A program made the position numbers and the translations under genes. The notes beneath the pieces were generated by a model that did no database searches, was not told the DNA's origin, and saw nothing but the letters and a program-made list of their open reading frames with translations. From Eledone cirrhosa (taxonomy: Eukaryota), in contig OZ024741.1 in NCBI GenBank assembly GCA_964016885.1, positions 276,148,001 to 276,212,000 on the forward strand: a stretch of 64,000 nucleotides of DNA. The letters run 5' to 3'. This document shows, piece by piece, positions 1 to 64,000 of the stretch (within the stretch, counting starts at the first letter, position 1; every line of letters starts with the position of its first letter).

Positions 1-3000
1 AGAGAAATAGGGGTGTGTAGAGTGGAGGCAGAGAAATAGGGGTGTGTAGAGTGATGATAGAGAAATAGGGGTGTGTAGAGTGATGATAGAGAAATAGGGG
101 TGTGTAGAGTGATGATAGAGAAATAGGGGTGTGTAGAGTGGAGGCAGAGAAATAGGGGTGTGTAGAGTGATGATAGAGAAATAGGGGTGTGTAGAGTGAT
201 GATAGAGAAATAGGGGTGTGTAGAGTGATGATAGAGAAATAGGGGTGTGTAGAGTGGGGGCAGAGAAATAGGGGTGTGTAGAGTGGGGGCAGAGAAATAG
301 GGGTGTGTAGAGTGATGATAGAGAAATAGGGGTGTGTAGAGTGATGATAGAGAAATAGGGGTGTGTAGAGTGGGGGCAGAGAAATAGGGGTGTGTAGAGT
401 GATGATAGAGAAATAGGGGTGTGTAGAGTGATGATAGAGAAATAGGGGTGTGTAGAGTGATGATAGAGAAATAGGGGTGTGTAGAGTGATGATAGAGAAA
501 TAGGGGTGTGTAGAGTGATGATAGAGAAATAGGGGTGTGTAGAGTGATGATAGAGAAATAGGGGTGTGTAGAGTGATGATAGAGAAATAGGGGTGTGTAG
601 AGTGATGATAGAGAAATAGGGGTGTGTAGAGTGATGATAGAGAAATAGGGGTGTGTAGAGTGATGATAGAGAAATAGGGGTGTGTAGAGTGGGGGCAGAG
701 AAATAGGGGTGTGTAGAGTGGGGGCAGAGAAATAGGGGTGTGTAGAGTGATGATAGAGAAATAGGGGTGTGTAGAGTGATGATAGAGAAATAGGGGTGTG
801 TAGAGTGGGGGCAGAGAAATAGGGGTGTGTAGAGTGATGATAGAGAAATAGGGGTGTGTAGAGTGATGATAGAGAAATAGGGGTGTGTAGAGTGGGGGCA
901 GAGAAATAGGGGTGTGTAGAGTGATGATAGAGAAATAGGGGTGTGTAGAGTGATGATAGAGAAATAGGGGTGTGTAGAGTGATGATAGAGAAATAGGGGT
1001 GTGTAGAGTGATGATAGAGAAATAGGGGTGTGTAGAGTGGGGGCAGAGAAATAGGGGTGTGTAGAGTGGGGGCAGAGAAATAGGGGTGTGTAGAGTGATG
1101 ATAGAGAAATAGGGGTGTGTAGAGTGATGATAGAGAAATAGGGGTGTGTAGTGGGGGCAGAGAAATAGGGGTGTGTAGAGTGATGATAGAGAAATAGGGG
1201 TGTGTAGAGTGATGATAGAGAAATAGGGGTGTGTAGAGTGATGATAGAGAAATAGGGGTGTGTAGAGTGATGATAGAGAAATAGGGGTGTGTAGAGTGAT
1301 GATAGAGAAATAGGGGTGTGTAGAGTGATGATAGAGAAATAGGGGTGTGTAGAGTGATGATAGAGAAATAGGGGTGTATAGAGTGGGGGCAGAGAAATAG
1401 GGGTGTGTAGAGTGATGATAGAGAAATAGGGGTGTGTAGAGTGATGATAGAGAAATAGGGGTGTGTAGAGTGATGATAGAGAAATAGGGGTGTGTAGAGT
1501 GGGGGCAGAGAAATAGGGGTGTGTAGAGTGATGATAGAGAAATAGGGGTATGTAGAGTGATGATAGAGAAATAGGGGTGTGTAGAGTGATGATAGAGAAA
1601 TAGGGGTGTGTAGAGTGATGATAGAGAAATAGGGGTGTGTAGAGTGATGATAGAGAAATAGGGGTGTGTAGAGTGGGGGCAGAGAAATAGGGGTGTGTAG
1701 AGTGGGGGCAGAGAAATAGGGGTGTGTAGAGTGATGATAGAGAAATAGGGGTGTGTAGAGTGGGGGCAGAGAAATAGGGGTGCGTAGAGTGATGATAGAG
1801 AAATAGGGGTGTGTAGAGTGATGATAGAGAAATAGGGGTGTGTAGAGTGATGATAGAGAAATAGGGGTGTGTAGAGTGATGATAGAGAAATAGGGGTGTG
1901 TAGAGTGATGATAGAGAAATAGGGGTGTGTAGAGTGGGGGCAGAGAAATAGGGGTGTGTAGAGTGATGATAGAGAAATAGGGGTGTGTAGAGTGATGATA
2001 GAGAAATAGGGGTGTGTAGAGTGGGGGCAGAGAAATAGGGGTGTGTAGAGTGATGATAGAGAAATAGGGGTGTGTAGAGTGATGATAGAGAAATAGGGGT
2101 GTGTAGAGTGATGATAGAGAAATAGGGGTGTGTAGAGTGATGATAGAGAAATAGGGGTGTGTAGAGTGGGGGCAGAGAAATAGGGGTGTGTAGAGTGATG
2201 ATAGAGAAATAGGGGTGTGTAGAGTGATGATAGAGAAATAGGGGTGTGTAGAGTGATGATAGAGAAATAGGGGTGTGTAGAGTGGGGGCAGAGAAATAGG
2301 GGTGTGTAGAGTGATGATAGAGAAATAGGGGTGTGTAGAGTGATGATAGAGAAATAGGGGTGTGTAGAGTGATGATAGAGAAATAGGGGTGTGTAGAGTG
2401 ATGATAGAGAAATAGGGGTGTGTAGAGTGATGATAGAGAAATAGGGGTGTGTAGAGTGATGATAGAGAAATAGGGGTGTGTAGAGTGATGATAGAGAAAT
2501 AGGGGTGTGTAGAGTGATGATAGAGAAATAGGGGTGTGTAGAGTGGGGGCAGAGAAATAGGGGTGTGTAGAGTGGGGGCAGAGAAATAGGGGTGTGTAGA
2601 GTGATGATAGAGAAATAGGGGTGTGTAGAGTGATGATAGAGAAATAGGGGTGTGTAGAGTGATGATAGAGAAATAGGGGTGTGTAGAGTGGGGGCAGAGA
2701 AATAGGGGTGTGTAGAGTGATGATAGAGAAATAGGGGTGTGTAGAGTGGGGGCAGAGAAATAGGGGTGTGTAGAGTGGGGGCAGAGAAATAGGGGTGTGT
2801 AGAGTGATGATAGAGAAATAGGGGTGTGTAGAGTGATGATAGAGAAATAGGGGTGTGTAGAGTGATGATAGAGAAATAGGGGTGTGTAGAGTGATGATAG
2901 AGAAATAGGGGTGTGTAGAGTGATGATAGAGAAATAGGGGTGTGTAGAGTGATGATAGAGAAATAGGGGTGTGTAGAGTGGTGGCAGAGAAATAGGGGTG

Positions 3001-4386
3001 TGTAGAGTGATGATAGAGGAATAGGGGTGTGTAGAGTGATGATAGAGAAATAAGGGTGTGTAGAGTGATGATAGAGAAATAGGGGTGTGTAGAGTGATGA
3101 TAGAGAAATAGGGGTGTGTAGAGTGGGGGCAGAGAAATAGGGGTGTGTAGAGTGGGGGCAGAGAAATAGGGGTGTGTAGAGTGATGATAGAGAAATAGGG
3201 GTGTGTAGAGTGATGATAGAGAAATAGGGGTGTGTAGAGTGATGATAGAGAAATAGGGGTGTGTAGAGTGGGGGCAGAGAAATAGGGGTGTGTAGAGTGA
3301 TGATAGAGAAATAGGGGTGTGTAGAGTGGGGACAGAGAAATAGGGGTGTGTAGAGTGGGGGCAGAGAAATAGGGGTGTGTAGAGTGATGATAGAGAAATA
3401 GGGGTGTGTAGAGTGGGGGCAGAGAAATAGGGGTGTGTAGAGTGATGATAGAGAAATAGGGGTGTGTAGAGTGATGATAGAGAAATAGGGGTGTGTAGAG
3501 TGGGGTCAGAGAAATAGGGGTGTGTAGAGTGATGATAGAGAAATAGGGGTGTGTAGAGTGATGATAGAGAAATAGGGGTGTGTAGAGTGATGATAGAGAA
3601 ATAGGGGTATGTAGAGTGATGATAGAGAAATAGGGGTGTGTAGAGTGATGATAGAGAAATAGGGGTGTGTAGAGTGGGGGCAGAGAAATAGGGGTGTGTA
3701 GAGTGATGATAGAGAAATAGGGGTGTGTAGAGTGATGATAGAGAAATAGGGGTGTGTAGAGTGGGGGCAGAGAAATAGGGGTGTGTAGAGTGGGGGCAGA
3801 GAAATAGGGGTGTGTAGAGTGATGATAGAGAAATAGGGGTGTGTAGAGTGATGATAGAGAAATAGGGGTGTGTAGAGTGATGATAGAGAAATAGGGGTGT
3901 GTAGAGTGGGGGCAGAGAAATAGGGGTGTGTAGAGTGGGGGCAGAGAAATAGGGGTGTGTAGAGTGATGATAGAGAAATAGGGGTGTGTAGAGTGATGAT
4001 AGAGAAATAGGGGTGTGTAGAGTGATGATAGAGAAATAGGGGTGTGTAGAGTGGGGGCAGAGAAATAGGGGTGTGTAGAGTGATGATAGAGAAATAGGGG
4101 TGTGTAGAGTGATGATAGAGAAATAGGGGTGTGTAGAGTGGGGGCAGAGAAATAGGGGTGTGTAGAGTGGGGGCAGAGAAATAGGGGTGTGTAGAGTGGG
4201 GGCAGAGAAATAGGGGTGTGTAGAGTGGGGGCAGAGAAATAGGGGTGTGTAGAGTGATGATAGAGAAATAGGGGTGTGTAGAGTGATGATAGAGAAATAG
4301 GGGTGTGTAGAGTGGAGGCAGAGAAATAGGGGTGTGTAGAGTGATGATAGAGAAATAGGGGTGTGTAGAGTGGAGGCAGAGAAATA
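1..4386. repeat. 29-bp G-rich minisatellite (~150 units, runs off window start), inside a CutC intron
   Basis: Unit AGAGAAATAGGGGTGTGTAGAGTG followed by ATGAT or GGGGC, repeated head to tail. Confidence 0.98.
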
Positions 4387-4389
4387 AAA

Positions 4390-4632
4390 GTGTTCTGTAG
4401 ATGTGTTCTGTAGGTGCGTTCTGTAGATGTGTTCTGTAGATGTGTTCTGTAGGTGCGTTCTGTAGATGTGTTCTGTAGGTGTGTTCTGTAGGTGTGTTCT
4501 GTAGGTGTGTTCTGTAGATGTGTTCTGTAGGTGTGTTCTGTAGATGTGTTCTGTAAATGTGTTCTGTAAATGTGTTCTATAAATGTGTTCTGTAGGTGTG
4601 TTCTGTAGGTGTGTTCTGTAGATGTGTTCTGT
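4390..4632. repeat. 14-bp tandem repeat TGTGTTCTGTAG(A/G), just downstream of the CutC exon 5 donor
   Basis: About 17 copies visible directly. Confidence 0.95.
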
Positions 4633-4648
4633 GTGTAAAACAACTTAC

Positions 4649-4684
4649 CCCGGTGGAATGTCACAGGTAAGGGAGAGGCCAAAG
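4649..4684 (-). CDS. CUTC: Copper homeostasis protein CutC, coding exon 5 ((A)LASPLPVTFHR)
   Basis: tttattgcag|CTTTGGCC...CACCGGG|gtaagt; 36 nt, phase 1-1; contains the conserved CutC motif PLPVTFHR. Confidence 0.93.
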
Positions 4685-4829
4685 CTGCAATAAAGTAAAA
4701 TGTGTTACATTAGTGTTACCTAGTTTTTGTTTAGCCCTAGGCCAGCTGTGATCAAGCTGACCTATGAACACAAAACATTCCTGTCATGACCCCTAGGTCT
4801 CTTGTTTTTAAAGGATTTCAGTCCTATCA

Positions 4830-4935
4830 AAGACATGACAACCTCCCTAGTGTTGGGGATCCACATGATAAACACTCTGTAAAATTGTTGATTAGAGGAA
4901 AGTCATCCTACTGTAGAACCCATGCCAAATAAAGA
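4830..4935 (+). mobile_element. SINE fragment sharing the RTE-type 3' tail
   Basis: ATGACAACCTCCCTAGTGTTGG...ACTCTGTAAA...GTAGAAACC resembles copies at 29790-30290. Confidence 0.55.
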
Positions 4936-5254
4936 GTTTGGAGGTGCTCTTCTTCAGCTGTGTCAAATACATAACAACTTCCCTAGTGATGGTGCCATGA
5001 TAAAATATTCTCAGTGTGAAATCATATGTAAGATGCAAGCCCCTGACCCATCTTGTGTACTGACTCAATCTGTGAAGACCCATCCAACCCTTGAGAGCGA
5101 GAAAGACAGAGGCAGTGAATGAAAGAGAAAGAACATCAATACTCACATCCACATGGTAAATCAGGCATAAATTAGTTTATTGAAAAAAGAAAGTATTGAA
5201 CTGGTACTTCTGAGAAATGTGAAGGATGGTCATATTGAAATATAGCAGATGTTT

Positions 5255-5530
5255 TAATGATAATGAAATTATTGTGTACAGTGCTCAGGTGCACTACAAC
5301 TCATCAAAGGTGCATGTATAGTACATAGAATAATGTACAAATGTTAGGAAAATGAACAGTGCATGAGTCATGAAATACATGTGTGTTTGTGTATGGAGGG
5401 GGGATACCAGGCATAGTGTTGGCGAATCTCAGGAAGGATGCAGCGTCTCGACAGCTAATAACTGATGCAGGTAGTTTGTTCCATGCTTCAGCAACTCTGA
5501 ACGTGAAAAATGTTTCCAAAGTCATGAGAG
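5255..5530 (-). mobile_element. CR1/L2-like LINE 3' end
   Basis: Translates FFTFRVAEAWNKLPASVI (CR1-type C-terminus). Same 3' UTR at 10010-10180 and 29115-29160; continues the sequence at the end of 21080-22445. Confidence 0.8.
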
Positions 5531-5796
5531 CTGTGTTGTTTTCTGACTTTGTTGGACATCAAGACAATCGTAGGTTATCAAACTTTGCATCACAACCACA
5601 GTATCACAGCCTGTTTAACTGTTTACTTGTTTACCTGGTTCTGTTACAGCAGAAGTTCTCAAAGTGGGTGTTACCACCTGCCAAAGGGCATTGAGAAGGT
5701 GTGGGGGTGCTACAGCATAAGCGAGGATGGGAGGGGGTCAGTAGAGATGATATAGTAGTATATTAAATATCATATACATATGTATATATATATATA

Positions 5797-5949
5797 CAGG
5801 TAAAATTCGGTATTAACAAATTTTTCAGTGTAATTTTTTCAATCAAAAGCCCACACTCAATGTGTTAGGTCGATCTATTATAAAGAATTTTTCATTACTA
5901 TGAATTATTTTTTATACCACATGAATTCTGTTATAACAAAATTTCACTG
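5797..5949. mobile_element. Tc1/mariner (pogo/Tigger-like) MITE
   Basis: TA|CAGGTAAAATTCGGTATTAACAAA ... TTCTGTTATAACAAAATTTCACTG|TA; imperfect TIRs with TA flanks. Confidence 0.55.
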
Positions 5950-6059
5950 TATTATTTGTTATATATTATATTATATGTGTGTGTGAGAGTTCCCACCTAT
6001 GCAGGTTTAGCTGGCCTCCTCCAAGGTATATCTCATTGGAGGTGTCTTGGGTAATTTAA

Positions 6060-6222
6060 TGATAGGGACCCCTATCATCTCATTTCTACAGCTGAGTAAA
6101 CTGGAGCAACGTGACATAAAGTGTCTTGCTCAAGGTAACAACATATCACTCGGTTCAATAATTGAACTCACAACCTTTCAATTGCAAGCCCAATGCTCTA
6201 ACCACTAAGCCATGCGCCTTCA
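6060..6222 (-). mobile_element. tRNA-derived SINE (CORE/Meta-like central domain)
   Basis: Minus strand GGCGCATGGCTTAGTGGTTAG (A box), GAGTTCAATT (B box), CCTTGAGCAAGACACTT; homologous to 62690-62853 and 56974-57230. Confidence 0.8.
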
Positions 6223-7158
6223 CTATATTATATATATATTTATTATATATAAATTAACGAATTTTGGGCAGTGGCCCAAAAAGTTTGAGAACTCTGTTAC
6301 ATGCTTACAGGTTGTAACAAAGAAGAAAGAAGTGAGGGGAAGGCAGGCATTTTATATTCTAGATTTTAGAAAAACACTAACAAAACAAAGCACATATTGT
6401 TTTGTTGTTGTTAATATATGTATATAAAACTGGGTAGAAAGGAAAAACCAGTTACAAATATTTTACATTTTCTTGTCAACAAGTTTGGTCTATTTTTTTG
6501 CACAACCTACACAAATATTTGGTCACATACATATATATATAGCAATTATTTGATGGTTGTGTTGGTAGTGATTGTATTGTGGTGTTGATTCATTTGTTGC
6601 ACCTGTGCTCACCTGTAACTTGCAGTGTAAGCAGAGGTAGTTCCTTGATAATGCAGAAAATGAATATGAATATATATAAATGAACCAAGATGTCACCAAA
6701 CCGGTATATTATTAATTTATTGAAAATAGCTCACGCCGAAGCTATACAATAAATAGACAAGAATTATGGGCATAATTTGTTTGTTTGTAAAAGTAGAATT
6801 AAATTGTTAAATTGTATTTACCAAGAAAACTTCATGAACTTCACTGGCTTGGTTAAGAGAGAGACCAAGAGATAGAGATTGAGTGAAAGAGAGAGTAAGA
6901 GAAAGTAAGAGTCTGTAAGACCCCAAGAGGTCAGTAGGGTGCAATAGTTCACATGTTCATTCTATCAAGAACCGCTTGGAACTGCTGCGGGCTAGATCTA
7001 AGGCAGGCTATTAATCGCTGTCGCTTCCTCTGTCCCCAAGCCTTGAGAACAAAGGGCTTACTTCTAGCAGGCATCCACTCTCAGACTTGTTGACACCCAA
7101 AAGGAGATAAGCCAGTTAATGACCGTTAATGTCACTCAGGGGTCAAGGACAGATTTCG

Positions 7159-7194
<36 letters not shown>

Positions 7195-7809
7195 GTGTGA
7201 CACACACAGCATGGAAAATGGACGTTAAACGATGATGATGATATACATATCATCATCATCGTTTAACATCCATCTTCCACGCTAGCATGGGTTAGACGAG
7301 ATTATCCCACTTGAAACAAGATTAGTCGGGTGACCAATAAAGAGGGTGTGGTAAGATACCAGGTTGACCATAACGCACCAGAGTACTCAATACTTAGGGT
7401 AGTAGAGTGAGTAATAGGAAAAGAGTCAGGACACTGACAGCTGAGCTCCGGACGTTTCAACAGCTAGATCCAAACTAAACCACCAGTATTAGAATGACAG
7501 GAATCTAGCTGAACTTATGAAAGGGTACAGTCCATATATGGGCATGCAGTCAAAGCAAAAAAAGCAAACAAATCTAAGCAAAAAATCCTAAAAGTTTGTT
7601 GTTTTTCTTGTCTGTCACGGGGAGTGGTTAATGATCTGAGATGTGGTGTTCATAGTGGCTGGGGGCTAAACAGGCCTGAAAAACAAGGAGGAAGGGGTAA
7701 GAAGGCAGACTGACCTGTGCAAACAAAACTGCAAAGGCATTTCCACAGATAATGGCAACACCCACTGCAACAGCCACACCACCACAAGTGGCTGCTCCTC
7801 AAACATGCT

Positions 7810-7905
7810 GTTGACATTCGGATTTTACAAAGGAGCTCAACAGTACATGGTCCAAAGATGGCTGAGGTCTCAATGGAGACGAGTGCGAAGAGGAAGCGGC
7901 TGAAC
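7810..7905 (-). mobile_element. Possible CRE-clade retrotransposon endonuclease relic
   Basis: RFLFALVSIETSAIFGPCTVELLCKI resembles the F-x-P-x-x-x-E-T-x-G-x-x-G-P segment of restriction-like endonuclease (RLE) domains. Confidence 0.4.
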
Positions 7906-8011
7906 AAGCCCTAATCTGGTATTTTATTTTATGTAAGCTAGCCTGTAAGGATGAAAGGTAAAGGTGACCTCAGTAGTATTTGAACTCAGAACATAAAGGA
8001 CTGTTACTTAC

Positions 8012-8052
8012 CAATTAATTCTTGACACTGTTCCTTATTTACAGTTCCATCT
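8012..8052 (-). CDS. CUTC: CutC coding exon 4 (DGTVNKEQCQELI)
   Basis: ttctctttgcag|AGATGGAACT...TTAATTG|gtaagt; 41 nt, phase 2-1, joins exons 3 and 5 in frame; corresponds to human DGHIDKELCMSLM. Confidence 0.92.
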
Positions 8053-8211
8053 CTGCAAAGAGAAATATCTAAGATAATTTTCATTTTTTTTTTTTTTTAC
8101 CTACAACAGAAGTTTCTAGAGAAGACAGGAGCACTTCTTAGATATCCACCAACCAGAAACCAGGCCTGGTTCTAAGATACAAAACTGTTGATTTTTTTTT
8201 AAAGAGTTTAA

Positions 8212-8432
8212 CCCTTTAGCATTTACATTACTCTATATATACTCTTATATTTTCACGGTAAAGGCTTTAACTCACATGATTATCTCAAATAATATTGAAT
8301 CTATGAGATTTTGATATTATTTATTTGGGGTACAATACCTTAACATCAGTATGAGCGGCCAGTTACAGCCAGTTTGAACAGAAAGAGGTGTAAGAATTAT
8401 GGTCAGATACAGCCGGTTTAAATGCTAAAGGG
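8212..8432. mobile_element. piggyBac-type MITE
   Basis: TTAA|CCCTTTAGCATTTA ... TAAATGCTAAAGGG|TTAA; perfect 14-bp TIRs and TTAA target duplication. Confidence 0.88.
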
Positions 8433-8530
8433 TTAAATTTATCCAAAGATGAAATATTGACAGAGTTGTTAGAACATTGAAGAGGATGTTTTGTGGTACC
8501 AGGTCTGGTTCTAAGATACCAGGCTATTTA

Positions 8531-9217
8531 TAGTAAGTTCCCACCTTACGAATATCCTACAACACAGATATGAACAGTTTCATGAAGTAAAAATATGTTG
8601 TCGGTGCTTAACATTTGCATTTTTGTGGGCTCTTTTTGGCCCTGGGTTTCTTCTTTTGTGCCATAAAAAATGGTCCCTTTTTTTTTTGCAGCATAAAAAA
8701 GGGTTACTTCTTTTGCAGCATAAAAACAAGCCAAAATCGTTCTTACGATATGGGATACTATACTGTTTTGGCAGACTTGAAAAAGTACATTTTTTCTTTA
8801 ACAATTTATTGTATTTAAATTTCATTTCATTATTACATGTTATATATACCTCTATATACTGTATATATACCTCTCTATTACATGTTACATATACCTCTAT
8901 ATTACATGTTATATATACCTCTATATTACATGTTATATATACCTCTATATACTGTATATATATATATCTATATTACATGTTATATATATACCTCTATATA
9001 CAGTATGTATATATTACATGTTATATATACCTCTATATACAGTATGTATATATTACATGTTATATATACCTCTATATACTATATATATATATATCACTCA
9101 TATGGACACCTACAGTATCAATGTACCATATATAGGCTTACTGGTACGGACTGTGTTAGACAATCAACTTATGAACAAATCAACTAACAAACTCATTTGT
9201 AAGTTGGGGACTTACTG
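8531..9217. mobile_element. Tigger/pogo-like non-autonomous DNA transposon containing an AT-rich minisatellite (8825-9090)
   Basis: TA|TAGTAAGTTCCCACCTTACGAAT ... ATTTGTAAGTTGGGGACTTACTG|TA. Confidence 0.6.
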
Positions 9218-9631
9218 TATATTTATCCAAAAGTGAAAAATCAGCAGAGTTGTTAGAACATTGGATAGAATGGTTTGTGGTATTCATTCCAGTCTCTCTG
9301 TGCTCTGTGTTCAAAACCCACAGAGATTAACTTTGCCTTTCATCCTTTTGATATGAATAAAAAAAAAGTACCAGACCAATACAGGTGTTGATTCTTCCTC
9401 TATATCTCTTTTCTCTCTCTCTCTGTGGAAGAAATTAGCTATGTCCAGACCAGGAGAGGGGTTGGGACAAGGGTAGGTTCCACCACGTTTAAAATGGCCA
9501 AAGCTCCAGAGCACCTCTACAACCTCAGCAGCAGTAATGTGTCTATACCTATAAATTTATCCAAAAACCTTTCATCAGAATTTCAATAACTGAAACTAAA
9601 AAAAAAAAAAAAAGTCAAGAAATATATGAAC

Positions 9632-9800
9632 CTGTTTAAGATTCCCAAAACAAAGCCATCAGCACCAGCATGGCGCAGTGCTGTTAAATCTCGCTTCAAG
9701 ACATCCAATTCATCTTGGCTGTAGAAGAAGTCTCCAGCTCGAGGTCGAAGCATCACCATTATTGGGATGTTGGTTTTCTCCTTCATAACCTCCAGCAGTC
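9632..9800 (-). CDS. CUTC: CutC coding exon 3 (LLEVMKEKTNIPIMVMLRPRAGDFFYSQDELDVLKRDLTALRHAGADGFVLGILN)
   Basis: tttccaacag|GACTG...AACAG|gttcat; 169 nt, phase 1-2; CutC motifs VMxRPRxGDFxY and GADGFVxG. Confidence 0.97.
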
Positions 9801-9825
9801 CTGTTGGAAACAACCCTAGTAATGT

Positions 9826-9984
9826 CAGCAACAACAACGACACCAACATCAAAAACAGCAGCAGTAGCAGCAACAACAGAAATAGCAGCAGCAACAGCAG
9901 CAACACCAACATCAAAATCAACAGCAGCAACAACAACAAAAATAGCAACAACAACAATGACAACAACAACAATAACAACAACAT
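9826..9984. repeat. (CAA/CAG)n imperfect trinucleotide repeat just upstream of the CutC exon 3 acceptor
   Basis: Visible directly; produces the poly-L, poly-N/S and poly-T ORFs. Confidence 0.9.
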
Positions 9985-10859
9985 CCTTTGAGATTCACCA
10001 ACACTACACCTGATGTCCCCCCCCCCTCCTTACACACGCACACATGTATTTCATGACTCATACACTGTTCACTTTCCTGACATTTGTACATTATTCTATG
10101 TACTATACATGCACCTTTGATGAGTTGTAGTGCACCTGAGCACTGTACACAATAATTTCATTATTATTATTATTATTATATTTACAGGTTTACATTCTCC
10201 AGTTTACATCAAATATATTATTTAAAAAGATGATTGGTTAACGAACTCCAAACATTTGTTTGATCACTGTGAAGTGGAGTGGCTGATGCAGTGGCTAATG
10301 CTGGCTGTTCTCCATGGCAATGCCTTTGCCATCTTGTCCACAGGACACAATTAAGGGATACCACATAGGCAGAGATATAAAGCCTGCCCCTCCTATCCCC
10401 CTTCTTCATATTTTCATTATTTTATATTTTTCTTCAGCCCCGTTTATTATGCAAAATATTTATGCAAATAAATAAACTTTATCAGCTTCCAAAGATCAGA
10501 GAGTCACTCCAGGTAGAGCCGCTACTTCTCTGAACTGAGACCAGCAGAAGACCCAGGGGTAAACACTGAGCAAGATAGTTGCATAACATCCATGAGCTTG
10601 GCTGGTCTCGCTTGGGGATCCAGCCAGAACAGTTGGAGACGGTTGCTTCTGACAAGACCCGCTGGAAGGAGTGTTTGAGGACTCTTCCCCCATGACCCTC
10701 TCAGGAATAAGTGGGGGAAGAAGAAGAGATTCTTTTGTATGACTTGTATTGTTTTACTTATTGTTAACTTACAAGTCTATAAGTAAAACCTGATGCTGAT
10801 TGACCTTTTTCCCACTTAGGCAAGTAGAATGAAGTGTCTTGCCTAAGGAAGAGAAGACT

Positions 10860-11572
10860 TTGTTTTTAGAAGATGCACAGGAGTAACTGATGGGAAGACA
10901 GCCAGTGATATAAACCTTTTCCAGACACAGGAAGTGCTCCTAGATGTGGTTGATAGCTTCTGCTATCTAGACAACATAATTAGCAAGGAAAGAGGGTGCT
11001 CTGAGAACATAATAGCAAAAATAAGGAGAGGGTGGAAAAGGTTTAGAGAGCTACACCCACTGTTGACCACAAAAGGTTTTTCCCTAAGTACAAATGGACA
11101 ACTGTATGATATCTGTGTGTGAAGTGTGATGCTGCATGATAGTGAAACATGTGTAGACTGGAGAGAAATAAAGTAACCATGTTCCGTTGGATGTGCAACG
11201 TATATGTGAGAGAAAAGCAGAGCTTGAACGGAAGGAATCTGAGGTGGTGTGTAAGAGAGGAGTCTGTGTTGCTTTGGAATCTGAGGTGGTGTGTAAGAAA
11301 GAAGTATGCATTGGTTTGGACACATGACGCACGTGGACAATGATCGTTGGGTGAAGAAGTGTCAGGAAATGCCAGTGGAAGGAATCCATGGTAGAGGTAA
11401 ACCAAGAAAGACCTGGACAGAAGTTGTGAGAGCTGACCTCAAATCACTGAGACTCACAGAAGTGATGACAAAGGATTGCAATATGTGGAGAGATGCCATG
11501 CTGAGTAGGACCTGTCCAGCCCATGCAAGCATGGAAAAGCAGACGTAAAAACGATAATGATGATGATGATTA
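10860..11572 (+). mobile_element. RTE-clade LINE, degraded 3' fragment with (GAT)n tail
   Basis: VDSFCYLDNIIS, LHDSETC, WFGHMTH, RGKPRKTWTEVV; ends CATGCAAGCATGGAAAAGCAGACGTAAAACGATAATGATGAT. Confidence 0.9.
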
Positions 11573-11630
11573 ATACTACTGTATTTAGTAATTAGTACCA
11601 ATGTAATTAATGTGATAATAAGTCTCTTAC

Positions 11631-11690
11631 CAACAGATGGAGTAGTACCCCCTTCAACAAGGTTTGAACATAATTCCAGTCGGGTGGCAC
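11631..11690 (-). CDS. CUTC: CutC coding exon 2 (GATRLELCSNLVEGGTTPSV)
   Basis: atttttag|GTGCCACC...TCTGTTG|gtaaga; 60 nt, phase 1-1; hallmark RxELCxxLxEGGxTPS. Confidence 0.97.
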
Positions 11691-11984
11691 CTAAAAATAG
11701 TTAACAAAATTAGAAACAAAGTGCATCAACTATTATTTTAGTCATTTACATTGGCATACACACATTTCAAATTTTCCTACTGTTTCTTAAGTCAACCACT
11801 TGCTTTGCACTTCTAACTACAACTTAAAATAAGCAGGATTAGAGGCCAGTGGATCTTTAATGTAGTGGTAAACAGAGGCTTAAACAGACAGAATTGGTGA
11901 CTCTTTAGATTGCAGGCCCATTGCCAGTTTTTATGGCATGAAATGGAGACTGCAAAAAGCCTAAACATGTCCTTGGTTAACCCG

Positions 11985-13008
11985 TGCAAAGGACAATGTG
12001 GTATGGTTCTTTTTTTGTTCCTCTCAAAATATTGCTACCCTAATGTCTCTATACGAATGCCCAAGTATTTGTGTTCGGATAAAGGGTGCTAGATTGAAGC
12101 CGTTCAATGTGAGAGTCAGACTCCACCAAGGATGTGTACTATCACCTCTCCTGTTCATTATTTACATGAACAGGATTGACATGTGCAGTCAGGTTGGAGT
12201 AGGTATCACGACTGACAGGTGTAAAACCAGTTGGGTGAAAATAGCAGCTGACATGGTGTTATTTAACTCAACAGAAGACGATCTCCGACTTGCACTTGAT
12301 AGGTTTGCTGCTGAGTACTGCATGGCTGGAATGAAAATCAGTGCTGCAAAATCTAAGACACTCGTCCGTTCAAGGAAGCCTGTGCAGTGCACTCTACATG
12401 TGAATGAAATTCCACTGAAGCTGGTGGAGAAGTTCAAGTATCTTGGAGACGTATTCACAAGTGATGGAAGGCAGGACGCTGAATTAAATGCAAAAATAAC
12501 AGGAGCTGGTGCAGTAATGCACCAGCTTCAGCACTCGGCAATCATTAGAGGGGGGGGGGGTGTAAAAGCTTAACTCGCTATCTTTAATTCCATATTCATG
12601 CCAACCCTTACCTATAGTCATGAATCTTGGGTAATGACCGAAAGAATATGAACATGAATATAAGCAGCCAAAATGGGGTTCCTCCAAAGGGTCTTTGGGG
12701 TAATGTTACTCGATTGAGTGTATAGATCAGAGAGTCACTCCAAGTAGAGCCGCTACTTCTCCAAATTAAGAGATCACAGCTCTGATAGTATGGTTAGAAT
12801 GTCTCAGAAACAGATTTTATGGGCAAAACCAACCGGCAGGAGACACAGGGGTAGACCCCAAGCAAGATGGTTGGATAACATTCATGAGCTTGGATGGTCT
12901 CGTTTGGGGACCAGCCAGATCAGTTGAAGATGATTGCTTCTGACAGGGCCTGTGAAAGGAGTGTTTGAGGACTCTGTCCCCACAACGCCCTCAGGAATAA
13001 GTGGGCGA
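11985..13008 (+). mobile_element. Second RTE-type (Expander/Rex3-like) LINE, RT fragment; another 3' piece at 10495-10720
   Basis: LHQGCVLSPLLFIIYM, AADMVLF, GMKISAAKSK, FKYLG; stops and frameshifts downstream. Confidence 0.88.
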
Positions 13009-13199
13009 AAAAGGTGCTCATTAGTGTAGTAGTTAACACATTTGCCTGGCACTCAAGAAATTTGGGTTTAATTAATCACAGGTGCCTCAGTACATCTCCA
13101 GGGGTTCTTTACCTGATTTTATTAACTATTATTTATAGTGGTTGACTATTATCAAGGTGATTTATGTCAAGGTTATATATATATATATCCTATATATAT

Positions 13200-14345
13200 A
13201 TCATCATCATCACCGTTTTACATGTTGTTCCGCGCTAGCATGGGTTAGACGGGTTGTCCTGTTGTGGGTAGTATCCAGTCGGCTGACCTTGTCTTGCTCA
13301 TACGGGAACTGATTCTGGCTTGATTTCTACAGCTGGATGCCCTTCCTAACACCAACCTCATTTACAGTGAGTGCTGGGTGCTTTTTTTCCGTGGCGCCTA
13401 CACGTCCACTTTACAGTGTGGGCTGGGTGCTTTTTTGCCATGGCACCTCCACGGCCACTTTGCAGTGTGGGGGCATATTGTCTATATGCTTCAGCTTCAG
13501 CTTGTTCCTGTGTGATGCCAGAGGTCACGATCGTGTGTCATTGCCCTTGAGAGGTGCAATTGGGTAAGGTCGGCCTTTATCATTTCATCCCAGGTCTTCT
13601 TGGGTCTCCCCACTCCGCGGCTTCCATCAACTTCTAGTGCTCTGCACCTTTTTATGCAGCTGTCATCCTTCATACGCATCACATGTCTATACCAACATAA
13701 CCTCCTCTCCTGCACACAGCATTTGATTCCTCTTATGCTCAGTCTCTCTCTCAATTCGTTTATGCTTTGCCGTTCGAGTATATTACTATTACACATCCAT
13801 TGGAGCATGCAAGCTTCATTTCTTTCTAATCTACGCAAGTCTTCTACAGACAGCACCCAGGTCTCACTACCATGTAACATTGTTGTTCGTATACACTCAT
13901 TATACAGTCTGCCTTTCATTTTGAGGGAAAAGCCTTTTGCAGCTAGCAGTGGCTCCCTGAACTTCTTCCATCCTGTTCTTACCCCAGTTATTGTACTTTC
14001 CGAACACTCACCTCCGCTGCTAATTCAGGCACCTAGATAGCAGAAGCTGTCTACTGTTTCTACAGAGGCCGCCCAGAGTTTGGTGGTGCTTATTTCCTAT
14101 GGTCGTTTGCTGCTTGCTGTCCCAGCACAGCTGCTACATGTAAAGCCTACATTCTTAGTTAAACTTCCTGAGATCCCACTACATCTCTTGTGTACCCATT
14201 GTTTGCATATGGGGCAGAGAATAGAGTTCCTACCTACACCTTTCCTATATATTGAGCAAGGCCATTTCCCTGAAGGGATCCGGATTCTGTTTTCTCATCT
14301 ACTCACAAAAACCTTAGTCTTTGTCAGGTTGATTTTGAGACTCTT
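13200..14345 (-). mobile_element. RTE-clade LINE, 5'-truncated, with PHD-like insert and repeated 3' UTR
   Basis: ORF 13497-13919 (MLHGSETW...GRPKKTW); (CAT)n tail at 13200; same family as 57975-59250 and 62870-63970. Confidence 0.92.
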
Positions 14346-14474
14346 TCTTTCTATATATATCATCATCATCATCGTTTAACGTCTATCTTCCACGCTTGCC
14401 TCAAGTCCCACTTGAGACAAGACTGGTCGTCTCACTCATATAGGACTGCCTGGCAGGTTTTCTACGGCTGGAAT

Positions 14475-15260
14475 CAAAAGCTCATCGGACCTCTGCAGTT
14501 GTAATAATGTTTTGCGTTCATATGGTGGTCACTTTATGTTGTTTCGATTGGTTTAGCTATAAGGAATGTTTTGGCATGAGTGATAGGTGGGGGAGGCGAT
14601 GGTTGATGTGAGTTGCGGAGGTGTGGTGTTTTAGCTCATCATAGACATTTCGGCGTGAAAGTGGTGAGGCAGAGGTGCTGTGTGTGGTGTCGATGTGGTA
14701 GGGATGTGTGTGATAAGACATGAAAGAATGTGATGCTGTACTAGGGGTAGGGGTGTTTCTGCTGGCCATCAGTTTGTCACGGAAGAGAGTGGAAAGGGAG
14801 GGGAGACATAAGGGAGGTAGGTTATACTAGGTTGGGGTGGGGTTTATTTGTAAGCTGTTTAGACATCGTTAAAGGGGATTTGCGCTCTAAAGAATTAATG
14901 AAGTAATGAATTATAGTATGAGGGTAGTGTTTGAAAAGACTATAAAAAAAATTTTTGAAAAGGTTGCTAAAAAAACTGGGTAGGAGCAAGATACCGGTGC
15001 AGTACATATTGTGTGAAAAGAATATAAAAAGGAATATATATATACATGTGTACACACACACCCAGAGACTTACGTGCATGCACACAACCACACATGAAAC
15101 AATGTAAATATATATACACTCATACATCACCCCACACACGCATACACAGAAGATACACGGACCCACACAGACATACATTACTAGATACATTTGCTCGTAG
15201 AAGGGGATATGGAATGTCCATATTGGTTATCCTGTACTCCTGCATTGGCATAACGTGCTC
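14475..15260 (-). mobile_element. Highly degraded element, possibly Penelope-like
   Basis: Only weak similarity (HYPHTIIHYFINSL-type segment). Confidence 0.3.
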
Positions 15261-15443
15261 ACATGTATATTGTACAAATTATAGGTAGTTTCGGACACAC
15301 TGTCACATGCACGCATCGTACACACATCTGCGTCTCCGCATATGTACATGCATATGTAAAATAGTAAAAGGAATGGTGATTAATATGAGGACAAGTGGAA
15401 AAAATTTCAGATTTCCTATTTAATAAATTTAATTTAGAATAAA

Positions 15444-16603
15444 CTAGCAGCAGTACCTGGCATTGCATAGGGTAGGAAACGTGAAATAGCAACACGCATG
15501 TGCAAAGATAGAGGAATGTAGGTGCATACTTTTTGAATTCCCTTATTCTCAGGGATTGAATCTTCATCTACTGGAAACGTAGAACACCAGCAGACCGAAT
15601 CCAGTAGTAGCAGTGTCAGTGGGCTGATTGCGGAAATCCTGTATGCGAAAGGAGTAAGTAAGTGTTGTGGGGCGATGTATGTCATAAGTCTGTTTCGAAA
15701 TTATGCCACAGATGGGGAACACACGTCAGTCTGAAGGAGAGACGTAGTCCATTGTGTGAAAACCAAGTAGAGATATATACGTTTAAGTAGGGATATTGAG
15801 ATGACGAAACAGCGTGGCAATGCAGCTGCAGCAGAAGGGTGTCATAGTGCAATTAGCACAAATGCTGGGCGGCACTGGTTGCAGTGCGTTTACACAGCAA
15901 CAAAGGTGCAACAAAAGGGCTCACTGCAGAATTAGCACAACCGCTGTTTGGTGTACTTGCGCAGGGCGTTCATACTGTGGTGTAGGTGCGACAAAAGGGG
16001 TCTTAGTAGAAGTAGCACAGACGTGAGTTTTACGGTGTCAATAACACGGTAACGTACACAGGCCCCGGATTTGCGTGTGATGAAAGCACGAAGCGTCAAC
16101 AGGGTGCCGACAAAAATTTTAAGGTCCTCCTCATTTCCTCGATTCCCCGAAAATGGTCCTGCTTAAAAGTAAGTAAGTGTTGCCCTCTGTTAAATAAACC
16201 AAATCTTTAACGAAATATTATATGCTACTTACGATGTTTAAGTAGCGTTTATATTGAAAATTAAAATAGCATGTAATGCCCAATGCTAATTCGTAAATTT
16301 CCTATAAACCATTAATGGAATCCGAAATCTTCACAGCAATGCGAGGGAACTAACTAATGTGTGCTGCAAATTTCGAGGAAATTGGCTGGATTATCTTTAA
16401 GTTACACCTCAAAAAAGCCTAAAAATGCCTTTAAAATGCTGTTTTTCGCCCAATGCAGACCCTAGGGCAGAAAAAGTTAAAATCTGTTTAGCCCATTGCA
16501 CTTCAAGAAATATAAGTAACGCATGTGTAAAGTTTGAAAAAAATCGGTCAGGTACTTTTCGAGTTTTAGGGATTTACACAGACAGACATCCTTTGTTTTA
16601 TAG
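15444..16603 (-). mobile_element. Non-autonomous Helitron-like element
   Basis: Minus 3' end ...ACCCTATGCAATGCCAGGTACTGCTGCTAG|T (degenerate hairpin plus CTAG); 5' region has CTGT repeat and CCGATTTTTTTCAAACTT motif; extreme 5' end abuts a SINE. Confidence 0.6.
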
Positions 16604-17056
16604 CAATTACCCAGTACATTACTGGTACTTTATTTTATCGACCCCGTGAGGATGAAAGGCAAAGTTAACCTCGGCGGTATTTGAACTCAGACCGTAAAGG
16701 GACGTAACTCCATGTTATGAAGCATGGTGTCCGACTCTCTACAGATTCTGCCAATCCACCGCCCTAATGTCTGTACGTAATGAGGGAGTGAGAGGGGAGA
16801 GAAAGAAAGGCAGAGGTGAAGTGACGAAGTGACTCTCTCCTCCTCCTCCTCCTCCTCCTCCTCCATCTCCCCATTCGTCACAGCGATAGAGGGGAGGAAT
16901 GTTAGTGTGTTACAAAGAGAAAGAGTGAGAGTGAGAGAAACAGACAGACTAAAAGAGAGGGATAGCTGGAGAGAGAGAGAGATAGCAACCACGCGCGCAC
17001 GTGTTTCCAGTCGGACAGACAGACAGAGAAATTGCTGGTTATATATTATAAGGAGA
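16603..17056 (-). mobile_element. Composite of a Helitron-like 5' segment and a tRNA-SINE (copy 1)
   Basis: Minus start A|TCTCCTTATAATATATAACC...TCTGTCTGTCTGTC, then SINE; near-identical to 19550-19982. Confidence 0.6.
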
Positions 17057-17131
17057 TTAGCAGAAAACCACCCGGTGGGTGGTTTTCTGCTAGTCGATAT
17101 ATATTTAACACACACACAAACACAAACACAG

Positions 17132-17162
<31 letters not shown>

Positions 17163-17289
17163 CACCCATGTTCATATTTTGAGATGCATTATTCTCAAAT
17201 CAGATTATTATCTCTGACAGGAAGAACCAGTTTATAATTTTTAAGAAAAATTAAGCATACAGACATATTTTAGGAAACTTATGAATTCC

Positions 17290-17483
17290 TGTACACACAC
17301 ACACACACACTTACACACAGACACACGCACAGACAGACACACACGCATACAGACACATACGCTAACACACACATACCATACACACACTCATACATACGCA
17401 TATGCACACACGCTAACACACACATACACACTTAAACCTATATATATGTATATATATAGAGAGACATATAATATACATATATA

Positions 17484-17538
<55 letters not shown>

Positions 17539-17880
17539 CACACACACACACACATAACACACACCCATATATAAAACACACACGCATACACACACACATA
17601 TAACACACACACACATATATAACACACACACACATATATAACACACACACACACACACACACATACACACACACATATAACACACACATAATACACACAC
17701 ACACACATACACACATATAACACACACACACACGCATACACACACATATAACACACACACACACACACACACATACATACACACATATAACACACACACA
17801 TAATACACACACACACGCATACACACACATATAACACACACACACACACGCATACACACATATATATATATATATATTAT
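17290..17880. repeat. Compound (CA)n/(TA)n microsatellite
   Basis: Visible directly. Confidence 0.95.
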
Positions 17881-18202
17881 ATGCTCAGCCCCAGTGAGTT
17901 GGTTAAAACACCAAAAGCCAGTCTTAAAGTTGTTGTCTGTAAATTCAAAGAACTCGGCTGTGTCTGGCTAGATCTCCATGGTAACTACTCCAAGGTCACG
18001 CGTGCCATGGCTGGGAACGCAGGTGTCACGTGCTGGCCTAGAACGCTGGTTGTTGGAATCAGTGGTCGACGACATAACATATATATTATATGTGTGTGGA
18101 ATAGTATAAATATTTCTTCGTATTTACTAACATATATATATATATATTATATATTATATATACATACATTATATATATATTATTAATATATTACATACGT
18201 AC

Positions 18203-18248
<46 letters not shown>

Positions 18249-18317
18249 TAAAATAAAAGATTAAAGTTTAAGCAAAGAATCGCTGCTTTCACCCTTAACA
18301 GGATCTTCTGAAACTAA

Positions 18318-18354
<37 letters not shown>

Positions 18355-18485
18355 GTGAGGTTTTTTTTACAAAATGAAAAATAACCGAGGTGTCCTACAC
18401 GAGTGAAAGTATAAAGAAAAAGAGATGAAATCGAAAATGCAACTGGAGTCTTATTTTTTTTAAAAATATATATATTTATTTAGTT

Positions 18486-18523
18486 CCTTTACCGGTTTCG
18501 CAGTTCTTCTGCTTTTCAAAAGG
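18486..18523 (-). ncRNA. Minimal type I hammerhead ribozyme, U3:A8 core variant
   Basis: CCTT-TTGAAAA-GCAG aagaa CTGC-GAAA-CCGG-TA-AAGG. Confidence 0.65.
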
Positions 18524-18575
18524 TGAGTTGAGATGGAGGGTCTGGGGTTTTTCTCAAACCCTCCATCTCAACTCA

Positions 18576-18613
18576 CCTTTTGAAAAGTAGAAGAACTGCG
18601 AAACCGGTAAAGG
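18576..18613 (+). ncRNA. Minimal type I hammerhead ribozyme, U3:A8 core variant
   Basis: CCTT-TTGAAAA-GTAG aagaa CTGC-GAAA-CCGG-TA-AAGG. Confidence 0.65.
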
Positions 18614-18745
18614 AACCAAATAAATATATATATTTTTAAAAAAAATAAGACTCCAGTTGCATTTTCGATTTCATCTCTTTTTCTTATATATATATATATA
18701 TATACGATATTAAACAAATGGAAACTATATTTATAAAACCATATT

Positions 18746-18811
18746 TATTTCATTATACATATTTCTGGGATACCATATTAAAAATATGGCATGCCTTCGT
18801 CAGATAAAATA
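18746..18811 (-). ncRNA. Type I hammerhead in a Penelope pseudo-LTR (family shared with 26288-26352)
   Basis: TATTTTAT-CTGACGA-AGGCATGCCATAT tttta ATATGGTATCCCA-GAAA-TATGTA-TA-ATGAAATA. Confidence 0.65.
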
Positions 18812-18939
18812 CAATATATAAACAGTTTTATAAATAATTTTGACATACCATATTATAAGCGACCATTAAAATAGGAACCTTTGCATATATATATATATAT
18901 TCCTGGTGATTTCTCAAGAATGAAACAGTTCTAGTCTAT

Positions 18940-19198
18940 ATATTACACACACAGAAATGTATATATATTTCTGTGTGTGTATATATATATATATTACACA
19001 CACAGAAATGTATATATATTTCTGTGTGTATATATATATATTTCTGTGTGTGTATATATATATATATTACACACACAAAAATGTATATATATTTCTGTGT
19101 GTATATATATATATATTACACACACAGAAATGTATATATATTTCTGTGTGTGTATATATATATATATATTACACACACAGAAATGTATATATATTTCT
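18940..19198. repeat. AT-rich minisatellite (ATTACACACACAGAAATGTATATATATTTCTGTGTG...) with internally palindromic units
   Basis: About 5 units, each containing CACACAGAAAT...ATTTCTGTGTG. Confidence 0.85.
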
Positions 19199-19277
19199 TA
19201 GAACAAAATTATTATTAATGTTTTGCTGTTCATAACAATTGGAATTGAAAAATTACTTTTGAAATTATTAGTTATTT

Positions 19278-19712
19278 TAATAATTGTTTCTACTTTTGGC
19301 ACAAGGCCAGCAATTACCCAGTGTATTACTGGTACTTTATTTTATCGACCACGTAAGGATGAAAGGCAAAGTTAACCTTGGCAGGATTTGAACTCAGAAT
19401 GGCAAGGGCCGTAACTCTATGCGTTAAAGCATGGCGTCTGACCCTCTACCGATACTGCCAATCCCCCGCCATTAGTTATTTTAATAATGCTTAGATATGT
19501 AAAAATGAAGCAATGTTTCTAATAATTGTTTCTACTTTTGGCACAAGGCCAGCAATTACCCAGTATATTACTGGTACTTTATTTTATCGACCCCGTGAGG
19601 ATGAAAGGCAAAGTTAACCTCGGCGGTATTTGAACTCGGACCGTAAAGGGACATAACTCCATGCTATGAAGCATGGTGTCCGACTCTCTACAGATTCTGC
19701 CAATCCACCGCC
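19278..19712 (-). mobile_element. Two adjacent tRNA-derived SINEs (Nin/Deu-like domain, (ATT)n tail)
   Basis: Minus TGGCAGxATCGGTAG (A box), GAGTTCAAAT (B box), GCCTTTCATCCTTACGGGGTCGATAAAATAAAGTACCAG. Confidence 0.85.
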
Positions 19713-19982
19713 CTAATGTCTGTACGTAATGAGGGAGTGAGAGGGGAGAGAAAGAAAGGCAGAGGTGAAGTGACGAAGTGACTCTCCTCCTCCTCCTCCT
19801 CCTCATTCGTCACAGCGATAGAGGGGAGGAATGTTAGTGTGTTACAAAGAGTGAGAGTGAGAGAAACAGACAGACTAAAAGAGAGGGATAGCTGGAGAGA
19901 GAGAGATAGCAACCACGCGCGCACGTGTTTCCACTGTCGAACAGACAGACAGAGAAATTGCTGGTTATATATTATAAGGAGA
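19550..19982 (-). mobile_element. Composite Helitron-like 5' segment plus SINE (copy 2)
   Basis: Direct duplicate of 16603-17056. Confidence 0.6.
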
Positions 19983-19999
19983 TATTAGTATGGGACTCA

Positions 20000-20990
20000 A
20001 GAAGGCAAAGGTTACAAAATTTATTGAGAGGTTTATAAGAAGTTTTTGCAATCCCATTCCATGTCAGGGTACTCTTCAGAAATGATATGAAACTAGATAA
20101 AGAGATTGCATGCTTAAACTTGACAGTATGAAGATGGGAATTATACCTCTATATTTGATCTTTATTTTGCTGAGTATACTTATTCAACCTTTGAATGGTT
20201 TGAAAAATAATAGTTTATTTTTATTACTGAATTATGCAGTCAAATATTTTATATTCATTATTAAAAATATCTTTTGGAGATGTATTTTTATATTTTTAAA
20301 TTTATATTTGAACTGCACACCTGCTCTTATTAACTTTATAAATTTTTTAAATGCTTATGATATATGTTTATTTACTGATTATGATATATGTCTTGCACTA
20401 TACTTAACCTTTCTATAGCAGCATGTTTTTGTATAGCAGCATGTTTCTGTATAGCAGCATGTTTTGTATAGCAGCATGTTTTTAAAATTTTTAATGCTTT
20501 TAGCTGCTCCTAATTTTATTGCATTTATATACTCATATTTTTCATATGCTTTTGATAGCTTTTCTTATATAAATGTTCATACTTATGTTTACTTCCCATA
20601 TTATGTATCCTCCTAATGTTCTTATGACAAACTTCTAATATTATATTTGTGTTTTAACCTTTATTATATACTCTAATGATTCCGGCCTTGTGCAAGGATG
20701 AAACGATAAGTGGTTAAATGTTTTAAACACTCTTTGATTGTTATTTATAATGTATTTCGGCTCTGTTTGTAATATACTTGTTATTTTACATTGAGGTATT
20801 CTCATACTTGTAATTGGATAATATTTAATATTACCCACATTATATATATAACATTAACAAAGATGCTGATGTTACATAAATTGTTTATTCATTATAATTA
20901 TTTCAACGGTTCTCCCATGCAGTCAAGGTGTAATCCATGCATTTGTTGTTGTTATGAGAATGGTATCCTCACAGGAAAAACACGTCCTTC
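20000..20990 (-). mobile_element. Degraded Penelope-like element with a decayed hammerhead (~20040-20085)
   Basis: KTFNHLSFHP (YLxFxSxHP-like) and IRRIHN segments; CTGAAGA-GTACCC...GGGATTGC-AAAA. Confidence 0.5.
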
Positions 20991-21079
20991 TGCTCATGGA
21001 TCCAGCAGAATATATATATATCCTCTCTCTCTCTCTCTCTCTCTCTATCTATATATATATATATATATATATAGGACGT

Positions 21080-22445
21080 CATAATGCTGAACAGGAATAC
21101 AAACTGCATGAATCATATCAATAGATAAAAGCTCAATAAATCATGCAACCATCTCAAGCAGGTGACAAAAAAAGGCGGTGCTTGAATTTGAACAGCACAT
21201 AACAACTAGCCCTGACAGTAAAGTGTTCTGGAAATATGAACATTCACAGCAGAGACCTCACTCTCCAGTTGGTCCTGTTCACAATCCCCACACAAGCCAG
21301 ATTACTGAAGATCCCAAAGTATGTGCAGAACTCGTTGCTGAATGCTATGCAGGCATTTTTACTGTTGAAAACCAAAACGTACCATCTCCATCACCTCTGA
21401 CATCAAATTTTATAACAACTATGGAATTTACACCTGCAATGCTGCGACATCACCTTAAGAATGAGCGCAAGTATGCCTCTCCTGGATGGTGTTACATACC
21501 ACCTTCTCAAAAGTGGTGGGTACTTTCTTCTGCACCAGCTTTCACTCTTCTTTCAATTCTGTCTAAACAACATTGCTATTCCAGAGCAGTGGAAAACTAC
21601 CAATGTCATTCCTCTGTTCAAAAAGGGTGACCACCCGTCGCCTGTCAACTATTGTCCAGTCAGTCTTACTAGCTACATCACCAAACTAATGTAATACTGT
21701 GTCAGAGAAACACTCTGGAACTTCTACATCAAGCTGTAACTTGAGCTAAAAAGGACAGATCCTGAACACTATAGATCTTATCAGCAAACAGACCTGGACA
21801 CAATGTAACAATGGATCATGGACTGGCAACTCAAGCTGGCTGTGGACAAGAGTACCACCATACATTTGGGGAGGAAAAATCCAGTATCCACATACTCCCT
21901 CCACAAAACTAATCTCAAGAAGTCTTCTTGTGAATGTGACCTGGGCATTACTGTCAGCAACGATTTGCGTTGGACAAAGTACATCTCTGAAATTGTCAAG
22001 AAGGCTGAGGGTGTCTTGGCATCACTCATCAAGACCTTTGTCAGCTGCTCTCCAGCTATCTATTTAAAGCTGTATATAGCTATGGTGCGGCCACACTTAG
22101 AATTTGCATCACCAATCTGGAACCCCTATCTTGTTCAGAACATTGACCGCCTGGAAACTGTTCAGAGATGTGCAACCAAGAGAATACCCTCCATCAGGCA
22201 TCTACCATACTCTGCACGCCTTGCTTCCCTAGGCATGGATACATTGAAGCTCGGATGTCTGGCAACTGACTTGTTAAACACCCACAAAATTATTAACCAT
22301 CTTGCCAACAAAAACCCTGAGCACCTTTCGAATTCCATGAGTCTAACACATGTGGGCATGCCTACAAAGACAGAAAACAGTACAGCTTCCATGACTTCTG
22401 GAAACATTTTTTCACTCTCAGAGTTACTGAAGCATGGAACAAATA
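21080..22445 (+). mobile_element. CR1/L2-like LINE with internal deletion
   Basis: IPEQWKTTNVIPLFKKGD..NYCPVSLTS, DLGITVSNDLRW, VRPHLEFASPIWNPY, LETVQRCATKRI. Confidence 0.93.
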
Positions 22446-22450
22446 ATCTC

Positions 22451-22485
<35 letters not shown>

Positions 22486-22560
22486 ATATGTGGTTGACGG
22501 CTGAGAGAAAGGAGTACACAATACCGAAGTATAGTTTTAATATTCATTTGAGGGTAAATA

Positions 22561-22612
22561 GTGATTCTGACGACCCTATGATAAATAGGCGAAACTCCAG
22601 AGTAACAAGACT
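22561..22612 (+). ncRNA. Hammerhead motif with intact core and stems II/III, degenerate stem I
   Basis: CTGACGA-cCCTAT gataa ATAGGc-GAAA-CTC ca GAG-TA. Confidence 0.55.
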
Positions 22613-23432
22613 CGCTAATTAGCCTTAATTAAATGAATATATAACTATGAATGCATGACAGCACAAGCTAATAGCAATGACAGATCCAACGTTGCCTACC
22701 TCGTAGAACACCTTGATAGCATCACCACATCAATTTGCGGATGCTGACAAGTAGGATTGGGTCCACAAACGTGTGGTTTTAAATTTTTAAATTTTCAAAT
22801 TTCTAAATTTTTAAACTCTTAAATTTTTTAATTTTTGATTTCCGATATTCGATTCATGGTGTTTAATTTGCTACTTGGATGATGGACATGATGCTGGTCT
22901 TAAGGTTAATGTCGCAGATAATTGTAATGTTAATTTTGATTTTAATTTTTAATTTTGTCGTTCCATGCCGCTGATATACACACGCACACAACGCATGCCG
23001 CTGGCACATTACAATAATACATACACTCCGCGTGCATTCCATATATATTGTTGTGAAACACATACCCTTTATATTCCATGTATACATCAAACCTATGCAC
23101 ATCTCATATATACTTTTATGAAATGGATGTTACACATAACCACAACATATATAATTTGTTTGTGCACGAACGCATGGCCCACATCTAACCACAAGTAACG
23201 AGACCTGCATCATGCACAGGCTCCCACCCAGTGCCTTAGATCGCCAGTCCCCATGTATATCATATAAACATTTGCACCACAGCCCCCAAGTATTGTATGC
23301 AACTTCATGTACACCCCGATAATGCCCGGTCCCCCTCTGCATCCTTGTCATGTATGCATTCGCTTTTTCCAGCATTTTATTTTATTGTATTTTATCTTAT
23401 TTTATTTTATTATTGAATATATGAAATAATAT

Positions 23433-23828
23433 ACAATAATTGTTTCTACTATTGGCACAAGGCCAGCAATTACCCAGTACATTACTGGTACTTTATTTTA
23501 TCGACCCCGTAAGGATGAAAGGCAAAGTTAACCTCGGCGGGATTTGAACTCAGAATGGCAAGGGTCGTAACTCTATGCGTCAAAGCATGGCATCCGACCC
23601 GCTACCGATACTGCCAATTCACCGCCCCTGAAATAATATACAATAATTGTTTCTACTTTAGGCACAAGGCCAGCAATTACCCAGTGCATTACTGGTACTT
23701 TATTTTATCGACCCCGTAAGGATGAAAGGCAAAGTTAACCTCGGCGGGATTTGAACTCGGATCACAAAGGGACGTAACTATGCTGGAAAGCATGGCGTCC
23801 GACCCTCTACCAATACTGCCAATCCACA
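23433..23828 (-). mobile_element. Tandem pair of tRNA-derived SINEs (Nin/Deu-like)
   Basis: Two full ~190-bp copies; AATATACAATAAT recurs left of, between and right of them. Confidence 0.88.
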
Positions 23829-25071
23829 TAATATACAATAATGATTATTGTATATAATCCTTACTGTATATTATTTTATGTTATGTACGTACAGGGTTTT
23901 TTATATATATATGTGCCACCCACGCTAAGAGATTAGTGCAGGGATATTGTGCTGCCGTAACATTTATGCATATTGTGCAGGCACCTTCGGACTCACACCA
24001 CCACGTGATCGGGTTGGGTCAAAGCCTCAAAAGCGTTGTCTCATACAATACTGTGTGCACCATCTGTGCAGCGGTGCATGGGAAGAACAATGAGGGGGTA
24101 CTCATCAAGTATATGCCTTCGGTGTGGGAGCACGCAGGTGCATATATGTATGTGTGTCCACACAGACATGCATGAGCACAAGTGTGCGCATGCCTGGGTC
24201 GATGTATTTGTCTGAGCATGTCTGCGTGGGGGTACGGATGACTTTCCGTGGATTTTTCTTTTCTCATCTGTCTGTATATGTGCGGCATCTTGGCTATGCG
24301 CGCTCCCCGGAGTCCAGTGTGTGAGTGTAGAATTGGGTCTATTTGTTGAAAACACCTTTGATATAGCCCTTCTGTTTGAAAGGCTGTTGAAAGCTTTCAT
24401 TTAAAAACGTTCTTAATACAGGTTTTTTCTTTTTCTTTTTGAAATATGTATGGTGGAGTGTATCCTAAGGCTGTGTCCTACAAATGTTATTCTAAATATC
24501 CCTATGATTTGTTTTTTAAAAAATTCCCTCCAAACATTATTTACAATGACTGCCGCATACAGCATAATTGCGAGTATGTACCTGACCGCTGTAGACTAAG
24601 GTGCCTAAGGGCAATGAAGACGTCGAAGTGATGCCAACCGTTCAAGATTACAGCCCCTTTCCCACCACAGTAGTAATTCTGATATATGAGAAAATTTTGG
24701 TTGACAGGTGGAGAACGAGAGGAAGCAAGAAGTGGACAACCATGAGTGGCTAGAAATACCGATGGCGTGTACAATTCTTGACCAATGGAATGACAACAAC
24801 AGGATCTAAATCAACAAAATAGAATTGGTGTTCTGAAATAGCGATGTATACATGAATATATATATAGTATCAACAGTATGAAACAGATCTGTCAGCTTAT
24901 CTCCCTTTGTTTGTTGAAAAAAGAAGTGATATAGTCATTACTTTAAAATAATAGCGCAAGGTCTTCAAAATGTTTTTAATTAAGCATACAGTATATTGCC
25001 AAATATACTATATATATATTCATGTATACATTGCTATTTCAGAGCACCAATTCTAATTATATATATATATA

Positions 25072-25658
25072 TCGGTGAATCCATACGTACATATATATAT
25101 GTGTGCATGTATGTATATATATATACATACTACTGTACGTCTGTATACATATATGTATGTACGTGTACATACTTAAGTAACAGCCGTACTAAGAGTGGGA
25201 AATGAAATTTCGTTTCATTTTTTCCGTTTATCGTTTTCGGTGCACTCGGCCGATTAAACCACTCGATATGCAAATTGGGCTACTCAGCCATTAATATGCA
25301 TAAGGAAAGTATATACTTTCAGACGTTCAACAATCTGGCAGGAAGGTATACGTTGCTGACGATAGCTAATAAGCTTGAAACTAGTACAGCGTTCTTTTGT
25401 CAGTGTTGAACAAACGAGCAACGATGGTTGCTAGACACTACGGTTTATACGGGATGTTTGTTTACAAACACACCGAGCATTATAATAAATGTTCGGTGAA
25501 TCCATACGTACATATATATATGCGTGCATGTATGTATATATATATACATACTACTGTATGTCTGTATACATATATGTATGTACGTGTACATACTTATATT
25601 TAAGTAACAGCCGTACTAAGAGTGGGAAATGAAATTTCGTTTCATTTTTTCCGTTTAT
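25072..25658 (+). mobile_element. ~421-bp unit plus ~165-bp direct partial repeat containing a hammerhead (retrozyme or Penelope pseudo-LTR-like)
   Basis: 25072-25231 repeated at 25493-25658; embedded in (TA)n. Confidence 0.75.
25350..25392 (+). ncRNA. Minimal type I hammerhead ribozyme, canonical core
   Basis: ACGTTG-CTGACGA-tAGCT aata AGCTt-GAAA-CTAG-TA-CAGCGT; palindromic ACTAGT stem III, GUA cleavage site. Confidence 0.82.
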
Positions 25659-25672
25659 ATATATAATATATA

Positions 25673-25711
<39 letters not shown>

Positions 25712-25881
25712 TTCAGGTTTGAGGTTCACCACTGTATAGAGCTGGTCTATTCCGTATGGTCAATCGTAATGTAATCGAGGACGACCGGCTAAGGTAGAGG
25801 GCGCAAGATAGCGGTCGCCCTCGGGTCCTCGATTTTCAGCCCCATGGATTTTATCTATTACATTCACTTATTATATTTCGA

Positions 25882-25939
25882 ATACCTGATGATATCACCG
25901 GATTCATACGGAACCCGGTCATTGAAATGATCATAGTAT
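25882..25939 (+). ncRNA. Type I hammerhead ribozyme, canonical core, long stem II
   Basis: ATAC-CTGATGA-tatcACCGGaTTC atacg GAAcCCGGTcatt-GAAA-TGATCA-TA-GTAT; palindromic ATGATCAT. Confidence 0.75.
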
Positions 25940-25990
25940 AATAAACCTTTCAAGGATTTACACAAATCCAGCCTCCTGTCATTTCATTTC

Positions 25991-26028
<38 letters not shown>

Positions 26029-26033
<5 letters not shown>

Positions 26034-26397
26034 GATATTAATAAATGGAAACTATATTTATAAAACCATATTTATTTCATTATACATATTTCAGGGATAC
26101 CAAATTTCTCTCTCTCCAATATTTCTCCACGTTTTTTCTTTCTCTCTCTCCGTCTTTTTCTAATTGTCCTTAACACTATGACTTATTAAAATAATATAAA
26201 CAACTCACTATCCAGATGGCTTCCAAAAATAATGGTTGCATTTTAATAGGGTACGTCAAAGCTTATTTGTAAAACTGTTATATATTGTATTTTGTCTGAT
26301 GAAGGCATACCATAATTTAATTTGGTATCCCTGAAATATGTATAATGAAATAAATATGGTTTTATAAATATAGTTTCCATTTATTAATATCGTATAT
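26029..26397. mobile_element. Penelope-like pseudo-LTR with inverted partial copy
   Basis: 26029-26106 is the reverse complement of 26319-26397; homologous to 18700-18890. Confidence 0.75.
26288..26352 (+). ncRNA. Type I hammerhead ribozyme, canonical core
   Basis: TATTTTGT-CTGATGA-AGGcATACCA taatttaatt TGGTATcCCT-GAAA-TATGTA-TA-ATGAAATA. Confidence 0.75.
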
Positions 26398-27439
26398 CTA
26401 CTCCAAATACTTGTCGAGTGCTTTATATCAGTTATAAAAATATTTACTTGTTGTATCCCAACAATTTTAAATAGAACTTTTGCATATATATATATATATT
26501 ATATATATATATATATATATAATCCTTGCCATGTACGGCCGATTGTCACACTTGGTGGTGAATTGATGGTCATTTAATCGATAAAGTTCCAGTCCTGTGA
26601 AGGAGGACCTAATTCAACAAGCAAATAGCGTAGATTAAGCCATATACTGCTTAGGATTTACAAAAGGAACAAATTAATTAAAAGAAGAAAAAAAACGAAA
26701 GACATGCATACTACAAGGGCAGACGGTGTTGTATTCTAAAACTTATAGAGACAAGCATGATAGACACAGGCATGATAGCGTCGCTAAGGTCCTGGAATAG
26801 CTAAACGCCCTCAAGAGCATTATACAAATATTATTAAAATTTAGCATTGTTACATTTTGCCACGTTGATTTTACCCGAGAATAGCACAGGAAGTACAAGT
26901 GTCCGTGGAATACTCAGCCACCTATATGTTAATTTGACGAGTTGAATGGCAATCGTTAAGACTGACGGAAGCTCCACTACGTTAACGATCGATCTCTTAA
27001 AAATTATAGTCGAATCTTAACAAACTGCCTTGGGGGGGGGGGGGGGGGCTGTCGTCGTTGTCGGGACTTCTAGTGTTGACTGTCCCATAAACTGTCGTTT
27101 CCCCTTCACAATTAGGAAGAGTGCATCCCGCTGGAGATAGGACCCCGTGAGATGGAGCGGGTAATGGCTGTTTTCCGCGACAATTTGGTCCACGGAGGCA
27201 CAACTGAGATATATACCCCCTAGACAGGGTTGTAGAGTTTGCCTCTCCCTTCCCGCCAGTTTTTCGTTTTCTTTCGTTATTTAATTTTTTTCTCTTCCTT
27301 CTTGTTTAATTACAAACATATAATTTAATTGAAATGGGTTAAATTGATACCTTTTTTCAATTTTCCTCAAATTACACATCACACCCCTTCGACTAGGAGA
27401 CAAAAACTAGAAAATGCAATTCTACGTGTACAAGCATAC

Positions 27440-27622
27440 AGTGAAACTTGAAAGCACTACTCCAACGTCTTATCCTCAAGCATAGTTACGTCCCTTTACT
27501 ATCTGAGTTCAAATCCCGCCGTGGTTGACTTTGCCTTTCATCTTTACGGGATCGATAAAATAAAGTACCAGTAATGCACTGGTGTATTGCTGGCCTTGTG
27601 CCTAAAGTAGAAACAATTATTA
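27440..27622 (+). mobile_element. tRNA-derived SINE (Nin/Deu-like)
   Basis: GAGTTCAAATCCCGCC...GCCTTTCATCTTTACGGGATCGATAAAATAAAGTACCAG...AACAATTATTAT. Confidence 0.8.
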
Positions 27623-27954
27623 TCTGTGGTAAAGCCACAAGTTTATTGGCTTGTCTCTAAACTTAGAAGGAAACTTTAAACTCTCCTTTTGTAGCATGTG
27701 AGTGTGTATGTCTTCTCGTTTTCTTGCTTTCGTTTTAGTCTGATTTTTCCTTTGTAAATAGAATAAAATTTTATTCACAGTTGTATAAATAACATAAATT
27801 GCTCGCAATTCTTTCAATATAACGTCGTTGATAAACAAATATAAACGCTTAAAAGAGAGAGAAAAATAAATTAAAAAAAGAGGCGAAACAAAAACGACTA
27901 TCAATTCACCACCAAGTGCGACAATCGGCCGCACATCACATCATAAGGGTCAAT

Positions 27955-28160
27955 GGAACACTTTGGGGCCAGCCAACACGTTCGCAACATTACCACGAGT
28001 GATAGCGAGGCTAAGGCGCTGAAACAACCAGGCACCCCCAAGGCCATCACCTGATACTTTAGTAAGGCGAGCCGTCAGTGATGGCAAGAACTTTGCTGTC
28101 AGCGGCCCAACTCCACCAACATCTCGAACACCATAGGCTAAAATCGTATATCACCCGTCG
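27955..28160 (-). mobile_element. CRE-clade non-LTR retrotransposon C-terminal (RLE) relic
   Basis: RF*PMVFE/GGVGPLTAKFLPSLTARLTKVSGDGLGGAWLFQRLSLAITRGNVANVL, matching the CRE-type QRxSxAIxRGN terminus. Confidence 0.7.
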
Positions 28161-28558
28161 CGTGTTGGGTCGCCTCCAAAAATATTAGTGGGTGGCTCCG
28201 GCACCCGTAGTGGTGTGTAACCGAAGGCATTAATATTTTCTTTCGTTTTGATTTTATATTTTTATGTTAAATATTTATTTAACATAAAAATAAAATGTTT
28301 TTTCTCAATACATGTGTTTCACTCACAAAGTTGGCTTTAAAACCATTGATAATTACATAAATATGAAAAAGAAAGATAAAAACAAAATTAAGTAATGAGA
28401 AAAAGGGGAAGGGATAAAAAAAAAGGGCAGATCTGGCTGTATGGGAAAGTAGAGGAAAGAACTATAAATGCCATAAATGAGTATGTATATTTTCATTCTA
28501 TAAGAATTATAAATGAAAATTATATTAATAAATAAAATTAGTTCTACTACTGTCTTAC

Positions 28559-28610
28559 CTCCCAGTTCGGCGTTAATACCGGATTCAATATTCTCCACAC
28601 AAACTTCCAT
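28559..28610 (-). CDS. CUTC: CutC first coding exon (MEVCVENIESGINAELG)
   Basis: ATG at 28610, donor GGAG|gtaaga, phase 1; corresponds to human MEVCVDSVESAVNAERG; in-frame TAA 63 nt upstream. Confidence 0.95.
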
Positions 28611-28804
28611 GTGTTTTGTTACTGTTGTTGTTGTATTAGAGGGAGGCTCTGGCTTTTTATCGAAATAAACTTAAAACATGTTTACATGTAATTTTGAGAA
28701 ATTAACGTAACAGGGGAGACAACTGTGTGTTGCTTAATAAGACGAATCAATTAACAGAAACGGTAGAGCGCTGGTTAAACTTGCTCGCGGTGGAATGTAA
28801 GCAA

Positions 28805-28970
28805 ATGGACATCCGTCGGTTTCAACGATGAGTGCTCCTGCTGTTCGATCAACGGAGCATCCTGCTCGTGAAATTATCGAGCAAGTGGCTGAGTATTCCA
28901 CAGTTGTGTGGCCTTAACAAAAATTCTCAGGGAGATTCAGCGTGACAAAATTAGCCTTTTGAATTTCGAG
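28805..28970 (-). mobile_element. SINE 3' fragment in the presumed CutC promoter region
   Basis: CCTGCTCGTGAAATT...GTGGCTGAGTATTCCACA...GGAGATTCAGCGTGAC; same family as 56380-57230. Confidence 0.7.
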
Positions 28971-29789
28971 TAGTAGTAGGACATCAACAATAAAACAAGA
29001 CGAAGGCAGCAGCAGATATATTCATCTCCAAAATGTGAGGCCTTACACCTGTGTTGTTGGACCGGACCTCTGTTGATTTCAACAAATGTTCCAGTTGTTG
29101 GAACAATGGAACTACCTTGTACTGCGCCCGAGCACTGTACACAATAATTTCATTATTAAGTCAAGATAGGTTATAGTCATCAGTGTGTGTACTGTTTAAA
29201 AATATATAATAGATTTCTTCTTTCTTTTACTTGATGGGACTGGGGGGGGGGGGGTCATGCTAGGTCAGTGATCCCAGAGGCATCATCATGTGTAGAGCTG
29301 ATCAGGTCCACCAGTGCCCTCCATCGCTGGCAGTCCTGCATCCTCCAAGATGACGTTAAGCCTCTAGAGATCTTCCTTAATTACATCAAGCTATCTGATG
29401 CGGGGTCTCTTCCAACTTGTAGCTGCTGCCTCGAATGAGAGTGAATATGATAGATTTACAGAACAAAAATATTTAATGATGGGACACATGTTATACAGCG
29501 GTGGTGCTCTACTGATATTTTAAAAACATTCTCATCATCGTCATCATCACTTTCCCTGCTGGCAAGGGATGACTGGGTCTACATAGATCAAGTCAGTACT
29601 GAAGTGTTGGTTACTGATCTCTCAGACAGGGCAGGGATCTGTCGTCTTGCTTATTGTATGAAAAGTAATTTGGTAATATTACTATTTCAAAATAAAATAT
29701 GTTGCCAGGGAAAGTAGACATATGTTGATTGACATACTGACACAGAAACACTGTTTTGTGATGAGATTACGTGCTTTTACTTAAATTAT

Positions 29790-30292
29790 GGACATGACAG
29801 CCTCCCTAGTATTGGTGCCTACATGATAAACATACCCACTGCACTCTGTAAAAAGGTTGGTGATAGGAAAGGCATCTAGCCACGGATAGCTTGCTAAATA
29901 AAGGGCTACGAGGACCCCTCAGGCATGTCAAGGCATGACAGCCTCCCTAGTATTAGTGATCTACACAATAAACACACCCAGTACACTCAGTAAAGTGATT
30001 GGTGATAAGAAGGGCATCCAACTGTAGAAGGCGTGCCAAACAAAAGGTTGGGAGACGATAGCCTTTCTAGTGTTGGTGATCTACATGATAAACACACTCG
30101 GTACACTCTGTAAAGTAGTTTCTGATAGGAAGGGCATCCAGTCGGAAAGCTTGCCAAACAAAGGGTTGAGAGGACCCTCAGTTAAGTCAAAGCCATGACA
30201 GTAGAACATGAGATTACATCAGCGAGGGTAGATACATCCAACCCTTGCTACCAGGGAAAGTGTATGTTAAACAATGATAATGATAATGATGT
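29790..30292 (+). mobile_element. SINE 3' segment repeated three times, ending in an RTE-type tail
   Basis: (ATGACAGCCTCCCTAGTATTGGTG...ACACTCTGTAAA...GGAAGGGCATCC) x3, then GTTAAACAATGATAATGAT. Confidence 0.7.
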
Positions 30293-30499
30293 TTCCCAAA
30301 TATTTATAATTTTTGTTTCTGAAAAGCTTCTTCATGCTGTAAATAAAAGGACTGACCTAGGGAAGAACATCATTCTTTTGATAGTAAATACCTTTTTTTA
30401 TCATACAGTAGACTATAATGCACAGAATTCTTCACAAATTATGCCATCATCCTATACACATGTATGTGTGTATATATATTAGCATATAGACAGTATGCC

Positions 30500-30786
30500 T
30501 CCACCCAACTCCCACTATAAAGTGGTCGTGTAGGTGTCACAACAAAAAAAGGACCGAGCCCTCACAGTAAAGTGGTCGTGTAGGTACCACGGTAAAAAGC
30601 ACCCAATACTCACTGTAAATGAGGTTGGTGTTAGGAAAGGCATCCATCTGTAGAAATCAAGCCAAAATCAATTCTGTATGAGCAAGACATGGTCACCTGA
30701 CCTGACATTGCTCACAACAGGACAACTCATCTAACTCATGCTAGCATGGAAGAATGGACGTAAAATGGTGATGGTGATGATGATGA
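30500..30786 (+). mobile_element. RTE LINE 3' UTR fragment
   Basis: Two to three ~47-bp units (AAAGTGGTCGTGTAGG) plus CATGCTAGCATGG and (GAT)n. Confidence 0.85.
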
Positions 30787-31164
30787 TTTGTGTATATATA
30801 TATATGTGTGTGTGTGTGTATATTATATATATATATAAGGAAAATGATTTTAAAAGGATTAGAAAAGCACACCTGGTATATAAATGATCTTTATAACATG
30901 TACAAAAGTTGATGTTAGCAAAACCTACTTTCTCCATTTTGGATTATCATAACATTTGTTATTAGGTTAAATTGACCTTTTGTTAAAACACCTGCATGCT
31001 GATTCTCGGTATGTAAATATCTACTAATATATAATACCCTCGTGTATTTGTCCGTCACACACTAAAGATGACTGAGGAAGGAGGGATGGCAGCATCTAAT
31101 ATTCGCTACACCTGTGTGTGTCTATATGTATAGCGAATTGGCTACACATTGGTTGTTATGATTC

Positions 31165-31562
31165 TTGCCTAAGTACAAAGTGAAACCTACAGTCAGTAGG
31201 CACCTCTTAATCAAATATACACCCCCTTCCCACTACCCCAACTTCCCCATCAACACCACCCCTTTCTCTGTAAAGTTATGTTGGTACCACAACATCCAGT
31301 CCTAAATAAATGAGGTCACGAATAAATGTAGGTGTCACGACAAAAAAACACACAGTCCACGCTGTAATGTGGCCGTGTAGGTAACATGGTAAAAACCTCC
31401 CAGTCCACACTGTAAACGTGGTTGGTGTTAGGAAGGGCATCCAGCCATAGAAAACCTGCCAGACAGTCCTATACGAGTGAGACGACCAATCTTGCCTCAA
31501 GTGGGACAATTCCCGTCTAAACCCATGCTAGCGTGGAAGATAGACGTTAAACGATGATGATA
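31165..31562 (+). mobile_element. RTE LINE 3' UTR (reverse complement of 57975-58365)
   Basis: CCTAAGTACAAAGTGAAACCTAC...GACGTTAAACGATGATGAT. Confidence 0.88.
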
Positions 31563-31916
31563 TGTGTGTGTTTGTGTAAATTACATTTATATATAAAATT
31601 TGTGTGAGTGTATATGTATTTGTGTGTGTTTATTTAGAAAGATACATAGACAATAGGATTACAAACACACACGCATCTACACATAGATATATATATATAA
31701 ACAGACACATTTAGAAAAAATTATGATATACACATATCTATGTGATGACTGAGGAGGGAGGAGAAACTATAGAAGTCCAGTGTTCTAAGATTGTATGTTT
31801 GTATGTTTGTATCACTAGTGTGACTGAGCATGAAGGAACCAACCAACAAACAAACATTTCTTTTTTTTATATTATGTATAGATATTACAATTAACCGTCA
31901 TTTTTTACGACACAGA

Positions 31917-32185
31917 GCCAGCTAATATATATAATATAGCCATAAGCCATTGCCATACTTGGCCAGCTAATATATATAATATAGCCATAAGCCATTGCCA
32001 TACTTGGCCAGCTAATATATATAATATAGCCATAAGCCATTGCCATACTTGGCCAGCTAATATATATAATATAGCCATAAGCCATTGCCATACTTGGCCA
32101 GCTAATATATATAATATAGCCATAAGCCATTGCCATACTTGGCCAGCTAATATATATAATATAGCCATAAGCCATTGCCATACTT
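31917..32185. repeat. 45-bp tandem repeat x6
   Basis: GCCAGCTAATATATATAATATAGCCATAAGCCATTGCCATACTTG, identical copies. Confidence 0.95.
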
Positions 32186-32247
32186 TTTTCTCTTTTACAA
32201 GAGTTTCACAAAAGATAAACAACGCAATAATCAAAATTTAACGAGAG

Positions 32248-32253
32248 TTTATT
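32248..32253 (-). terminator. Candidate UFD1 polyadenylation signal AATAAA
   Basis: About 80 nt downstream of the stop, followed by U/GU-rich sequence. Confidence 0.55.
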
Positions 32254-32331
32254 CAACTAATGAAGTTGCAGTCATTAGGCTTTTTTTTTTTTGCAATGTG
32301 AAAATAAAACAATACAATAATAAATAAGATT

Positions 32332-32391
32332 TCACTTTGTAAGGACTTCACCAGTTCCTGAGAAAGCTTCAAATTTAAACTTCATAACCTG
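32332..32391 (-). CDS. UFD1: UFD1 terminal coding exon (QVMKFKFEAFSGTGEVLTK*)
   Basis: ttttttcttattttcag|CAGGTT...AAGTGA; phase 0; second SHP box FxGxGxxL as in human FVAFSGEGQSL. Confidence 0.88.
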   Translation of the reverse strand, partial: QVMKFKFEAFSGTGEVLTK

Positions 32392-32569
32392 CTGAAAATA
32401 AGAAAAAACAACTATTTATATATATGTATGTATAGAGCCGTAATTTATATATATGTATATATAGAGCTGTAACTTGGAGATAAAGAGTCGTAATTTATAT
32501 ATATATGTATAGAGCCATAATTTATATATGTAGTTATAGAGCTGTAATTTATATATATATGAATGTATG

Positions 32570-32978
32570 TATGGTATATTTGGCAATATGCTATCAGTTT
32601 TAAAGTAGTGACTATGTCACTTTTTTTTCGGCGAAAGAAGGGAGAGAAGCTGATAGTCTGTTTCACGCTGGTTGGCGTTCATCAGAGCCACGCACTCCCC
32701 TGCATCTGCCGAAAATTATAGAAGCTGGATTCTTATAGAATTCCAGTAATAATCAGGAGCTGATTATACAGAGCGATCGCCGGTCCAGCAAAAATTAGGT
32801 ATTAAGATTGGTGCTCTGAAATAACGATGTTTACATGAGTATATGTATAGTATATTTGGCAATATACCATATGCTTAATTAAAAACATTTAGAAGACCTT
32901 ACGCTATCAGTTTTAAAGTAGTGACTATGTCACTTCTTTTCAGCGAAAGAAGGAAGAGAAGCTGTCAGTCTGTTTCTA
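32570..32978. repeat. Unclassified interspersed repeat, internally duplicated; inverted homolog at ~24820-25060
   Basis: GCTATCAGTTTTAAAGTAGTGACTATGTCAC occurs twice; reverse-complement similarity to 24870-25010. Confidence 0.6.
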
Positions 32979-33249
32979 CATGTATAGAGCCATAATTTAT
33001 ATATATATGTATAAAGCCATAATTTATATATATATAGAGAGCTGTAACTTATATATGTATTTATATAGTTGTAATTTATATATATATATGTATGTATAGA
33101 GCCATAACTTATATATGTATTTATAGCGTTGTAATTTATATATATATATATGTATAGAGCCGTAATTTATATATGTATATATAGAGCCTTCCTTATATAT
33201 ACACACTGAAGCATATATACAGTATGCCATGCCCCGCCCACCTTTCCAC

Positions 33250-36200
33250 TGTATAGAGGTTGTGTAGGTGTCATGACAAAAAACACCCAGTACACACTGT
33301 AAAGTGATCAAGTAGGTGTCACCACAGAAAACACCCAGTACACACTGTAAAGTGGTCATGTAGGAGTCATGACAAAAAACACCCAGTACACCGTAAAGTG
33401 GTCATGTAGGTGTCACCTCAGAAAACACCCAGTACACACCGTAAAGTGGTCATGTAGGTGTCACCACAGAAAACACCCAGTACACACCGTAAAGTGGTCA
33501 TGTAGGAGTCATGACAAAAAACACCCAGTACACCGTAAAGTGGTCATGTAGGTGTCACCACAGAAAACACCCAGTACACACCGTAAAGTGGTCATGTAGG
33601 TGTTACCACAGAAAACACCCAGTACACACCGTAAAGTGGTCATGTAGGTGTCACCACAGAAAACACCCAGTACACACTGTAAAGTGGTCATGTAGGTGTC
33701 ACCACAGAAAACACCCAGTACACACTATAAAGTGGTCATGTAGGTGTTACCACAGAAAACACCCAGTACACACCGTAAAGTGGTCATGTAGGTGTCACCA
33801 CAGAAAACACCCAGTACACACCGTAAAGTGGTCATGTAGGTGTCACCACAGAAAACACCCAGTACACACCGTAAAGTGGTCATGTAGGTGTCACCACAGA
33901 AAACACCCAGTACACACCGTAAAGTGGTCATGTAGGTGTTACCACAGAAAACACCCAGTACACACCGTAAAGTGGTCATGTAGGTGTCACCACAGAAAAC
34001 ACCCAGTACACACTGTAAGGTGGTCATGTAGGTGTCACCACAGAAAACACCCAGTACACACTATAGAGTGGTCATGTAGGTGTTACCACAGAAAACACCC
34101 AGTACACACCGTAAAGTGGTCATGTAGGTGTCACCACAGGAAACACCCAGTACACACCGTAAATTGGTCATGTAGGTGTCACCACAGAAAACACCCAGTA
34201 CACACCGTAAAGTGGTCATGTAGGTGTCACCACAGAAAACACCCAGTACACACCGTAAAGTGGTCATGTAGGTGTTACCACAGAAAACACCCAGTACACA
34301 CCGTAAAGTGGTCATGTAGGTGTCACCACAGAAAACACCCAGTACACACCGTAAAGTGGTCATGTAGGTGTCACCACAGAAAACACCCAGTACACACCGT
34401 AAAGTGGTCATGTAGGTGTCACCACAGAAAACACCCAGTACACACCGTAAAGTGGTCATGTAGGTGTTACCACAGAAAACACCCAGTACACACCGTAAAA
34501 TGGTCATGTAGGTGTCACCACAGAAAACACCCAGTATACACTGTAAAGTGGTCATGTAGGTGTCACCACAGAAAACACCCAGTACACACTATAAAGTGGT
34601 CATGTACGTGTTACCACAGAAAACACCCAGTACACACCGTAAAGTGGTCATGTAGGTGTCACCACAGGAAACACCCAGTACACACCGTAAAGTGGTCATG
34701 TAGGTGTCACCACAGGAAACACCCAGTACAGACCGTAAAGTGGTCATGTAGGTGTCACCACAGAAAACACCCAGTACACACCGTAAAGTGGTCATGTAGG
34801 AGTCATGACAAAAAACACCCAGTACACCGTAAAGTGGTCATGTAGGTGTCACCACAGAAAACACCCAGTACACACCGTAAAGTGGTCATGTAGGTGTCAC
34901 CACAGAAAACACCCAGTACACACCGTAAAGTGGTCATGTAGGTGTCACCACAGAAAACACCCAGTACACACCGTAGAGTGGTCATGTAGGTGTTACCACA
35001 GAAAACACCCAGTACACACCGTAAAGTGGTCATGTAGGTGTCACCACAGAAAACACCCAGTACACACTATAAAGTGGTCATGTAGGTGTCACCACAGAAA
35101 ACACCCAGTACACACTATAAAGTGGTCATGTAGGTGTCACCACAGAAAACACCCAGTACACACCGTAAAGTGGTCATGTAGGTGTCACCACAGAAAACAC
35201 CCAGTACACACTATAAAGTGGTCATGTAGGTGTCACCACAGAAAACACCCAGTACACACCGTAAAGTGGTCATGTAGGTGTTACCACAGAAAACACCCAG
35301 TACACATCGTAAAGTGGTCATGTAGGTGTCACCACAGAAAACACCCAGTACACACTATAAAGTGGTCATGTAGGTGTCACCACAGAAAACACCCAGTACA
35401 CACCGTAAAGTGGTCATGTAGGTGTCACCACAGAAAACACCCAGTACACACTATAAAGTGGTCATGTAGGTGTCACCGCAGAAAACACCCAGTACACGCT
35501 ATAAAGTGGTCATGTAGGTGTCACCACAGAAAACACCCAGTACACACTATAAAGTGGTCATGTAGGTGTTACCACAGAAAACACCCAGTACACACTATAA
35601 AGTGGTCATGTAGGTGTCACCGCAGAAAACACCCAGTACACACTATAAAGTGGTCATGTAGGTGTCACCACAGAAAACACCCAGTACACACTATAAAGTG
35701 GTCATGTAGGTGTCACCACAGAAAACACCCAGTACACACCGTAAAGTGGTCATGTAGGTGTCACCACAGAAAACACCCAGTACACACCGTAAAGTGGTCA
35801 TGTAGGTGTCACCACAGAAAACGCCCAGTACACACTATAAAGTGGTCATGTAGGTGTTACCACAGAAAACACCCAGTACACACCGTAAAGTGGTCATGTA
35901 GGTGTCATGACAGGAAACACCCAGTACACACCGTAAAGTGGTCATGTAGGTCTCACCACAGAAAACACCCAGTACACACCGTAAAGTGGTCATGTAGGTG
36001 TCACCACAGAAAACACCCAGTACACACTATAAAGTGGTCATGTAGGTGTCACCACAGAAAACACCCAGTACACACTATAAAGTGGTCATGTAGGTGTCAC
36101 CGCAGAAAACACCCAGTACACACTATAAAGTGGTCATGTAGGTGTCACCACAGAAAACACCCAGTACACACTATAAAGTGGTCATGTAGGTGTCACCACA

Positions 36201-39200
36201 GAAAACACCCTGTACACACCGTAAAGTGGTCATGTAGGTGTCACCACAGAAAACACCCAGTACACACCGTAAAGTGGTCATGTAGGTGTCACCACAGAAA
36301 ACGCCCAGTACACACTATAAAGTGGTCATGTAGGTGTTACCACAGAAAACACCCAGTACACACCGTAAAGTGGTCATGTAGGTGTCACCACAGGAAACAC
36401 CCAGTACACACCGTAAAGTGGTCATGTAGGTGTCACGACAGGAAACACCCAGTACACACCGTAAAGTGGTCATGTAGGTCTCACCACAGAAAACACCCAG
36501 TACACACCGTAAAATGGTCATGTAGGAGTCATGACAAAAAACACCCAGTACACCGTAAAGTGGTCATGTAGGTGTCACCACAGAAAACACCCAGTACACA
36601 CCGTAAAGTGGTCATGTAGGTGTCACAACAGAAAACACCCAGTACACACCGTAAAGTGGTCATGTAGGTGTCACCACAGAAAACACCCAGTACACACCGT
36701 AAAGTGGTCATGTAGGTGTTACCACAGAAAACACCCAGTACACACCGTAAAGTGGTCATGTAGGTGTCACTACAGAAAACACCCAGTACACTCTATAAAG
36801 TGGTCATGTAGGTGTCACCACAGAAAACACCCAGTACACACTATAAAGTGGTCATGTAGGTGTCACCACAGAAAACACCCAGTACACACCGTAAAGTGGT
36901 CATGTAGGTGTCACCACAGAAAACACCCAGTACACACCGTAAAGTGGTCATGTAGGTGTCACCACAGAAAACACCCAGTACACACCGTAAAGTGGTCATG
37001 TGGGTGTCACCACAGAAAACATCCAGTACACACCGTAAAGTGGTCATGTAGGTGTCACCACAGAAAACACCCAGTACACACTATAAAGTGGTCATGTAGG
37101 TGTCACCACAGAAAACACCCAGTACACACCGTAAAGTGGTCATGTAGGTGTCACCACAGAAAACACCCAGTACACACCGTAAAGTGGTCATGTAGGTGTT
37201 ACCACAGAAAACACCCAGTACACACCGTAAAGTGGTCATGTAGGTGTCACTACAGAAAACACCCAGTACACTCTATAAAGTGGTCATGTAGGTGTCACCA
37301 CAGAAAACACCCAGTACACACTATAAAGTGGTCATGTAGGTGTCACCACAGAAAACACCCAGTACACACCGTAAAGTGGTCATGTAGGTGTCACCACAGA
37401 AAACACCCAGTACACACTATAAAGTGGTCATGTAGGTGTCACCACAGAAAACACCCAGTACACACCGTAAAGTGGTCATGTGGGTGTCACCACAGAAAAC
37501 ATCCAGTACACACCGTAAAGTGGTCATGTAGGTGTCACCACAGAAAACACCCAGTACACACTATAAAGTGGTCATGTAGGTGTCACCACAGAAAACACCC
37601 AGTACACACCGTAAAGTGGTCATGTAGGTGTCACCACAGAAAACACCCAGTACACACTATAAAGTGGTCATGTAGGTGTCACCGCAGAAAACACCCAGTA
37701 CACACTATAAAGTGGTCATGTAGGTGTCACCACAGAAAACACCCAGTACACACCGTAAAGTCGTCATGTAGGTGTCACCACAGAAAACACCCAGTACACA
37801 CTATAAAGTGGTCATGTAGGTGTCACCGCAGAAAACACCCAGTACACACTATAAAGTGATCATGTAGGTGTTACCACAGAAAACACCCAGTACACACCGT
37901 AAAGTGGTCATGTAGGTGTAACCACAGAAAACACCCAGTACACACTATAAAGTGGTTATGTAGGTGTCACCACAGAAAACACCCAGTACACACCGTAAAG
38001 TGGTCATGTAGGTGTCACCACAGAAAACACCCAGTACACACCGTAAAGTGGTCATGTAGGTGTCACCACAGAAAACACCTAGTACACACCGTAAAGTGGT
38101 CATGTAGGTGTCACCACAGAAAACACCCAGTACACACCGTAAAGTGGTCATGTAGGTGTCACCACAGAAAACACCCAGTACACACTATAAAGTGGTCATG
38201 TAGGTGTTACCACAGAAAACACCCAGTATACACCGTAAAGTGGTCATGTAGGTGTCACCACAGGAAACACCAAGTACACACCGTAAAGTGGTCATGTAGG
38301 TGTCACCACAGAAAACACCCAGTACACACCGTAAAGTGGTCATGTAGGTGTCACCACAGACAACACTCAGTACACACTATAAAGTGGTCATGTAGGTGTC
38401 ACCACAGAAAACACCCAGTACACACTATAAAGTGGTCATGTAGGTGTCACCACAGAAAACACCCAGTACACACCGTAAAGTGGTCATGTAGGTGTCACCA
38501 CAGAAAACACCCAGTACACACCGTAAAGTGGTCATGTAGGTGTCACCACAGAAAACACCCAGTACACACCGTAAAGTGGTCATGTAGGTGTTACCACAGA
38601 AAACACCCAGTACACACCGTAAAGTGGTCATGTAGGTGTCACCACAGAAAACACCCAGTACACACTATAAAGTGGTCATGTAGGTGTCACCACAGAAAAC
38701 ACCCAGTACACACTATAAAGTGGTCATGTAGGTGTCACCACAGAAAACACCCAGTACACACCGTAAAGTGGTCATCTAGGTGTCACCACAGAAAACACCC
38801 AGTACACACTATAAAGTGGTCATGTAGGTGTCACCACAGAAAACACCCAGTACACACTATAAAGTGGTCATGTAGGTGTTACCACAGAAAACACCCAGTA
38901 CACCGAAAAATGGTCATGTAGGTGTCACCACAGAAAACACCCAGTACACACCGTAAAGTGGTCATGTAGGTGTCACCACAGAAAACACCCAGTACACACC
39001 GTAAAGTGGTCATGTAGGTGTCACCACAGAAAACACCCAGTACACACCGTAAAGTGGTCATGTAGGTGTCACCACAGAAAACACCCAGTACACACCGTAA
39101 AGTGGTCATGTAGGTGTCACCACAGAAAACACACAGTACACACCGTAAAGTGGTCATGTAGGTGTCACCACAGAAAACACCCAGTACACACTATGAAGTG

Positions 39201-42200
39201 GTCATGTAGGTGTCACGACAGGAAACACCCAGTACACACCGTAAAGTGGTCATGTAGGTCTCACCACAGAAAACACCCAGTACACACCGTAAAATGGTCA
39301 TGTAGGAGTCATGACAAAAAACACCCAGTACACCGTAAAGTGGTCATGTAGGTGTCACCACAGAAAACACCCAGTACACACCGTAAAGTGGTCATGTAGG
39401 TGTCACAACAGAAAACACCCAGTACACACCGTAAAGTGGTCATGTAGGTGTCACCACAGAAAACACCCAGTACACACCGTAAAGTGGTCATGTAGGTGTT
39501 ACCACAGAAAACACCCAGTACACACCGTAAAGTGGTCATGTAGGTGTCACTACAGAAAACACCCAGTACACTCTATAAAGTGGTCATGTAGGTGTCACCA
39601 CAGAAAACACCCAGTACACACTATAAAGTGGTCATGTAGGTGTCACCACAGAAAACACCCAGTACACACCGTAAAGTGGTCATGTGGGTGTCACCACAGA
39701 AAACATCCAGTACACACCGTAAAGTGGTCATGTAGGTGTCACCACAGAAAACACCCAGTACACACTATAAAGTGGTCATGTAGGTGTCACTACAGAAAAC
39801 ACCCAGTACACACCGTAAAGTGGTCATGTAGGTGTCACCACAGAAAACACCCAGTACACACCGTAAAGTGGTCATGTAGGTGTTACCACAGAAAACACCC
39901 AGTACACACCGTAAAGTGGTCATGTAGGTGTCACTACAGAAAACACCCAGTACACTCTATAAAGTGGTCATGTAGGTGTCACCACAGAAAACACCCAGTA
40001 CACACTATAAAGTGGTCATGTAGGTGTCACCACAGAAAACACCCAGTACACACCGTAAAGTGGTCATGTAGGTGTCACCACAGAAAACACCCAGTACACA
40101 CTATAAAGTGGTCATGTAGGTGTCACCACAGAAAACACCCAGTACACACCGTAAAGTGGTCATGTGGGTGTCACCACAGAAAACATCCAGTACACACCGT
40201 AAAGTGGTCATGTAGGTGTCACCACAGAAAACACCCAGTACACACTATAAAGTGGTCATGTAGGTGTCACCACAGAAAACACCCAGTACACACCGTAAAG
40301 TGGTCATGTAGGTGTCACCACAGAAAACACCCAGTACACACTATAAAGTGGTCATGTAGGTGTCACCGCAGAAAACACCCAGTACACACTATAAAGTGGT
40401 CATGTAGGTGTCACCACAGAAAACACCCAGTACACACCGTAAAGTCGTCATGTAGGTGTCACCACAGAAAACACCCAGTACACACTATAAAGTGGTCATG
40501 TAGGTGTCACCGCAGAAAACACCCAGTACACACCGTAAAGTGGTCATGTAGGTGTCACCACAGAAAACACCTAGTACACACCGTAAAGTGGTCATGTAGG
40601 TGTCACCACAGAAAACACCCAGTGCACACCGTAAAGTGGTCATGTAGGTGTTACCACAGAAAACACCCAGTACACACCGTAAAGTGGTCATGTAGGTGTC
40701 ACCACAGAAAACACCCAGTACACACTGTAAAGTGGTCATGTAGGTGTCACCACAGAAAACACCCAGTACACACTATAAAGTGGTCATGTAGGTGTTACCA
40801 CAGAAAACACCCAGTATACACCGTAAAGTGGTCATGTAGGTGTCACCACAGGAAACACCAAGTACACACCGTAAAGTGGTCATGTAGGTGTCACCACAGA
40901 AAACACCCAGTACACACCGTAAAGTGGTCATGTAGGTGTCACCACAGACAACACTCAGTACACACTATAAAGTGGTCATGTAGGTGTCACCACAGAAAAC
41001 ACCCAGTACACACTATAAAGTGGTCATGTAGGTGTCACCACAGAAAACACCCAGTACACACCGTAAAGTGGTCATGTAGGTGTCACCACAGAAAACACCC
41101 AGTACACACCGTAAAGTGGTCATGTAGGTGTCACCACAGAAAACACCCAGTACACACCGTAAAGTGGTCATGTAGGTGTTACCACAGAAAACACCCAGTA
41201 CACACCGTAAAGTGGTCATGTAGGTGTCACCACAGAAAACACCCAGTACACACTATAAAGTGGTCATGTAGGTGTCACCACAGAAAACACCCAGTACACA
41301 CTATAAAGTGGTCATGTAGGTGTCACCACAGAAAACACCCAGTACACACCGTAAAGTGGTCATCTAGGTGTCACCACAGAAAACACCCAGTACACACTAT
41401 AAAGTGGTCATGTAGGTGTCACCACAGAAAACACCCAGTACACACTATAAAGTGGTCATGTAGGTGTTACCACAGAAAACACCCAGTACACCGAAAAATG
41501 GTCATGTAGGTGTCACCACAGAAAACACCCAGTACACACCGTAAAGTGGTCATGTAGGTGTCACCACAGAAAACACCCAGTACACACCGTAAAGTGGTCA
41601 TGTAGGTGTCACCACAGAAAACACCCAGTACACACCGTAAAGTGGTCATGTAGGTGTCACCACAGAAAACACCCAGTACACACCGTAAAGTGGTCATGTA
41701 GGTGTCACCACAGAAAACACACAGTACACACCGTAAAGTGGTCATGTAGGTGTCACCACAGAAAACACCCAGTACACACTATAAAGTGGTCATGTAGGTG
41801 TCACCACAGAAAACACCCAGTACACACCGTAAAGTGGTTATGTAGGTGTCACCACAGAAAACACCCAGTACACACCGTAAAGTGGTCATGTAGGTGTCAC
41901 CACAGAAACGCCCAGTACACACCGTAAAGTGATCATGTAGGTGTCACCACAGAAAACACCCAGTACACACTATAAAGTGGTCATGTAGGTGTCACCACAG
42001 AAAACACCCAGTACACACCGTAAAGTGGTCATGTAGGTGTTACCACAGAAAACACCCAGTACACACCGTAAAGTGGTCATGTAGGTGTCACCACAGAAAA
42101 CACCCAGTACACACTGTAAAGTGGTCATGTAGGTGTCACCACAGAAAATACCCAGTACACACTATAAAGTGGTCATGTAGGTGTTACCACAGAAAACACC

Positions 42201-45200
42201 CAGTACACACCGTAAAGTGGTCATGTAGGTGTCACCACAGGAAACACCCAGTACACACCGTAAAGTGGTCTTGTAGGTGTCACCACAGGAAACACCCAGT
42301 ACACACCGTAAAGTGGTCATGTAGGTGTCACCACAGAAAACACCCAGTACACACCGTAAAGTGGTCATGTAGGTGTCACCACAGAAAACACCCAGTACAC
42401 ACTATAAAGTGGTCATGTAGGTGTCACCACAGAAAACACCCAGTACACACTATAAAGTGGTCATGTAGGTGTCACCACAGAAAACACCCAGTACACACCG
42501 TAAAGTGGTCATCTAGGTGTCACCACAGAAAACACCCAGTACACACCGTAAAGTGGTCATGTAGGTGTTACCACAGAAAACACCCAGTACACACCGTAAA
42601 GTGGTCATGTAGGTGTCACCACAGAAAACACCCAGTACACACTATAAAGTGGTCATGTAGGTGTTACCACAGAAAACACCCAGTACACACTATAAAGTGG
42701 TCATGTAGGTGTCACCACAGAAAACACCCAGTACACACTATAAAGTGGTCATGTAGGTGTCACCACAGAAAACACCCAGTACACACCGTAAAGTGGTCAT
42801 CTAGGTGTCACCACAGAAAACACCCAGTACACACTATAAAGTGGTCATGTAGGTGTTACCACAGAAAACACCCAGTACACACCGTAAAGTGGTCATGTAG
42901 GTGTCACCACAGAAAACACCCAGTACACACTATAAAGTGGTTATGTAGGTGTCACCACAGAAAACACCCAGTACACACCGTAAAGTGGTCATGTAGGTGT
43001 CACCGCAGAAAACACCCAGTACACACTATAAAGTGGTCATGTAGGTGTTACCACAGAAAACACCCAGTACACACCGTAAAGTGGTCATGTAGGTGTCACC
43101 ACAGAAAACACCCAGTACACACTATAAAGTGGTCATGTAGGTGTCACCACAGAAAACACCCAGTACACACCGTAAAGTGGTCATGTAGGTGTCACCACAG
43201 AAAACACCCAGTACACACCGTAAAGTGGTCATGTAGGTGTCACCACAGAAAACACCCAGTACACACTATAAAGTGGTCATGTAGGTGTCACCACAGAAAA
43301 CACCCAGTACACACCATAAAGTGGTCATGTAGGTGTCACCACAGAAAACACCCAGTACACACAGTAAAGTGGTCATGTAGGTGTCACCACAGAAAACACC
43401 CAGTACACACTATAAAGTGGTCATGTAGGTGTCACCACAGAAAACACCCAGTACACACCGTAAAATGGTCATGTAGGTGTCACCACAGAAAACGCCCAGT
43501 ACACACTATAAAGTGGTCATGTAGGTGTTACCACAGAAAACACCCAGTACACACCGTAAAGTGGTCATGTAGGTGTCACCACAGGAAACACCCAGTACAC
43601 ACCGTAAAGTGGTCATGTAGGTGTCACCACAGGAAACACCCAGTACACACCGTAAAGTGGTCATGTAGGTGTTACCACAGAAAACACCCAGTACACACCG
43701 TAAAGTGGTCATGTAGGTGTCACCACAGAAAACACCCAGTACACACTATAAAGTGGTCATGTAGGTGTCACCACAGAAAACACCTAGTACACACTATAAA
43801 GTGGTCATGTAGGTGTCACCACAGAAAACACCCAGTACACACCGTAAAGTGGTCATCTAGGTGTCACCACAGAAAACACCCAGTACACACTATAAAGTGG
43901 TCATGTAGGTGTCACCACAGAAAACACCCAGTACACACCGTAAAGTGGTCATGTAGGTGTCACCACAGAAAACACCCAGTACACACCGTAAAGTGGTCAT
44001 GTAGGTGTCACCACAGAAAACACCCAGTACACACTATAAAGTGGTCATGTAGGTGTCACCACAGAAAACACCCAGTACACACCGTAAAGTGGTCATGTAG
44101 GTGTCACCACAGAAAACACCCAGTACACACCGTAAAGTGGTCATGTAGGTGTCACCACAGAAAACACCCAGTACACACTATAAAGTGGTCATGTAGGTGT
44201 CACCGCAGAAAACACCCAGTACACACTATAAAGTGGTCATGTAGGTGTCACCACAGAAAACACCCAGTACACACTATAAAGTGGTCATGTAGGTGTTACC
44301 ACAGAAAACACCCAGTACACACCGTAAAGTGGTCATGTAGGTGTCACCACAGAAAACACCCAGTACACACTATAAAGTGGTTATGTAGGTGTCACCACAG
44401 AAAACACCCAGTACACACCGTAAAGTGGTCATGTAGGTGTCACCGCAGAAAACACCCAGTACACACTATAAAGTGGTCATGTAGGTGTTACCACAGAAAA
44501 CACCCAGTACACACCGTAAAGTGGTCATGTAGGTGTCACCACAGAAAACACCCAGTACACACTATAAAGTGGTCATGTAGGTGTCACCACAGAAAACACC
44601 CAGTACACACCGTAAAGTGGTCATGTAGGTGTCACCACAGAAAACACCCAGTACACACCGTAAAGTGGTCATGTAGGTGTCACCACAGAAAACACCCAGT
44701 ACACACTATAAAGTGGTCATGTAGGTGTCACCACAGAAAACACCCAGTACACACCATAAAGTGGTCATGTAGGTGTCACCACAGAAAACACCCAGTACAC
44801 ACCGTAAAGTGGTCATGTAGGTGTCACCACAGAAAACACCCAGTACACACTATAAAGTGGTCATGTAGGTGTCACCACAGAAAACACCCAGTATACACCG
44901 TAAAGTGGTCATGTAGGTGTCACCACAGAAAACGCCCAGTACACACTATAAAGTGGTCATGTAGGTGTTACCACAGAAAACACCCAGTACACACCGTAAA
45001 GTGGTCATGTAGGTGTCACCACAGGAAACACCCAGTACACACCGTAAAGTGGTCATGTAGGTGTCACCACAGGAAACACCCAGTACACACCGTAAAGTGG
45101 TCATGTAGGTGTCACCACAGGAAACACCCAGTACACACCGTAAAGTGGTCATGTAGGTGTCACCACAGAAAACACCCAGTACACACCGTAAAGTGGTCAT

Positions 45201-48200
45201 GTAGGAGTCATGACAAAAAACACCCAGGACACCGTAAAGTGGTCATGTAGGTGTCACCACAGAAAACACCCAGTACACACCGTAAAGTGGTCTTGTAGGT
45301 GTCACCACAGAAAACACCCAGTACACACCGTAAAGTGGTCATGTAGGTGTCACCACAGAAAACACCCAGTACACACCGTAAAGTGGTCATGTAGGTGTTA
45401 CCACAGAAAACACCCAGTACACACCGTAAAGTGGTCATGTAGGTGTCACCACAGAAAACACCCAGTACACACCGTAAAGTGGTCATGTAGGTGTCACCAC
45501 AGGAAACACCCAGTACACACCGTAAAGTGGTCATGTAGGTGTCACCACAGGAAACACCCAGTACACACCGTAAAGTGATCATGTAGGTGTCACCACAGAA
45601 AACACCCAGTACACACCGTAAAGTGGTCATGTAGGAGTCATGACAAAAAACACCCAGTACACCGTAAAGTGGTCATGTAGGTGTCACCACAGAAAACGCC
45701 CAGTACACACCGTAAAGTGGTCATGTAGGTGTCACCACAGAAAACACCCAGTACACACCGTAAAGTGGTCATGTAGGTGTCACCACAGAAAACACCCAGT
45801 ACACACCGTAAAGTGGTCATGTAGGTGTTACCACAGAAAACACCCAGTACATACCGTAAAGTGGTCATGTAGGTGTCACCACAGGAAACACCCAGTACAC
45901 ACCGTAAAGTGGTCAAGTAGGTGTCACCACAGGAAACACCCAGTACACACCGTAAAGTGGTCATGTAGGTGTCACCACAGAAAACACTCAGTACACACCG
46001 TAAAGTGGTCATGTAGGAGTCATGACAAAAAACACCCAGTACACCGTAAAGTGGTTATGTAGGTGTCACCACAGAAAACACCCAGTACACACCGTAAAGT
46101 GGTCATGTAGGTGTCACCACAGAAAACGCCCAGTACACACTATAAAGTGGTCATGTAGGTGTCACCACAGAAAACACCCAGTACACACCGTAAAGTGGTC
46201 ATGTAGGTGTCACCACAGAAAACACCCAGTACACACCGTAAAGTGGTCATGTAGGTGTCACCACAGAAAACGCCCAGTACACACTATAAAGTGGTCATGT
46301 AGGTGTCACCGCAGAAAACACCCAGTACACACCGTAAAGTGGTCATGTAGGTGTCACCACAGAAAACACCCAGTACACACCGTAAAGTGGTCATGTAGGT
46401 GTCACCACAGAAAACACCCAGTACACACCGTAAAGTGGTCATGTAGGTGTCACCACAGAAAACACCCAGTACACACCGTAAAGTGGTCATGTAGGTGTTA
46501 CCACAGAAAACACCCAGTACACACCGTAAAGTGGTCATGTAGGTGTCACCACAGAAAACACCCAGTACACACTATAAAGTGGTCATGTAGGTGTCACCAC
46601 AGAAAACACCCAGTACACACTATAAAGTGGTCATGTAGGTGTCACCACAGAAAACACCCAGTACACACCGTAAAGTGGTCATCTAGGTGTCACCACAGAA
46701 AACACCCAGTACACACTATAAAGTGGTCATGTAGGTGTCACCACAGAAAACACCCAGTACACACTATAAAGTGGTCATGTAGGTGTTACCACAGAAAACA
46801 CCCAGTACACCGAAAAATGGTCATGTAGGTGTCACCACAGAAAACACCCAGTACACACCGTAAAGTGGTCATGTAGGTGTCACCACAGAAAACACCCAGT
46901 ACACACCGTAAAGTGGTCATGTAGGTGTCACCACAGAAAACACCCAGTACACACCGTAAAGTGGTCATGTAGGTGTCACCACAGAAAACACCCAGTACAC
47001 ACCGTAAAGTGGTCATGTAGGTGTCACCACAGAAAACACACAGTACACACCGTAAAGTGGTCATGTAGGTGTCACCACAGAAAACACCCAGTACACACTA
47101 TGAAGTGGTCATGTAGGTGTCACGACAGGAAACACCCAGTACACACCGTAAAGTGGTCATGTAGGTCTCACCACAGAAAACACCCAGTACACACCGTAAA
47201 ATGGTCATGTAGGAGTCATGACAAAAAACACCCAGTACACCGTAAAGTGGTCATGTAGGTGTCACCACAGAAAACACCCAGTACACACCGTAAAGTGGTC
47301 ATGTAGGTGTCACAACAGAAAACACCCAGTACACACCGTAAAGTGGTCATGTAGGTGTCACCACAGAAAACACCCAGTACACACCGTAAAGTGGTCATGT
47401 AGGTGTTACCACAGAAAACACCCAGTACACACCGTAAAGTGGTCATGTAGGTGTCACTACAGAAAACACCCAGTACACTCTATAAAGTGGTCATGTAGGT
47501 GTCACCACAGAAAACACCCAGTACACACTATAAAGTGGTCATGTAGGTGTCACCACAGAAAACACCCAGTACACACCGTAAAGTGGTCATGTAGGTGTCA
47601 CCACAGAAAACACCCAGTACACACCGTAAAGTGGTCATGTGGGTGTCACCACAGAAAACATCCAGTACACACCGTAAAGTGGTCATGTAGGTGTCACCAC
47701 AGAAAACACCCAGTACACACTATAAAGTGGTCATGTAGGTGTCACTACAGAAAACACCCAGTACACACCGTAAAGTGGTCATGTAGGTGTCACCACAGAA
47801 AACACCCAGTACACACCGTAAAGTGGTCATGTAGGTGTTACCACAGAAAACACCCAGTACACACCGTAAAGTGGTCATGTAGGTGTCACTACAGAAAACA
47901 CCCAGTACACTCTATAAAGTGGTCATGTAGGTGTCACCACAGAAAACACCCAGTACACACTATAAAGTGGTCATGTAGGTGTCACCACAGAAAACACCCA
48001 GTACACACCGTAAAGTGGTCATGTAGGTGTCACCACAGAAAACACCCAGTACACACTATAAAGTGGTCATGTAGGTGTCACCACAGAAAACACCCAGTAC
48101 ACACCGTAAAGTGGTCATGTGGGTGTCACCACAGAAAACATCCAGTACACACCGTAAAGTGGTCATGTAGGTGTCACCACAGAAAACACCCAGTACACAC

Positions 48201-51200
48201 TATAAAGTGGTCATGTAGGTGTCACCACAGAAAACACCCAGTACACACCGTAAAGTGGTCATGTAGGTGTCACCACAGAAAACACCCAGTACACACTATA
48301 AAGTGGTCATGTAGGTGTCACCGCAGAAAACACCCAGTACACACTATAAAGTGGTCATGTAGGTGTCACCACAGAAAACACCCAGTACACACCGTAAAGT
48401 CGTCATGTAGGTGTCACCACAGAAAACACCCAGTACACACTATAAAGTGGTCATGTAGGTGTCACCGCAGAAAACACCCAGTACACACTATAAAGTGATC
48501 ATGTAGGTGTTACCACAGAAAACACCCAGTACACACCGTAAAGTGGTCATGTAGGTGTCACCACAGAAAACACCCAGTACACACTATAAAGTGGTTATGT
48601 AGGTGTCACCACAGAAAACACCCAGTACACACCGTAAAGTGGTCATGTAGGTGTCACCACAGAAAACACCCAGTACACACCGTAAAGTGGTCATGTAGGT
48701 GTCACCACAGAAAACACCTAGTACACACCGTAAAGTGGTCATGTAGGTGTCACCACAGAAAACACCCAGTGCACACCGTAAAGTGGTCATGTAGGTGTTA
48801 CCACAGAAAACACCCAGTACACACCGTAAAGTGGTCATGTAGGTGTCACCACAGAAAACACCCAGTACACACTGTAAAGTGGTCATGTAGGTGTCACCAC
48901 AGAAAACACCCAGTACACACTATAAAGTGGTCATGTAGGTGTTACCACAGAAAACACCCAGTATACACCGTAAAGTGGTCATGTAGGTGTCACCACAGGA
49001 AACACCAAGTACACACCGTAAAGTGGTCATGTAGGTGTCACCACAGAAAACACCCAGTACACACCGTAAAGTGGTCATGTAGGTGTCACCACAGACAACA
49101 CTCAGTACACACTATAAAGTGGTCATGTAGGTGTCACCACAGAAAACACCCAGTACACACTATAAAGTGGTCATGTAGGTGTCACCACAGAAAACACCCA
49201 GTACACACCGTAAAGTGGTCATGTAGGTGTCACCACAGAAAACACCCAGTACACACCGTAAAGTGGTCATGTAGGTGTCACCACAGAAAACACCCAGTAC
49301 ACACCGTAAAGTGGTCATGTAGGTGTTACCACAGAAAACACCCAGTACACACCGTAAAGTGGTCATGTAGGTGTCACCACAGAAAACACCCAGTACACAC
49401 TATAAAGTGGTCATGTAGGTGTCACCACAGAAAACACCCAGTACACACTATAAAGTGGTCATGTAGGTGTCACCACAGAAAACACCCAGTACACACCGTA
49501 AAGTGGTCATCTAGGTGTCACCACAGAAAACACCCAGTACACACTATAAAGTGGTCATGTAGGTGTCACCACAGAAAACACCCAGTACACACTATAAAGT
49601 GGTCATGTAGGTGTTACCACAGAAAACACCCAGTACACCGAAAAATGGTCATGTAGGTGTCACCACAGAAAACACCCAGTACACACCGTAAAGTGGTCAT
49701 GTAGGTGTCACCACAGAAAACACCCAGTACACACCGTAAAGTGGTCATGTAGGTGTCACCACAGAAAACACCCAGTACACACCGTAAAGTGGTCATGTAG
49801 GTGTCACCACAGAAAACACCCAGTACACACCGTAAAGTGGTCATGTAGGTGTCACCACAGAAAACACACAGTACACACCGTAAAGTGGTCATGTAGGTGT
49901 CACCACAGAAAACACCCAGTACACACTATAAAGTGGTCATGTAGGTGTCACCACAGAAAACACCCAGTACACACCGTAAAGTGGTTATGTAGGTGTCACC
50001 ACAGAAAACACCCAGTACACACCGTAAAGTGGTCATGTAGGTGTCACCACAGAAACGCCCAGTACACACCGTAAAGTGATCATGTAGGTGTCACCACAGA
50101 AAACACCCAGTACACACTATAAAGTGGTCATGTAGGTGTCACCACAGAAAACACCCAGTACACACCGTAAAGTGGTCATGTAGGTGTTACCACAGAAAAC
50201 ACCCAGTACACACCGTAAAGTGGTCATGTAGGTGTCACCACAGAAAACACCCAGTACACACTGTAAAGTGGTCATGTAGGTGTCACCACAGAAAATACCC
50301 AGTACACACTATAAAGTGGTCATGTAGGTGTTACCACAGAAAACACCCAGTACACACCGTAAAGTGGTCATGTAGGTGTCACCACAGGAAACACCCAGTA
50401 CACACCGTAAAGTGGTCTTGTAGGTGTCACCACAGGAAACACCCAGTACACACCGTAAAGTGGTCATGTAGGTGTCACCACAGAAAACACCCAGTACACA
50501 CCGTAAAGTGGTCATGTAGGTGTCACCACAGAAAACACCCAGTACACACTATAAAGTGGTCATGTAGGTGTCACCACAGAAAACACCCAGTACACACTAT
50601 AAAGTGGTCATGTAGGTGTCACCACAGAAAACACCCAGTACACACCGTAAAGTGGTCATCTAGGTGTCACCACAGAAAACACCCAGTACACACCGTAAAG
50701 TGGTCATGTAGGTGTTACCACAGAAAACACCCAGTACACACCGTAAAGTGGTCATGTAGGTGTCACCACAGAAAACACCCAGTACACACTATAAAGTGGT
50801 CATGTAGGTGTTACCACAGAAAACACCCAGTACACACTATAAAGTGGTCATGTAGGTGTCACCACAGAAAACACCCAGTACACACTATAAAGTGGTCATG
50901 TAGGTGTCACCACAGAAAACACCCAGTACACACCGTAAAGTGGTCATCTAGGTGTCACCACAGAAAACACCCAGTACACACTATAAAGTGGTCATGTAGG
51001 TGTTACCACAGAAAACACCCAGTACACACCGTAAAGTGGTCATGTAGGTGTCACCACAGAAAACACCCAGTACACACTATAAAGTGGTTATGTAGGTGTC
51101 ACCACAGAAAACACCCAGTACACACCGTAAAGTGGTCATGTAGGTGTCACCGCAGAAAACACCCAGTACACACTATAAAGTGGTCATGTAGGTGTTACCA

Positions 51201-54200
51201 CAGAAAACACCCAGTACACACCGTAAAGTGGTCATGTAGGTGTCACCACAGAAAACACCCAGTACACACTATAAAGTGGTCATGTAGGTGTCACCACAGA
51301 AAACACCCAGTACACACCGTAAAGTGGTCATGTAGGTGTCACCACAGAAAACACCCAGTACACACCGTAAAGTGGTCATGTAGGTGTCACCACAGAAAAC
51401 ACCCAGTACACACTATAAAGTGGTCATGTAGGTGTCACCACAGAAAACACCCAGTACACACCATAAAGTGGTCATGTAGGTGTCACCACAGAAAACACCC
51501 AGTACACACAGTAAAGTGGTCATGTAGGTGTCACCACAGAAAACACCCAGTACACACTATAAAGTGGTCATGTAGGTGTCACCACAGAAAACACCCAGTA
51601 CACACCGTAAAATGGTCATGTAGGTGTCACCACAGAAAACGCCCAGTACACACTATAAAGTGGTCATGTAGGTGTTACCACAGAAAACACCCAGTACACA
51701 CCGTAAAGTGGTCATGTAGGTGTCACCACAGGAAACACCCAGTACACACCGTAAAGTGGTCATGTAGGTGTCACCACAGGAAACACCCAGTACACACCGT
51801 AAAGTGGTCATGTAGGTGTTACCACAGAAAACACCCAGTACACACCGTAAAGTGGTCATGTAGGTGTCACCACAGAAAACACCCAGTACACACTATAAAG
51901 TGGTCATGTAGGTGTCACCACAGAAAACACCTAGTACACACTATAAAGTGGTCATGTAGGTGTCACCACAGAAAACACCCAGTACACACCGTAAAGTGGT
52001 CATCTAGGTGTCACCACAGAAAACACCCAGTACACACTATAAAGTGGTCATGTAGGTGTCACCACAGAAAACACCCAGTACACACCGTAAAGTGGTCATG
52101 TAGGTGTCACCACAGAAAACACCCAGTACACACCGTAAAGTGGTCATGTAGGTGTCACCACAGAAAACACCCAGTACACACTATAAAGTGGTCATGTAGG
52201 TGTCACCACAGAAAACACCCAGTACACACCGTAAAGTGGTCATGTAGGTGTCACCACAGAAAACACCCAGTACACACCGTAAAGTGGTCATGTAGGTGTC
52301 ACCACAGAAAACACCCAGTACACACTATAAAGTGGTCATGTAGGTGTCACCGCAGAAAACACCCAGTACACACTATAAAGTGGTCATGTAGGTGTCACCA
52401 CAGAAAACACCCAGTACACACTATAAAGTGGTCATGTAGGTGTTACCACAGAAAACACCCAGTACACACCGTAAAGTGGTCATGTAGGTGTCACCACAGA
52501 AAACACCCAGTACACACTATAAAGTGGTTATGTAGGTGTCACCACAGAAAACACCCAGTACACACCGTAAAGTGGTCATGTAGGTGTCACCGCAGAAAAC
52601 ACCCAGTACACACTATAAAGTGGTCATGTAGGTGTTACCACAGAAAACACCCAGTACACACCGTAAAGTGGTCATGTAGGTGTCACCACAGAAAACACCC
52701 AGTACACACTATAAAGTGGTCATGTAGGTGTCACCACAGAAAACACCCAGTACACACCGTAAAGTGGTCATGTAGGTGTCACCACAGAAAACACCCAGTA
52801 CACACCGTAAAGTGGTCATGTAGGTGTCACCACAGAAAACACCCAGTACACACTATAAAGTGGTCATGTAGGTGTCACCACAGAAAACACCCAGTACACA
52901 CCATAAAGTGGTCATGTAGGTGTCACCACAGAAAACACCCAGTACACACCGTAAAGTGGTCATGTAGGTGTCACCACAGAAAACACCCAGTACACACTAT
53001 AAAGTGGTCATGTAGGTGTCACCACAGAAAACACCCAGTATACACCGTAAAGTGGTCATGTAGGTGTCACCACAGAAAACGCCCAGTACACACTATAAAG
53101 TGGTCATGTAGGTGTTACCACAGAAAACACCCAGTACACACCGTAAAGTGGTCATGTAGGTGTCACCACAGGAAACACCCAGTACACACCGTAAAGTGGT
53201 CATGTAGGTGTCACCACAGGAAACACCCAGTACACACCGTAAAGTGGTCATGTAGGTGTCACCACAGGAAACACCCAGTACACACCGTAAAGTGGTCATG
53301 TAGGTGTCACCACAGAAAACACCCAGTACACACCGTAAAGTGGTCATGTAGGAGTCATGACAAAAAACACCCAGGACACCGTAAAGTGGTCATGTAGGTG
53401 TCACCACAGAAAACACCCAGTACACACCGTAAAGTGGTCATGTAGGTGTCACCACAGAAAACACCCAGTACACACCGTAAAGTGGTCATGTAGGTGTCAC
53501 CACAGAAAACACCCAGTACACACCGTAAAGTGGTCATGTAGGTGTTACCACAGAAAACACCCAGTACACACCGTAAAGTGGTCATGTAGGTGTCACCACA
53601 GAAAACACCCAGTACACACCGTAAAGTGGTCATGTAGGTGTCACCACAGGAAACACCCAGTACACACCGTAAAGTGGTCATGTAGGTGTCACCACAGGAA
53701 ACACCCAGTACACACCGTAAAGTGGTCATGTAGGTGTCACCACAGAAAACACCCAGTACACACCGTAAAGTGGTCATGTAGGAGTCATGACAAAAAACAC
53801 CCAGTACACCGTAAAGTGGTCATGTAGGTGTCACCACAGAAAACGCCCAGTACACACCGTAAAGTGGTCATGTAGGTGTCACCACAGAAAACACCCAGTA
53901 CACACCGTAAAGTGGTCATGTAGGTGTCACCACAGAAAACACCCAGTACACACCGTAAAGTGGTCATGTAGGTGTTACCACAGAAAACACCCAGTACATA
54001 CCGTAAAGTGGTCATGTAGGTGTCACCACAGGAAACACCCAGTACACACCGTAAAGTGGTCAAGTAGGTGTCACCACAGGAAACACCCAGTACACACCGT
54101 AAAGTGGTCAAGTAGGTGTCACCACAGGAAACACCCAGTACACACCGTAAAGTGGTCATGTAGGTGTCACCACAGAAAACACTCAGTACACACCGTAAAG

Positions 54201-54778
54201 TGGTCATGTAGGAGTCATGACAAAAAACACCCAGTACACCGTAAAGTGGTTATGTAGGTGTCACCACAGAAAACACCCAGTACACACCGTAAAGTGGTCA
54301 TGTAGGTGTCACCACAGAAAACGCCCAGTACACACTATAAAGTGGTCATGTAGGTGTCACCACAGAAAACACCCAGTACACACCGTAAAGTGGTCATGTA
54401 GGTGTCACCACAGAAAACACCCAGTACACACCGTAAAGTGGTCATGTAGGTGTCACCACAGAAAACGCCCAGTACACACTATAAAGTGGTCATGTAGGTG
54501 TCACCGCAGAAAACACCCAGTACACACCGTAAAGTGGTCATGTAGGTGTCACCACAGAAAACACCCAGTACACACCGTAAAGTGGTCATGTAGGTGTCAC
54601 CACAGAAAACACCCAGTACACACCGTAAAGTGGTCATGTAGGTGTCACCACAGAAAACACCCAGTACACACCGTAAAGTGGTCATGTAGTTGTCACCACA
54701 GAAAACACCCAGTACACACTATAAAGTGGTCATGTAGGTGTCACCACAGAAAACACCCAGTACACACTATAAAGTGAT
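33250..54778. repeat. 48-bp satellite array (~21.5 kb, ~450 units) in the last UFD1 intron
   Basis: Consensus ACACCGTAAAGTGGTCATGTAGGTGTCACCACAGAAAACACCCAGTAC. Confidence 0.99.
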
Positions 54779-54979
54779 GTCTAACTTATATATATATGTG
54801 TGTGTGTATATATGTTTGTATAAATCTGTAACATATATATGTGTGTATGTATAGAGCCGTAACTCCTGAAGGAGGAGTCAGGTGGTGCCATAGTGAGATA
54901 TGACATATATGTGTATTAACCACTGTTTTACAAGAACATAACACAGGAAGGCGAGATTCACAAGTATAAACCAAATTTA

Positions 54980-55890
54980 TAAATTGTTTCTACTTTTTGG
55001 CACAAGGCCAGAAATTTGAAGGGTTTGAATCAACCCCAGTGTTTTACTCTATTATTCTATTATGTGTTACCGCCAACAGGCTGAGGCCATGCTGGGGCAC
55101 TGCCATTGATGCTACACTTCCTATAGCCAGCCTTCCCTCATTGGCCATTGATGCATTGACCCAGTAAGGATGAAAGGCACAGCTAACCTCGATGGGATTT
55201 GAAGTCAGAATGTAAAGGGCTGTAACTCTATGCTGCAAAGCATGTTGTCTGATGCTCTACTGATTACGGCAAATCCACCAACTTGAATAATTATTTCTAA
55301 TTTAGGCAGTTTTGGGGGTAGAGGGGAAAGTTGATTAAATCGAGATCAGTTCTTTACTGGTACTTTATTTTATCGACCCTGGAAGGATGAAAAGCAAAGT
55401 TAACCCTGGCGACATTTGAACTCAGAACAAATAGTGCTAATGATGTGTTCAATGTTCTACCAACTCTACCAATCTGAATAATAATAATAATGATGATGAT
55501 AATTATTATTTCTACTTTAGGCACAAGGCCAGCAATTTTGGGGAATAGTTGATTAAATGGACCCCAGTGCATTACCGGTGCTTTATTTTATCAACCACGT
55601 AAGGATGAAAGGCAAAGGATTTGAACTCAGAACATAAAGGGCTGTAATTCTATGCTGCGAAGCATGTTCTCCGATGCTCTACCGATTCTGCCAATCCAAT
55701 AATAATAACTGTTTCTACTTTAGGCACAAGGCCAGCAATTACCCAGTGCATTACTGGTACTTTATTTTATCGACCCCGTAAGCATGAAAGACAAAGTCAA
55801 CCTCGGCGGCATTTGAACTCAGATCGTAAAGGGACGTAACTATGCTGGAAAGCATGGCGTCCGACCCTCTACCGATACTGCCAAACCAAC
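54980..55890 (-). mobile_element. Cluster of about 4-5 head-to-tail tRNA-derived SINEs (Nin/Deu-like)
   Basis: Repeated GGATGAAAGGCAAAG..GATTTGAACTCAG and TTTCTACTTTAGGCACAAGGCCAG blocks. Confidence 0.85.
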
Positions 55891-55903
55891 GTTCAATACT
55901 TAC

Positions 55904-55979
55904 ATCATTTTCATTTGATGGACGAACAGTTCTGATGAATGAAATGCTTCCTGGCTTGTAATCATAATTAGGAATGCCA
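55904..55979 (-). CDS. UFD1: UFD1 penultimate coding exon (GIPNYDYKPGSISFIRTVRPSNEND)
   Basis: ccatctag|TGGCATT...AATGAT|gtaagt; 76 nt, phase 2-0; corresponds to the human Npl4-binding segment GIPNYEFKLGKITFIR. Confidence 0.95.
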
Positions 55980-56379
55980 CTAGATGGATAGATAGAAAGA
56001 CAGAGAGATGGTAGATTAGAGAGAGTTGATAGAGAGACAGAGAGATGATAGAGAGAAAGAGACAGACATGGACAGGTAGACAGACAGACACAGACAGACA
56101 GTCACATACGGACAAGCAGACAGACAGGCAAACATACAGACACACATGGACAGACAGATACACAGACTGAATGTATGTCATTATCGTTCATTAACATATT
56201 TCTTCCTACACAGAGCCTTGTTACTGAAGTAAGACAACAAATGTTTTGCCAAGAACCACAGCATGGAGCTGACATTAGTTTGGTCCCTGAGAGAACATTT
56301 GCTACAAAGAGGATGAAGAAATGGAGATAGGAACTCTGTAAGTTGTGTAGCAGAAAAGTAAATTAAAAAGAATAGAAAA

Positions 56380-57230
56380 TCATTACTGGCACCCCATCAG
56401 TTACGATGATAAGTGTTCCAGTTGATACAATCAATGGAACAACCTGCTCATCTAAACTATAATAAAGGAAGGTCTGCGGGACTGCGTATGGTTTATTTTT
56501 TTTTACCCCGTTAGTAAAATAAGTTGGATTACTTTGAATAAATAATGAATGAATATTACATAATTTATCTACTGAATTTCGTAAACAAAAATAATTTTGT
56601 AAAAATAAATAATTTAAAATTGACTTCTTTTCAAAGTTGCACTTCCGCTATATCATCGCCACCACCATCAATTCAACTACCATATATATAGAAAGAGTGA
56701 TTGTGTGATGTCAACACTTCTGGTGGCGATCGCTTAAATAAACATACTAATTTTCTCCTAATGCAGTTTATATATAATATCGTCTTTTTTTAATGTATCA
56801 TGGATTACGTTACTGATTACATAAGACAGTGTAACGTAGTCTTCATTCAATTTCTGTGTATATTGTCAAGTACGATTTTATTTGATGTATCATATCTACA
56901 TGTATATATACCTGCGTATAATATCAATATACAGACTACACATGCTATCAGAAAACCAAGGTTTTTCTTCTAGTGAAATTAATGTATAAGTGGCTGAGCA
57001 TTCCACAAACACGTGTACCCTTAACATAGTTGTCATGGAGATTCAGCGTAACACAGAATGTGACAAGGCTGGCCCTTCGAATTACAGGTACAACTCATTT
57101 TTCCCAACTGAGTAGAGTGGAGCAACATGAAATAAAGAGTCTTGCTCAAGGACACAATATGCTACCAGAAATCAAACTCACGAACTTATGATCATGAGCT
57201 GAATACCCTATGCACAAAGTCACGCGCCTT
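56380..57230 (-). mobile_element. tRNA-derived SINE split by a Helitron insertion
   Basis: ...AACCTGCTCA | TGAAATTAATG... rejoin to the family sequence seen intact at 28861. Confidence 0.8.
56451..56973 (+). mobile_element. Complete non-autonomous Helitron (523 bp)
   Basis: A|TCTAAACTATAATAAAGG ... AGAAAACCaaGGTTTTT hairpin ... CTAG|T; no target duplication. Confidence 0.88.
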
Positions 57231-57641
57231 TACTATAAAACCATAGAGGGTGAATAGATAGCAAGGGCACCCAGCTGTCAACAGAGACATTCACAACAAC
57301 TAAGATTACTAGTTTCTTCTGTTGCTGAGTGTGGACTGATGACAAGCAATCGCAAGATGCTGTGCAATAACAACAGACTTGCAACCTATGCAAGCAAGAA
57401 ACATAAGTAAAAAAAACTTCAAATGATTTTATGGGCAAAAACAACTGGTAGGAGACCCAGAGCTTAGCTGGACTCTCTTGGGGGACAACAACTAAAATCA
57501 CTGAGACTCACAGAGGAAGTGACAAAGAAACACGATAAGTGAAGAAATGCTGTGCTGAAAAGAACCCATCCAACCCATGTAAGCGTAGAAAAGCAGACAT
57601 AAAAACAATAATGGTGATGATGACCAAGAGAAGATACATAC

Positions 57642-57730
57642 CGTTTCAGGGTGGAGGGCTGCGCATTAACAGGTTGGGTGTCTGATATTCTTTTCTTACC
57701 ATCAAGACGGTTTCCTTCCCCAGCAAATGC
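57642..57730 (-). CDS. UFD1: UFD1 coding exon (AFAGEGNRLDGKKRISDTQPVNAQPSTLKR)
   Basis: cattttcacag|GCATTT...AAACG|gtatgt; 89 nt, phase 0-2; first SHP box, human AFSGSGNRLDGKKK. Confidence 0.95.
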
Positions 57731-57942
57731 CTGTGAAAATGAAGAGGAGGGAGTAGAAAAAATATAGAAGAAAAAGCAAAAATCAAAGAAACAAGTTTTA
57801 AATTATTCTTCTGACTGCAGTTGGTATGGCTGTGTGGTTAAGTAGCTTACTTTGTAACCACACTGTCTGGAGTTTGATACCACTGCATCCCACTGATAAG
57901 TGCTTTCTACCGTAGCCTTCAGACAATCAAAACTGTGTGTAA

Positions 57943-57974
<32 letters not shown>

Positions 57975-57982
<8 letters not shown>

Positions 57983-59250
57983 TCATCATCATTTAACGTC
58001 CATCTTCCACGCTTGCATGGGTTTGGACGGGAATTTTCCCACTTGAGACAAGATTGGTTGTCTTGCTCGTATGGCCCTGTGGTGGGTTTTCTACGGCTGG
58101 ATGCCCTTCCTAACACCAACCATGTTTACAGTGTGGACTGGGAGGTTTTTACCGTGTTACCTACACGGCCACATTACAGCGTGGACTGTGTGTTTTTTTG
58201 TCATGACACCTACACGACCTCATTTGTTTCGGACTGGATGTTGTGGTACCAACATAACTTTACATTGAAAGGGGTGGTGTGGATGGGGTGGGGGTAGTGG
58301 GACGGGGGTGTATTTTTGTTAAAGGTGCCTACTGACTGTAGTAGGTTTCACTTTGTACTTAGGTAAGGCGGGTCTTCTGTATTACTGTGTATCGCCAAAG
58401 ATCTCGGTCCAGTGACATTGTCGTGTGAGGTCGGAATTTAGCAAGTCGTCCCAGGTTTTTCTGGGTCTGCCTACTCCGTGGCTACCGTCTATTTTTATTG
58501 CCCTGCACTTTTTATACAGCTGTCGTCTTTCATGCTCATCACGTGACCGTACCAACGTAGTCTTCTCTCGAGTAAACAGCATCTGATCGCTCTTATTCCT
58601 AGTTTCTCCCTTAGTTCGTTTATGCTTTGCCGTTCACGTATATTACTATTACACATCCAGCGGAGCATGCAAGCTTCGTTCCTCTCCAGTCTGCATATAT
58701 CCTCTGCACACAATGCCCAGGTCTCACTGCCATGCAACATTGCTGTTTGTATACAGGCATCATACAGCCTGCCTTTCATTTTTAGTGAGAACCCTTTAGC
58801 AGCCAATAATGGTATAAGCTCTCTGAACTTTTTCCATCCCGTTCTGACTCTAGCTACTGTACTTTCGGAGCACCCTCCACCACTGCTGATTTTGTCACCC
58901 AGGTAACGGAAGGTGTTCACTATTTCTATAGAACCATCTGTGCAATGGAATGAGCTAGTATTCTGTGGGCATTTGCTACTACTTATTGCACCAGAGCACC
59001 GGCCACATATAAAATCTATATTCTTAGTTAGCTTACCTGTGATACCACTACATCTTTTATGCACCCATACTTTGCATTTGGGACATAAAATGGAGTTTGT
59101 GCCTACTCCTTTCCTACACACTGAGCATGGCCATTTCCCAGATGGGACTGGTGCCCTATTTTCCTTCCTACAAACTAGAACTTTAGTCTTAGACAGGTTA
59201 ATTTTAAGGCCTTTTGATTCTAGGCCATGCTTCCATATTTGGAATTTCTT
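57975..59250 (-). mobile_element. RTE-clade LINE, 5'-truncated, PHD-like finger within the RT C-terminal region
   Basis: ORF 58495-59292: GLKINLSKTKVL...KWPCSVC...CPKC..WVHKRC...CGRC...FRYLG...MLHGSETW...RLRWYGHV. Confidence 0.95.
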
Positions 59251-59329
59251 CTCTATATATACATATATACACATACACACATATGCTAGCATGGAAGATG
59301 GACATTAAACGATGATGATGATGGTGATA

Positions 59330-59778
59330 TCTTAACTATAATAAAGAAAGGAACGCGGGACTGTGTCCAGAATATATTTTTTTACCCCATTTGTAAAATA
59401 AGTTGGATTACTTTGAATAAATAATGAATGAATATTACATAATTTATGTGCTAAATTTCGTGGCTGTTGATTAAATATATTTTATAGCTTAATTAAAGAT
59501 TCACTTCTTTAAAATTTTAAAATGTCAACACTTCCGGTTAGGGGCCGTTATATTATAACACTTATAAAAATATCGCATATATTTCCGTCGCTAATTTTCT
59601 CCCAATGCAGTTTATATATAATATTGTCTTTTTTAAATGTATCATGGATTACTTTACTGATTACATAAGACAGTGTAACATAGACTTCGTTCAATTTCTG
59701 TGTATATTGTCAATTACGATTTTATTTGATGTATATATATTTGTGTATAATATCAATATACACATTACACATGATAGT
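59330..59778 (+). mobile_element. Second, 3'-truncated copy of the Helitron at 56451
   Basis: A|TCTTAACTATAATAAAG start; long shared blocks (GTAAAATAAGTTGGATTACTTTGAATAAATAATGAATG). Confidence 0.8.
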
Positions 59779-59879
59779 GTATATAATGGCTGACTCAAAA
59801 CATGTTTTTTCTCCCCTTTTTTCTCATTTTTTTCCAATTCTTTCCCCGTCTCTCTATTTATCTTCTATTTCTAACCCTA

Positions 59880-59915
59880 TCTTCTGATGAAAGACTAGTG
59901 TCTGAAACATAAAGA
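59880..59915 (+). ncRNA. Ultra-minimal, probably decayed hammerhead motif
   Basis: TCTT-CTGATGA-aAGAC tagt GTCT-GAAA-CA-TA-AAGA. Confidence 0.5.
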
Positions 59916-60224
59916 CTCTTTTCCTGCTATTTCAAGCATTAAACTAATATATTTCTTCAATGTACTATGTTATTCAGCTCCAAGGCAGTAAAACAATACC
60001 TGACTAATTACTTATAAAGTGTAGCAATAACAATATTTGGAAAGTCAAACTGCCTGTGTAGTTAGTAACTGTACTAGTTTAGTAGTTTGAAAGCTTAAGT
60101 TTGAATCCTGTTTGAAAAATGTCTCTGAAAGTAAAGTTTGAGAGATTAACATCTTGTCATGTAAGGTACAGGGCTCAGTTACAATACTACTTTATTGCTC
60201 TCATATTTCATATAATTTACATCC

Positions 60225-60740
60225 ACATCTGATATAATCTAACTACCCCCACATCTTATATAATCTGCCCCCACGTCTCATATAATCTGCCCCCACATCT
60301 CATATAATCTGCCCTCACGTCTCATATAATCTACCCCCACGTCTCATATAATCTACCCCCACGTCTCATGTAATCTACCTCCACGTCTCATATAATCTAC
60401 CCCCACGTCTCATGTAATCTACCCCCACGTCTCATATAATCTGCCCCCACATCTTATATAATCTGCCCCCACTTCTCATATAATCTACTCCGTCTCATAT
60501 AATCTACCCCCACGTCTCATATAATCTGCCCCCACATCTCATATAATCTGCCCCCACGTCTCATATAATCTACTCCCACGTCTCATATAATCTACCCCCA
60601 CGTCTCATATAATCTAACTACCCCCACATCTCATATAATCTAACTACCCCCATGTCTCAAATAATCTAACTACCCCCACCCCTCATATCATATAATCTAA
60701 CTAGCCCACCCCTCGTATCTCATTATCTAACTAGCCCCCT
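60225..60740. repeat. ~22-bp C-rich minisatellite (TCATATAATCTACCCCCACGTC)
   Basis: About 22 copies visible. Confidence 0.93.
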
Positions 60741-61779
60741 CACCACACATACAGAATCTAAATCATATACAAGAAAATGTTCCCTGGCTGATAATTATTT
60801 TTTAACATTTAACCCCCCCCCCCCCCCCAAACTATTATTAGGGAGAGAAAGAGGGTATCCTCAGATTGGAAACTGGCCCAAATACTTGCAATAAGGTGGG
60901 CTCCATTAAATGCACTAAAGGGCCAGGTGACAGTGTTAAACTAGACAACTGATTCAGTCTACCACCCAAGTAAGCCATGTCAGGATTTGAACTCAGAATG
61001 CAAGGAGCTGGAACAAATACACAGTTAAAACATTTCTGCCAATTCACTGTCCCCCTAGGACTCTGGATGTTCAGTTGAGACACCCCTCAAATCACTCCCT
61101 AGTATGTCTTTAAAAAAAAAGACATAATGGATAATGTGTTTCAGGATTCCCTGCATATTATCATCATCTGGTCGAGCTTAATCAGACAATCATGAGCCTA
61201 GCACACCATCCACCACGATCAAGTGTTGGGAGGTCATTAGCAGAGCATCTTGTGTCTCTACATAGTTGGTCCATGTGAGTTAGATCTGGTCAGCCAACCC
61301 ATCCTCGGACTGCAGCTAGGTGCCCAAAGCAAAAGATCTTGCTTTACTCGCCTGCAAGTCACATTCTTTGTTCCGCAATATTGTAGATAATATCAGAGAT
61401 GGGACCAAAGAGCAGTTCTTTAGTAAGATGCTGTGTCTATGAGATATTAAGTACAGCCCTCAGCATTCATGTATAAGTTCCCTGCATATAAGTGGGAAAA
61501 TACAGGATGATAACTACTGAAGTGCTTTTGATCATATGTCTGTTCAATCAAGACTGACCTGGGGCTAAACAACAACAGCGACTCTGAATAAATACTTGCA
61601 CAGAAGAGAAATGGACAGTGTAAGCTGTAGTGAAAGCAACCTGTCTAGGAGAGCAGTGATTTTGAATAAAAACTGATACAGTGTAGAGGAAACACTCAAG
61701 TCCTGATAGACAACCTCTCCAGTGCTGATGGTACAACAAAAAAACCTCCCTAGTGCTGGAGACGTGATAAAATGCATCA

Positions 61780-62270
61780 AGTCTGCACCTTTTTATACAG
61801 CTGTCATCCTTCACATGCATCACATGTCCATACCAACGCAATCTCCTCTCTTGCACATTGCAAGAGAGGAGATTGCGTTGGTATGGACATGTCTAGCGGT
61901 TCACATAAATTACTATTACACATTCAATGGATCATGCAAGCTTTATTCTTTTCCAATCTACACAAGTCTTCTGCACACAGCACCCAGGTCTCACTACCAT
62001 ACAACATTGTTGTTTGTATGCACACATCATACAGTCTCTTTCATTTTGAGGGAAAAGCCTTTTGTAGTTAGCAATGGCAGTAGCTCCCTCAACTTCTTCC
62101 ATCCTATTCTCACTCTGGATACTGTACTTTCAGAACACCCACCTCCACTGCTAATTTGGTCACCCAGGTAGCAGATGTTGTTTAATGCGTCTACTGAACC
62201 TTCCAGGAATTTGATAGTGCTTGTTTCCTGTAGTCATTTTCTGTTTACTGCCCCAATACAGCGGCTAGCA
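61780..62270 (-). mobile_element. Rearranged RTE LINE fragment
   Basis: QERRLRWYGHVMHVKDDSCIKRC; short internal inverted duplication at 61825-61892. Confidence 0.8.
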
Positions 62271-62689
62271 GCTAAATTGTATGATAAAGTTATATCTATA
62301 AAAATACAAAGTGTGTAACCGAGACTGCACCAACGTCTATAAATAATATACACATATCTAATATGTAGGTATGTTGTAAACATGCCAGAAAATACAAATT
62401 TCCCTGTAAATTGAAAAGATGATAAACAGTTTTAATCGATTTTCTATACAAACATATATATATATGTATGTAAAAGGTAAGCAGAAATAACAACACAATT
62501 GGTACAGTATATATACATCATCATCATCATTTTACGTCCGCTTTTCCCTGCGTGCAAGGGTGGGACGGGAACTGATTCTGGCTTGATTTCTACAGCTGGA
62601 TGCCCTTCCTAACACCAACCTCATTTACAGTGAGTACTGGGTGCTTTTTTGCCGCGGCGCCTACACGACAACTTTACAGTGGAATGATA

Positions 62690-62853
62690 GGGACCCCAGT
62701 CCCTATCATCTCATTTCTACAGCTGAGTAAACTGGAGCAATGTGAAATAAAGTGTCTTGCTCAAGGAAACAACACATCACCCGGTCTGAGAATTGAACTC
62801 ACAACCTTTCGATTGCGAGTCCAATGCTCTAACCACTAAGCCACGTGCCTCCA
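62690..62853 (-). mobile_element. tRNA-derived SINE, next to an RTE 3' UTR fragment (62515-62682)
   Basis: GGCACGTGGCTTAGTGGTTAGAGC...GAGTTCAATTC...CCTTGAGCAAGACACTT. Confidence 0.82.
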
Positions 62854-62869
62854 TACATATATATATATA

Positions 62870-63972
62870 TCATCATCATCATCATCATCACCGTTTTACG
62901 TCCGTTCTTCCACGCTAGCATGGGTTAGACGGGTTGTCCTGTTGTGGGCAGTGTCTGGTCGGCTGACCATGCCTTGCTCATACAGGAACTGATCTGGCTT
63001 GATTTCTACAGCTGGATGCCCTTCCTAACACCAAGCTCATTTACAGTGAGTGCTGGGTGCTTTTTCGTGGCGCCTACACGTCCACTTTACAGTGTGGGCT
63101 GGGTGCTTTTTTGCCGTGGCACCTCCACGGCCACCTTGCGGTGGAGGGGGGGGGGGATATTGTTTATATGCTTCAGCATGTACCCATGGGAGGTCGGGTA
63201 CCCTGTATTACTGCGTGACGCCAGAAGTCACGGTCGTGTGTCATTGACTTTGAGAGGTGTAGTTGGGTAAGGTCGGCTTTTATCACCTCATCCCAAGTCA
63301 TCTTGGGTCTCCCCACTCCGCGGTTTCCATCAACTTCTAGTGCTCTGCACCTTTTTATGCAGCTGTCATCCTTCATACGCATCACATGTCCATACCAGCG
63401 TAACCGCCTCTCCTGCACGCAGCATTTGATTCCTCTTATGCTCAGTCTCTCTCTCAATTCCTTTATGCTTTGTCGTTCACGTATATTACTGTTACACATC
63501 CATCGGAGCATGCAGGCTTCGTTTCTCTCTAATCTACGTAAGTCTTCCACCTTCAGCGCCCAGGTCTCACTACCATGCAACATCGCTGTTCGGATACACG
63601 CATCATACAGTCTGCCTTTCATTCTGAGGGAGAAGCCTTTTGCAGCTAGCAGTGGTAGTAGTTCCCTAAACTTCTTCCATCCCGTTCTTACCCTAGTTAT
63701 TGTACTTTCTGAGCACCCACCTCCGTTGCTAATTCGGTCACCTAGGTAGCAGAAGCTGTCTACTGTTTCTACAGGGCCCTCCCAGAGATTGGTGGTACTT
63801 GTTTCCTGTGGCTGTTTGCTTGCTGTTTCAGCACAGCTGCTGCATGTGAATCCTACATTCTTAATTAAGCTTCCTGAGATCCCGCTACATCTCTTGTGTA
63901 CCCATTGTTTGCATTTGGGGCAGAGAATGGAGTTTCTACCTACACCTTTCCTACATACTGAGCAAGGCCATA
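62870..63972 (-). mobile_element. RTE-clade LINE, 5'-truncated, well preserved
   Basis: ORF 63173-63622, PHD-like segment at 63830-63970, repeated 3' UTR, (CAT)n tail. Confidence 0.95.
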
Positions 63973-64000
63973 TATATTAAAACCTACTACAGCCAGTAGG

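Follow-up and report, generated by a model that had tools for sequence, protein, structure and literature searches.

We found that an inverted repeat in the Eledone cirrhosa genome consists of two head-to-head pseudo-LTR copies of a Penelope-like retrotransposon (PLE) inserted in a TA microsatellite, and that it is an ordinary insertion. The window analyzed comprises 64,000 nt of contig OZ024741.1, from a genome of 3.0 Gb. The identity of the locus as a Penelope-like insertion is practically certain, while the whole explanation, in which one RNA was likely copied twice from two internal starts and each half of the resulting pseudo-LTR double insertion carries a predicted hammerhead ribozyme with a U3:A8 core, is given a probability of about 0.8. 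Positions in the element are numbered +n or −n from the hammerhead core nucleotide U3, and the cut is predicted between +29 and +30. The full insertion (18348-18685, 338 nt, inverted) lies inside (TA)n, and its parts are listed below in window coordinates.

18320..18347, no strand: (TA)n target, left flank, read from the sequence
18348..18413, − strand: 66-nt tail of the left copy, to the long 3′ end (~+173 from U3); the same end occurs in many copies
18414..18544, − strand: left arm, pseudo-LTR in sense on the − strand
18486..18523, − strand: predicted minimal type I hammerhead of the left arm (sequence and folding)
18523-18520/18489-18486, − strand: stem I of the left hammerhead
18519-18513, − strand: core U3 to A9 of the left hammerhead, with U3 at 18519
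18512-18509/18503-18500, − strand: stem II of the left hammerhead
18499-18496, − strand: GAAA of the left hammerhead
18496-18491, − strand: palindromic stem III of the left hammerhead
after 18490, − strand: predicted cut of the left hammerhead
18545..18554, − strand: junction, 10 more nt of the 5′ end of the left copy (start ~−35)
18555..18685, + strand: right arm, pseudo-LTR in sense on the + strand, to the short 3′ end (~+105)
18576..18613, + strand: second predicted hammerhead, in the right arm (sequence and folding)
18580-18586, + strand: core of the right hammerhead, with U3 at 18580
18587-18590/18596-18599, + strand: stem II of the right hammerhead, with one U-G pair
after 18609, + strand: predicted cut of the right hammerhead
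18686..18704, no strand: (TA)n target, right flank, read from the sequence

The palindrome reported in the first-pass annotation is real: its two inverted arms (131 nt each) are 98% complementary, with 3 mismatches and 10 nt between them, and each arm carries stem I, the core UUGAAAA, stem II, GAAA, ACCGGU, and a GUA site, as had been described. The extent given there, 18414..18685, is correct for the paired arms but not for the element, which reaches 18348 through the one-sided left tail. Likewise, the 10 nt between the arms are not a separate spacer but extra sequence of the left copy, left unpaired because the right copy starts only at ~−25. In the right hammerhead, a C-to-T change at 18588 produced the U-G pair in stem II. 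The arm sequence is a dispersed repeat in the E. cirrhosa genome, and the left copy is 96% identical over 215 nt to the 3′ pseudo-LTR of a full-length copy (L033).

The parent element is ~5 kb long and consists of a pseudo-LTR, an ORF, a 3′ region, and a second pseudo-LTR, with repeat units of 5,036 and 4,731 nt. In the ORF of one copy (L031), GIY-YIG scored above the Pfam cut-off, while RVT_1 was just below it (E = 1.8e-6, score 28.3 against a cut-off of 29.6). The same ORF contains the reverse transcriptase (RT) motifs DKG, GTAMG, and YLDD, and, at residue 361, a CxxxxCxxC linker between RT and GIY-YIG; Atlas matches gave RVT_1/HTH_animal/GIY-YIG at 0.97. The order of RT and then GIY-YIG, pseudo-LTRs derived from partial tandems, inverted 5′-truncated copies, and a one-sided tail are all features of PLEs of the EN+ type. 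This element carries the motif, and the earlier assignment of the ribozyme to the minimal hammerheads of Penelope type was borne out. Judging by its linker and (TA)n microsatellite targets, both of which are traits common to Neptune and Nematis, the parent appears to be a Neptune-type PLE. TATAAAA is present at −72, i.e., 30 nt before an A at −42, in 21 of the 23 copies that retain this region. At their 3′ side, pseudo-LTR copies end at two places, ~+105 and ~+173, each at TATA in the element.

ORF fragments of other GIY-YIG-type retroelements were seen at most 1.5 kb from copies at L013, L014, L016, L019, L027, and L030, which suggests common (TA)n targets. A short palindrome flanked by TA could also suggest a MITE, a type of DNA transposon bounded by long terminal inverted repeats. 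We consider the probability of this to be negligible: the ends are unequal, most copies are single-armed or show ragged, variable 5′ truncation, and the sequence forms the terminus of an element with RT and GIY-YIG, so that the parent already refutes this reading. A non-LTR retrozyme was also rejected, since the locus is an inverted pair and not a direct tandem array, and the unit is part of a coding element. A search of mainly open-access literature found no description of the family, of strict pairing of long and short 3′ ends, or of 5′ ends at a PLE hammerhead cut site.

A hammerhead descriptor matched once per strand in the 64-kb window and not at all in 100 shuffles. No hammerhead family was found among 83 Rfam matches in the window at E ≤ 1, a result that is expected for a minimal variant core and lowers only membership in Rfam families. 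The core contains N3-U4-G5-A6-N7-N8-A9, G12-A13-A14, A15.1-U16.1, H17, and a Watson-Crick 3:8 pair. In folding predictions, stems I and II formed when the 38-nt motif was folded alone. With two copies of the motif, a dimer with an intermolecular stem III was predicted at −18.9 kcal/mol, against −20.3 kcal/mol for the best structure. Within a single arm the hammerhead fold was disfavored (predicted stem I probability ≤0.01), and for the whole palindrome a hairpin of ~−220 kcal/mol was predicted, with all hammerhead stem probabilities at 0.0; the earlier statement that the full hairpin masks the motif thus agrees with the calculation. The idea that the long fold of an arm hides the motif as a designed switch was discarded, as this fold was no better than that of shuffled sequences (z = 0.39).

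The genome was searched with a motif pattern that left positions 3, 7, and 8 free, and with the reversed pattern as a control. The pattern returned 6,400 matches and the control none. This copy count, in which CTGANGA cores or single changes could have contradicted the first-pass annotation, came out in its favor: 6,374 of the 6,400 matches had U3:A8, none had C3:G8, and 26 had single mismatches. Position 3 was not T in 18 of the matches (10 C, 3 A, 5 G), and position 8 was not A in the other 8 (2 G, 3 C, 3 T). The U3:A8 variant is therefore present and fixed in the family, although it is not new, having been published for PLEs, including the UUGAAAA core (PMC4209133). As to the further claim of a selected variant family, fixation among 6,400 copies of one family is descent from one lineage and not proof of selection; sister families that keep U3:A8 support selection better. 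A T at stem II position 10.2, present in the top matches of a similarity search, proved to be an effect of the query, and was seen in 0 of the first 100 of 6,400 matches.

With a pattern that excluded the stem II of the main family, 3,897 matches were obtained (control 167), mostly from sister families. Two such PLE families with U3:A8 cores, B and C, were observed at L262-L280, some as inverted pairs. The RT of family B is 48-58% identical to that of the main family, and its pseudo-LTR has no blastn match to it. In the sister families U3, A8, GAAA, ACCGGU, and UA are kept, position 7 is A, U, or C, and stem II is built of other pairs. Stem I is 3-4 bp long in the main family and 1-2 bp long in families B and C. 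In a MAFFT alignment of 11 motifs, the count of two-sided pair changes was matched or exceeded in 126 of 500 shuffles, so that covariation did not emerge, in part because the register of stem II shifts between families. Because U3:A8 persists in sister families whose position 7 and stem II have changed, we consider it likely that the hammerhead motif has been kept by selection in the lineage.

We also found 14 C3:G8 matches with the same stem III. Two of these (L324 and L328) form a separate C3:G8 branch beside family C in a tree of 26 rows. The 14 matches do not establish an ancestral state: one (L333) is a junction artefact, two (L329 and L330) may be due to chance, and the 26-row tree did not place them. 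At L330, an inverted pair of an older subfamily (L330:1500 and L330:1862) has C3:G8 in one arm and U3:A8 in the other, where rearrangement is possible. Other hammerhead families, with C3:G8 cores and a different palindromic stem III, were seen near element copies at L059, L109, L111, L073, L031, L033, and L089.

The layout of the locus recurs throughout the family. From ordered match lists, mostly for the largest contigs (C1 and C2), which are not random and may include haplotype duplicates, 134 distinct inverted pairs were collected; 112 of them combined a long and a short 3′ end, 4 were short with short, 2 were long with long, and 16 had another or a cut-off end. Long and short ends were thus joined in 112 of 118 classifiable pairs (p = 1e-26 against 50%). 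In the least biased set, the combination was found in 16 of 20 pairs, with 1 short with short and 3 other. The arms of one pair diverged by 2.8% (n = 59), and arms of different pairs by 4.7%. A subfamily variant at +73 was carried by both arms of 23 pairs and by one arm only in 8 of 31; these one-arm variants must come from more than one template or from later mutation. The 5′ starts of arms fell at −45 to −35 in 28 of 57 cases and at −61 to −46 in 0 of 57, leaving a sharp edge at ~−43. Because TATAAAA lies 30 nt before the A at −42, this edge, 29-30 nt behind TATAAAA, would mark the transcript start at ~−42. The long arm reached further 5′ in 63 of 112 pairs, and the short arm in 40 of 112. 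The +105 end was also found on single copies. At one locus (L180), both arms begin exactly at +30, with a short palindromic insert between them.

The pairing of long with short ends, the similarity of the arms, the 5′ edge, and the published two-site RT starts together led us to infer twin priming on one RNA, a mechanism to which we assign even odds. Frangieh et al. 2024 showed for a PLE protein that it cleaves both strands and extends them, and that RT begins at two internal sites, which delimit the tail (PMC11167929). Inverted 5′-truncated copies with a one-sided tail are the common arrangement in PLEs, for which a bias toward (TA)n is also described (PMC8557442). Under twin priming, the element transcript would begin at ~−42, and the element enzyme would nick both strands of (TA)n. 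One 3′-OH would then prime at +105 and the other at +173 on the same RNA, the trailing polymerase would displace the first cDNA, and both cDNAs would stop at or near the 5′ end of the RNA before being joined by microhomology end joining. Short insertions such as this one would result when the 5′ pseudo-LTR of the mRNA is primed, and long copies of the element when the 3′ one is. In L1 twin priming, two primers from both target strands act on one RNA and generate a 5′ inversion whose pieces do not overlap; the Eledone arms differ in that the same stretch is copied twice, which would need strand displacement. The hammerhead of the parent would occur twice, in the 5′ leader (with the cut ~72 nt from the presumed cap, and the ORF start at ~+199) and at the 3′ end; its cleavage would be weak and would take place in a dimer or with assistance from the protein of the element.

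Alternatively, the palindrome could arise by self-priming after fold-back, either of the first cDNA or on an antisense template. Self-priming is favored for PLE palindromes and was proposed for rotifer Penelopes (PMC3846280), and it would explain variants common to both arms, head-to-head junctions with small nested inversions, and the more frequent 5′ advantage of the long arm. Yet fold-back cannot yield the pairs in which the short arm extends further 5′, unless later central deletions are common, and it leaves unexplained why the second arm stops at +105, a position at which single copies end as well; we therefore regard it as rather unlikely. An origin of the arms from two RNAs, held together by dimerization of the protein or of the hammerhead through its palindromic stem III, appears slightly less probable still. 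It would be consistent with a predicted dimer fold close in energy to the best structure and with the disagreement of some pairs at variant sites, but an extra rule would be needed for the near-constant combination of long and short ends, and the arms mostly share their variants, which two RNAs would explain only if one dominant source locus supplied both. Twin priming on one RNA remains the preferred reading, with self-priming and two RNAs as serious competitors.

With the help of a dimer or a protein, the motif is probably able to cleave. Copies ending at the cut site were not found as a class (48 matches, 3 of them joined directly to TATA). Contigs from four sequencing runs, compared with the pseudo-LTR, yielded no evidence on RNA ends. 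In the analysis of 5′ ends, flanks were fetched and only true truncations were counted. For starts at +28 to +36, 98 of the first 100 of 320 matches were used, and 24 were dropped as internal changes (n = 74). The top position was +30, with 15 of 74 starts against 7.8 expected (one-sided p = 0.009), while in the same set the excess at +28 to +30 relative to +31 to +36 was not significant (32 of 74, p = 0.24). A set for +21 to +32 was drawn from 72 of the first 100 of 655 matches, the rest being indel-like; in this set, which overlaps the previous one and is not independent of it, 33 of 50 starts were at +28 or later (p = 0.0004). Partner arms began at most 17 nt away in 21 of 54 cases when an arm started at +28 to +36, as opposed to 2 of 23 when it started at 0 to +24 (p = 0.013), and arms starting at +28 to +36 had a partner at +4 to +24 in only 1 of 54 cases. 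The 5′-end excess fits a minor template with its 5′ end at the cut site, and may be a weak hint of in vivo cleavage; polymerase pausing at stems or AT-rich microhomology could produce the same picture. It is possible, though doubtful, that the insertions record both twin priming at two fixed starts and a small share of templates cut in vivo, which would have left a second class of copies with both arms beginning at or just after the cut site.

The motif might no longer cleave and be retained instead for protein binding or promoter function, or be a relic. Its weak stem I, the competing folds predicted for it, and the missing class of copies ending at the cut site are in line with this, as is the report that a related hammerhead, described with a predicted dimer and protein assistance, is unnecessary for insertion in vitro (PMC11167929). 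Several observations nevertheless make such a loss of activity unlikely. Variation between families is confined to helix positions and the free position 7, while 3:8 stays Watson-Crick; natural U3:A8 hammerheads were described by Perreault et al. 2011, who cite in vitro activity (PMC3088659); and 5′ ends are weakly enriched at the cut site.

The first-pass annotation had further proposed a two-way arrangement, with one ribozyme on either transcript and cleavage dependent on co-transcriptional folding. One motif per strand, and a predicted hairpin that masks both, would suit a selected switch of this type. We consider it very improbable, since the masking arm is always made first, whichever strand is transcribed, the copy lacks the TATA box of the element, one arm already has the stem II change, and the layout is a routine insertion product of the family. 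No gene context was found either, only satellites and LINE-like fragments. Nor can the two motifs of the palindrome dimerize with each other, as they are on opposite strands. Since the complementary arm is transcribed first, each motif is on its own strand, and the TATA box falls upstream of the start of the copy, the hammerheads at 18348-18685 are predicted to be inactive passengers. A read-through transcript would form a hairpin of 131 bp, from which small RNAs might be made; Penelopes are silenced by small RNAs (PMC3846280).

Elsewhere in the window, two satellites were observed, at 1-4386 (29 nt × 151) and 33263-54776 (48 nt × 449), and an internally palindromic minisatellite of 49-51 nt occupies 18937-19198, where spurious microRNA matches fell below gathering scores. 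Open frames at 11965-12573, 13497-14024, 21809-22504, 58495-59304, and 63173-63976 are presumably LINE reverse-transcriptase-like. At 62782-62845 (− strand), a tRNA-like Rfam match above the gathering score was not called by ARAGORN and is possibly a SINE head.

Among known systems, Cercyon elements of Schistosoma mansoni, in which Cervera and de la Pena 2014 described a U3-A8 core with ~1,300 matches, come close to the Eledone family (PMC4209133). Both have a type I hammerhead in the pseudo-LTR with a short helix I, a palindromic helix III, and U3-A8, the core of Cercyon family 4 being UUGAAAA; opposite-strand pairs 100-700 bp apart and truncation of most copies are also reported (PMC4209133). 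The Eledone family differs from Cercyon in host and family, in a 4-bp helix II without an extra nucleotide after A9, in a stem III palindrome of 6 nt, and in its ~6,400 near-identical copies. In the accessible part of the supplement to that paper, no cephalopod entry was found (PMC4209133). Since the U3:A8 core and opposite-strand PLE pairs were already in print (PMC4209133), the locus itself is ordinary. Neptune, as described by Craig et al. 2021, shares with the Eledone element the RT, a CX2-5CxxC linker, a C-terminal GIY-YIG, and partial tandems, as well as inverted 5′-truncated copies with a tail at one end and (TA)n targets; the Eledone tail is ~66 nt long, against 30-40 nt in Neptune, and the Eledone ORF has a long N-terminal extension (PMC8557442). 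A TATA box upstream of the presumed start distinguishes the Eledone family from Drosophila Penelope, whose internal promoter is without TATA (PMC2377424). Poseidon PAc of the green anole resembles it in two RT starts that bound the tail, AT-rich targets, and a hammerhead near the ORF start; the accessible account of PAc gives a C3:G8 core, starts that did not differ between strands, and a cut site at which RNA ends were not seen (PMC11167929). Unlike in PAc, the two ends of the Eledone family are almost always paired one each, and both are at TATA in the element.

Non-LTR retrozymes, which are PLE-derived and non-coding, also have a type I hammerhead (PMC7229834; bioRxiv 10.64898/2026.07.22.740005). 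They form direct tandem arrays, whereas at the Eledone locus two truncated copies of a coding element stand in inverted orientation. The same genome (G000) also contains a 310-nt tandem family that resembles retrozymes and has a C3:G8 hammerhead; it forms head-to-head inverted arrays in (TA)n, e.g., at L118-L146 (C1:1.24 Mb and 5.39 Mb). A pattern with 19,084 matches (control 109) hit this family in 99 of the first 100. In its stem II, U faces U at the first position, and the family showed no homology to the Eledone PLE among the matches listed.

As the first-pass annotation had stated, searches for CUGANGA miss the variant core, and annotators who rely on them or on Rfam will overlook such hammerheads; in this genome, ~10,000 candidates escape both. 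With thousands of young, sharp-ended copies, a single genome becomes a test bed for the formation of PLE inverted repeats and for hammerhead cutting in vivo. The sister copies likely record how PLEs are copied into DNA. If a minor class of cut templates is indeed among them, they would constitute genomic evidence of germ-line cleavage by a Penelope hammerhead, which the anole RNA-seq, in the accessible account of that work, did not show (PMC11167929).
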